Positions 1 to 64,000 of a DNA stretch of 64,000 nt are shown here, one piece after another. A model generated the notes under the pieces. The model did no database searches. It was not told the origin of the DNA and saw nothing but the letters and a program-made list of their open reading frames with translations. The translations under genes were made by a program, and so were the position numbers. The stretch is from Podospora anserina (lineage: Eukaryota): assembly GCA_017654855.1 (NCBI GenBank), contig CM030333.1:3286001-3350000 (forward strand), given 5' to 3'. Numbering within the stretch: position 1 is the first letter of the stretch; each line of letters opens with the position of its first letter.

Positions 1-1158
1 TGCGTTCCTTGTTGGCTACAACTTTGTTGATGGAGTCGATGGAGCCGTTTTGCATTTTTTGCAGTTACATCCAGATTGCGTGCTTTATCTCTCTGTCTCC
101 ATTGCCAGTTCTCCACTTGTTTGTCATGTTCAAGAAGAGGTTATCGTGAGAGACACTGTAGCGACGGTCTGTTAAGCGCGGCTTTGTGCTCAAACCGGGT
201 AAGCCACCTCGATTCACTCACCGAGACATTAACTTCGAGAAGGTCTGCAACGGTAGGTTGGCAAGGACTAGAACGCGGGTTGTAACCAGCTGGCAGTAGT
301 GATGTGATAGAGATACATTAGACTTGACGGGGGCAGGGGAAAGGGAGGGGGAACGTCGATCGATTGAGGATGTACCTCTGAAGTATTCTTCTGGTGAGGT
401 GGTAGATCTGATGTAACATGGGATACCCCGAATGTTTTGCTTACCCACCCGAGGAGGGGGTCAGCAAGCTGTGTGGATTGTGGGAGGGAGGAGAGGGAGA
501 GTCCCGTCCGAGGCACAGACGAACCTGACACTTTCCAGGAAAGAACATATGCCGAGCTGAGACTGTGGGCGTCTCTGAAGGGCTACCCGAGATGGGGACA
601 CACTCGCTCACACGGACAGTCATCCAGCTGAGAGAAGTGTGCATTGCCTACTGAGATGAGCATCTAATGCGGATATGGCACATGACACCTCGCGTACAGC
701 ATGTATGAAGGCTCCTCACAAGACTCCATGTCCGTGCCATAGAGCTCTTCATAGGTAGTTGAACATTTGTCACCAGTGTTTTGCATGTGCTTATAGTTGG
801 AAGAGTGTTGTGAATGTTTTGCAATGTTTTTGTAAAAGTTTCAACAATTGTATCTGATAAAACATGTACCCATAGCTTCCTCCTCTTCCCCCCCGCCATC
901 AAGAACCTGCTCTTGTTCCCAAAACCCTGACAGGTAAAGGTATAACCACGGTAGCTAAATAAGTAGGTATATATAAAAAGTAAACCAAAAAAATGATATA
1001 ATAAACAAAGAGATGTCGGTATGTGTGTTGTGTGTCTGTGTGTGTGTAATGTGCAGGTCACCATCATTGATGTACCTCACTCACTGTTGCCATAAATCCA
1101 GGGCAACTAGGTAGGTACCCCCCCTTTCATATCATATCCGTCCCAATCCATATCAACA

Positions 1159-3954
1159 TCAAAACATAATCCACTCCACCTCCTGATTTCCCCCAATACA
1201 CTTGATCCAATTAAACGGCCCGCCCCTCTGCTGCTGCCCCGCCGTGCCCGGCCTCATCCTGTTGTACTCATCCTTGACTTGCACCCCCTCCCCAGCCCAG
1301 AGCCGCTCAAGCACTTCCAACGCGGCAAGGTTGTTCATGTACCCGCTCCGGTTCATAATCTCCCTGCACTTGGACCGGACAATATTCTGCTGCAGCTCAT
1401 TGACGCACTCGCTTCCCGCAACAAAAAGCGGCCAGAGCAGAAACTTCTCCGCGGAGGAACCCGCTTCGAGGCTGGTGGCGTAGTAGACCACCTGAGAAAC
1501 CAAGTTGCGGAAGTTGTTGTGGGTGGAGGGGGAGTGAGGGCTGGCAAGACGCTCGGTGTACAAGAGCGCGGCATACCGGAAGGCTTCGGAGAGGGAGTTG
1601 AGATCCCGGATCTGAGTCGCGGTCGGGGGTGGGGTGGTGCCATTGACACCAGCGCCAACTCCCATTCCTACTCCTGGGGATGTGGGAGAGGAAGAGAGGG
1701 ATGGAAGCGGGAGCGGCGGGCCGGTGAGCGAGGCCCGGACGCGGTTGGAGTCGAATTCCCAGGTTTGGAGGGCGATGCGGGCCTCTTTCCACTCGCGCCA
1801 GAAGGCGCTGCGGTGGTCATCGTAGGCGGAGGAGGGTGATTGCATCGAGTTGGCGCCGAGATGGTCATTGTCGTCGAGGGTGGAGCCAAACCCGTTGCCG
1901 TCGAAGCGGACGCTGCTGTTGATGGGGTGGGGAAGGCCGCCAAAGAGGCTGTGGTGGTGGTCGGGGCCGCTGAGGAGGGGAGATGACTTGAATGGCGCAC
2001 CGAGCGGGGAGACGGCACGCGAGGTATCATTTGCCCGGGGGAGTGGCGAGGAGGCGAGGAGGTTCTGGACTGGCCGCTGCTGAGAAAGCAAGTTAAGTCG
2101 GCCAAGTTTGATAATGGTCCTGAAGAGCTCGCGGTCGCAGCCGACGAGGTTCTCAGCTCCGGGTGGGAGGAGCTGTGCATCAGGGAGAACACCGTAAAAG
2201 CTCGTGTTGAGCTGGGCTTCTCTGTCGTTAACACTGGCGGAGATGGCATCAAAGTATGTGAAGAGCGCCTCCATCCAGGCCGAGTCTCTTGATGGTGGGT
2301 AAGGAGACATCCGGCGCATGCCCAGAATCTTCTTGACTCCGGCAAACTGTGTGTGAAACTTGGCAACCCCTGACTCGGCCATTCTGTAGTGGCAGAGCAA
2401 CAAGATGGTGGCCAAAACGGAGTCCTGTGTTGACTTTTCCGCGTCGTTGAGCTGCTCGTCAAGTAACCGTACTGCCAAGTTTCTGTGTTGGTATTCTTCA
2501 GTCAATGACTGATCTTGCCCATCCGAGGGGCTCTCCACGGGACTCTTCTCTCTCATGTCGAAACTGTGTTGACCGAGACTGAGTTTGCGCTTCATCCTGA
2601 GGTTGCAGGCGGCCAGCGCGCAGATGGCGTGCTGCAAGCTCCGGCTGCTGTTGGCAAGGCCAAGAATATGCTCTCGGAAGGGATTGTTGGGGCCATCGAT
2701 AAACACCATGCTAGGGCACATGGACTTCTCGTAGTAGTCGATGAAGAATGGCATCTTAGTGGCGAGATCTGGGCTCATCTGCAAGACGGGTGATGGTGAC
2801 TGTGAAGGATATGAGTTCGCCCAGGGGGCTTGGGTCCTTTCATTGACGCTGCAGGAGAGCGAATCCTCATCCGCGTTCGAGGGGGCCCAGAAAGAGCCGT
2901 GGTGAGACTGGACACTGCTTCCGTACGTGTCCAAGTCAGGCGTGCCAGGAGCTTTTGCGTCTTGAGGTCAGCGTATGTGATACGGTTGTTGTGGGTAACG
3001 AAACTCACCCATGACGTCGCATTCATGTGGGAGCTTGCGACTGAGCTGGGCTTCCAAGGACTCTACATGAGACATGTGAGATTGAAGACTCGAAGCGGGT
3101 TCTGATGGACCATATACGAGGCTGGGGCAAGAGGTTGGTGCCCGGGGCTGCTCAATCATGATGCCACCTGTTGGGCTCTGTGGAACGGGCGACCCGTGAT
3201 TGTGGAATCCGTCGTAGACAATAGGGCTGTGGATGTATTGCGGCACGTCGTCTCTCGGAAACGAGTGAGCAATGGGAGACATGTAGTCAACCTCGCTCAT
3301 GGTGTCCAGGGGAGTGTGGATCATTTCCCGGTGCATCATCATGTCACCAGGAGTCGACACAGGAATGTGAAGACTGCGTGGTGGAGGAAACCTCGGACCA
3401 TCTACTGGGGGCATGCTGGACGAGAAGGGAATGTGAGTCCATCCCGGCGGCGCGGATTCGGTAGGAGACATGTGCGACATGTCGTAAGGGTGGTGGTGAA
3501 AAGGAGGTATCGTGATAGAGGGGCTCCGCCCGTGGCCCATTTCCAGGTCGCCGCGAACTGCCCGCTCATCCTGCTCGGTTGGCCACTGACCGTTCGAAGT
3601 GATGGAGGTCGTCCGAGAGCGTGTCGTGGTCGTTGGTGACTTGATGCTGGAAAGGCTCGTCTTGGCTTGGTTGACTGGTGGTGCCTTTGCAATGGGCAGC
3701 GACAACCCGCGAAGCTTGCCCCGACTGGCCACGCCAACACCCCATGTGAGCTGCGTCTTGTAGCCAGAGCACTCGTTACCAATCTCCAAGCACTGCGAGC
3801 AATACGGTCTCCTCCGATCACACTTCACATTCCGCTTGGCGCAAGTAAAGCAGTCGTCTGCGGCCCCGCCGGCGGGGGCTCTTCTTCTGCGCTTCCTGGC
3901 CGAGGCAGCATCCTTCGCTGCTCCTGTCGACGGCGTGTTGATTGGTGCAGTCAT
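1159..3954 (-). CDS. Zn2Cys6 (GAL4-type) transcription factor with C-terminal fungal TF domain; 2 exons (3954-3009, ~2951-1159)
   Basis: CFTC..C..RRRPYCSQC..C cluster followed by LTWGVGVASRGKLRG; C-terminal LLWPLFVAGSEC motif. Donor GTGAGT at 3008, branch GCTGAC 2972-2967, AAG acceptor at 2952; splicing joins the two large ORFs in frame (M-A-P-G-T-P-D-L-D-T-Y). Confidence 0.9.
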
Positions 3955-6900
3955 GATATCTGATGATGATGGTGGTTGTAGTGGTGTTGATCCGTTCAAA
4001 GTTTCCACCGCTGGTTAAAGTAATAAGTCTCGATGTAGTTGCTGGTAAGGCCAATTCCGAATTCCCGGGAAGTCTCGTGCAGATCCGCACAGCAGGGCAA
4101 CCGACAGAAGGCCTTGTGAAGAGGCAAGTGTTATTGAACACAAGGTGTGGCCCTCGAGAGACAGCGGATGCTGGCTGGAGTGGGTGAACGGGTATTAATA
4201 TGGCAAGACTCGGGGCACATAGCACGCTGCGTGGGAGAGACACTGGAGCCTGTGTATGTCTCGCAGCCGAGAGGGAGGTTGAACCTGGAAGCTGGGAATG
4301 GTCGAGATGAGATGGGATGAAGTGGGATGGGATGGGATGAGAAATGAATCAGATTGGGAAAGAGGGCAACATATGAGAGCAAGGCAAGGCCGCGAGCCGT
4401 GTGTGTGGTAGGGTGTTCTGTTTTATTAAACAGCAGCTCCCAAGCACCTCAGCACTTCCACCGAGGCACCAAGCAGCAAGAAAGAGACACACGGTCTGCA
4501 TGCAGCCCCATCCCATGCCCGGCAACCTGACCCCCCCCTCCCCTCCCCTCCGCCTACCCCTACCACCCTCCCCCCAGTCCCCCCGTGCAGCGCGCCAACG
4601 CCCCCTTCTCACAGGTACCACCCAAGTACCTCCGTACCGACCAGGGCCCAAGGGAGGATCGGTCGGAGGAGCGGACGAGGTTCTGGAGTGGGTGCAACGG
4701 CCGCGAGCTGGGGGCGGCGACGAGTTACAACAGGTGACGGGCGGGAGTTGGAGTCTGGTCAGTGGAGAGGGCCAAGGAAGGCCCCATTGCGTCCCACATT
4801 CTCTCTTTCACCTGTCCACCATATCCATCCACTCGTCCATGATAGACCCCAGTCGGATACTCAGGTGAGACAGTGATGATTTTCGGAATAAAAAGACGGT
4901 TAAGATGGGTTGTTGGGCTGCCATTGGAGGGGGGAGAGCATCGAGGATTGAGAGTGAGATGGGCGAGTTAGCCTGAGGGATTATGGCCAGTGAAGTGTAA
5001 TTATTCCGACTGAAAGGGAGACCGAACCCAGATCCCAAAGGCTTCAGAATTGGCCGACCGGCAAGAGCTGAAGAAGTTTCGGAGATACCGCAAATGCTCC
5101 GTGCCCTGACGGTCTGTTTCGAGCTCTATCTCTCTCTGGAGTCTCTCTGTCACCGCTCTCTCGTTACAAGAGTTGTGAAATTCATGGCGTTTGGGGCGCT
5201 AAAGAATCCCTTGGTCAACCGAAGAGCTTGTGTTTGGCGACTGCGACGTACACAACAGATTCAAGAGTGCTGTCGCTGTCACTGCGAATGCGAGAATTTG
5301 GAGCGAGGTTGGCGTTAACAGGTCCCCTGTAGAGATATCCCAGCGCCAGCGGGGCAGCGCGGGGGTTTGTGGCTGACCCTGTTGTCCCGTCCGTTTACAC
5401 ATGTAGTGCCCCGCCATCTGCCACAGTTTTCACTGATATCTTGAACTTTCAGCAACTTGAACCGGATCAACCTAGTTCGTACTTACCAACACTTCACATT
5501 CGGCGCTTTTACTTTCTTACAGCTGGCCGGACGACATCTCTTGTTATCACAAACGCTAACACGAAGCATGAGGCTCCATAAAATCAAAATCACGGCAAAA
5601 CAGGCCTCTCAATGCCAGGAGGTCCCGCTCTGGCTGGACTGACCCCCATCTGACAACGGCGTCGTCCGCTTTGAGCAAAACCGCCTGCCAGTCGGTTATC
5701 ATCAGATTGCGACCCTGTGCCGGTACCTATTGCGAGCCAGGCCCGTATTCCACATCAACAAGCGACCGTCCCGTATCTGAGACCGCATTGACGACGCTAC
5801 CCGACCCGAGGACGCCAAAGGGAAGATGCAATATACATTTGATAGTCCCTCGTCAGCCTCAAGCCCACGAAGCAGCCACTATATCGACAGCCATGTGAGA
5901 CATCCTCCTCTCGCAATGCAACAAGCAATAGCAGCAAGCACACGATGTATTCCATTGAAGCTATTGCGCAGGAGTGGGGGTCCTTTCAACATGCGTTGGG
6001 TTTCCCCATCACCGAGCTAGTGACAGCATTTAATATATTCGGCCAGTCATTGTCTGGTTACTGGGTTCAGCAAACACTGACGACATGCAGCACCAGTCGT
6101 GGTCTCTGCCTTCTTCAGGAATCTCGTGAGACCTTCCTGGTCTCGGTGGGAGGGTACTTCATTACAGGACATCAGAAACGACTAAAATAGTCTGATAAGG
6201 AAACATGTTTTCTGCAGATGGTGTTGCCAACTTGTCATGTCATGTCATGGTCAGAACAAGACCATTATGCTGCATGATGCTGATCACGACCAGCTTGCTC
6301 AGGCACGCCCAGCGCCCAAGACGAATCAGCCACCGCCGAAAGCCTTCTGTGCAGGCTTCTAGAGACCTTCCACACTAGGCCTCAGAGATGCTAGTGGTGG
6401 AGGCTCCCTTATCAGCACACTTGCTGTCGGCCATGCCCGAATAATCCCCCGAGCAGTTCATATCAACAGGCGGGCAGCAATATCTCGGATGGTGGGCCTT
6501 GAAAACCACACCGAGGCTTTGAGGTTTATTATTAACGACATAAGGCGAAACATGATCGCCAAGGGTAAGGGTTCGTGGGTTCTGAGCCGAGAAACGGAGT
6601 TCATCAGAGCCGCCCTCACGCCCTGTCGTCCAGGGGTCAATAACGGAGACCAGACCAGGGCGAAACTGACGCCAGAAGCCACAATGCACGACATCGTCTC
6701 GATGACGAGATTCGCTTGTGACTTCTTGATGGAGCTGTTGGCAGTCTGAGCTCGAGGTATTTTTCGCTCGTCGAGGACACGGTCTCATGGACCCTTCGCG
6801 CAGTTTTCCCCTTCGCAGTTGGTACCTTTGCCACATACAAGTTCTCACTCATCATGGAAGACGACATATACGTACGTTGCCTTGATTCGCTGCGCCAAGC

Positions 6901-9900
6901 ACCGCACACGGCTCGCCGCTGACGAAGGAAAGACACGCATCTTACAGGCCCAAGATGAGCAACACTGGATCTTTCCAGACCCGGACAACACTTCCGTCGA
7001 CACCACAATAGAGAATAAGCAAGGTCGGCAAGTCAGAGGCCACGGCACGGCCTTGACAGCGCTTCCGTTCTCGCCAAGGAAAGGGGTTCGGGAGGGGTTG
7101 TCAGGGGATCAGCTTTTAAACGACCACACTCGAGATGGACCTCATACAAACTCGTTTGTGGTGTATCGAGCAAGTGGTTCATGCGCTAGCTTGGGGACTA
7201 GGTCAGTCGTTACACCCTGTACCCTGACCTCTCTAACTATCCCCTCTTTTCGTTGTCAACCCAACTCGGATATCTGGCATGTGAGCTCGCTACACCTTGA
7301 ACTTGGCACTATTCCTATCCGTGTGGTCATCGTCAATAACTCGTCGACATGCAGCGATATCATCAGAGCCAGGTCATTGCGCTCCGTTGAAGCGGTCCAG
7401 ACCAGCGCCACAGCAAGGGCCTGAAGTAAACCTCAAACCCCTCATCAACACAGCGCACACGGCGATATTTGGTGGGGGTCACGTTCGAGTGGTCGCCGAC
7501 TTCCACTGCATGCAAGAGCCACCAGAAAACAAGTCGTTGACTGACAACAAGACACTCCAACCTGCGGATGCAGCCGGACGAAAACGGCGTCCTTCTCAAC
7601 GTTCGCTCGAGGCTCGCGAGGCTCTTGTTCGGACACTAAAAGACGGTAGCGTCTTGTCCACCGCCAGACCAAGCAACGACAAGTCACGCGCTGGCAAAGC
7701 AGCCAAGCGGTAGCAAGAGACGGCGATACAGCCACCTGCATTTGGCTGCCAGCGCTAGAAGCCAGAAAGAAACATGCATCGAAGCTTCATCTCGTCACAA
7801 CTTGCGCCCCACAATTCCCTTATCCCCCCATCCTTTCTCGTTGCGAAAATGCCATTGCGTTTGTGGACGAAACGGCGGCTTCTGAACCTGCAATTTGGGC
7901 AGAAACGTCTTGGCTATCGGCGCGCTGGACGGCTACACACTTTAGTACCTTACGCTATACTTGCCTGTTTCTCGTTGCTCGTCTTCACATGCTGATCACC
8001 AGATTCCGTTCTCTGGTCCTGTTCGTGATTGTCGATCCCAAGCACCAGCAAGGCGGAAGCGATTAATAGCATCGTGGCATCTCCCGCCGGGCTGGCAGAT
8101 CGACACTGCGAGGTGTTTCTCAGCTGAGGTGCAAGCAGCGGGTGATAGGCTGAAGCCTTGTGTGAGAGGTGTCGCGAAACTGGATCAACCTCAAGAGAGG
8201 GTTCACCAATCACCATTCACCAAATGCAGGCTCTTTGTGAGATGTCGAGGGCAGACGGGATTGACCGCCATAATTGGAGTTCCCCTCACTTGTCTGGCCT
8301 TGCGAGCTACACCGCTTCAGGGCAATGACCGAGGCCCTTGCTGCACGACTGATTGGTCTGTCGGGTTGGGAGCAACTGGGCGGCGGCGGCGGGTTTTGAG
8401 TGCAGTGAGAGGGTGAGAGACGGGAGTCGGGCATCCGGATCTCAGAGTTGTGGTGAACCAAGAGATGTGGCTGAGAAAACGGCCCTTTTCTTCCCACGGT
8501 CGGCTTGCGGCCCTGGCGGCTTGGCCCTGGCGGACCGGCACTCTTGGGGCAGCACACGTCTTTACGTAGCCTCGGCAGTCTGGCGTCACTCAGCTGCGGT
8601 TGTTTGCTGACAAGCACAAAGCTGAAGACAGTCAAAGCCTCCGAGGCGCCGCTTTGTCGCCTTACTTTTGATATTATATACTCTGATATAGGCAGAATGT
8701 TTGACGTTGTTCGGAGATTTGTGCTGGGCAGGAAAACTGAGGGAAACAATACCGACGAGACGGACCTACTCGGCGTCACGCTTTCCATAAATTTGTCAGC
8801 CTGTCTGTCAGCTCGGGGACCGTTCCACATATTAACTGGCAGGTTCGTTGAAGCCATCTAAGAGAAAGGTCCTACCCTGCTGGGGGAATCCTTCCTGAGA
8901 TATGCCAACATCTGGTTCAGCAGCTGTCAGTTTGACGCAGGGCATCGCGATCTCTCTCTTATTCATCAGCAGCAAATTATCTTTAAGCTTTTTGTTTCTT
9001 TTCTCTTGCAGCACACTCCGACCGTTTGAAAAGCACACCCACTGTTCTGCGCTGCGGATGGAACGTTGCAATCTTTTGCGCTATTCCCTGATGGGTTAAG
9101 CGTCGATTGCTTGGTTAAGCGGAGCTGGGACTAGGGCTGGTTTTCTTTTCCCCCGCGGCTTGGCCTTGTTTTGTCTAAACCCTTTCCGTCACCGAGACAC
9201 ACGATTTCGGTTTCTCTCTCCACCAGAGAGAAAAAAGTATCGAGATGTACCTCGGGCATGTCACTCTGTTTCCTTTGGTTGTTGGCTAGTGAGTGGTGTT
9301 AGTCAGTTTTTACGAAAGCGAGACGCCGTTGGGAAAACTAAATTGGCGCCGGGCTACGATGATAGAATGACGAGATGGGGAGGCTGATTTGGCTATCTGA
9401 TGAAAGTGCCATCTTTTTCGTTGTCCATGACTCGGGCTTGAGGAAAGCCCAATCTGTTCCTAACGTCAGAGGAGGGTAACGGGAAAGCCACAACGGGAGC
9501 CCCCCACTGCATAGTTCACGCGCGTTGTCGCCACAGGCACCACCTAGAGAGAACCAGCGTTCATCCCGTCCCTGCGTTGCGTGCGCTGCTGTTGGTGTCA
9601 TATCCATACATAGAACAGAGCTGGGACGACTCTGTACACTCCTATAATTCGTCCAAGCCCCTGGGGTTATCGCCGATGATCGTTTGCCACGATGAGGAAT
9701 ATCTCCGTTTTTTTCTTTTGGTTGGGTGGTGTGTGTAATAGGTACCTACCCTCCGAATGTGCGAGTCTTCTCCTATCATTGCTCCCCTCATCATTCTGGA
9801 GAAGAGGTGAGGGGAGAGTAGCATCTCGAAGGGAAAAAAAGCGGATATACGCGGGGCAAAAAAGTCCGGAGAGGGCAGTGATGTTCAAAAGTACCCGGGG

Positions 9901-10660
9901 GGGCGGAACGATTTGCGCGTTTGTCTCTGATGAGGAGGGTTGGGGATTTGGGGCGGCGACTAGGGACAATGGGGCCCAGTGAGAATGTCTCTCCTTACTT
10001 TGCTTGGCCTTCTGTTACCTAGTTTGTTCGGATCGAACCTAATCCGATTTGGGGTACATGTCTAGAGACACATTGAGGTTGGAGACTTGACCGAATCGAG
10101 GGGTAAGGTAGATGCGGTCGGAGACGGACGGAGGAATGGTTGGAGAGAGGTTTGTAGGGGTTGTGAGGGGAGGCATCACGAGATGTAAGTTGCGATGGGG
10201 ACGTAGGACCCTGGTGTTGACGAGTGCTTGGACGTTGAGGTCATCATCATTAGTCAAAAGTTCTTCAGGGGACAGCAGGTCAGTACTATACTTCTGCCTT
10301 CGGCTGTCTACCGCCTTCCGGTGACCGCGCGGTCGGAACTTTGTTCTCTGGCTACCAACGGACGGGATGGGTACTGGCGAGCCCATTCCCTTCTGCTTGG
10401 GGCCGCCGGTAGCTAAGTAAGATCGGTATGCAGTCACGTTTTCTTTTTTCTGAAAATAGCATCACTAGCCCTACAGAGGTTGGGCCATCGTGTGCGTGTC
10501 CTACACGAGCCGTTATGATGCCGGCACGAGGCGGTATTTCGTGTTTGTTTGATGGATGGTAATGAGGCAGGCGCGGTGAGGCAGGGTCAGTTAATATCAG
10601 CCCGTGTGATTCTCTTTTTGCTTGTTCTGTCGGGGGTTTTTTATTTTCTTATCCTATCAC

Positions 10661-10705
10661 TCTTCTTCTTCTTCTTCTTCTTCTTCTTCTTCTTCTTCTT
10701 CTTCT
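10661..10705. repeat. (TCT)15 microsatellite
   Basis: Perfect TCT run read directly. Confidence 0.95.
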
Positions 10706-13700
10706 ACGCAATGTTCTACTGCCTTCCTTTCTTGATCTCGACACACAATTGGGCCCAACCACCAGGATAGAGAGTGGGGGGAGGGGGGCATATGTTGAGA
10801 TGGGGTGGTGTTGGGAACGTGACTACCTTGCCAGTCTGCCGTGACGGAATCCGACAGGACGAATGCACAAGAGGGAAAAATAAATGAAGTGAGAAGAATC
10901 AAGAGGTGGAATGGGTGAGCGGGAAGTGGAGGAGAGGAGGCACTGCCCAGCGGTTTATATTACTCGTGCATGAGGAGTCTTGGAGGGATGACACTCTGCC
11001 TTGGGAGGCCTGGGTGACCTTGCCTTTCTCACTGCGCGCACGGCGGCTGTCATGGGCTTGGGCTTGGGGGGTGATGCTGTCGATGACTTTCCTTGAAGAG
11101 GATGGTCAACCTTGGGTTTGGCACTATACAGTACATGGCCATGTGTTGGTCTGCTGAGTTCCGAGCACTTCCGAGCGAAGGGATGCGAAGGGATCATAAT
11201 CACAGCAACAAGTGTGCTGTGATTGTACAATGGTGGTGGGAAACTCATCTATTCCAGCTTATGTCTGCTATTCCTTCCCAGGTTTTTTCTTCTGCTTTGT
11301 TGGGCAATATATCTCTTTCCTGCGTCGCTGTGTTGCTTTCCGACTGGACAAGACATGTCACGGACGGGACTTGCCACACGTGGGACTTTTATATTAAAGA
11401 GCAAAAGGAGCTGCTGGTTTGGGATAGCTTTCTCATGTCTTGGTTGCTGTCTTTACCTGGTTTCCTTCTTGATGTTGGCAAGGGTCTGTTCCCAAAGAGA
11501 AAGGTGGCATTGTGTTTGATGCTTCTTTTCTGTTGTTCTGTTGCTTTTCGGGGAGGAAGAGTGTTGCTTCTATCACGCACCGCGCATGCAGCGGAAGCAT
11601 AGAGGAGGGTTCTAATAATATGTTCATGTATCGGCTCGGTATTGCTTGTGGATCAAGGACCCTTGATGGCATCATGACGAAGAGATCATGCCGCGATTGG
11701 CGAGTGCCCAGAAGAAATGCCCAGGAGAACAACCCGGGTACTTGGGACTGTGGATTATCACAAGGAAACCGTTTTGATGACGTTTCCTGATGCATGTATG
11801 GAGCTTGTTACATTAATCTTGATGGCTCAGCGTGATAGGCGGTCACGAGCGTTTTTGTAGATAACGTAGATTAAAGAAGACTTGTTGAGTAAGATGCTAG
11901 AAGTAAGATGTGATAAGCCCATTTCGTGGGTCGGTTTGCTCATCGGAGCGGTCGTGCTCTAACCATTAGTCTGGAAGTATAGGGGCTGTCAGGGGCCTCA
12001 GGGGGGGTTGATGACCTGACGGACTTCATGTCAACAAAGATGGGTTTATCAACACGTAGGGTAGATAAACAAAGACAGTACTTTCTCTGCTTCGGTTCCA
12101 AATGAACTAGTGCTACTCTAGCGTTCAAATGCTATATTAAATAGCTGGAGAGTCTCTTACAGAAGAGGTCTATTTGACACTTTTTTTAGTCAATTTTGCG
12201 GTGCCTCGTGTTGTGGTCTCTTGTCGGTCTAACAGTGAAACGGTACCATGATAGGCTTTGGCCCACATTCATTAGCATCTCGCAAGAATGAGATACTGCC
12301 ATTGCATTCTCGATGATGGTATGAATCCCAGCTTGGAGATCTGTCGGTGATAGAAAATGGCTACCGAGGAATGCTGTCCACTCACATGGTACAGCATGAG
12401 GTATTCGTAAAGTTTGTTTGCCTTCACGCTTCAATAGGTATGAAATGGTTCTTAACAATGGTACGTGTACAGCAAGGAAGTATTACTGCTCACTAGAGAT
12501 TCGCCAGTGTTGACAAAGTCAGTCCGAGTACGAGAAGGCAAAACTGACAGGTCAAAGACCAAAACTGTTGAATCACAAATTGCAGTTATTTACTGGTTGT
12601 ACTCGAACGGCTTTTCACCGCAGGTACCACAACATGGAGGCGGTGATAAACCGACGTCAAAAGCCTCTTTGACTTTTGACTGGAGCGCGCTCTGTGTCTC
12701 AACAAGGCATTAGATGTCTAAGCACGAAAAGCAATATCTTTCAGCCACCGAATGTGAGCTGTCCTTGGCCACGAAATGCCCTGTTTTCCCATCCCCACAC
12801 ATGATTCCCATGATATTTATGCACAACAGTCTCAAGCCACTGTAGTACAAATACCGAGGTATGGCAAGATATCCTGCACGGTTTTCTCCGAGTTGAACTT
12901 TGTGCGACTCTCGGTCTGACTTCTTGATCCATGAAGCCTGATATTGAAGACGATCAACAAGTCCCTAGTTGTATCTCTTCAAGTATCAAAGCCCCCCTAA
13001 CACAGTGATGCTCGCCTACCGCCCACGCGGCTTGGAGCATCACGGTCTAAGAATGTTGCACAACATCAGAGTCAGCTAACGCCTCACATCTCACACTTCA
13101 CACATAACTTTCGGTGTTTTCAAGCCGAGCTGAGATATACCTAGGTAGCCAAGTGATCAACATGAGAGTTGAGTTTTGAAGAACTGTCAAGGATCTCAGA
13201 TCCGGAGGCAAAGGTGGCGTAAGGGTCTGAATCATGATTGTGTCTAATGATAGATACATGTCTCTGTTGTCTTGGTCTCGTCAATATTCGGGTACATCCG
13301 GGATTATGATGCCGACCAGAGTCAAAGTTCTGATGTTGGACAACATCGATGGTGTTATACTTCGGGGGTCTTCATGTGAAGTGGTTCTTGACCCGCTGAG
13401 ACAACAGCACACCAGATAGATGACCTCAAGGCTGTCTCGGCTCTTTAGTTCCGAACGTCTTGTGTATCATCAATACTCTGGGGCGATATTGATGTGGAGA
13501 TGAATGCGAGCCTTCTTGTTTGGCGACAATGGTGGGCATGTGACTGGTGTATGCGTCTGGCTGGACAAAGACAGTTCTTCTCTCCATGAGCTTCAATCAA
13601 AAGAAGTAACCCACAGGCTTTATGCTGGCAAATAGCCCGTAGAAAATGAAGTCTTGGTCTCTGAGATACTTGGTACGGTAATGCCTGGCTTTTGGGTTGA

Positions 13701-14241
13701 GGGTTTTTGAACCTTTAAGACAAGGCTTTCCGGAGTGAATTTTCCTTTGCGGCGTTGAGAATGGACCAAGAAGTTGTCATGATGGGAGCCAATAATTTTA
13801 TACAGGTATGGATAGGGAAAAACTGCCCTCATAACTGATGTTTAGCGATGATCTACACACATACAGAACTGATATTCAAGGGGTGTGGTCAGAGGCCAAC
13901 CCTAACCCAGCTATCTTGACCATCAACTTACAGCCAAGGCAGTGAGGCCGGAGTACGGATTGCTGGATTCTGTACATCCTTTCCCCTTGTTTCCATTCCT
14001 CTTTCAACTCAATTGACTCATATATAATCTAACCATAACAATGCCAGCAAGAGCAAACCTTCGCATCCCTTCCCGCACTCTCTTTCACCAACCAAGAGTG
14101 ACGTCATACCTCTCATCTCACCCCCTATCCCCTATCGCCGACAAGCCTCACCACCAACGACTTCACAATCGCCTTTCACTTCGACTTCATATACCCTCCT
14201 CCTCCTTCCACACATATTCAACTCTAGCAACCCCTCTCACC

Positions 14242-14994
14242 ATGCCAAAACGCAAAACCACCACCACCACCACTACCAAACCAACCACCACCCGCCAGTC
14301 CAAACGAACCAAAACAACCACCCCCTCATCACCCCCATCATCTCACCCCGCCATGTCCCCCTTCCCAAAAGCCTCCTCCTTCTTCACCCCCCTCCCCCCC
14401 TCAAAAACCAACCGCCTCCTCGAACCAGGCCCCATCCTCCTCGTCTCAACCGGCAACCCCCAAACCCAAACCCACAACCTAATGACCCTAGGCTTCCACA
14501 CCATGATCTCCCACTCCTCCCCCACCCTCATAGGCCTAACCCTCGGCCCCTGGGACCATTCCTACTCCCTCCTCTCCTCGTCAAAAGAATGCGTCCTCTC
14601 CATCCCAAACCTCACCCTTGCCAAAACCGTCGTCGACATCGGCAACATCTCCTCTTCCGACCTCCCCCCCTCCGAAACAAAATGGGACCGTTTCAAACTA
14701 GACCCCATCCAAGGAGAAAAGGTTTCCTGCGCGCTCGTCGGAGGTGACGGCATAATCGGGAATTTAGAGTGCAAAGTGGAGGATGAGTCGCTAGTGAAGA
14801 AATACAACTTTTGGGTTTTGAGGGTTGTCAAAGGGTGGGTGAATGAGCAGAACTTTAGGCTGGATGGGACAGCGGTCGAGACGGACAAGGGGAAGATGAT
14901 GCATCATAGGGGGGATGGGAGTTTTTTTGTTGGTGGGGAAGAGGTGCTGGATTTGAGGGGACGGATGACAAAGTGGAGGATGTTGCAGGATTAA
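14242..14994 (+). CDS. Flavin reductase-like FMN-binding protein (DIM6/NTAB-like)
   Basis: RLLEPGPILLVST, HNLMTLGFH, KECVLSIP, NLECKV, HHRGDG motifs. Start uncertain (14041, 14242 or 14353); TATATAA at 14021-14027 is only 14 nt before 14041, favouring a downstream ATG. Confidence 0.8.
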   Translation: MPKRKTTTTTTTKPTTTRQSKRTKTTTPSSPPSSHPAMSPFPKASSFFTPLPPSKTNRLLEPGPILLVSTGNPQTQTHNLMTLGFHTMISHSSPTLIGLTLGPWDHSYSLLSSSKECVLSIPNLTLAKTVVDIGNISSSDLPPSETKWDRFKLDPIQGEKVSCALVGGDGIIGNLECKVEDESLVKKYNFWVLRVVKGWVNEQNFRLDGTAVETDKGKMMHHRGDGSFFVGGEEVLDLRGRMTKWRMLQD

Positions 14995-15361
14995 GGGGTG
15001 CGAGGGAAAAGATTATGAGGTTTAGGTGATTGGGGATACAAGTCATGGACGGTATGGTGAATCACAATGGTCATGATGAAAATAAAAACACACATAAAAA
15101 AAGGTCATTTGGAATCGTCTCTTTTTAGCAGCCAACCCCCCAAAAATGATATCAAACAACAAAACATTTCCGTCGCCGTCATAAGCCATTCCAAACATAC
15201 CATAGCCAGCTAGCCTCTAGCACCTGCTCTAAAACCGCCAGAAAGCACAATCCAGTCAACACAAAAGAAAAAGACGGCAACACCACCCGCAAACCAAAAC
15301 CTAGCAATAAAAACTAGAGTACAAAACTGTGGTTATTATTGCACGCTGAGCTGGAACATTG

Positions 15362-18112
15362 CTAATAATCCATCGGCGCATCCACCAACGCAACGCCCCT
15401 CTGCGCCCCATTACTTCCACTGCTCTCTCTCTTGTTAATATTCTCATTGCTGCTCGGAGGTGGCGTCTCGGTCCTGTTCGAAGCAGGCGTTACCCTCCTC
15501 CCCGAGGAGAACCGGGCACCGCTTCTCCCGAGGCTGTTCCTCTTCTCCAACACGGCCTCGCTATCCTGCTGCGCTACCTGCTGCACCTGAGGCACAATGG
15601 GGAGGGCACCCCCTAAAAAGTTACCATCAGCGGGGTGGCTAAGCCCCATGCTCGCATCGTCCGGCACCTCGAGGCTTGTCCTCTTGGGGAGCACAGGGCC
15701 CATGCTCTGCCGTTTCCTGTGAGCCTGTGTTGGGCTGGAAAGACCAGTCGAGATGGGGAAGCGAGTCTCTGGTCTGCCCACCGACCTATCACGGGCATGG
15801 CCACGTGGGCCAGGAGCCGGAGAGGTAGCACGAGATCTGCTGCCCTGTGCCTTTTCAAGGAGCACACGGTTGCGCTCTTCCATGTGGGCTTTGCGGTTGC
15901 TTTCGTCGGTGGAGATGGCTCGTGGGCGGCCACCTGGGTTGGCGCGGAGGGTTCCAGACGCGTTATTGGTAGAGAGACGCTTGAGTTCGTTGAAGATGGC
16001 GTCCTTATGGGCGAACAAGTCACGGACCAAGCGGTAGGCATGCTTCTCCTCCATGGTGAGCGAGGTTTCGGTGCGAGGGCGAAGCACGCAAGGGGCCAAG
16101 GAAGTAGCGAGCTTGACGATGTACTCCTCATCGGCAGAGGTCAGGTCGATCAGGCGGGTGAAGTGGTTCATGCAGGCATCCAGTGTGGCAATATTAGTGA
16201 GCCTCAATTGAGACAGTGTCTGCTGGAGGATGGGCACGCGGGCGGCATCGCTGTCGTTGCCGGTGGGGGTAGTATAGATGGTTCTAATAATTTCATATAC
16301 GTGCGAAGAAACCAAAGAATCTGAAAAAATGTCAGTAAAGCCCAGAAGGCATATCGCAAAGGATAAAAGGACATACCTGGAAGCTCAAGAAGGTATAATT
16401 TCAACAGGCTGGCAACAGTCGGGATGTCAAAATCGGCAAAGGTTTCCAACGCAGGCGGCTTGCCATTGTTGACCAAAGCTCTCAACTTGTGCGTTTGAGA
16501 CAAGGGAACCTCGTGGAGCCACACCCCTCTCCGGGCCTCATCGCCCTCGAGGTCTGGATAGTGATGATCCAAGTAGGTAAGCAGCGTTGTAACGATAATA
16601 GGCACACGCTTTCTGTCAGCCCTGGCTCGGGCCTCGAGATCCACACCAAAGGTCTGGTCATCCACCTTGTTGTAGTAGTTCTCGTACGTTACAACCTTGG
16701 GAGCAAAGCTACCGGTGCGGTAGTTCTCCAAGAGATAGCGCAAGTCGCCAAGCGGCTGCACTGTTTCCTGGAACAGCATCATGTTATCCACGGTGGCCTG
16801 GAGGCTAGGAATAACGTTGCTGATAGTGCCCGAGAAGTCCAACACAACTGTCTTGATGGCCTTGAGCCTATCCAGCTCGCAGCGCTCAAGAAACTTGAGA
16901 TGTAGGAAGATGGCCTCCTCCAGCTCGCACCTCATTTCATCCAGCTTCAGAACACTGGCCTTGTATTTTTCGTCCGCCTCCCGGGCCTCCCGGCGCATAC
17001 GCTCAGCTGGCGTCTCGTTCGGCCTGGAAGTGTTGAGCACATCCCACTTGGCGAGATATTCAGTAACAGTGCCAACCACAGGCGAGTCAGAACCATCAGA
17101 CCCAGAGGTGGGCATGGAGAAGGCTCTTGAAATCGACTTCTTTTCTGGCACACCAGACATCTCGAAAGCCTTGGGCCGCCATTGGTAGTGCATCTTTGAG
17201 CTATTGGCGAACGTATTGCCAACATTACCAACCAGTCTCAGGAAGCCGTGCGTTACCAAATCCTGGCCGATTCTCTCGGCATAGCTCACGCTTGAGCTTC
17301 CCATGTGCCGTTGAAGATACTCGACAATATCGGTTCCCGCAGACGTGTTTTGATATGTGCCGAGAATGGGGACCTTGGTCTCGCCCATCTTGATCGTATT
17401 CAGCATGTGCTCGAGGATCTTCTTGACTTGGTCGGGGGTATAAGTCTCGTCGCCGATCTCGTAGGGCTCCTCCTCCTCGGCAATCTCGGGTTCGACCTTG
17501 ATTTCAGGGATATCTTGGCCAGTTTTGGGGCTCGTTTCGGGGTCTTGGAACGCCAGCTTATTCTCCTCCTCCAAGTCTTCGAGTAGTCGGCACTTGTTGA
17601 AATAGGTGCTTCGGAGCTTTTTGCAAAGGTCGGCCTGCTTGTCGTGCGCCTTGATTCGAGACTGCAGCTCATCTTGCGAATCTTGTATCCGGGATTCGTG
17701 GGCCTCGCACCAGCGGCCAAAAGGGTTCACAACCAGGTCGCGAATATTCTGTGCAATCTTCTTGTGATTCTTGGCCGCTTCCTCCATCTCGGTCCGCACA
17801 CCTTCATAGGCCTTCCGCACGCTGGCGCCATCGTCGCGGTTGAACCCTCCCTGGACCTTGTCGACGGTCGGGGCGATGTCGGATAGCTTGTTTCCGTAGA
17901 TCTCTTCGGCCTCGGCGCGCATTCGAGCAATGGTTAGAAGCTGGCGGTTCTCGACGACACCTTGTTGGAGCTTGCCGAACAGGACACCCAGTCCTTGAAT
18001 TCTGTCAGCGCGGCCCGTTCACCACCTCACACTGGACATGCCAAAAAATCCACGCAAGAAACTCACCTGCGGCGTAGTCATTCGACCAGAACGAGTCTGC
18101 GAAACCGGGCAT
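15362..18112 (-). CDS. RGD2: Rho GTPase-activating protein, F-BAR + DEP + RhoGAP (Rgd2/Rga8 type); exons 18112-18067, 17993-16377, 16320-15362
   Basis: N-terminus MPGFADSFWSNDYAAGLGVLFGKL; DEP-like AERIGQDLVTHGFLR; GAP motifs FGVDLE and ASLLKLYLLELPDSLV; both introns have GT donor, CTGAC branch and AG acceptor and restore frame. Confidence 0.9.
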
Positions 18113-19572
18113 CTTTGCGAAAGACGACCGATTGCGCTCGGCGATGGCGTGTACTCGGAACGGGTGGTAGAATTAGAGGTCAACGGCTCGCCCGGGAAGA
18201 AAAAGTCAAAGACTAAACAAAGATTCGAAGTGCTGTGCTGGTCGTGAACTCGTAAAGCCAGTTTCGAGAGTTGGCCCCCAGAAATGGTGGATGCAGGGGG
18301 AACGTAGCCAAGGAGGTGTGGTGTGCGTCTCCAGCGCAATTGAGGCTGAGTGTCTTACACTACGGAGTAGCTGGTACCGTACCGGGCAGTTGGGTAGAAA
18401 TGTTCAGAAGAAAACTCGGTTGGTAGGGCGCCGGAAGGCCGGGTCTGGAAGGGCACGCGACGGGACCTGAAGGTCAGTGATTAGGAAGCAATGGGACGGG
18501 AGAAAAAGAAGCTTCAGTTGAACAACAAAAAAGTTCTGGATTCCGGCGCAATGATGGAAGCGGCAAGAAAGCAGGCAAGTGTCCCGACAACCCCAAGATG
18601 CAGAAACCCAGCGCCATCGCCGTTTCATTGGCCAGACAGCCAGAGCACCGAAAGCTTTCACTGACGACCGACAAGAGGCCACCAGCGGGGGCCTGCCCCT
18701 CAACCCCTGCAGCAGATTGTGGCCCACCAAATGTCCACCATTCACCTCGAAACGAACAGCCGGAATGCCCTTGCTCACCGACTTCTTGAAACGTCAAGTC
18801 TCTTTTCAGCTAGAGACACCTCAGCAGTACAATCAGGCTTGTTGGAGAGTTCGGAATGTCTTGTCTCGCTCTTGTTGGTTCTGGGCTTCGGAGGACGAAC
18901 GACCACCAGGCACTGATGACGTAAGGAGACCGTTTTAGAAGCACCTGAAGAATAGTGTAGGGCTGTCAACCAGCCTGGGCAGGGTCCAGCTCGCCCAGCC
19001 TGTCCGTGTCAACTCACGATATCATATTCTTGAGCATAGCTTGTCTGGAAATCTGCGGCACAATCGTGTAGGGAGCTCATGAACTATACCTGTCTGACAG
19101 CCAACAGTTGCCGACGGGATACGGATCATGTCAACCGCAGCATCCTAACAGGTTGGTTGGTAAGTAACATATCATTCTGTTAGTGCACAGATATTTTTCT
19201 TAACAGCAACAGAGAGAATCAGCGAGAATCTCAGTGGGCTCAAAGCACGTCAAAAAGTACTTCATAAACCAATTGAATACAGGCTTCTGAAATTATACAT
19301 TGTATTATTCATGATACCGGACTCTCATCAAAATCCCAAACGCTTGCAAAAAGCCCTAAAAAGCTGTCATGAAGCTTGGCCGAGACACTCTCCCTTTAGC
19401 GACCCGAGTCTAAGGATTGCTAAGCCGCGTATCAATCCCCGTCTCCGTCCCCTGACGTCTTTACACCCGTATCCAAACAAATCTGCCTCGCCGTCTATGC
19501 AGCTTCGGAGCATCGACACTATCGTCTCCAAAGAACAGAAATAATCCACAGAGGGTTAAGTTGCCAGTTCCG

Positions 19573-21090
19573 ATGAAGTCGGACCGATACCCCAAGTGGG
19601 CCGAGCTCGAAGCCGGCGACTTCGGCTCCGATTCACGGTCACGTCGGAGGCCGGCAAGGGCGAAGAGAGTGACTTTGTGTGTTGTATTCTCATGCCTCTT
19701 ACTTTCATATCTGTTTTTCCCCATAAGCGGTGCCGGGTATATTCCCCGGAGGCCCCCCGCGTCAAAACCACAGCTGCCAAACAGCATTGAAGAGCGCGTC
19801 AAGCACATCTTGAGCCATACACCCTTGATTGGTAAGTGGCATATCAAATTATCTATGAACCTGGGGAATGACTTAGATATCAGATGGACACAACGACCTG
19901 GCCATCCTCCTCCGGGCCTACTACAACAACCACATCTACAACGACAACTTCACCAAGCCCTTCACCAAAGGCGGTCTCACCGGCCATGTTGACATCCCCC
20001 GTCTCAGGGCCGGGATGAACGGCGGTGCTTTCTGGAGTGTATTCTGGCCCTGCCCGTCCAACGGTTCAGATTTCTCAGACTCCAGCTATAGTTCCAGTCA
20101 GTCTCCCCTACACCCTACCACATCCATAGGTACCTAACACACGTCCTAGTCGTAACATCAACCTTCTCCCAAATCGACCTCCTCCACCGCCTCTCCTCCT
20201 CCCACTCAGAAACCTTCTCCCCCATCATCAACATCTCCTCCCTCTCCGCTCTCGCCGCCTTCCGCAAAAACAACCAGCTCATCTCCCCCCTCGGCATCGA
20301 AGGCCTCCACCAAATAGCCAACTCCCCCTCCATCCTCCGCCAATACCACTCCCTCGGCGTCCGCTACGCAACGCTAACGCACAACTGCCCCAACAAATTC
20401 GCCGACTCCGCCCTCGACACTCTTCCAGACGACCCGAGAAAAGTCCGGATCGCACCCCCTGTTCACCACGGGCTTTCTGCGCCTTATGGTGTCGACCTCA
20501 TCAGGGAGATGAACAGGCTAGGTATGATTATTGATTTATCTCACACTTCTGTTGATACCATGCTCGATGTCCTTGGTGGGAATCCAGACAAGACAAACGG
20601 GAGCAGGGCACCGGTTATGTTCAGCCATTCCTCTGCTTTCGCCGTCTGCCCTCACCCGAGGAATGTTCCTGATCGTGTGCTTGATCTGGTGAGGCAGAAC
20701 GGGGGGGTGGTGATGGTGAATTTTGCGCCGGATTTCATTAGTTGTGTTGAGGGTGGGGAGGGGGAGTTGCCGGTTTTTGATGGGGAGAATGCGACCATTG
20801 AGCAGGTGGTGAGGCATGTCAAGTATATAGGGGAGCGGATTGGGTGGGAGCATGTGGGATTTGGGAGTGACTTTGATGGGATTGAGAGTGTACCGAAAGG
20901 ATTGGAGGATGTGAGCAAGTACCCTGATTTGGTTGGCAAGTTGTTGGAAGAGGGGGTGAGGGATGAGGATGTGAAGAAGGTGGTGGGGGGGAATGTGTTG
21001 AGGGTTTGGGGGGAGGTGGAGAGGGTTGCGAGGGAGATGCAAGAGAAAGGGGAGCCGGTGATGGAGGATGAGCTGCATAGTTTGTGGTGA
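19573..21090 (+). CDS. Membrane dipeptidase (peptidase M19) with N-terminal membrane anchor; exons 19573-19831, 19884-20096, 20150-21090
   Basis: Spliced PLIDGHNDL, GIEGLH, LTHNC, IIDLSH, FSHS, HVGFGSDFDG motifs; hydrophobic VTLCVVFSCLLLSYLFFPI near N-terminus. Confidence 0.92.
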
Positions 21091-21288
21091 TTATCGGTGG
21101 GGTTTCTTTTTTTTTTTTGTTCTTTTTTTGTTTGTTCATTGCTTGTTGTATTGTACACTAGAAACACAGATTTCTTTTCCGGGCCCAGGCTGTTGGTTTT
21201 TTTCAGCTCCTGCACTCCGGGATAACCTCTAACGCCGCGCCAATGGTTTCTTGTCTCCTCTTCCACTCTCTAAATCCTATATAAAGTT

Positions 21289-21769
21289 CTACCCCTTGCG
21301 CTCGACTCTGTTGAGCTTGATGGCGGTCTTGTTCTGGTTTCTTGTCCGTTGGCCGCGGACGGGCAGGTTCATGGCGTGTCTTCTGCCGCGGTATGTTCCC
21401 ATGTCACGTAATCGTTTGATGTTATCCTGGATGATCTTTCGCGCATCGCTTTCTATCACCATGGTTGATAACTCGGCTGTCAGGGCTGTGACGGTCTTGG
21501 GCGACAGCGTGCCAATCTTGGCTCTGGGGTGGATGGAGTGCTTGGCCATGATCCGGGTCGCAGTCTGAGAACCGAGGGCATAGAAGTGTTGGAGGGCTTT
21601 CTGTGGTCGGGAGGTTAGAATAGTTGTTCATCATCGTCGGTCTTGGAGGGGCAGGAGACGGCGCACCTGGACAAGCTTGGCCTCGTGGAAATTGACACCG
21701 AATAGGGACACCTGATGATCATGGTTAGCACATTGCAAGCTGTGGGAAATAACTGGGAGCTCGTACCAT
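21289..21769 (-). CDS. SWS2: Mitochondrial small-subunit ribosomal protein uS13m; 3 exons, first coding exon is ATG only
   Basis: Spliced product MVSLFGVNFHEAKLVQKALQHFYALG...GTYRGRRHAMNLPVRGQRTRNQ carries the S13 signature; introns GTACGA..GCTAAC..CAG and GTGCGC..CTAAC..CAG. Confidence 0.92.
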
Positions 21770-22069
21770 GTTGAAGAATGCGGGCTGCCAGCCTCAAGTC
21801 ACCGTCTCGTTGCTAGCAATCGTGGGCCAGGGCCAATGTCGTCGCAGACAAGGTCCCAACTTGAATTCGAGATGCGACCGGGTCCTGCCGATTAAAAATC
21901 CGGCGGACGTTTGGCAGCTGGGTGCAGCCGGCAGACCCCGGCATTTGGTTGCCTGGACTTGGGCTGCAAGCCAAGCAGGGGTCTTGCCCAAAATGAATTT
22001 ACAACCAAAATTCATTCGCCGAGTGAGTCGAATATCAGAGCAGCACGACGACTCACACACCTCACAATC

Positions 22070-23851
22070 ATGAGAACATTCCAATCACGGCCAGAGAGGG
22101 ACCTCCCCTACTCGGATGAGTTCTCCTCTGCCGAGGAATACATCGAGAGCCTCCTCGACTTCACCACCAACTCAGAGACCTTTCGCTTCCTCTGCGGTGG
22201 TGTTCACATATTGGACTTTTTCACAACCGAACCCGGCGTCTTCGTTGCAGCTGTGCCCAAGGAATGGCAAGCTTTTCTTCTGGAGAAGGAGCCAATGGTT
22301 CTCCTCGATTTTCTCATGCGGGACGACCTGTCATCTCTCTCACCCAACCGTGGCCCCGGCTCACCTCCCGAGTCGCTTGTTCGGTATGTCAAGGACATCA
22401 GAAAACATTCGTTGAGACGGTCATTTCAGCCTAGCAAGCCCAAGCTCCCCATACTGCCCCGATCAGTCGCCCTTGGTATGAAGACAAAAAAGGTTCACGA
22501 AGTGACCCATTTTGCCGGGTACATCGACAGGCTGGCCGAGGACATTGCTGAGACCCGGGGCAAGGACTTGACTCACTTTGTCGACTTTGGCTCTGGTCAG
22601 AACTACTTGGGTCGTACTCTTGCAAGCCCACCTTACAACAAGCACATTGTAGCAGTGGAGAGCAAAGAAGCCAACATGGCTGGCGCCAAGGACCTCGATA
22701 TCCTGTCAGGCTTGGCCGAGAAGGAGAAGCGAGTTCGGAACAAGAAGCTCTACCACCGGATTCTAGAGGCCACGGATCCGTCTCAGCATAACGACGAGGA
22801 GGCCTTGAAGCGGGTCGCAAGAGAACTCGGTGTGACGGACGAGGAGCTTGCCACGATCGATCTCAGATCACGCAAGGAGATGCAGGCCACGTATACCGTC
22901 GAGGAGGGGAAGGGAACCATCGAGTATGTCGTCGGGCGCCTTGAGCACGCCGACCTGACTGGTGTTCTTTCGCAGCTGAGGGGTTGCGAGGAGGAGGTTG
23001 ACCAAGACAAGCTCGCTATGATGGCGGTATCCATCCACTCTTGCGGGAACCTCTCGCATTATGGTATTCGTTCCATGGTGCTGAACCCATGCATCCACGC
23101 CGTAGCCATTGTGGGCTGCTGTTACAACCTGATGACGGAGAAGTTGGGTCCCCCTACTTTCAAGCCCCCGTTCGGTCGACCAAGTCTGCAGCCCATCAAT
23201 GCTCGAGTTGCACGAGAAGCAGAGAAGCGAGACCCCCAGGGCTTCCCCATGAGCGAGCGGGTGTCCACTTACAATGACGACGGGGTCCGACTGAATATCA
23301 CCGCCCGCATGATGGCGTGTCAAGCGCCTCAGAACTGGACTGAGCAGGAAAGCAGCGGCTTCTTTACCCGCCATTTCTACCGTGCGGTCCTCCAAAAGAT
23401 GTTTCTGGACAGGGGCGTCATCTCGCGGATCTATCATGGTGAAGAGACTGACAAGAGTGTCTTTAACACAAGCACCAACCCGGTGGTAATCGGGTCCTTG
23501 AGGAAGCAGTGCTATACCTCATTCGCTGCCTATGTCCGTGGAGCAATTGCAAAGCTGACCACCAACTCCGAGTTCAGCCAATACAACGAGGTCATTACAG
23601 AGAAGATGGGGAACATCACGGACGAGGAAATTGCTCGATATGAGGACGAGTTCCGAGATCGGAAGAGAGAGCTCAGCGCCGTATGGAGCTTGATGGCCTT
23701 CAGCGCATGCGTCGTAGAATCCCTGATTGTCACTGACCGCTATCTCTTCTTGCGCGAGCACTCCGATATCGTCCAAGACTGCTGGGTCGAGACGGTTTTC
23801 GATTACCGCGAGAGCCCCCGCAACCTGGTGGTGGTTGGCATCAAGAGGTAA
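22070..23851 (+). CDS. METTL25/RRNAD1-like SAM-dependent methyltransferase
   Basis: KKVHEV, VDFGSGQNYLGR (SAM motif I), IHSCGNLS, VGCCYNL, SPRNLVVVGIK; first ATG in good context (ACAATCATG) at 22070. Confidence 0.85.
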   Translation: MRTFQSRPERDLPYSDEFSSAEEYIESLLDFTTNSETFRFLCGGVHILDFFTTEPGVFVAAVPKEWQAFLLEKEPMVLLDFLMRDDLSSLSPNRGPGSPPESLVRYVKDIRKHSLRRSFQPSKPKLPILPRSVALGMKTKKVHEVTHFAGYIDRLAEDIAETRGKDLTHFVDFGSGQNYLGRTLASPPYNKHIVAVESKEANMAGAKDLDILSGLAEKEKRVRNKKLYHRILEATDPSQHNDEEALKRVARELGVTDEELATIDLRSRKEMQATYTVEEGKGTIEYVVGRLEHADLTGVLSQLRGCEEEVDQDKLAMMAVSIHSCGNLSHYGIRSMVLNPCIHAVAIVGCCYNLMTEKLGPPTFKPPFGRPSLQPINARVAREAEKRDPQGFPMSERVSTYNDDGVRLNITARMMACQAPQNWTEQESSGFFTRHFYRAVLQKMFLDRGVISRIYHGEETDKSVFNTSTNPVVIGSLRKQCYTSFAAYVRGAIAKLTTNSEFSQYNEVITEKMGNITDEEIARYEDEFRDRKRELSAVWSLMAFSACVVESLIVTDRYLFLREHSDIVQDCWVETVFDYRESPRNLVVVGIKR

Positions 23852-26529
23852 TCAGACATTGGGCATCGATCAATGCGCAAAGTTTCTCATTGCTTCTTGT
23901 ATGTGGTGATCGGTTGGTGGCCCCTGAGTTTTGCCGCCATTGGCCGCCGGCAGACTTCGGATGGTTCTTTGAGGTCTCGACTGTGGCTAGCCGTCAACGA
24001 TATTGATTCCTTCGGGCCGAACCTCCAGCGGCCAGCCGAATATTGTCCAGTCGCCGCCACCAAACCTCTCCACCAAAAGGCCGAGATTTGACATGTCAGA
24101 TCAGGAAACCCAGCAGAATCATTATGAACCAGTCCCGTGCTTCAATAGGGCCGAAGGGAAGACGCCCCCCGCCTTTTGCTATCGCCGTCACACCCATGGT
24201 GCATTCCTCGAACCTGCGTCGTGCAGTCTGGTTCAAGCTGGGGGCGCAGCGACTGGGGAGCGTGGCGTCACAGTTCATGTTGGTTGTCAAGATTATTGGA
24301 TCAAGTTCTCGCCGGTCTTTTCCGCCCGGCTTCCGGCCAGGTCCAGATCTCAACATGTCTCATGGGCATCTGAGCCATATTCCACAGCGGTCACATCCAC
24401 CTCGATGGATGAAACTTCGCGAAGCCCGAGGTGCTCAGGCGAGTGTGTGCTGGCGATGGGGGCTATTGTTACGACAGAATCGACTCAACCCCACCCTGGA
24501 GAATCTGGTGCATCGTGGTTTTCTACCCACGTTGATATCCGGCAACTACCAAATGCGGACTGGCCGAGCAGTGGGATTGGGTCTCTTGCCCATCATCACC
24601 AAGCTGCCGGCAGCACACTATGACAGGAACCTGAGAGTTGTTGAACATTATCAACGGGTATTATAGCAACAGAGCTTTCCCTCGTCCCCCCTTTCTCGAT
24701 CTTGTTACGTGGGTGTTTCTATGCCACGACACGGGAGGGCTGATCAGCAGGGCGGGGAAAGCTGCAGCTCCCATCCCCCGATCTTTTGTCAGGAACAAGA
24801 TTTTTTTTTGTTGAAAGCTCGCCGAGGTGTGTGTTCCTGTGTTTCTCCTTGGTCAATTTTACTCCGAGTCTCAGTTGGCTTTCTCCCAGCCAGTTTCCAC
24901 CCCTCTTTTTTCCCCTTCTTGGCGCTGTCGACCTGGACATTGCACCACATTGTACTCATCTCTCGCAACAAACACATGACCAGCCAGCCATCAGCTTTCC
25001 GACGACAGTGCAGGCCGGTTGCTGTGCGGTGGTGGTACGGTCTCTGACTGGAGGAGTCTAATTAGTTGCCGGACTGCTGAGTGCGGGGCAATGGAACTTG
25101 GCAACGCCGCAACATGAGCTCTCACCAGCACCAGCACGACGGATGATGGATGGAGAGGGTGATCTGAGCGGAGACGCCATCCGAGGGTGTCCACCCTGTG
25201 AACCCCTCCCCCTCTATTTGCTTCGGCAGCTGTCTGATCTCTAGATCATGATCTTTCGAGTGAGAGAGACCTCGGAGGAGCATCCGAACCCCTGTCTCAG
25301 GAGCGGCACGCCTGCGCAAGGTGAGGACCGGCAAACGAGAAGCTTTCTCGCTTGGAGGTTAGGACACCGTCGGCTCGTGAACCCCCACGTCGACGGCCCA
25401 CCATGGCTGCACGCAAGTTGCATGCAGAGAGGGCCCCAAAAGGTGACAGGTCACAATCCCTTGGGACTCTCTTTTTGCGATCGCGTCAGGTCATGGGAAA
25501 GGGCCAAGCTGTCCCGAGTGGACCTTTTGGCGTCAGAATTCAGTTCCCGATGGCTTTACCTATCATCTGTGGAGTTCCATATGTAAGCCCAGAGATCAAT
25601 GTGGCCCCATTGATGCCGATCCCTTCCTTATCTCGACCCCATCCAGAGACTTTGTGTGTCTTTTCTGCTGTCGTGGTTGGGAATTCCATACCGTAATGCT
25701 ACGCCCTTGCTGCTGCAGGTGAGAACCTTTATGGCCGGCTGTGGCTGTTGCTGTTGGGATGAAAAACAGGGACGGCTCAAGCGAACAAAAACAAACCCAC
25801 CGTCCAGTTGCATTGGATGGGAATCCTGATTCCATACCTTCTCCGTCCCCCTGAGACACAGATGCAAAGAGTTACGGAAACAGAATAGAAAAAGGGATGC
25901 GTCGTGCGTCACTGTTGCACAGGAGCGTGCACATCACACAAGCTCGCCCCTCCCAGCTCTGCGCGGCACACATGCAGGAGGCAGACAGCAGTTGACCTGA
26001 CCTCGGTGTGGTGTTGTGATATTTCGCCCCAGTTTGCCTTTTGTCGTCGGTTTTGGGTTTTATCAGTTGAGAGATCTGATATAAGAAGCTGGTCTTATCC
26101 CCCACTACCGGTCCTTTTTCGTCACCTTCGTGGGGCTGTTGGCTATTTGGCGGAGTCACCCCCGTCTTATACAATTACCTATCTACGGGATACGGTACGG
26201 CATCCGTCCACCTCCACCACACCACTTGTTCAGCCATCTTTAAAGTTTAAGCTCTCGATACCTCCGTTTTGTTCATTTCTCTGTTTTCTTATCAGTTCCC
26301 AATCCCTCGACCCGACAACAAAGAGTACAACACGGCCCCTCCCTTGACAACCGTTCACAACCCCGCCCGCTTGGTCCTCGGGTTGCCCGCCTAGCGCCGG
26401 TCCATCGGTGTTGCAACGGTTGAGTCAACGGTGCACCCACTCTTTCTTTATCAGCCTTATAAGTCGTGCGATATCTGGAGCTGGTCGAGGGACTGCTCGG
26501 TTCGAGGGCGCTCATCTAAAGACAGACCA

Positions 26530-27881
26530 ATGGCGTTGACCGCTCAAGTACACTTCTTGGTGAGTGGATTCATCCATGGCAGAGGTCCGTGAACCATGAC
26601 TGATTATCTTGATAGGATGGCACCTTGAGTCTCATCCACATCCCCTTGAGCCTCTACCCTACCTTACTCCAGCCCATACTCCGACTCCTCCTTCCACAAA
26701 GCCGTGGCTCACCACCCGATCTGAACCTTGACAGCCTCACCCTGGACAGCAGTCAACATGGCTTCCTCAACATCAGCGTCACCCCTCTCGAGTGCTCCAT
26801 AGTCTGCCACTCCTCCTGGGCCAAAACAATCTTTGAACCAGCCATCAAGCAACTACCCCACGACGCGGCCAAAACAGTCATCATCTCCAAAGATGACTAC
26901 GTCGTCTTCTCCGTCATCAGCGTCGGGATGGACGCCGGGTCTCGAGTAGCGGATCTCACCTCCCCCTTGGCCCTAGCCAACATCCCCCTCTTTTTCATCA
27001 CGACCTATTACTCTGACTTCATCCTCGTCCCAGTCAAAGACAGGCAGGCGGTCGAGAAGACGTTGCTATCACGGGGGTTTGTCTTTTCGGAAGACAATGA
27101 TGACAACTTCCCTTTTACATCCCCTTACAGCACCAACCACGGCAGGGGGGCGAGTCAAGGCAGCAGCTTGAACGAACTCCCCACCACGGCCCGACAACAA
27201 CCACCACCACCGTCCGCGATCCCGGAGCTCCAAGAGAGGACGTTTGACAATCTCAAAAAGAGGAACGTGGTCCCTTATGTCGAGCAGGGTCTGCTGCTGG
27301 TGCAGTGCTCGGGCAGGCAGGAGAATAACATGATAGGGGGTTACTCGGAACGGCCGTCTACCTTTCAGACTAACGGGCATGGGAGCCGCAACCGGCATTC
27401 TGCGCACAAGCCGTGCTGGGCCGATACGGTTGATACTAAGCTTTATACTGGACTGGTGTCGGCTTTGGTGTCCCAGCCGAGGTTTTTCAGTATCACACTG
27501 GCGCAGGACGATCCGCCTTCGTTGCTGCTGGATAGGGAGTTGGTGGGGATTTTTGGGGATAGTCTTGTTGGGGCGACGACGGAGGGGGGGGTTTCGCTTG
27601 TGCCGATTTTTCTGGACTTGAGCAGTCTGCCTATCGAGGCGACGGGGATTGTGAGCGGGGTGGCGGGGACGTTGGTGAAGGAGCTGAAGGAGCAGTACGG
27701 GGTGGTGGCGGAGGAGGAGGATGGGGGTGGTGGGAGGAGGGGGAGGGGGAGTGCGCAGGAGGAGGAGCTGGAGTTGAGTTTTTTGAGCACGGTGAGGGCG
27801 GGGGCGGTGATTTTGGGGGAGGAGGTTAGTATTAGGGCGATGGAGGCTTTGAGGAGGGTTCTGGTGAGGGAGGGGAAGTGA
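26530..27881 (+). CDS. CASTOR/GATS-like tandem ACT-domain protein; exons 26530-26559, 26616-27881
   Basis: GFLNISVTPLECSIV, LTSPLALANIPLFFITTYYSDFILVP, RFFSITL, TGIVSGVAGTL..LSFLST resemble CASTOR ACT repeats; intron GTGAGT..CTGAT..TAG in frame. Confidence 0.8.
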
Positions 27882-28186
27882 TTGGGGGGGTTGAAAAGAG
27901 AAGGGGAAAAAAAAAAGATCAAAAAGGGACAAGGTATGGGGATTATATACAAGGCATAGGTTGTGTGTGCGTTCATATCAAAAGTTCACCACTTCATCTC
28001 GTATTACAAAGTTTCAAATATGGGTATCCTTCCAACTGATGACTGTCGCATCCTGTCCGTGACTTCCAATCACTTGAACCGATGGCATCTTTCGCACCCC
28101 TCCTGCTAGTGTCATACCCAGCCCCCTCAAACCTTCCTATCCAAATCCATTCCTTCCTCCTCCCCTTACCCAAACCCACATCGGTG

Positions 28187-29025
28187 TCACCTCCCCTTCT
28201 TCCTCCCCCCCTCCTTCTCCTCAGTCACCAATCCAGCCCTGACAAACCCATCCCTAGCAGCCATATTAATCAACGCGAACCGCCTCGGCCCCAGCTTCTG
28301 CCCTCCATACCACCGCGTCACCACCACCATGACATCCCACAAGTCCATAACCTGCATCAGGTGAAGCAGCCTCCCTCCCGCGGCCGTCTCCCCGTCGTCG
28401 TCACAATCTTGATAACTCGTCCCGTTTTCGCCTCTGATCCGCCAAGCAGTGATATTATGTGTCGCCGACCTCACTTTTTTGTCTGTTGCCAGCAGGTGCG
28501 CGAGATAGCCTTTTGCTTGGGAGACGGATGTTACCGGGCAGGTGCGGGCTAGGAAGGTTGACTTAAGCTCGGTGAAGGGGGCGCTTAAGATCCAAGGAGG
28601 TGGGGGGAGGGAGGTTTCGGGTTGGGATTGGGGGGGTGGGGAGGGGGAGGGGAGGGTGATGGGACTGGGGAGGTGGCCAAAGTGAGGAGGTCGTTGAAGG
28701 ATTCGATTGCGTCAAAGAGGCAGACTTGGCCTGGAGTGTGGACTTGGGTGATTGCGTCCCTGAAGAGGGAGAGGTCGCGGGCTGCGGTGCCTTTTGGGAG
28801 GGCTGGGTTGGAGGAGTGGGTTGAGAGGGTTGATGGGGGGACGTCGGGGTAGGAAGGGGGGAATTGGATGAGGAGGGAGGAGGATGGGGGGGAGGAAGGG
28901 TCCAGGGGGGGTAGGGTGAGGATGTAAATTGAGGAGGTGGGGGGGTCGGTGGGGGAGGGGAGGAGGGTTGAGTCGCCGTAGATGGAGTTTAGGGCTGCGA
29001 TTTCGTCTTGGAGGGCTTCGTTCAT
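28187..29025 (-). CDS. YIH1: IMPACT/Yih1 family protein (RWD + UPF0029 domain), interrupted by a 1-nt frameshift near 28630-28660
   Basis: RWD start MNEALQDEIAALNSIY and FPPSYP; C-terminal KSTFLAR, ATHNITAWR, QDCDDDGETAAGGRLL, VVVTRWYGG lie in a different frame, with no usable intron between. Confidence 0.85.
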
Positions 29026-30119
29026 TGTTTGTTGTGGTTTCGGGCGTTGATGAGGGTTTGTCGGGAGATGTGGTGAGGATTGAGGCGAGAGAATGTGTTG
29101 GAGGTGTGCGGGATGGTGAGGAGTGGCGTTTGTATAAGTGGTGAGTTGTGAAAATGAGAGGTGGTTGAAATTCGGGTGAGGCCCACGGGTGAGTTGAATA
29201 AGTGGGACCGGGGTCATGTCGGCTCGGGCCGATGCATCGATGCTGAGGACTCGACAACGAGACATCTCACAAAGCGATAGGTACAATTACCATTATAGTT
29301 TTATTTCTGTTACTGGTCATATCTGGGTCACTTGTGAGCTTTATCTCTCGTTAATGGCACGAAAGTCTGTCTACTTGGTATGTCATGTTCTTACAGTTAA
29401 AGACATCACAGCCAACCCAGCTCAGTGAGTCTCTCTCAAGTCCGCAATGGGGAACAGTTTCTTGGGAGGAATATAGGTCTAATAAGTCCCCTCTGAAACT
29501 ATGATCTATTTCTCACTTTCATTCTACCTCTCACCCGACACCAACGCTTTGTCAAGAATCACCTGACTCATCCCCATCGGTTTGGCTCTCAATCAGCTTC
29601 CTCCCCTAAATATTGGGCATCCCTCAATGAGGCATTGCTTGCAGTGACATCCAGAGGCAAACTCCCAACACAAACCCTTTCTTGCCTTCTTTGATACCAC
29701 AGTTTGGCTAGGTGAGTCTTCTTGTCTCTCGTTCTTGGCGGCGCCTACACGCTCTGACACTGAACAATCATCGGCAGTCAGGCAAAAAAAAGTTGGGTAA
29801 AAGGAGAACAATCTCCATCTCTTCAAATTTATATCCTCTCTTTTCTCATTCCATCAACACATCGAAACAAAAGACAGCTTCCGAAATAGGCAGTCAAGTT
29901 GCAAGTCTAGCGCAAGTGTTAGTGTAACCCCTCCTCCCCCTGCCCCCCCCACCTTTCCATCTTGCCGCGACATCCCCGGCCTTTATGAACAAGATATGAA
30001 CTGAGCCCAACTGACCTTGATAAACAGATTTAACAGTTTACAGCCAACAGAGAAGATATTTTCACCAACAGAGAGTCAAATACTCAAGATTCCAAATAAA
30101 GCAAAACAAAAACAAAAAA

Positions 30120-30744
30120 ATGGTCACCCTAGAGGATATTCAACCCAGCGTCCAAGCCGACGAGGGGACTCACACGGCCTTCTTTTACGGCAAGCATCTC
30201 ACCCCCCTTTTTTCCCACTTACAATTTCATACTAAGCAGAAAACAAATAGGCACCCTCATGGTCCCAGACGTCTTCTACACCGTCTGCTACAACCAATCC
30301 AACGTCCCCCCCGAGATCAAAGCCCTCCACACCTTCACCCCCGCCATCCTCCCCGGCTACATCCGCCGCCGCGTTCGAGGCGCCGACTACCCCGGCATCA
30401 CCCCGGACAAAGACCACAAAGTCTTTGGCATGTACGCCTCCGGCCTCACAAACGCCAACATGAACAAGCTGGACATTTTTGAGGGGGGACAGTACGTGAG
30501 GAAAACGGTCGAGGTGAAGTTGCTGGAGAAGGTGGGGGATGTGAAGGGGGAGGGGAACGTGGAAGGAGAGACGAAAAAGGCAGAGGTGTATGTTTTCCAT
30601 CCGGATCACGAGGATGAGCTGGAGGATAGGGAGTGGGATTTGGAGGAGTTTAGACGGGAGAAGATGCAGAGGTGGACGAGGGCGGGGTATGTTTTTGATG
30701 GGTGTGATCCCAATGAACCGGCAAAGGTGGAGGCTGCTGTGTAA
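30120..30744 (+). CDS. Gamma-glutamylcyclotransferase / AIG2-like protein; exons 30120-30189, 30251-30744
   Basis: Splicing creates AFFYGTLM; also PAILPGYIRRRV, DYPGI, LDIFEG, EWDLEEF. Requires a GC-AG intron. Confidence 0.85.
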
Positions 30745-32695
30745 GGCATGGCCGGCCGGCAGGAGAGGGAGCCGTGATGGTTCGGTGTATGGAATTTGGG
30801 TCGCGAGTCAGGTGAGAGGAGGAGACAGCGATAATGTGGCTTTGAGTTCTGGTTACGAGATCAGCGAGGTCCCCGTCAGCGAATGTGGATTGATCTGTCA
30901 TCTTTAGATAGAGAATGAGAAAGATGAAACATCTGGGTTGTGTGTGTACACTGTGGCCTGCGGCGATGGCGGCCGTTGGATGTTTTATGACTAAACTTGG
31001 GGTCGACGGAAGAGCGGTCTGCGCCACAGGTGCAAGTTGCTTTAATGCGATGACTTCCACCCGGGTTGTACGAGAACTCGAGTCAACTTGCCGAACTGCT
31101 GCATCGTGGACGACTTGGCGGTTTGTTTAAGAATACAGTAACGGCCCGTGGTCACGCTTGAGGAGGGCGGCAAGACCGGTAACTATGCCCAATTGGTGAT
31201 ATATCCATGGTGTTCATACTCTTGTGGTGGTGTTGTTACTCTTGCAGTGAGGAACTCGGGTCTTTTCGAATACAAAAGTGAACATTAAGCTCTCCAGAGT
31301 TCTAAAGAGATGTCAGGTCTCACAGATGAATTGATTCCAAACCGTGTGAGAAAATCCAGCCCCCAACCTGGCGTTGGGAAACGACCAGACAAGACAAAAG
31401 GTGAGGGATGGGTAGTAGGGGTCAGTTCAACGGTTTTATGCCCCAACAAAGAAACAAAAGTCCATGCCGACCGTTTATATCAGAATTTACCTACTCGCAA
31501 ATCCCATCAAGTGAGCTTCGAATTACATGCAAGTGAACAAAGCAGGTGCCAAAATTGTAGGTAGATGCTCCAAAGCAACAGCCCAACCAGCTGAGGCTAA
31601 TGATCCGTCACAGGGGTTGTTGGCCCTAAACCCCACTGAAGGAACGCTAAGAACCAAATCCTGCGGGAGATGACGCAGCTAGCGCAGATCATTTCAGAAC
31701 ATCCAACGTGCGTGGGGCTGGTTGCATCTTTTTGATCGTTGGTGATGGAACCTCATCAATCTTCAATCCTTGTTCCAACAAAGGAACTGGCATCATATTA
31801 TGTGTGGTACATTGACGAGCCCAACGGGATCATGGCCAACAATCACAACAGTCTAGGCAACTCTTCCACCTCTGCCATGACCAACTATCACCACTTAACC
31901 ATTGAGACCGTCTGAACTTGTCATCTGACCTGCTCAACAGCTCGGGAAGCTGGCGGCACACTTCGGATCCGCAGATCGATGCTGAGGTTCGGCTGGCTCC
32001 GTCCCTGGTCGACGGCAGGCCGAAGCCTCTCCCGCAGACTCTCCTCTTGCACAAGTGCGCCACGATAGCGGGTCGCGAGACCCCAGAACATACCCTTTCA
32101 TGGACCTCACTCAGCCCGCCGTGCCGCGTTTGCCGCAGGACAACATCAACATCCTCTGACGCCGGAAATACGGATCTGTCATGGAGGAACAGACTGCAGA
32201 GCGACTGATTCCGTACCCAGCCATTGACTTTCTAGGCCGTCGACCCAGCAAGGCCTCTTGTGACCTGATATTCCGGGGGATTGTATGATGTCTGTGGGGA
32301 CTACGGTGTTGAACCTGGGATGCAGCCGGCTGGACCCTGAACGGTCAGCCCTACTACCAGGTCTTCAAACATACCCCACCAGGAGAGACCACAATGGGAA
32401 CCACTCAGCTTCGTTGTTAGTCGGCCGGTACACCCTGCTCCATTACCGGATAGGCGCAAGCTGCGACAAGACGTGCTGGGTCATCATGGGCGGCGCCGTG
32501 CCAGCCCGGGCGGGATATGCCAAGGTCGGCGGGAATCCCATGCTCTGCTGCGAAGGCCTCTTTGCGTCGGCCCTTGTTTTGGTCCTGTCTATCAGAGGCA
32601 CCTACCTGGCTTCGCCCTTTGTGTCCCCACACGGACGACATGCTGTTCTCAGTGCCGCTGTTTGTAGACATGAGAGATGAGCTGGGACGGGAGGA

Positions 32696-32700
32696 TATAA
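32696..32700 (+). promoter_or_regulatory. TATA box upstream of the LPMO gene
   Basis: TATAA (GATATAAG) ~270 nt upstream of the ATG, followed by a pyrimidine-rich leader. Confidence 0.5.
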
Positions 32701-32968
32701 GGAGCAGGTAACCTCCAGGTTCGGAGTTTTTGGTTCCTCATCCTCACACTCACATCAACCACTCCAGTCTTTCCTTCAAGACCCACCTTCCTTTCTAATT
32801 GCCTGGTGCAATCATCTTACTCTCACACTCCTTTGAGATACCATCTTCATTCCTTTCTAGGACCAAGTTTCGTTGACCGCACTTGTCCTGTCATTCCTTG
32901 TTTGGATACTCTAGTATCAGCCAGCTCTGCGCTACCAACCCAGCACCACACCGATACCAACCATCAAA

Positions 32969-33715
32969 ATGTTCTTCACCAAGTCTGTCCTTGCCGTCGG
33001 TGGCCTTGCCACTCTTTCCCAGGCTCACATGCTCCTCCGAACCCCCGTCCCCTACACCAGCCCTGCTCTTGTCCAGGATCCTCTCGACCCTACGGGCGCC
33101 AACTTCCCCTGCCAGGCCCGCGCCGGTGCCCAGTTCGTCGGTACCGCTACCCCCATGGAGAAGGGGTCGACTCAGATCATGGCCTTCACCGGCTCTGCTG
33201 TCCACGGTGGTGGCTCTTGCCAGGTTTCCATCACCTATGACAACCCGCCCACCGCCGCCTCTGTCTGGAAGGTCCTCCACTCGATCCAGGGTGGCTGCCC
33301 TGCCCGCAACCAAGCTGGCAACATTCTTCCCGACAACGCTGCGCTCGAGGGTGTGGACAACTACGAATACACCATCCCCGCTGACATCCCAACGGGCAAC
33401 GCCACCATTGCTTGGACCTGGGTCAACAAGGTCGGCAACCGTGAGTTCTACATGAACTGCGCCCCTGTCAGCATCGAGGGTCCCGAGGGCAGCGAAGATG
33501 CTCTTGCTGCTCTCCCCGACATGTTCACGGCCAACATTGGTGGCGACTGCACCACTGTCGGAGCCGATAGCAAGGATATCCTGTTCCCCAACCCTGGCAG
33601 CTCCGTTGAGACCAACGGCGATGTGTCTGCCATGGTTCCCCCTACTGGCAACTGCGGTGGTGGTGCTGCTGCTCGCGCCGTCCGTGGTCGTCGCGCTGCC
33701 AAGTTCGCTGCTTGA
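32969..33715 (+). CDS. Secreted lytic polysaccharide monooxygenase, AA11 family
   Basis: Signal peptide ending SQA followed by His1 (HMLL); NFPC, GSAVHGGGSCQVS, GGCP, WTWVNKVGNREFYMNCA; no obvious C-terminal binding module. Confidence 0.88.
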   Translation: MFFTKSVLAVGGLATLSQAHMLLRTPVPYTSPALVQDPLDPTGANFPCQARAGAQFVGTATPMEKGSTQIMAFTGSAVHGGGSCQVSITYDNPPTAASVWKVLHSIQGGCPARNQAGNILPDNAALEGVDNYEYTIPADIPTGNATIAWTWVNKVGNREFYMNCAPVSIEGPEGSEDALAALPDMFTANIGGDCTTVGADSKDILFPNPGSSVETNGDVSAMVPPTGNCGGGAAARAVRGRRAAKFAA

Positions 33716-33849
33716 GCAACTCGCATAGTTATCTTGCTAGGCAGTTCTTGGTAGCTGCGGCCGTTCGTTTCTCACATATCAGTTTCAGTACCATTCATAA
33801 GGGGTTCAGTCGTTTCAGCATTGTCAGGGGCGCATATTCGTTGCATACA

Positions 33850-33888
33850 TCAGCATCAGCATCAGCATCAGCATCATCAGCATCAGCA
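33850..33888. repeat. Imperfect (CAGCAT)n hexanucleotide repeat downstream of the LPMO stop
   Basis: About six CAGCAT units with one CAT insertion. Confidence 0.85.
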
Positions 33889-35178
33889 CGGGGTTACGGG
33901 AGTTTACACCCCTAGCATTCATTTACAAAGCATTTGGGAAAGAGATCAAATCATGATTTATACGACAATCGTTCACGACACAACACAATCATTCAAGGCC
34001 ACAAATTCGCTACTGTTCGAAAGACACGCTCGCTACGAATCATCTTTCAGTACATTCGCTTACACACACGGCGGTGTCACACATTGATACCAGACACTCA
34101 CTTGGACATACATACATATTACGAAGAACATTTTCACGAAGACTATAGACAATCGTTTTTGCATTATTGGATTGGTATGGGATAAGGTTAACTATCTTGG
34201 CTGGTGGTAATAATGGGTAATAAGGCCTAGCTTCTGCTAGTTTCCATTCATTCTTGTTTATGAGGGTTGAGAACCAGAAAACTACTAGAGTGGTTGATGG
34301 CGAGGACCAAAACATTCCTTTAAGAGAAATAGTAATATACACTACACAATTATTATATTGTAATGACAAGATCCTGTTGAAGCATTTATGGTTGTTGACT
34401 ACCTGGGCTCCGGAGTTGCCAAGTCAGGTCAAAGTGATATCATTCCAATATGTCCCGGGATGATCCAAGACTTTGGGGAAGGTGACTGCGGGGGACTGTG
34501 CTTAATCGATAAGATAAGATCTCCCAGTGCCACGGTACGTACCTGCCCCACTAGTCATGAGGCTTGGCATGGGGCAAACAGCCACTCAGCTTCTAGAACG
34601 CCCCTCCATATTCTCCGGAAGATTGATGGTGCGGAGCCTAGCGTACTTTGATTTCGCGGCCGCATCCCCCAGCTTCGCGACGGCCTGGGATTTTTCGATT
34701 GACACGCGCAGCAGCAGGAAGCGTGGAGCGCAGCCTTCCATCAGTTAATTCACTTGTCACTTTCTGACTTTCAAGATACCCCTTCCTTCGTCTTAAACTT
34801 TACACTTCCCACCCAACGCCGGGAATACTTTTTAATAGTCACGACCCCTCCGCCTCTGCAGAGATTTCACAAAGTCTAGTAGTTTGCGGCTGTTTATTAA
34901 TTTCACTGCGCTGATGGAGATGCAAAAGTGAGTCTTCTCAAATGCGACAAACTTGAAGCTTCCCAGAGCTTCTTCCAGTTCGACCATCAGGCGCCTCACC
35001 CACAACCAACCCACACACCTAAACGAGGTTGCTCCTACCCATCGCACAGCGGAGGACTAATCGCCCGCATAGATAGTTAACAGCCGTCAATATCAAACTT
35101 CAATTACTATTATCGACCGTGCTGCGCATTGACCGGGTTGTCGACTTGTGACCTGCCGAGGAGGTGAATGTCGCAGCC

Positions 35179-38100
35179 ATGGCGAGCGGGACCTTCGAAG
35201 ACATTGTGCGGAAGCTCAGTGTCCCTGACATCGGTAAGGCTGCCTACTTATCATGCCGTTGCATTGGTGCAGTCCAAGCTGACCTGAGCGTGTTTGGCAG
35301 AGCTTCGGGTCAAGGTCGAAGCAGCAACGGCCCTGCGCGACCAGCTCGAACACTATACCACTGGCCAGGTCTACCCGAATTTCCTGAAGCGATTGATGCC
35401 CGCCTTCATCATCATTCTCCGATCACCATGCATCTTCCAAGCGAACACGCCTGAGCAGGCGAACGCCCAGAGACTGCGCAACTGCGTGCTAGAAATCCTC
35501 CACCGTCTTCCGACCCAGCCGTCACCACCCGAGCCCTTCGCGCCGTATGCCGAAGAAGTCGTCGATCTCTTAATGACCCTGGTCCGAACCGATAACGAGG
35601 ACAATGCCATAATATGCATCAAGACCATCTCGGATATCATGCGCCATCAACATGCGGTGCTCGGTTCAAAAGTACAGACCTTCCTGAGCTTGATCCAGGA
35701 TCTGTTTGAGCAATTGGATAGAGTGGTGAGGGAACAGATCGACAACACGTCGTCTACCGGTCCACCAGGTGCACCGTCTACCCCCGGTAGTACGCAGGCT
35801 GCCTTTCCGCCGCATCAACAGTCGCCGAGACCAGGATCTCCAGTCGCTACTGGTGGTCCTCCCGATTTCAATGCCGATGCTAATCAGCAGTCCAACAGGC
35901 CGCTACTCAAGGGCATGCAATCTTTCAAAGTCCTGTCCGAATGTCCCATTATTGTTGTGTCGATATTCCAGGTCTACAGGAACACGGTTGCGCAAAACGT
36001 CAAGGCCTTTGTACCCTTGATCAAGTCTGCCCTGAGCTGCCAAGCGAAAGCTCAGGATCAAGCACACAAAGATGCCGCGGCGCGAGGGACCATCCACACA
36101 GGTGTCAGCCCAAACATTAAGAATCGGGCCGCCTTTGGAGACTTCATCACCGCCCAGGTGAAGACCATGAGTTTTCTGGCCTACCTGCTGAGACAGTACT
36201 CGCAACAACTCACAGACTTTCTGCCCTCTCTACCAGACATCGTCGTTCGCCTGCTCAAGGACTGTCCGAGGGAAAAGTCTAGCGCGCGGAAAGAATTGCT
36301 GGTGGCCATCCGGCACATTATCAACTTCAATTTCCGGAAAATCTTCCTGCCCAAGATCGACGAATTGTTGGAAGAGCGAACGCTGATTGGAGATGGCCTT
36401 ACTGTCCATGAGACCATGAGACCTCTAGCGTACAGTATGCTGGCTGACCTTATCCATCACGTTCGAGAGAGCCTCACGCCAGAACAAATCCGCAAGACAG
36501 TGGAAGTGTACACTCGCAATCTGCAGGATAATTTCCCGGGCACCAGCTTCCAGACCATGAGCGCGAAGCTTCTCCTCAACATGGCTGAGTGTATAGCACG
36601 CTTGCCAAACAAGGTGGACGCGAGGCATTATCTCATCATGATTCTGAACGCCATCGGCGACAAGTTCGCTGCCATGAACAGGCAATATCACAATGCGGTC
36701 AAGTTGTCCAAGCTATACGCCCTGCAAACGGCTGGCCTCTTTCCCGAGACATATTTGGCCGACAAGAAGCACCCGCCAGAGTGGGACGAAATCGACATTT
36801 TCACTGCGATGCCCATTAAGACAACAAACCCTCGCGACAGGGCTGCGGATCCGGTGGTCGACAACAAATTTCTGTTCAAGAACCTGATGAACGGGCTCAA
36901 GAATACCGTCTACCAGCTGAAGAGTTGCAATCCACAGGGCAGTGTTGACTTGACAGGTGCCCCTCATCCATGGGCAGAAGTTGCCCATGGATTTACTGCC
37001 GAGGAGGTCAAGGTCATTATCAAGCTGTTCCGCGAAGGCGCCTACGTTTTCAGATACTACGAAATCGAGAAGCCGGTCACCGAGTCGCTGTACAGCTCCC
37101 CAGTAGAGTTCATGGCGAATTTCTACATGGTTTCTAGTGGAAAGGAGGAAAAGGACCTCTTGGAGACTTTTGCGACGGTTTTCCACTGCATTGATGCCGC
37201 TACTTTCCACGAGGTTTTCCAACAGGAAATTCCACGACTTTATGAAATGATGCACGAGCACACGGCGCTCCTGCACATTCCCCAGTTCTTCCTGGCCAGC
37301 GAGGCCACTTCCCCAAGCTTCTGCGGCATGCTTCTGCGCTTTCTTATGGAGCGGATCGAAGATGTTGGCTCGGCCGACATCAAGAAGTCGGCCATTCTTC
37401 TGCGACTCTTCAAACTGGCCTTCATGGCGGTTACCCTGTTCGCCTCGTCCAACGAGCAGGTTCTGCTACCTCATGTGGTGGATATCGTGACCAAGTCCAT
37501 TGAGCTGTCGACCAAGGCGGAGGAACCGATGAATTATTTCTTCCTGCTTCGCTCCTTGTTCAGAAGCATTGGAGGTGGCAAATTCGAGCATCTCTACAAG
37601 CAGATATTGCCGCTGTTGGAAATGCTGCTGGATGTGCTGAACAACCTCCTGCTGGCTGCCCGCAAGCCATCCGAGCGCGATCTCTACGTCGAGCTTTGTC
37701 TTACGGTGCCCGCAAGGCTGAGCAACCTCCTACCTCACTTGAGTTACCTGATGCGCCCTCTGGTAGTAGCGCTTCGGGCAGGTACAGACTTGGTGGGACA
37801 AGGTCTTCGGACACTGGAGCTCTGCGTTGACAACCTCACGGCTGACTACCTAGATCCCATTATGGCACCCGTTATCGATGATCTCATGACCGCCTTGTTT
37901 GATCACCTCAAGCCGCACCCTTACAGTCACTTCCACGCCCACACCACGCTGAGAATTCTCGGAAAGCTTGGAGGTCGCAACAGGAAGTTCATGACCGACG
38001 CGCTGCCTGTGACGTTTGAGCAATACGTCGATGATCGTGCCAGCTTTGACGTGAGATTGATTGGGTCGAAGAGAGACAGAGCTTTCCCAGCCCATCTCGG

Positions 38101-41100
38101 AATTGACCTGGCTGTTCAGAAATTGATGGAAACGCCAAAGCCTGGGAAAGGCCTGTCAAGTGTTGCGGCCAAACAATATGATGCCTACTACAAGAAGCAG
38201 GCCTTGAGTCTCATCACGGCCCAGGTGAAGCTCCGCATCGGGTTTGACAACCTTCCGGATGATCTTCCCCGTCTGGTACGGCTCCAGGCGCAGGACTTGG
38301 TGAAACGCAACAGGGCTGTCGATATTTCTGCCTTTGAAACCACCGATCGGGAGCGATCAATTGTCAAGAAGAACGAGGAAGAGGCGCTGCTGAAGCGGCT
38401 CATCAAGGCGCTTGTGTTTGCCGAGTCTATCCCAGCCTTCAAGTCGGAGGTGGATGGCTTTCTCATGAATCTTGCTCGGCATTTCACCATTGTCGAGGTC
38501 GGACGAGCACTGGTTGACATGAAGAGATTGGTCAGCCCGTTTGACCACAAAGCGGGCGAGGGACCTCTGTTCCTTGAATCTCGGGTGTTTTCCGACGCAA
38601 TTCTGGACTCGCTTGCATCAGAGAACCCCGAGATCAGAGAAGCAGCCGAGCGTATGATTAAGGAGGTGTACAATTCGGCCCTCACCATCTTCAACGACGC
38701 CAAAAATGTTTCGCGTCTTGCCTTCTTCAACACCTTGGCGTCTGCCTTTTGCCATGGATGCTATGAGGAGGAGTGGTTCACCAAGACCGGAGGCACGCTG
38801 GGGATCAAGTACCTGCTCAATGACATTGATCTCGGAGATCAATGGGTTGTGTCGAAGCAGATGGACTTGGTACGTGCTTTAATGTACGTCATCAAGGATA
38901 TGCCTCAGGATCTGTCAGAGAAGACCAGAAGATCGGCGCAGGTCACTCTTGAGATGCTCCTGACTAGACTCACCAAAGGGATCAAAAAGTCAGACTGCTT
39001 CCATCAACAGCCACCAACTCCTGCTGCAGGACAACAACCACAGCCACCGACACCCCAGTCGCAGGTCAACCCAAAGTTTGCTCGCATTCCCAATATCATT
39101 GTGATGCTGAATGGGGAGCTGTCCCACATGAACCGCCATGTGCGTGAGACGGCACGCCGTTCCCTCGAGTTGATCGCCAAAGCTGCTGGCGCCGAGGTGT
39201 GGGAGTTGCTTGAGCCAAACAAGGCACAGTTGCTGCGGCCGATTTTCAACAAGCCTCTGCGTGCGCTTCCATTCGCTATTCAGATCGGCTTTGTGGATGC
39301 CGTCTCCTACTACATGTCTCTCAAGAAGGATTTCGTCCCCTTTGACAGCGATCTCAACAGACTGCTTATGGAGTCTCTGGCTCTGGCTGATGCCAGTGAT
39401 GATTCGCTCGCTCAGAAGGCCCTCGAGTTCAGGACACAGCACTTCATTGTGAATCTCCGTGTCTCTTGCATCAAGATTCTCAGCAGCGCCATGAGCTTCG
39501 ATGAGTTTGGGCAAGGGCAGAATAACCCGACGAGGGGCAAGGTTGTCGGCGTGTTTTTCAAGTGCCTCTACTCGGACTCTCAGCCTACGATCGAGGCAGC
39601 CAACAATGCTTTGAGGTCTGTCCTCCAGCATACGACCAAGCTTCCCAAAGATCTGCTCCAGTCGGGGCTTCGGCCTGTTCTCGCTAGTCTTCAGGACGCC
39701 AAGCGATTGACTGTCCATAGTTTGGAGAATCTTGCCCGGTTGCTTAGACTCTTGACGACTTATTTCAAGGTCGAGATCGGTTCCCGTCTGCTGGATCACA
39801 TCAAGCAGATCGCCGATCCGGCCTTCCTGCAGGAGGCATCCTTTACCTTTTTCGAGCAACAGCAGTCGATGAAGGTCATTGCTGCCGTGTTCAACATCTT
39901 CCACTTGCTGCCGGATGCTGCCAGGCACTTCAAGGAGCGGGTTGTTGACAACGTCCTTGACCTGGAAGAGAAGCTGAGACGGACTCATCTCAGCCCTTTC
40001 CGTGTGCCGCTTTACCGCTACCTCAACAAGTATGCTACGGATGTTTGGGCCATGTTTATTGGCAAGTTGGACGAGCTGAAATATGGCCGGTTCATGTCCC
40101 AGGCTCTCCGACACCCAGACAGCCAGGAGCTCCGGGCGTGGGGTGCTGCGAATGTGGACACCATCATGAAAAGGTGCATCACGGCTGGCCAGCAGAACAA
40201 GGACAACAAGTTCGTTGCCATTGTCAACACTATCAACCTGCTGGATGCTCTCTGTCAGTTCCCCAGCTCCAACCTCATGTACTGGTTGGACGGCAAGGAG
40301 CGCATCGACTGGCTCAAGCAGGTCGGCAAGGAGCTTGAACGCAGTTTGAAGAACAACTCCTTGCCACCATACCTGCGCCTGCCAGCTGATCAAGCATCTG
40401 AACAGCTCATGAGCATCCTCACCAAGGCTCTGGAGCGCAAGCCTGAGGACTTGGAGCCATTGCTCAGCTTGATCGAGTCTGTCACTGCCGATGACTTCCG
40501 CGAGACGCAGGTTCTGCTCTCGCACATTTACAAGCACATCATCTGCAGCAACAGTATCGATTTCTGGAGAGCGGTGGTGCTGCGGTGTCTTGACATCTAT
40601 GCGGGGAGAACGGCCTCTCAGCGGACGAAATGGTATCTCATCCACAACATTGTCAACCCGATTCTCGCGATGGACGTCATGCGCCACTGGCCTAACAAGA
40701 CCACTGGCCCAAAGTTCCTGGACAAGTCCGTAATTGACTCGATCAACACCAAGATCTGGAGGGCGAATCCAACGGGCCCCCATGACGACCTTTCTCAGCC
40801 CCGCATCGATCACACGAGAATGGAGGTACTGCAGCTTTCGGCGATGCTCGTCAAGTATCACAGTGGGATGCTTGAATCTTTTAGGAAAGACTTCATCAAG
40901 TTTGGCTGGACCTACATCCGTCTGGATGATGTTATCAACAAGCATGCGGCGTATGTGGTAATAGGTTACTTCATCGCCCATTACGAAACACCCGTCAAGA
41001 TCGTGACCCAGATTTACTCGTCTTTGCTAAAGACAAACCAGAACGAGGGGCGGTCCCTCGTCACGCAGGCATTGGAGTTGATGGCACCTGTTATGCCCAA

Positions 41101-44100
41101 GCATTGCGCGGTCAGTCCAGGTGATCGAAACCCGCCTTGGGCTATGGCACCCCGCCGGATTTTGGCCGAGGAGAGCCAGAACGCACAGCAGATCGCTTGC
41201 ATTTTCCAGTTTTTGGTCCGGCATCCGACCCTGTTCTACGATTCCCGTGATAAGTTCGCCATGGTCATTATTCAGTGTCTCCGCAAGGTCGCGTCTCCTC
41301 CGAACCCATCCAACGAAAGCAAGAAGCTTGCGTTGAACATGATGTGGCTCATCTGGGAGTGGGAGAAGCAAAGGGTGGAAGGGAAGCCCACCGAGCCACC
41401 TCGTGCCTTGTCCGAGTCACCAAATACGAAGAAGCGGAGGCTTGAGGACGCCACAGGCTCTTCTCCTTCGGCCACTAGACAGCCGGAGCGTGGTGAATAC
41501 CAGATTCCTGCGTTGGCCCGTCAGAAGATGATCAAGTATCTGGTGGAGTTCATTGCTCAGCTCAATGAGCGTTACCCGCTTCCCTCTGCAAGGCCGCATG
41601 CCGCCGCGACACCATCTCTTCCCGCACCGGCTCCGCCTTCGACTGATCTGTGCTGCAAGGCCCTGACCCTGCTTTACAACCTTTTGCAGCCTCAGTACTG
41701 GGGAGATCTCGAAGTAGACTTGTTCCCCAACGTCACTGATCTCGTTCTTGTCAGCGACAAGGCTGTGGCTGTTCTCACGGCGGAGCCATCCGGGGACAAG
41801 GAAAGTCCCAAATTTGACGACAAGTTCACCACCAACATCATCAATACTCTGCAGGTTGTTCGGACCATCCTCAATTTCAAGTCTGATGACTGGATCCAGA
41901 AGAACATGACCCAGATCCAGCGGATTCTGGAGAAGTGTCTCAAGTGCGAAAACCCTGAGATCCAGGACTGCTTGCATTATGACGACGGGGGGTATCACGG
42001 TGACCTGGACATCAAGCCGATCGTCAAGCGCATTCTTGATGCCGTTCCCGAAGACGTCCCCATGGAGGATGCCGATGCTGATGGCGAGACCGAGGCGCAG
42101 ACTTCCGAGATTATCACTTTCTTGTCCAACATTGCTACTGAAAGCATGAATGCTGGCAACTACGTTTCTGGTATCAATATCCTATGGTCTCTTGGGCGCC
42201 GCAGGCCTGAGTCGATCGACCAGCACATACCTGCCATCATGAAGTCGTTGCAGGCAAAGCTGGCCAGGGACCATGTCTCTCATTATGCTTTTGTGGCCCA
42301 AACAACCACCGGAACGCGCCCAGCGGACGGCCAAAGCAGCGCAACTGAGATGAAGCCGTACGATCTTCAAGTCCAGACGTGCCTCATTCTCAAGGCTATC
42401 GAGGTTACTGCCTTGCGGATGGACATCCTTGGAGACAACCGCCGCCCTTTTCTAAGTGTGTTGGCGACCCTTGTGGAGAAGTCGTTGCATGTCGAGCTGT
42501 GTGAGAAGATCCTGGAGATGGTTGAGGGCTGGGTGTTCCGCTCCGAGGGTACATGGCCGTCCTTGAAGGAGAAAACGGCCGTGTTGCACAAGATGGTCAC
42601 TTTTGAGCATCGCCAAGATCCGAAACTGCTGATGAAGTTTTTGGACCTCGTCATTCGCATCTATGAGGATCCCAAGATCACGCGGACGGAGCTCACGGTG
42701 CGTTTGGAACATGCGTTCCTTATTGGCACAAGAGCTCAGGATGTCGAGATGCGCAACAAGTTCATGTCCATCTTTGACAAGAGCTTGTCCAAGACAGCGA
42801 GCACTCGACTGGCGTATGTCATCCTGAACCAGAACTGGGAGACGCTGGGCGAGTCATACTGGTTGGCCCAGGCATCACAGCTTCTACTTGGTGGTGTCGA
42901 CATGAACCCCACGATTCAGCTTCAGAGCGACGACTTCCGAACGCTGCCACTTTCGGCTCTTGCTGGTGTTTATGCCAAGGATTCTCGCGAGCCAGAGCTG
43001 ATTCCTGATGACAAGTATGAGGCTTTCATGGCGGGCCATCGCCGGTTCATTTCGGAGATTGGTGACGTGAGGGTCCGTGATGTTCTTGAGCCCATCACTC
43101 AGTTGCAGCACATCGATCCCAAGCTTTCCGACCAGCTTTGGGTGGCTTTGTTTCCCATGTTCTGGTCTGCCACAGCCAAGGAGGACCGGGCTGATCTCGA
43201 GCGCGGAATGGTGACTCTCCTGACCAAGGATTACCACTCCCGCCAGATTGACAAGAGACCAAATGTGGTCCAGTCTCTTATGAATGCCGCGGTTCGCACT
43301 TGGCCTGACTGCAAGATCCCGCCTCATGTGCTCAAGTTCACGGCCAAGACATATGATGCGTGGTACACGGCCCTGTATCAGCTGGAGAAGGCTGCCATCA
43401 AGCCCGAGATCGACTCGGTGGCTGTTCGGGAGAGCAACCTGGACGCTCTGGTTGAGCTTTATGCTTCGCTTGGGGAGGAAGATTTGTTTTATGGCACCTG
43501 GCGTAGGCGTTGCCAGTTTGTGGAAAGCAATGCCGCCTTGTCGTATGAGCAGCATGGCATGTGGGAGAAGGCTCAGCGCATGTATGAAAACGCGCAAATC
43601 AAGGCTAGGACAGGTGTCGTGCCGTTTTCGGAGTCGGAGTACATGCTGTGGGAGGACCAGTGGGTGATTTGCGCGCAGAAGCTTCAACAGTGGGACGTCC
43701 TCCAGGACTTTGCCAAGCACGAGAACTTCCAGGACCTTGTGCTTGAGTGCGCTTGGCGGAGTCAGGAGTATTGGCAGAACGCCGAGAACAGGGAGGGTCT
43801 TGACACGATAATTGCGGGTGTCATGGACGCGCCGACACCAAGACGCGCGTTCTTCAGGGCGTTTATGTCGCTGATCAAGTTTTACCACAAGCAGGAGAGT
43901 TTGCAAGACTTCAACCGTCATGTCGACGAGGCCATTCAACTGTCAATCCGCAAGTGGCATCAGCTTCCTGAGCGTCTCACGGCTGCGCATATCCCGGTTC
44001 TGCAAAACTTCCAGCAGCTCGTCGAGCTGCACGATGCTAGCATCATCTGCACGAGCCTTGCCAACACCACCCAGCAGAACCTTGATGTCAAGTCGGGCGA

Positions 44101-46933
44101 GCTCAAGCTGCTACTCACGACGTGGCGCGATCGCCTGCCAAATACATGGGACGATATTGTGGCCTGGCATGATCTGGTAACTTGGAGACAGCACATCTTT
44201 GGGCTGATCAACAACACCTATCTTCAGCTGGTTCCCGCGCAGGGACAGAATGCTGGTGGCGCTTCGTATGCCTACCGTGGATATCACGAGACGGCATGGA
44301 TTATCAACCGCTTTGCTCACGTCGCGCGAAAGCACGCCTTGCCGGATGTCTGCGTGACTCAACTCACGCGGATCTACACGCTCCCCAACATTGAAATCCA
44401 GGAAGCCTTCCTCAAGCTCCGTGAGCAGGCCAAGTGCCATTATCAGAACGCCGATGAGCTTACCAACGGTTTGGACGTGATCAACAACACCAACCTCAAC
44501 TACTTCAACACGACACAAAAGGCCGAGTTTTACACTCTCAAGGGCATGTTCCAGGAGAAGCTTGGCCAGAAGGAGGAGGCCGACGGCTCCTACGGCACGG
44601 CGTTGTACTATGACATCACCGCAGCCAAGGCGTGGGCCGAATGGGGCTACTTCAACGACCGAAAGTTCAAGGACAACCCGGCAGACTTGAGCACGGCGAA
44701 GCAGGCTGTGACGAGCTATCTGCAGGCTGCTTCCAGCTACAAGAACTACAAGTCTCGGAAGCTGGTCGCTCGGATTCTCTGGCTTCTCAGCCTGGATGAT
44801 GCCAATGGCACCATTGCCGGAGGGTTTGATGATTTCAAGGGGGATATTCACGTCTGGTGGTGGATCACGTTTGTGCCGCAGCTTCTCAATGGCATCTCGC
44901 ACAAAGAGGCGCCGAGGGTGTTTGCCATTCTCATCAAGATTGCCAAGACGTTCCCTCAGGCGCTTTACTTCCAGCTTCGCACCAGCAAGGAAGATTATCT
45001 TGCCATCAAGAAGGCGCAGGAGAACAAGGCTCGACAGCGCAGTCAGCAAGCTGCTGCTGCTGCTGCCAACAAGCCTAACGGGTCACCAGCGGTTGCCAAG
45101 CAGGAAGCAGGAGCTGCCGGAGCGAAGACAGAGGGAGCTGATGGGTCGAGACCTGCCACGGCGAACGGCGATGCCAACCAGGTCAAGACTGAGCCTAAGG
45201 AGGCCGGCAATCCCAACAATGCTGCTCCTGTGCCGGCCGAGCAGCAAGCAGGTCACAAGAAGCAGCCCTGGGAGCTCACTGAGGATATCATGAGCGTGCT
45301 CAAGACTGCGTTCCCTCTGCTGGCTCTGTCGATGGAGACAATGGTGGATATGATTCAGAAGCACTTCAAGTGCCCGCCTGATGATGATGCGTACCGCTTG
45401 ATTGTGGCCTTGTTCAACGACAGCCTGTCGTATGTGAGCCGGTCGCCACAGCTGTACGCCAGAGAGGTCAAGCTTCCCCAGGCAACCGAGTCCAACATTA
45501 TCAAATTTGCGGAGACGATACTCCCAGCTCACATCCGAAGCTCCTTCGAGGCCGACTTTGTGAGAGTTAAACCCACCATGTATGAGTACATTCACAAACT
45601 GAGGAAGTGGCGCGACAAGTTCGAAGAGAAGCTGGACCGCCGCCAGACACCGCAGCCACTGGAGTCGTTTGCGCATTACTCTCCGCACCTCAGCGAGTTC
45701 CGGTACCAAAAGTTTGACGATGTCGAGGTCCCGGGACAATACCTCCAGCACAAGGACAAGAACCAGGACTTCATACGGATCGAGCGGTTCTTGCCCAACG
45801 TCGACCTTGTGCGCAACACGGGTTCCACGCACCGCCGTCTCAAGATTCGTGGCCATGACGGAAGCATGCATGCGTTTATGGTTCAGCATCCTGCCCATCG
45901 CCAGTGCCGTCGTGAGGAGCGCGTCTTGCAACTGTTCCGTCAACTCAACCAGACACTAGCCAGCAAGAAGGAGAGCCGTCGCCGCGATCTGCAGTTCACG
46001 TTGCCGTTGATGATTCCGATTGCGCCAACATTCCGTCTAGTTCAGGAGGACACTTCTTGGATCTCGCTCCAGGCCATCTACGAGGACCACTGCCGTCGGA
46101 ACAGTATTTCCAAGGACGAGCCCATCATGTACACCATGGAAAAGCTTAGAGCGCTCATGGACAACAAGGGAGGTGTAAGTTTTTCCCGCTCCGGCCCCCC
46201 GGGACATTCTGGACCAGCCCACCCTAACCAGGCCCTGACTCCGCAGCAGAAACAAGAGCAGTTGAATACGGCTCGTCTGGAGGTGATGCGTGCGATTCAG
46301 GAAAAGTATGTCGACCACACCATCGCGTTGGAGTACTTCCAGCTGGCCTACCCCGACTTTTCCGAGTTTTGGCTGTTCCGTCGCCGGTTTGCCTACCAGC
46401 TGGCGGCGCTGACGTTTATGACGTACACGCTTCACATCGACAAGCGATACCCCAACAAGTTTAACATTTCCAGAAAGACGGGCAACATCTGGGGCTCCGA
46501 GCTCCTTTCGCAGATTGCCCAAAACCGACCAATCTTTTACCACTCGGAGCACGTACCTTTCCGGCTGACACCCAACATGCAGACGTTGATGGGCCCCCTG
46601 GCGACGGAGGGGATCTTTGCCGCGTCCATCATGGCGATTGCGCGGTGCCTGACGGAGCCGCAGTTCCAGCTGGAGCATGCCCTGACGCTGTATGTGAGGG
46701 ACGAGATGATGTTTTGGTTCACGTCTAACAGGACGACGGGCCTGACGGAGACTCAGCTGCGGGAGACGGTGCAGGCGAACTGCGATATTGTGGTCAAGAA
46801 AGCGGTTTCGTTGGCGCAGGCTCCGGCGGCGAACCTGCCGGCGCATCAGACGGTTATTGACTTGATTAGCAAGGCGGTTAATCCGGTTAGTTTGGCAGTT
46901 ACGCTGGATCCGTTGTGGATGCCTTGGTTGTGA
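35179..46933 (+). CDS. TRA1: Tra1/TRRAP, PIKK-family pseudokinase subunit of SAGA and NuA4; intron 35234-35300 and probable intron 46175-46246/46249
   Basis: ~3,870-aa HEAT/FAT/PI3K-like/FATC protein with [39 protein letters not shown] and terminal DPLWMPWL; first intron GTAAGG..GCTGAC..CAG joins DI/E-LRVK. Confidence 0.97.
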
Positions 46934-47529
46934 GGGGGGGAAGGGGGAAGGTGTATGATATGGGGGGTGATTTGGTGATGGATGGGCACGAGAATGAATA
47001 ACATGGTGATTTTATTTAAGGGGGTTATGGGAGTGAGCGTTTGCATTTGTTATATGGATGGGTTGATCACAGCGAAGGATTTGTCATGGTTTATATATGG
47101 GTCTGGGAGAAGCGGGAAAAGATGGGATTATGTGACGGGGTGTGGGATTAGATTTGAGGTTTATGGGGTGTTTGATACCAATAATGCCATGTTTTTGTTT
47201 ACACTTTTGCTGACCCTGAGAGTTTATTGATGTTTGAGTGTGGCAAGTGAAATATGGCCCGTGCACCCTTCCAAGACCTCACCTGAGTTCGCGACCCCGC
47301 CAAATCGCGTCGGGTCTCTCTTGGCAGCCGCGTCCCCCAGGTCGATCACAGTTGCGCCTTGCAAAATATTGACATTTGGTCGCAAGGTGGATTCCTGGAA
47401 GGGACGTGGTCGACAATTGGGCAGGTTTGCTTGACCATTCGAACAAAACCGTATTTGCTCAATCTCATGTCGACATCCACCTTGGTTCATTTCCAACACC
47501 CAAACTGCCACCAACACCAACCCATGAAC

Positions 47530-47562
47530 CATCATCACCACCACCACCACCACCACCACCAC
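47530..47562. repeat. (CAT/CAC)n trinucleotide repeat just upstream of the CDC16 ATG
   Basis: CATCAT followed by a CAC run. Confidence 0.85.
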
Positions 47563-47576
47563 CCGCCCTCATCAGC

Positions 47577-49651
47577 ATGGCAACAACCGCGCACCAATCC
47601 TCCTCCTCCAACAACTCCAACATGGAGAAATTCCTCCGCTCCTGGCGGCAGGACGCCATGAACAAAGCCCAGTACGATTCCGCGATTTTTATTGGGGACA
47701 AATTACTAGCCATGACGAGTCCGTTCCCCTCTTGCCCTCCTCCCCTCCCGTCACTAACTGTGTCAAAACAGAAGACGACAACGACGCCTTCTTCCTCGCC
47801 CAAGTGCACTTCGCAGCCGGCAACCACACCCGCGCCCACTCTTTACTCTCCCGGCACAGCCTTATCAATCGCAACCCCGCCTGCCGCTACCTGGCCGCGC
47901 ACTGTCTCATCAAGCAGGGCTTGTACTCTGAAGCGTTGAGCCTGTTGGGTGAGCACAGCCCGCGGCATTTATTTTCCCGCACAGGGGAGGAGGAGGGACC
48001 AAGGCGGAAGACGAGCCGGACAACGGGGAATAATACTACGACAAAGGCTGGGGGGGATGGGAAAGTAAAGTCGAGATTGCGGATCCATGATGGGCAGCAG
48101 GAAGAAGAAGAAGATGAAGGGCGGACAACACGAAAATACGAAGCGGCCATGTGTCACCTCCGCGGGTTATGTTTTGCAAAACAAAACGCCTTTGACCGTG
48201 CAAAGGAGGCTTACAAGGATGCGCTGAGGATTGATGTGCAGTGCTATGAGGCGTTTAGTCAGCTGGTGAAGAATAACCTCATGTCTCCCGATGAGGAGGA
48301 TGAGTTTATGAGCTTGTTGGATTTTGGGTCTGTCGGCTCGGAGAGGGGGGAGGAAGAGCCGGGTGATTACACGCACATGCTCTACCAGACGCAGCTGTCC
48401 AAGTATCGACACCCGATGGCGTTTAATACTGCTGTGGAGAGCTTAACTACTCATTACGGCTTGGAAGGAAACGCGGACATCATGCTTGCGAGGGCGGACC
48501 AGCTGTACACGCAGTGCAGGTTTAAGGACGCGCTTGCGGTGACGGAGCGGGTGCTGGAGGGGGATCGGTTCAACTTTGGGGTGTACCCGATCCATCTGGC
48601 GTGCTTGTATGAGCTGAAGCGGACGAATGTCTTGTTCCTCATCGCGCACGAGCTGGCGGATAGTTACCCAGAGGAACCGGCTTCGTGGCTGGCGGTGGGG
48701 ATATACTACTTTGCGACTGGCAAGATTGCCGAGGCGAGGAGGTATTTCAGCAAGGCCAGCATGATGGACCCCAACTTTGGGCCGGCCTGGATCGGGTTTG
48801 CGCACACGTTTGCTGCCGAGGGGGAGCACGACCAGGCGGTGACGGCGTACAGCACCGCGGCGAGGCTGTTTACGGGCACGCACCTGCCGCAGGTGTTTTT
48901 GGGGATGCAGAATCATGCCATGAACAACATGACGGCGGCGGAGGAGTTTTTGAGGACGGGGTATGGGCTTTGTAGGGAGGATCCGCTGTTGCTGAACGAG
49001 ATGGGCATTGTGTGTTATCATCAGGACCGGGCGAAGGAGGCGGCGGCGTTTTTTAGGGAGGCGTTACGGGTGGCGGAGGAGACGGAGAGTGAGAGTGGGG
49101 CTTGGCTGGGGGCGAGGACGAATTTGGGGCATGCTTATAGAAGGCTGAAGATGTGGGAGGAGGCGTTGGGGGAGTTTGATGCTGTGCTGAGGGAAGGGGG
49201 GAGGGACGCGGGGGTTTTTGCGGCGAAGGGGTTGATTTACTTGGATTTGGGACGGGCGGGGGACGCGGTGGAGGTGCTGCATGAGGCTTTGGGGATTTGG
49301 CCTCAGGATCCGATTGCTACTGAGCTGCTGGGTAAGGCGTTGGAGATGAGCATGGAGGGGGGTTTGGGGTTGGGGGGGGAGGGTGGGTTGGTGGTTCCTG
49401 GGGAGGAAGGGGAGGTGGTGGTGGAGGATGGGAAGGCGGGGGAGGGGAATGAGGAGATGGATAGGTTTGAGGAGGTTATCGAGCAGAGGAAAAAGGCGGC
49501 AAGAGAGAGGGTTGCCGGCAGGGGGCGAAATGGGGGGTCGCTTGACAAGGGGAAAGGGGTTGCTGGACGGGGGGGCGGCATGAGAACAGGTCTGGCGAGG
49601 GGTCAAGGGCCGTGGAATGCCGGAGACATGGACATGAGTGAAGAGGAGTAG
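47577..49651 (+). CDS. CDC16: Anaphase-promoting complex TPR subunit Cdc16/Cut9/APC6; exons 47577-47718, 47772-49651
   Basis: LRSWRQDAMNKAQYDSAIFIGDKLL, WLAVGIYY, ARRYFSKAS, FGPAWIGFAHTFAAEGEHDQA, NLGHAYRRL; intron GTCCGT..CTAAC..CAG. Confidence 0.93.
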
Positions 49652-49914
49652 GAGGGCCTCTTTCGCGAAGAGGATGTGGACGTTTGAGAAGTGTACGTAA
49701 TCGGACGACGACATGATGGACACTGTTTTGTGTACCTTTCTGCACTACATTAGCGATGGCGTTGGGTTATCAATAAGGCTGAATTAAGCATGGGCTGGCG
49801 GTTTGGTATGGTATGGCATAAAAGAGGTCAAGGATTGCGGTATGATAACTAGTCATTATAGAGGATCTGGGGTATTCATCCGTCCTTGTTCTTGTATTCG
49901 TCCATGTTTCGAGG

Positions 49915-52077
49915 TCAAAGCTTCTCCTTTGGCCCGACCAGCTCCTCCACCTTGGCGAACTGATAGTAAAAGTCCAGACTCTGGGGGTTGGCGAGGGTCC
50001 CGCTTGCTTTGATGGTCTGGCCGGAGACGATCTGCTTGACGGGAAGCTCGACCTTTTTGAGATTGATGGTGGTCTGTCATGTGTCAGTGCCGGGATCTCG
50101 CGGGGGGAAAAAGGATGAAAGGGAGAAGCCTACCGGGATTTCTGGCGTCTCAAAGATGTACTTGGGCACATGCCTCTTGCTCAGGTCGTCTGAAATCTTC
50201 TTCCTCAACTCATTTACCAACTCCCTTGTGAACTTGTGGCCCGGCTTCATCAACAGGAAAAGCATGACGCTCTCATCGGCATCTTGCTTCCTCCTCTGCC
50301 CCACGCAGAGGGAGTCCTGGATCTTGTCGGCAAACCACCTCTCGACAACGCCGTAGATTTCTGCTGAGCCGAATCTGACACCGGAGGGGTTGAGCACACC
50401 GTCTGCTCTGCCGAGGAAGGAGATGTTTCCTGTGACGGGGTGGATGACGCAGAAATCACCATGGGCCCAAACCCCGGGGAAGCGGTTGAAGTAGGAGCTG
50501 TGGTACTTTGACCCCGGGCTGGCAACCGGGAGCTTGTCGCCCCAGAAGGCGCAAGGAATGTTGGGGAAGGGTTTGACGGCGACGAGCTCGCCAGGCGTGC
50601 CGTGGGGGACTTCAACTCCTGGCTCTCCGTCTGGAAGAAGGGAGTCGTAAATGGCAACGTGTACGCCCAGAGATGGCCCCTGCGTCCCTCCAACGTAGAC
50701 GGGCGTCAGTGGGTTCATGATGCCAAAGCACCCAGCAATGTCAGTGCCGCCAGAGATATTCCCCAACTGGACATGCTTGGGAAAGCCAACATCATAGAAC
50801 CACTCAAACAGCTGATCCGACAAGACCATCCCGGTGCACGACACCGTCTCCAACGAACTCAAATCCGCCATCTCCCTCGGTGAGATGCCGGCCTTGGCCA
50901 ACTCAAACATCCACCTCGGGGAAATGCCCAGCTTTGTCGCCTTGTGCTTCGCAGCCAGTTCCACCAATATCTTCGCATCCGGCTGGAAAGGCGACCCATC
51001 ATAGAATATCGCCTTCCCCCCAAACAACAACGACCCAACATTCGCCAGATACATGATCCACCCCGTCGTGGTATACTGCAACGTAACACTGTCCGGCCCA
51101 ATCTGCTCGTGCAGCCTCCCCTCCTTGAAATAATTAATCAATATCCCCCCAACCGAGTGCACAATCGCCTTTGGCGTCCCCGTCGTCCCGCTGCTATAGC
51201 AAACCAACAACGGCTCACAAAACCCAACCCTCACAAACCCCGGCGGTGTCGGATTCCTCCCCGCCGCACCAACAAACTCATCCAGCGTCATCGCCCTCGG
51301 AACCTTCCTCACATCCCTCGCCTCCTCAAACCTCCTGATCGCCACCACCCCCTTGAAATTCTTGCAGTTACCCAACCCAGCCACAACCTCCCCCATCTTC
51401 CCCCGCAAGTCCACCACCCTGCCATTGTACAAAGCAGCATCATCCATAAACACCCAAACCGGATCAACCTGCTCCGCCCTCTGCAGGATCCCCTTCACCC
51501 CCATATCCGTCGAACTACTACTAAACACCGCGCCCACCCACGTGGTAGCCAGATAAACAAGCAGCGTCTCGATAGAATTAGCCCCCACAATAACGACCCT
51601 ATCCCCCTTCTTCACCCCCCGTTTCAGCATCGCGGCCGCCAACCTCCCCGCTTCTTTCCTAACTTCCCCGTACGTCACCTCCCTTGTCTCTGATCCCCCC
51701 TCCCTGATCTCCACAACAGCGACCTTGTCGTCTTCTTTATGTCTGGTTGATTGCTGCCCGTTTCTGGGGTCACGGGAGAAGAGCATGTTCTCTGCGAAAT
51801 TGAGGCAGACACCTTCAAACCAGACGGGGACTTGGTCGATTGTGGCTGTTTCGTCCACCACGGTGGTGTACGACCCCGAGTAGAGGTAGTCTGAGGCCTC
51901 GAAAACCGCAGACCAGAAGAGGGACCGTTGGGAGAGGGAGAACTGGTGGAGGTCGGAGAAGGACGACAGGGAGAGGTTGTGTTGGCGGTTGAGGGAGCGC
52001 ATGAAGCGGTGCATGAGGGTTGTTTCCGGGGCGGGGTGCTCCCAGAGCTTGCGGGGGATGGGGTGTGGTGTGGTCAT
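49915..52077 (-). CDS. Acetoacetyl-CoA synthetase (acetoacetate-CoA ligase); exons 52077-50134, 50073-49915
   Basis: LNFAEN, YSSGTTGTPKAIVH, ISGGTDI, WAHGDF, GRADGVLNPSGVRFGSAEIY; spliced last exon gives TTINLKKVELPVK..LANPQSL..KEKL*. Confidence 0.92.
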
Positions 52078-52548
52078 TGTGAAGGATGAGTGTTGCTGTG
52101 TGTGAGTTGTGAAAGTGATGCTGAGACTGAGACTGGTACTGGTGGTGTAAGTGATATATACTGTCTCAAAGATTGCGGTGAGAAAAGGAAGCCACCAAGT
52201 GTTGACAGGATCGACTGGCGACACCGGACCTCCGCGGTGCAGGTCCACGGCTCACGACTTATAAGAACACGGACCGAGGCAGACGCACAGTAGCACGATG
52301 CGGGGTTGGCGGGAAACCAATGCCGCGCGCGTCCCAACAGCTCGGGTGCGCCGTTCCGTCTCGGCTCGGCTGCCGGCCCAAATCGTACATCCATCTTTAT
52401 CTTTTGTTTGTTTCTGTACCATAACAAAATAACAATACACACCCAAACCCCAAAACTCACTTCCTAAATATATACTCATCAAACATCAACACATTACATT
52501 ACTTTTGCCCACTCCCCACTCCCCATTCCCAACCCTAACCCCTAACCC

Positions 52549-54782
52549 CTAGTCCCTTCCCTTGCCCTTGCCCTTTCCATGTCTCTTTCCGGCACCCTCA
52601 GTCACGTTTCTCCCATGTGCCAACCCCAAGCAGTTGGCAATCTTGTAAAACACATCAATGTTGCTGTAAGTGCCGCCAAATGTCTCCTGGCACGGACCCC
52701 GAGCGTACACAGGCACGTCAGTGAGCGAGTGCACGCCCTGGCTCTCGCTGGTCGGAAGGGTGCCGTTGACGACAAAGCCATTGGGCCTATCCTTGTCGTT
52801 CACATAAGCCTCGCCACCTCTCGAAGTGGTGGGAGCACGAGGGGTGGCACCGATTCCGAAATCTTCACGACGATCGGGAGCGGCACCGACGCCAGCAGCG
52901 AGGACGTAGCGGGGGTCCCTGTTGAGAAGTGCCGTTAGTCATATTGCTAACCCAGACAGACAAAGATTGATACATACCAGTTCATGGGGAAGTTGGCACC
53001 AGTGCCATAGCTAACACCAGGCTTGGGCTCCGTGTACTGCGACAAGCCAGAGTTCTGGTAAACTCCAATGGCATTCCTCTTGCTGCGTTCGTCCTCCTGG
53101 GCCTCGGCATACTTGGTGTCCGAGCTGCCAAAGACATCTGTTCTTGTTGTCAGCACTTGTCATCAGCTTGAGTTCATTGAGAGGAGCATACCGAAACCAT
53201 GACCGTGGTCGGCAGACACAACGATCAGAGTATCATCCAAGATCCTCAACTTCTTGAGCTTCTCGATAGTGGCGCGAATGGTATCATCCATCTCCAAAAG
53301 ATCACCCAGGGCACGGTCATAGTCCAGCGCGTGCATCTGCTTGTCAATGCTAGCCGCCTCCGACATGAGGAAGAAGCCCTCCTTGCCGCCACGGTTGTGC
53401 AGGATATCAACAGCCTTGAGCGTCATCTCCTTCAGACCGGGCAGGTCCTTCGCAGGCTTGGCGGCGCCAGTGGGGTCGTTGTTGATCTCAAGGTTCTCGG
53501 GGAAGATGTGCCTATCGATCCAGACCGGAAGATTGTTCTTGCAGAAGATGCCCAGAGCCTTCTTGTCATTGGGGGCAGACAAGAGGGAAGTCTTGTTCAA
53601 GCTGACGCTGTAGCCCTTCTTGGCAAACTCGGCATAGTAGTCCTTGCCCTGGTAAGACCCTGGGCCAGCAATGAACTGGTCGGCACCGCCACCAAAGTAG
53701 GCATCGGGGCCGTCGGTCTTGGTCCACGAGTAGTTCTGCACGCCGTTGAGGGTCTGGTCGATGAGGACGCCATACTGGGAGCGGAGACGGGAGTGGCCTG
53801 AGAGGGCAATCGGCGTGGCGTCGGCAATGAAGGCAGTCGAGACGGCGCCCCACGCGGAGCCCCAGATGCGGAACAACATCTCGACGATGGTCTCGACCTT
53901 GGGGTCATCTTGAGGATCGGGGGAGGTGTCGGCATAGACACTGAAAGCCACAGTAAGCATCAAAGCATCAACGGTTCAAGACAAAACTTACCCGAGGGCA
54001 TTGACAGTGCTCTTGTGACCGGTGTACAAGGCCGAGGCGGAGTTTGCCGAATCAGTGATGAAGGTGTCGATCGAGTGTGTCTACTAGGCATTAGTATCGC
54101 TGTATCCTCGCCGACTGGCGCCATGTCATGAACGTACCATTTGGTGTCCCAGAACCGGGAAATCGTCGAGCGAGAGCAAGGTCTGATACTTGCCGTTGAC
54201 CGTCTTGTGTGCAAGCAGGCGGGCGGCCGTAATCATGTTGGTCGTCATGCCGTCGCCAATGAAGAAGATGACGTTCTTGGCCTTCTTCTTGGTAGCCAAA
54301 GGACGAACAGTCCATTCCGCCGTAGTCTTCTTGCCCGAAAAGTAGTTGAGCGTCACCGTGTAGGTTCCAGGCTCGTACAGCGCCACACGACGGTACGCCT
54401 TGGAAGCGACATTGACCACAGAGGGGGTCTTTGCGTCCTCTGCGAACAAGTCCTCGAACCAAGAGAAAGTCCACTTCTCAAGCGAGGGCTCAGAGCGGAT
54501 CTTGAAGAAGTCGGCGATGCTTCGCGGACGTCCACCATCTTTCGAGATGGTCGCCGTGAACTTCTCGTCGGGGACACCATTGTTGAATGCCTCGGATCCG
54601 TTCTTGGGGGCGTGAACCTCGAAACGAATGTCGAACTCCTGGCCAGGCAAGAAATCTTGCTGGTCTGGCGGGATCACGCAGCCCAGCGAAGGGCAGGTGC
54701 CGAATCTGCGGTAGGTCTGGGCCGAAGCAACAGAAGCCGTGGCTGCCAGCCAAACGGCGGCGAGGTCCAGTCTTGGGAGCAT
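52549..54782 (-). CDS. pho-2: Secreted alkaline phosphatase (Neurospora pho-2 type); exons 54782-54138, 54080-53992, 53940-53192, 53137-52978, 52918-52549
   Basis: Signal peptide; KNVIFFIGDGM, catalytic ITDSANSA, GFFLMSEAASIDKQMH, VSADHGH, VHSLTDVPVYA; four GT-AG introns restore frame. Confidence 0.9.
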
Positions 54783-54874
54783 TGTGAGGGTGCCTTGTCC
54801 GGGTGGCTGTTGACTTGAGTTGAAGCTACCTCACGCGAGCTCTCAATGTCGTTGATGTCGGGGCGGCAGCAAGC

Positions 54875-54884
54875 TTATATATAC
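54875..54884 (-). promoter_or_regulatory. TATA box of the alkaline phosphatase gene
   Basis: TATATATAA on the minus strand ~95 nt upstream of the ATG. Confidence 0.65.
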
Positions 54885-55080
54885 CCCGACCTTGATTTCT
54901 GCAGTGGGACGCTGATCGACATGCAATCACATTGCACCGACGACGGCAGCATGCGAGGGGGGCCGTCTTCCTGCTGCTTCCCTTTCCACACTGACGGATC
55001 CGGACTCCTCCCTGGGTAAGATGGGGGCATCAAGAAAGGAATACAAGGGCATCGTGAACGTCATGGCGAGTCGTTTCCAA

Positions 55081-55465
55081 CACGTGGCGTGGGTCGCGTA
55101 AGTGGTGGTCCTCACCCCATGTCCAAAGAAAACAATAAAATGCCACGGCTCGGAGATGCTTCCAGTGCCGTGATAACTGTCCCGCCCTCGCGCGGGGTGT
55201 GTATGTCGAAACCATGTGCGTCATGTCGAGCTCTGCGTGGGCGGTCTTTCGATGTAACTTGATGCCAAGATTTCGATGTTCCACCGCCAACGTGGTTGCG
55301 ATTCGAGCTCTGATTGGCGACGACTTATACCGATAACCATCCATGCCAGGAACATGGCCAACCCACCCACCGTAGGCCGTACTCCGTTACATTCTCCTCC
55401 TCGTTGCGCTTGGCTCTGTTGTGCGTGTTCAGGACCTTCTCGATACGGGGAGAGTGTCGCACGTG
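55081..55465. promoter_or_regulatory. Two CACGTG E-boxes (55081-55086, 55460-55465), candidate NUC-1/Pho4 sites
   Basis: Both read CACGTGG and lie 300 and 680 nt upstream of a phosphatase ATG; Pho4/NUC-1 bind CACGTG. Confidence 0.6.
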
Positions 55466-55702
55466 GTGAATCGAAAAGAATGCCCAAAAGTCCATGCCCT
55501 TCAATTTTTTGCCGCTTTTTTCTTTTCTTCAAATTTTTTTTCCTTTTGGCTCTCTGCCTTTTTTCTTTTCAACTTTTTTTTGGGTGAGAAACAGGCCTTT
55601 CTGGTCCCTCTTGCTGACCACGACAAAATGCAAACTCTCCATGATCTGCCTGTCTCAAGAGTCACAGAACAGATCACCGTCACCCCCCGAGACTTTTGAG
55701 CT

Positions 55703-56632
55703 CTAGTTAGCACATCCCTGTGATGAGATGAGCGTGTACAATGTGGCCTTGAACTTTCGCGCTTCTTCCACATCGAACGACACCACGTTGCTGGGGTCGC
55801 GCTTCAAAAAAGACGAATGCAACACCATGCCAACCGAGTGAAGACTGGTTAGGGCATAGATATATCCCAGTCCTCCCATCCCATTCCCCAGACTTTCCAG
55901 GGTATCGCTTCTCACCCCCCCACCCACGATCAGTTCTTGTCCGATCCTCGCCGTCTCGATAAGTACTTGCTTCAGAGCCTTGGTATTGTTGCTCGCATTT
56001 CCACAGCCACCGCTGGTAAGAACGGCCATCCCCTGTGTTTTTAACCACTCCAGGTCGTCCACCCACATCTCATCCCTGGAAGTTGAAATCACCAGATCGA
56101 AGGCTCGATGGAAGACACACTTGAAATCATCCCCTGCCAAATGCTTCAACTCCGCAGTTCTCACCCTGTCGACCACCAGCATCTGTGGGACCGAGCAAGA
56201 TTGTCTCAGAACGCCAAACACAAACCCATCTCCCCGCTCTCTGCTCATGTGCTTCGACTCTTTGAACTTGCGTATATCAGACTTCATCTGCTCGAACTCG
56301 GCATCTGAATAAACAAAGTCGGGCCCGAGCTTGGGTGCTCCGCAAGGTCGAATCATGATTCTGACAGGCACATCTTGGAGTCCGGCATGGTCAAGTGAGG
56401 CGTTGAGATGCTCGAGTTCCCAGGTGGATGGCGTAAGGCCATTTTGCTCTACATCAACTGTAGTCAATGCACAAAGTTCCCTGCTAAAGATACAGACGTC
56501 GGATGACTACTTACCATAGGATCCAGTTCTGTTCAATTCCAGTCTTGTTTTGCCATTGAGCTTTTCTCCGACAGCCTTCACAGCAGCAACTCCATCACGG
56601 GGCCCAAAAATGGCAACTTCGATTCCGCTCAT
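55703..56632 (-). CDS. cutC: CutC-family copper homeostasis protein; exons 56632-56515, ~56448-55703
   Basis: IEVAIF, RLELN, GLTPS, RIMIRP, DFVYS, DGFVFGVL, VFHRAFD, VLTSGG, IVGGGVR; donor GTAAGT at 56514. Confidence 0.85.
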
Positions 56633-57298
56633 CTTGGCTTTGGAGAGCTGGGAAGTTGCTTTGATGGTCAAGAAGGTGTGAGATCCGGATAGGCCTGGGT
56701 TCGAAAGCGGTTGATGTTTGGGAGAAGAATTTGGGCGAGGGGAATCGATTTTGAAGTTCCGTTGGCTCAACCAAAGTCCGGACCCTTCCATACCCGAACT
56801 TTAATTCCTCACCGGACTAAGAGTGCACCTTCCTCCCCGACAAGAGAGGATACGACATCCGTTATCAGAAGCCACCCGACGCCAGGCAGCACCACCGGGG
56901 AGTGAGGGGTAAAAGTGTGGGGAAATACACACATGATGCATTGCAATCAAATCGTGCAACACCTGACCCAAGAAACACAAACAACAAACAGAATGCCAAG
57001 CGAGTGCCCCTGAGCCCCTGAATCCTTTGTCAATTGAGTCTTTGGCACCCCGGCAAACACTTGGTCCACATTGCTCCCTCCTTCGTTTTTGAAAACCAAC
57101 ATCTTGAATGGGCTTTCCTCTCAAACAGATTATCCATCTTCAAGCTGCCTTCCACTCTTCATGACCACCAGGAAACTTTGTCCACCAGCGTGCGCATATC
57201 ACGAACAAAGCTATTGCATCTCACAAAGACCAGAAACACTACCCTAAGATATGCCTAGTGGCAGTTGGAGGAGTGTACTTACGCCAGACGGAAATTTT

Positions 57299-57854
57299 TT
57301 AAACCACTTCCCCGCTACCTCTTTGATGTTGCTCGAGAACCTCCCCATCATCCCCCCTGCGTTTAAACTCGAGAAGCAAAAAGTATGTCCCCGGAATCAT
57401 TCGATTTTCGCCAGCACCGAGGGGTTTGGCCAGTTGTGGAAGAGACTGATGAATGGTGGGCTATTTGGACGAGGCCCACTCACCTTCAAACTTCTTGCGG
57501 GCGAGTTCGCCGCCTGCCACCTGGGTTTCAAAAAAATCTCAGCCAAAGAAATAAAAAATCCAAGACGAGATATTTATAGAAAAAAAAATATAAAAAAATA
57601 AACAATAAAAAAAAAGACAGGCTCACTTTCAGAAAATACATCATCAGCCTCCCGTCTGGGTCTATGGCTTCGATATAGGCGGTTTGGTCCCACTAACTGG
57701 AGCTACCAGGGATGATGTCGAGGAACGTTGTGCCTTTGGGCGCTGCGTCTTCGACTGCGGGGTCGATGGTTCGGATCCGGCTATGTTTGAGCAGATGTCC
57801 GCGTGGGATGAGCCGGTGTTCTGCCATGACTTTTGCCATGCCGAATTCTGCCAT
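57299..57854 (-). pseudogene. Fructosamine-3-kinase-like N-terminal relic; exons 57854-57627, 57520-57299; in-frame TAG at 57695 and 57463
   Basis: Manual translation: ...IDPAVEDAAPKGTTFLDIIPGSSS*WDQTAYIEAIDPDGRLMMYFLK|VAGGELARKKFEGEWASSK*PTIHQSLPQLAKPLGAG...TYFLLLEF; phase-0 intron GTGAGC..GCTGAG..CAG. Family call is by pattern recognition only. Confidence 0.65.
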
Positions 57855-58229
57855 GTCGATCTTCTGTCACGGTTGGTGGTTGAAGTACTGAGTGAGAGCA
57901 ACGAGACCTACCTAGCCACCTCAGGTACCTCCCTAGTTATACTCACAGAGCTGACAGCTTCTTAGCGGAATCTTGGTGCACTTTTGAAACACACGCCATT
58001 CTCGTGACTAGTTACTCTCTGTCGGATGGAGAGAATGTATGAAAGATATGTTGGCTCCCAAGTTATCGATGGGTCATACGAGCTACGCAGTGGCAAATAG
58101 GTATGCACCCTCGTGCCTGACGCATGTGGAAAATATCCTACAAGGGGGGACAACAGGAGATGGAATTGAAAAAAAAAATCGAATTGATCAATTGGGAAAA
58201 ATAGAAGGTAAAGGGAAAAAAATACCATC

Positions 58230-58408
58230 AAAAAGCTCACCGAGCAGCCCACATTGGGGGTGCCCAGCTACGAAAACCTGTAAAGGTTTTACTTCGCCAA
58301 AGGCTCGAGCGGACACCCCTTGGTACTCTTTAGTCCTTACCCAAATCGGTGCCGCGACTCCCAATACTGCTATGCCATTTGGCAGGAGCCGAGTTGGGAG
58401 TCTCATTC
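58230..58408 (-). ncRNA. Candidate structured RNA polymerase III transcript of unknown family (~175 nt)
   Basis: TATATATA 58435-58442, A-box-like TGGCATAGCAG, B-box-like GCTCGAGCC, several nested stems, TTTTT at 58234-58230 and a T-rich trailer. Confidence 0.5.
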
Positions 58409-59104
58409 GATGATCGAAAGGGCGCGGGAGTTGGTATATATACCGTGGGAGCAGGGAGCAAGTGCTCTCGGACGACAACCAACACCGAAAGAGCGTTGCT
58501 CTTGACACAGGGCCCTGATGTTATCCAGACCTAGCAGTTAAGAAGTATTAGAGTGCCTAAGCTGGGTCTGTCAATCAGGTAGGTAGCCATCAGTTTCGCT
58601 CCCTGTGCAAGTCAGTCTTGAAATTCCAGTCGACATCTTTCCCCTTCGTCTCGATTGCGTGGCAGACATGATAGCTTCTCCGCGGTGTAAACAATAAAGA
58701 CGACACTTCCGAAGAATATTTATCTATACCTGCCATTAACTTTGCTGGGAAATGTCCGGTGATGCTCCGTAGGCTCATCACGAGTTGACGGTTCTCGCCC
58801 ATACCGCATGTTACCTAAGCAGCCAAGCAAGCAGAGAACAAACTAATCAAAGAGAGATATCAGTGACACTGAACAGATTTCCTCTCTTTTCTCACATCTT
58901 CAACATCCCAACCGACAGCATTTGTCGTCCACCCCGCCACCTAATCCCGAGTGAAAAGGGTTAGGGTTGCACATCCAACTCATCCCTAAGCCAAGCACGC
59001 CAGGGATCATCCCCTAACAACTCCCAAGTCTCCACCAACACAAAAAAGCGAGAAAAAAAGTTCAAAAAGAACTCTTCCTTGTTGGAAGGACGCAAAAGCT
59101 TGGA

Positions 59105-59193
59105 CGATCCGCCCAGGGGTCGAACCTGGAACCTCCTGATTACTTGATCTTTTGGAATCGTAGTCAGACGCGCTGCCATTACGCCAGCGGACC
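59105..59193 (-). tRNA. tRNA-Arg(ACG) with 17-nt intron
   Basis: GGTCCGC/GCGGATC acceptor stem, TGGCGTAATGG A-box, TCTGA-CTACGA-[TTCCAAAAGATCAAGTA]-A-TCAGG anticodon arm, CCAGG-TTCGACC-CCTGG T arm, downstream T runs. Confidence 0.95.
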
Positions 59194-59305
59194 TTGTTTT
59201 TTTGTTGGAGACTCTTCCTAGAGGTTGAGTTTATGATGCCGACATGGTGGCAACAGCATATGGTCAAATACTCCCACAATCCAATGCCACATCTATGTAA
59301 TGATC

Positions 59306-60562
59306 CTACTCCTTATCTTTATACAGCTGCAGATAACTTGCTTTGAGCCTATCAAGAATGTCAGCAATAAGCTCGCGAGGTACCAACAAGAGCACTCACC
59401 TCATATGCAAATGCTCATCAGCAGTCAACACCTTCCTCTCGGCATACGGATTCCCCTGCTTCGCCTGCGCATCCCCCTCATGATTCCTAACCCTCTCACT
59501 CGGCACAGGCTCCAACAGCGTCGTCCCCACAGGGTGGCAGAAAAACGCAATCGAGTACCTCGGCTCAGTATCCGTCTCACCGGCCACAGACGTCTTGCCC
59601 GGACCAGGAAACACCACCCTGTGAACTGTGCTCCTGAGCAGCCCATTAGTCCAGTAAGAAAGCAAATCCCCGATGTTCAACAGGATAGGAGGGGAAGGAT
59701 CATTCTCAGTCCCCGGTGGCACCACAGGAACAGGAGCCCACGTCTTCCCGTCTTGGGTCAGAATCTCCAGACCAGCCTGTCCCTTGAGGCGGAAGAGAAG
59801 GGTCATGGAACCGTAGTCAGAATGAGCCCCTGCGCGAACATCCTCCTCACGATTTGCGTCAGGGGTATCGGTGTGGGGCGGATAGTAGAGGAACCGGAGG
59901 ATGGTTCCCGAAGCGCCCCTTTCGCGGACGTGAGCGTTCTTAAAGAAGTCAGGGGGTGTGACCTGGAGACCGATGCCGAGGAGGGTGTTGATCTTGAGGC
60001 AGAGGTTGTAGCAGAGCTCACGGAAGTCGTTGATCTGGCTTTCGTGAGGGGCTATGGTGGGTGGCATGGGTTGGTCGGCTTTGCCGTTGATGAACTCGCC
60101 AAAGTTGAAAGCCCTGGACCTACTGTGAGTGATGAAAGCTACGATATATTGGGAGGATACTCACTCTTTGAAGTCACCGACCTGTTGCCTGTCAGTAGGA
60201 GGACGGTACATATCATCATGCGACACTTACACGCTGGGTTGATGGATCCAATGTCTCATACTGCATAGCAGACCAGCCGCGGTTGTTCTTCTGAATAGCA
60301 CATGCCTGCTTCTCTTCAAGTGGTGCTTTGAAGATCTTCCTGCCCTATGATGGTATGGTTAGATAAGCTTCAGACTCAGCTGTAAAGAAGATGGTACCAT
60401 ATCAAATGCGCCATGTACAGCATCGGCAGGAATATCTTTCCCTGTGTTCTTGATGTATATGAAGCCATGTTCAATGGCGGCCTCCACGAGCTCCTTGGCC
60501 ACCTGCTCCTGATTCTCCCCCGAGAGGTCAATGACGGGAATCTTTGCAACTTTGTTAGCCAT
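59306..60562 (-). CDS. 2-oxoglutarate/Fe(II) oxygenase, IPNS-like; exons 60562-60398, 60344-60231, 60181-60165, 60113-59400, 59348-59306
   Basis: IPVIDLS, HGFIYI, NRGW, GDFKEAFN, LRFLYYP, AHSDYGSMTLLF (HxD), STVHRV, RYSIAFF; four GT-AG introns including a 17-nt micro-exon. Confidence 0.9.
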
Positions 60563-61553
60563 TGAAGCCGTCGTATACCGATCCTGATATGTTTGTCGAA
60601 TGTGTCGTGTGTTCCCCGAGACAAATGATTGTTGAGTTGGTTGTTGAGTCAGAAAAGGAGCCGCAGATCGGTCCCGACAGCCACCGAATGGTCCAACACT
60701 AAGTTGCACTGATGATAAGGCAGCGAAGGATGTCAAATAGTTGGACTGGATCGTGTGTCACGATGGAAGCCGGCACGATTCGTAGAGTCAGAAAGTAAAT
60801 GGATAGTACATAGTCTTGAATTACGTAAACAATATTGCGAGAGCTCAGTTATCCCTCGGCATCAAGATAGATGATAACCGCCCTCTATCCATGAATGAGA
60901 TCACATCTCCCGGCCGAATGCGGCCACTGTCGGGGTTGGAGTCTATTTGCAGGAAACGGGATTCAGAGACCCAGTTAGTGCAACGATATCGGGCTATCGC
61001 GTCGGGTGGTAAACGGTCCCGCCAGCTGATTCATGTAAGCAGTAGAAAGCGATCAAAGTGGGTCCGGCAGCACCACGTCACCCGCGAGTTTGGATCGCCA
61101 AAACGATAGAGGGCGACCTGGAAGCTTGGGGACGCGATGCCTTCGGGGGTGCTGCGTGCTGTGGCAGGCCAAGCTGCGGCAGGCTTCTGCGCCTCTTGTC
61201 TCCTGCTCCAAAATCCCATCATCACAAAATTCCTCATCTCCAAGGCTAAATTGATTTACTCCCCCGAGAATTCGCGTCCATCACCACTTGTTTTTCCCAT
61301 TTTCCTCACATCCGAAGCAACTATCGTCATTTTGGCCTGCAGCCCCAGCCGAGCATTTTGATTGTCGTATTGGTCGCGCAGCAATTCCCACCCGCCCGGC
61401 GCTCGAGCCGTGACTTCATCTTCGAGTCTCTCTCCCTTTCCCTTTCTTCACCTGCGCCCCCGTCGCACCCACAAACCCACCCGCGAATCATTTCTCATCC
61501 CAACGCCCGCAGCCACAGTTGGTTGATTCCGCCAAACCTTTGTCGTCGCAGCC

Positions 61554-63724
61554 ATGGCTGCGTCACCCAGCTCCGCCGTCGCCATGTCTGAGGTCGATGC
61601 CAGTTCACCACCACCCCAACACCACCATCACATGGAAAAGTCCTTCATGACGGTGGTCACCGACGACGACGGCGACACCAAGATGGCGACGGCTACCCCA
61701 GAACCAACCGAGACGCAGCCTCGGGGCAAGAAGCGCGCCCGTGATGATGGCCAGAATGGCAACTCTATCATCGGCAAAGTCAGGCATTTGAAGAAGAACG
61801 ATGGAGAGCCGCTCTGGCGCGAAGATATCCAATACGACTTTCTCAAGGCCGTCTTCAACAACGAAGACAAGGTCTTCACCAACAGCTACGAACCACAACG
61901 TCTGGGCAAGCAATGCTTTGCCGACCTCTACATCGACACGATGGCCAGGAGTAGCAAGACCAGCAAGGTCCTTCGAGACAAGCTGCTTAGTGATCGCGCT
62001 GCCGCCAAGGGCATGGCCATGGTCTGCCTCCTGGTCAACATTGGTCGTATGAACACGACCCTTAATTGTACGTTACCGACATTGCTCTGGCGCTTGAATC
62101 GTTGCTGACCATCCTCCCTGTCACAGTTTTCCCCGAGATGCGAGCCCAGCTCCGAACATACCACGCCATTCCGTCCCTCCAAGCACAAGCAGATTCCAAC
62201 GCATACAAGCAGCTCCAGGATGCGCCCAGGTTGAAGTCCATCTTGAAGGGCGGTATGGAGGACCGGACAGAGCCCAACTCTCTTGATGCCGTCAAGGCCG
62301 TCAACGTGCCGAGAACCAACCCGGTCAACTTGCTGTTCCTGATCTGCAGCAACGCTACTAAGGTTGCTGAGCTGCACTTCCCGCCCGGCGGCGAGTTCCA
62401 CGATCTCATCATGAAGAAGCAGTTCACCAGTGAGAGCCGCGCGAGAGCCTTTTTGTGGATCATGTGGTTCTACCTGGAGTCCGACTTCACCGAGGAAGGA
62501 TGCGAAGAGAACCCGTTCGGTGCCGGTGTGGACTACGGTGTTGATGTCGCCAATCAAGGAGTTCCACAGCTGGTGCTCATGTCGGAAGAGGAAATGGCAC
62601 TCGAAAACGTCGATACAGAAGAGGAGAAGAGGTTCGGCCGAGAGAAGCAGGAGATGCGGCGGAAGATCATCGAGGCCGACCAACAGTTCATGGCAGAAAG
62701 CCAGACCAAACGAGGAGGTCGAGCTCGCGCCCTGGCTGGAGAGGAAGTTGGTCCGAGCACCGGCATCTTACCACGGATTCGCCCTTCTAAGCACGAGAGC
62801 GATCATGATAGTGTCAGGTCGACTCCGCCGCGTGCTTTGCTCGGCAGGCCATCCGTTGGCGCCAGCACTGGACGACGTGGTCCCCACTCACTGAAATATG
62901 TGGTCGATGGCTCGTCGCCTGGGGGCCCTCAGCTGGAAGGAATCGTTGCTCGGAAACCTCGACCACCGACTGCTCACCAGATAGCTGTTGAGCGCAATAG
63001 AAATCAGCGTGTGGAGTACATCTTGGATCGTCGTCTCCGTAAATCCTATCACCAGGCACGAAAGATTCGCCGTGTTGACGGGGCGATTATCCACGCTCTT
63101 CAGAGACTGGAGCAGCTGGACGATGAAGACCCATGGGAGGACAGCGAGGATGAAGACACGGTCAAGATCCACAAGGCGGCCATTGAAAACGCCGGAGTCA
63201 ATGTTGATACTCACCACTTCCGGGAGAGGGGTTACGGCGGGCTGTGTCAGCTCAAGAATGAGACAGATGACTTTGGCGAGCAGTTCCACGCGTACACTGC
63301 TACCCTTCGACGCGTCTCCCGACGGCTCACCCGCTGGGAGAACAGCGATGATCCAAACCTGGGGGTTATCGCGCCGATCAAGCGGCCAAAGGCGACGAAT
63401 GGAACAGTCAATGGTGATGGTTCCGATGGGGAAGGTGACCAGTCACCTTCCAAGGAACCTATCGACCCCGCCGAGACTGAGGACGAGGCGGAGATGATGT
63501 CCGGACGTCAGACCAAGACTGTGCGCCGTCCAAAGGCCAACGGGCTCAACAGGGGTGACACTAATGGTGACACGCCCATGGAGGAGGCCGACGACCTGGA
63601 TGATGTGGATAGGGGGTTGCTCGGTCTGGGTGATGAGGATGAGGGTGATGGTCAGGGGGATGATGATCTGGATGATGTTGAGAAGACGCTTCTTGGGTTG
63701 GATGGGGATTCGGACTCGGAGTAG
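61554..63724 (+). CDS. IES1: INO80 complex subunit Ies1; exons 61554-62067, 62127-63724
   Basis: HLKKNDGEPLWREDIQYDFL, CLLVNIGRMNTTLNFFPEMRAQLRTYHAIPSLQ, KQLQDAPRLKSILK, RARAFLWIMWFYLE; intron GTACGT..GCTGAC..CAG. Confidence 0.92.
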
Positions 63725-64000
63725 AAATCTGACTGTTTTTACCTTGGGCCGAAACCTGGGGTTTTTGTCGGTTTTTGCAAAAGTAATCAAAGAGGATAGA
63801 CGGAGAAAAATGGGTGGATAAACAGACTACCATACACCCAATGCCTCCTCCATTTCTCATGAACTGAGGAAAAGGGGGGTTGTGTATTACATTTCTTGGG
63901 GAGGGGAACTTTTTCACTAGGCTTTGTTCGTCGGGATCAAAAAAGAATCAAACGGAGTTTTGGTAAGGGGATTTGCAAGGCGTTTGGGAGGGGTGGGTAA

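Follow-up and report, generated by a model that had tools for sequence, protein, structure and literature searches.

Few small RNAs besides tRNA, rRNA, snRNA, snoRNA and the Neurospora milRNAs have, to our knowledge, been described in filamentous fungi, and we know of no RNAs of the Y, vault or 7SK type in filamentous ascomycetes. Y, vault and 7SK RNAs are lineage-specific scaffold RNAs made by Pol III.

Of the Neurospora milR genes, the available text of PMC3547838 reports that a T cluster directly follows the milRNA sequences and that milR-1 needs TATA-like elements together with Pol III. The available part of the Podospora anserina genome report (PMC2441463) describes non-coding RNAs found by homology only; snRNA genes are multi-copy there, with 12 spliceosomal RNA genes from homology search and 14 snRNA genes in the genome table, and 'repetitive elements of unknown origin' are given in Additional file 3. 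The snoRNA genes of N. crassa are mostly singletons according to the accessible portion of PMC2780460. An RNA-seq re-annotation of P. anserina yielded 1732 unannotated transcribed regions, and its text, as far as available, does not name the locus studied here (PMC9801653). Six strings of 15–17 letters taken from this locus occurred in none of the literature texts searched, and these texts contained nothing on the locus itself. The family described below could already stand in the snoRNA lists of PMC2780460 or in the repeat table of PMC2441463.

Here we analyzed a 64,000-nucleotide stretch of P. anserina DNA, termed the window, and delineated a unit of about 175 nt on its minus strand (58404–58229). 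It folds, matches no known RNA family and exists in several diverged copies, and most probably represents either a family of small RNA genes or a short repeat whose function is obscure. In layout the unit resembles N. crassa milR-1 to milR-4 as presented in the available text of PMC3547838, being a small non-coding unit of the same fungal order that is preceded by a TATA-like element and ends in a T cluster, and, like one of the milR genes, it lies next to a tRNA gene; the Neurospora loci are, however, defined there by small RNAs and Pol III ChIP. Unlike the milR genes, the unit has a second branched domain and exists in three or more additional copies.

In size class and compactness of its fold the predicted RNA would be comparable to the Y, vault and 7SK RNAs, with which it would also share an oligo-U end, a non-coding nature and the presence of several diverged gene copies; it matches no Rfam model of these RNAs, and pairing between its 5′ and 3′ ends is not evident. 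The Sm-class snRNAs (U1, U2, U4, U5) offer a further parallel in their hairpin, their single-stranded RAU3-6GR-like site, for which GAUUUGG is the putative equivalent, and their structured 3′ part; the U1–U5 models, however, gave not even a weak match, and the U run of the motif comprises three residues only. Fungal SINEs and other short repeats are similarly short, multi-copy and located within longer transcripts, with possible internal words resembling a Pol III promoter.

Genomic context and sequence elements

Of seven long ORFs of the window, four occur in the protein collection searched; three of these belong to clusters in which the named members are proteins of Podospora and close relatives (PODANS_2_8520, 2_8620 and neighbours), and the fourth cluster is without names. 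The window thus very probably belongs to P. anserina chromosome 2. The genes surrounding the unit all lie on the minus strand, in the order 2OG-Fe(II) oxygenase, tRNA-Arg, unit, uncharacterised ORF region and CutC (Pfam). An initial annotation made from the letters of the window, the sequence-only reading, had placed the unit between CutC and tRNA-Arg. This holds for the tRNA side, whereas direct adjacency to CutC does not, as a transcribed ORF region (ATG 57854, minus strand) intervenes. This region (57000–57860, minus strand) contains a probable T-rich intron at 57530–57640 and pieces too short for Pfam, and it is covered together with CutC by one contig of sequencing run X1.

The tRNA-Arg(ACG) gene comprises 89 bases and carries an insertion after the anticodon with 21 unaligned bases, compared with 4 in the Rfam model, which we read as an intron. 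Other tRNA-Arg copies, found in contigs of run X21, deviate from this gene mainly at 59141–59163, corresponding to the putative intron. Within the oxygenase gene, spliced contigs omit 115 bases at 60114–60228 (minus strand) and retain 15 letters that equal window positions 60165–60179; the gene seems to hold a micro-exon of 15 bases flanked by two introns of about 50 bases. A further oxygenase intron (59348–59398, minus strand) takes out the stop codon closing the long ORF at 59396, and by our reading the true C-terminus would lie about 15 codons further on, in the next exon. One contig of run X19 joins the spliced oxygenase mRNA to DNA that includes all of the tRNA-Arg gene and extends some 350 bases past it, down to 58756 (58756–59347), and either the tail of the oxygenase mRNA or a read-through transcript seems to span the tRNA gene.

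Inspection of the sequence located all motifs proposed in the sequence-only reading on the minus strand. The elements of the locus are the following:

58229..58404, minus strand: repeated non-coding unit, candidate RNA body of about 175 nt, based on folding, other copies and the lack of an Rfam match
58442–58435, minus strand: TATA element TATATATA, 32 nt ahead of the first stem
58356..58402, minus strand: 5′ hairpin domain (47 nt) with a 9-bp lower stem, inner GCU/AGC and GCC/GGC helices and an AAAU loop
58402–58394 with 58364–58356, minus strand: lower stem of 9 bp, GACTCCCAA pairing with TTGGGAGTC
58384–58373, minus strand: TGCCA/TGGCA hairpin
58377–58367, minus strand: A-box-like TGGCATAGCAG
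58325..58363, minus strand: most conserved segment, with 2 differing letters in 39 relative to the copy on a 2001-nt contig
58238..58351, minus strand: second domain as initially proposed, closed by CACCGA/UCGGUG; letters present, weak fold
58351–58346 with 58243–58238, minus strand: CACCGA/TCGGTG, proposed closing stem
58257..58319, minus strand: three-way-junction domain, consisting of a 9-bp helix that includes one U-G pair, plus two small hairpins
Within the junction domain, minus strand: the 9-bp helix GGGGTGTCC/GGGCACCCC with its U-G pair
Within the junction domain, minus strand: the hairpins GCC-TTT-GGC and AAAACCT-TTAC-AGGTTTT
58310–58302, minus strand: B-box-like GCTCGAGCC
58234–58230, minus strand: T5 run, possible Pol III terminator, followed by T7 at 58222–58216
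58456..58501, minus strand: upstream hairpin, mostly under the 242-nt X19 contig (58253–58494)
59105..59193, minus strand: tRNA-Arg(ACG) gene with the putative intron (Rfam tRNA, 46.2 bits; ARAGORN)

A motif scan of the minus strand identified an Sm-site-like GAUUUGG (58347–58341) directly abutting a 5′-splice-site-like GUAAGG (58340–58335), both located in the most conserved segment. GAUUUGG fits the Sm pattern RAU3-6GR, but with three U only and with part of the motif paired in the minimum free energy (MFE) structure, and we estimate that a motif of this type occurs by chance in about one of ten stretches of the length of the unit.

Secondary structure of the unit

We analyzed the folding of the locus by z-scores of the MFE relative to 200 shuffles per stretch. 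For the complete unit (58404–58230, 175 nt, minus strand) the MFE was −70.7 kcal/mol with a z-score of −3.09, equalled by 3 of the 200 shuffles. The 5′ hairpin exhibited an MFE of −23.8 kcal/mol and a z-score of −6.0, and the junction core (58319–58257) a z-score of −3.66, in both cases with none of 200 shuffles equal. The designation of the locus as highly structured, for which a comparison with shuffled sequences had been suggested, is thus well founded. The upstream hairpin (58501–58456) yielded a z-score of −2.31 (7/200 shuffles equal).

The second domain as originally drawn, including its CACCGA/UCGGUG stem, reached a z-score of −1.86, with 10 of the 200 shuffles equal. The letters of this stem are in place, whereas the stem itself does not form in the full-length MFE structure, which pairs these bases otherwise. 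The plus strand of the same 175-nt stretch folds at least as well (z-score −4.21; 0/200 shuffles equal), so that folding energy gives no preference for the minus strand.

Comparison with known RNA families and coding potential

A search of the whole window with the 4227 models of Rfam 15 at gathering score yielded the tRNA at 59105–59193 as the only match, and none on the unit. At E ≤ 10, two weak matches were obtained in 57900–58800, both off the unit, with 0 matches in 58215–58450; the absence of a known family, for which an Rfam check had been proposed, is hence upheld even at this permissive threshold. ARAGORN found one tRNA gene in the whole window and none at the unit, on which the Rfam tRNA model was also without a match. 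A box C/D RNA carries a C box RUGAUGA near its 5′ end and a D box CUGA near its 3′ end; RUGAUGA, UGAUGA and CUGA were all absent from the minus strand of 58200–58530, and the plus strand had no C box. ARAGORN, Rfam and the motif scan thereby agree with the initial statement that the unit bears no hallmark of a tRNA or C/D snoRNA. For box H/ACA RNAs, defined by two hairpins, an ANANNA hinge and an ACA three bases ahead of the 3′ end, the sole ACA of the unit (58281–58279) is situated in a hairpin loop, with none near the 3′ end. Possible short-word resemblances to 7SL, to 5S and to U2 or U4 loops were dropped, the Rfam models of those families being without a match.

Searches with the ORFs across the unit on the plus and minus strands returned no protein relatives, and the copies described below differ by indels of 1, 2 and 4 bases (that of 4 bases tabulated, the rest hand-aligned), so that the unit is not coding. 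A spliced, signal-peptide-like ORF (ATG 58406, GUAAGG 58340) was also considered and rejected: no joint was reported there, and the copies carry frame-breaking indels.

Further copies of the unit

Sequencing runs from 7 studies were used to look for the unit elsewhere. Part of the stretch was contained in 23 of the 24 runs listed and at least half of its words in 20; eight runs were flagged as potential origins of this DNA. No run was recorded as RNA, and contigs of four runs were compared. Such contigs show neither strand, ends nor level. Gaps in their cover (X1, 58035–58227, where a contig stops at 58228; X19, 58495–58755; X21, 58177–58368) were not counted as evidence, and neither were differences in contig depth between the unit, its copies and the oxygenase mRNA, as depth does not rank genes. 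In X1 and X19, which stem from different studies, the oxygenase gene exhibits GT..AG joints on the minus strand at 59348–59398 and 60344–60396, indicating that both runs contain RNA-derived contigs.

Several contigs match part of the unit and then continue into unlike flanks. One of 2001 nt matches 58325–58363 with 2 differing letters in 39, and one of 973 nt matches 58335–58403 with 8 differing letters in 69. A further X1 contig matches 58229–58278 and carries a 4-base deletion at 58243, beside the CACCGA/UCGGUG stem. Partial matches with foreign flanks were confined to the span 58229–58404, and X1 and X19 agree letter for letter in the loose ends at 58325 and 58363. The partial matches represent other copies, at least three in number, whose flanks differ. 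The multi-copy, SINE-like option named in the sequence-only reading is compatible with this copy number, which was taken from contigs only.

Within the window itself, neither word search nor blastn revealed a second copy. A covariance model run over the window with filters off returned 19 hits at E ≤ 10, namely the unit at 223 bits, an overlapping plus-strand hit at 25 and the rest at no more than 10.4 bits. When metagenomes were scanned for an 18-base core word, 16 loci emerged, in all of which the blastn likeness was limited to the seed (18–25 bases); a 19-base word gave 16 loci among prokaryote genomes, all bacterial by title and left unaligned, and the viral scan gave 0 loci.

Divergence between the copies

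Beyond the aligned pieces, the copies were compared by hand over a few loose ends of 30 letters, which is thin evidence. Past the aligned pieces they are still alike, with indels of one and two bases besides the 4-base deletion. The inner motif GCCAAAUGGCnUAGCAGU of the 5′ hairpin is retained in two other copies, n being A, U or G across the three. For the AAAACC..GGUUUU hairpin, both arms are kept in a second copy, where the loop has another sequence and exceeds that of the window by two bases; at the seventh pair, U-A in the window, this copy has C-G, both sides having changed. The 32 bases 3′ of this hairpin are identical between the window and the second copy, and the hairpin ahead of AAAACC is formed by other letters in one of the two copies compared than in the other. 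Opposite G, four C-to-U changes would yield G-U pairs in the minus-strand RNA only, provided that their unseen partners are unchanged. Two substitutions would break pairs unless compensated, a U-to-C opposite A and an A-to-U in the uppermost pair of the 5′ hairpin.

The likeness has discernible limits on both sides. Upstream of 58404, hand alignment with one copy leaves only about 16 of 26 positions alike, with 2 gaps, and at the other side the likeness to another copy ends at 58229, one base past the T5 run. The unit thus behaves as a gene with its own ends, and the copy pattern looks more like that of a gene family than that of neutral repeat copies. Diverged copies with kept helices, loop differences, indels and one two-sided pair change together indicate a real, non-coding, dispersed family.

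Putative promoter elements and transcript boundaries

The sequence-only reading had described a Pol III gene with internal A and B boxes. Allowing at most 1 mismatch, the window contains 41 matches to the A-box pattern TRGCNNAGYGG where 46.6 are expected, and 80 of 100 shuffles reach 41; for the B-box pattern GGTTCGANNCC, with at most 3 mismatches, it contains 1303 matches where 1473 are expected. Both matches are no commoner than chance; the A-box-like word is retained in two other copies. At the 3′ end, where Pol III termination calls for at least five T, the unit carries T5 and then T7, and the minus strand of 58235–58530 contains no T5.

The locus is covered by an X19 contig of 242 nt (58253–58494) and an X1 contig of 906 nt (58228–59133), both of which continue across the proposed start and the TATA element into upstream DNA. 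This speaks against the transcript envisaged in the sequence-only reading, with 175 nt and a start 33 nt past the TATA element; a discrete RNA of that size is not seen. The TATA element lies inside at least some molecules, either transcripts or carried-over contaminating DNA, that include sequence upstream of it.

Alternative explanations

The unit could be a dispersed repeat of small size, such as a SINE-like retroposon or a different non-autonomous element, carried passively in longer Pol II transcripts; its folds would then belong to the element and not to a cellular RNA. The existence of four or more diverged copies is in line with this, three of them in contigs that extend at least 255 letters past the likeness; the 973- and 2001-nt contigs fit elements within longer transcripts, the window copy lies under the 906-nt contig that reaches upstream to the tRNA gene, and the element may be among the 'repetitive elements of unknown origin' of P. 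anserina mentioned in the available text of PMC2441463. On the other side, Rfam reveals no tRNA-, 5S- or 7SL-like part, and inspection revealed neither an A-rich or simple-repeat tail, the T5 run being followed by a T-rich flank, nor a clear target-site duplication, the flanks sharing only the three bases ATG. A MITE would be expected to carry terminal inverted repeats, whereas those in 58100–58600 are internal helices only, and the ends are not TG..CA. The likeness moreover stops at the T run, as at a gene terminator, changes cluster in loops with one pair compensated (by hand), and there is no second copy in the 64 kb. None of the 20 runs with at least half of its words lacked the unit, so no insertion polymorphism was seen. 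On balance we regard a dispersed repeat as somewhat unlikely, yet as a strong rival of the reading favored below.

The remaining explanations appear weaker. A milRNA precursor, i.e., a Pol III transcript yielding RNAs of 19–25 nt by cleavage of its 5′ hairpin, as for Neurospora milR-1 to milR-4, would fit the TATA box, the T5 run and the strong 47-nt hairpin, yet this hairpin has only 17 pairs, interrupted by internal loops, and conservation reaches into the second branched domain and the linker, which such a precursor does not need; we consider it improbable. Slightly less probable still is a function of the plus strand as the structured 5′ leader of a non-coding transcript starting near 58228: the plus-strand z-score and the X1 contig 58228–59133, which has no stated strand, are compatible with it, but the U-G pair of the 9-bp helix and the four C-to-U changes opposite G fit the minus strand only, the TATA and T runs are positioned for the minus strand, and the plus strand revealed neither an ORF nor an RNA motif. 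Finally, the fold could be fortuitous and lie in a read-through tail of the 2OG-oxygenase mRNA from upstream, an explanation that could draw on the X19 contig that links this mRNA via the tRNA gene to 58756 and on the X1 contig spanning 59133–58228. Diverged copies with foreign flanks elsewhere bring this explanation close to refutation, and the 5′ hairpin, with its z-score of −6.0, is far from chance, making it highly improbable.

Proposed nature of the unit

We tentatively favor, somewhat short of an even likelihood, a minus-strand family of small-RNA genes, possibly made by Pol III, whose product acts as a protein-binding scaffold. The unit (58404–58229, minus strand) would then be one of at least four copies of a dispersed, structured non-coding family in a P. 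anserina-type genome, and the gene for a small structured RNA whose family is absent from Rfam. Its RNA would be read from the minus strand and end at the T5 run, and the most economical route of production would be Pol III acting via the upstream TATA-type promoter. The predicted fold comprises the 5′ hairpin and the three-way-junction domain, linked by a highly conserved single-stranded linker. Such an RNA could serve as a stable protein-binding scaffold, with a U-tail as putative binding site for La and the Sm-site-like GAUUUGG in the linker as another, a role that we rank as likelier than that of a precursor of small silencing RNAs.

A more far-reaching version, which we consider unlikely, is a lineage-specific structured RNA family of Podospora and perhaps other Sordariales, with several diverged genes that each have a TATA-type promoter and an oligo-T terminator and that are unrelated to described families. 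If true, it would constitute an equivalent, in fungi, of regulatory scaffold RNAs of the Y, vault or 7SK type, and the Sm-site-like and 5′-splice-site-like words of the linker could bind Sm proteins or the U1 snRNP. Should the unit instead be a short repeat, it would matter for annotation, as transcribed intergenic DNA beside a tRNA gene, and would account for part of the 'repetitive elements of unknown origin'. If it is a family of structured RNAs absent from Rfam, present in several copies in a fungus that serves as a genetic model, it could reveal a new RNP.
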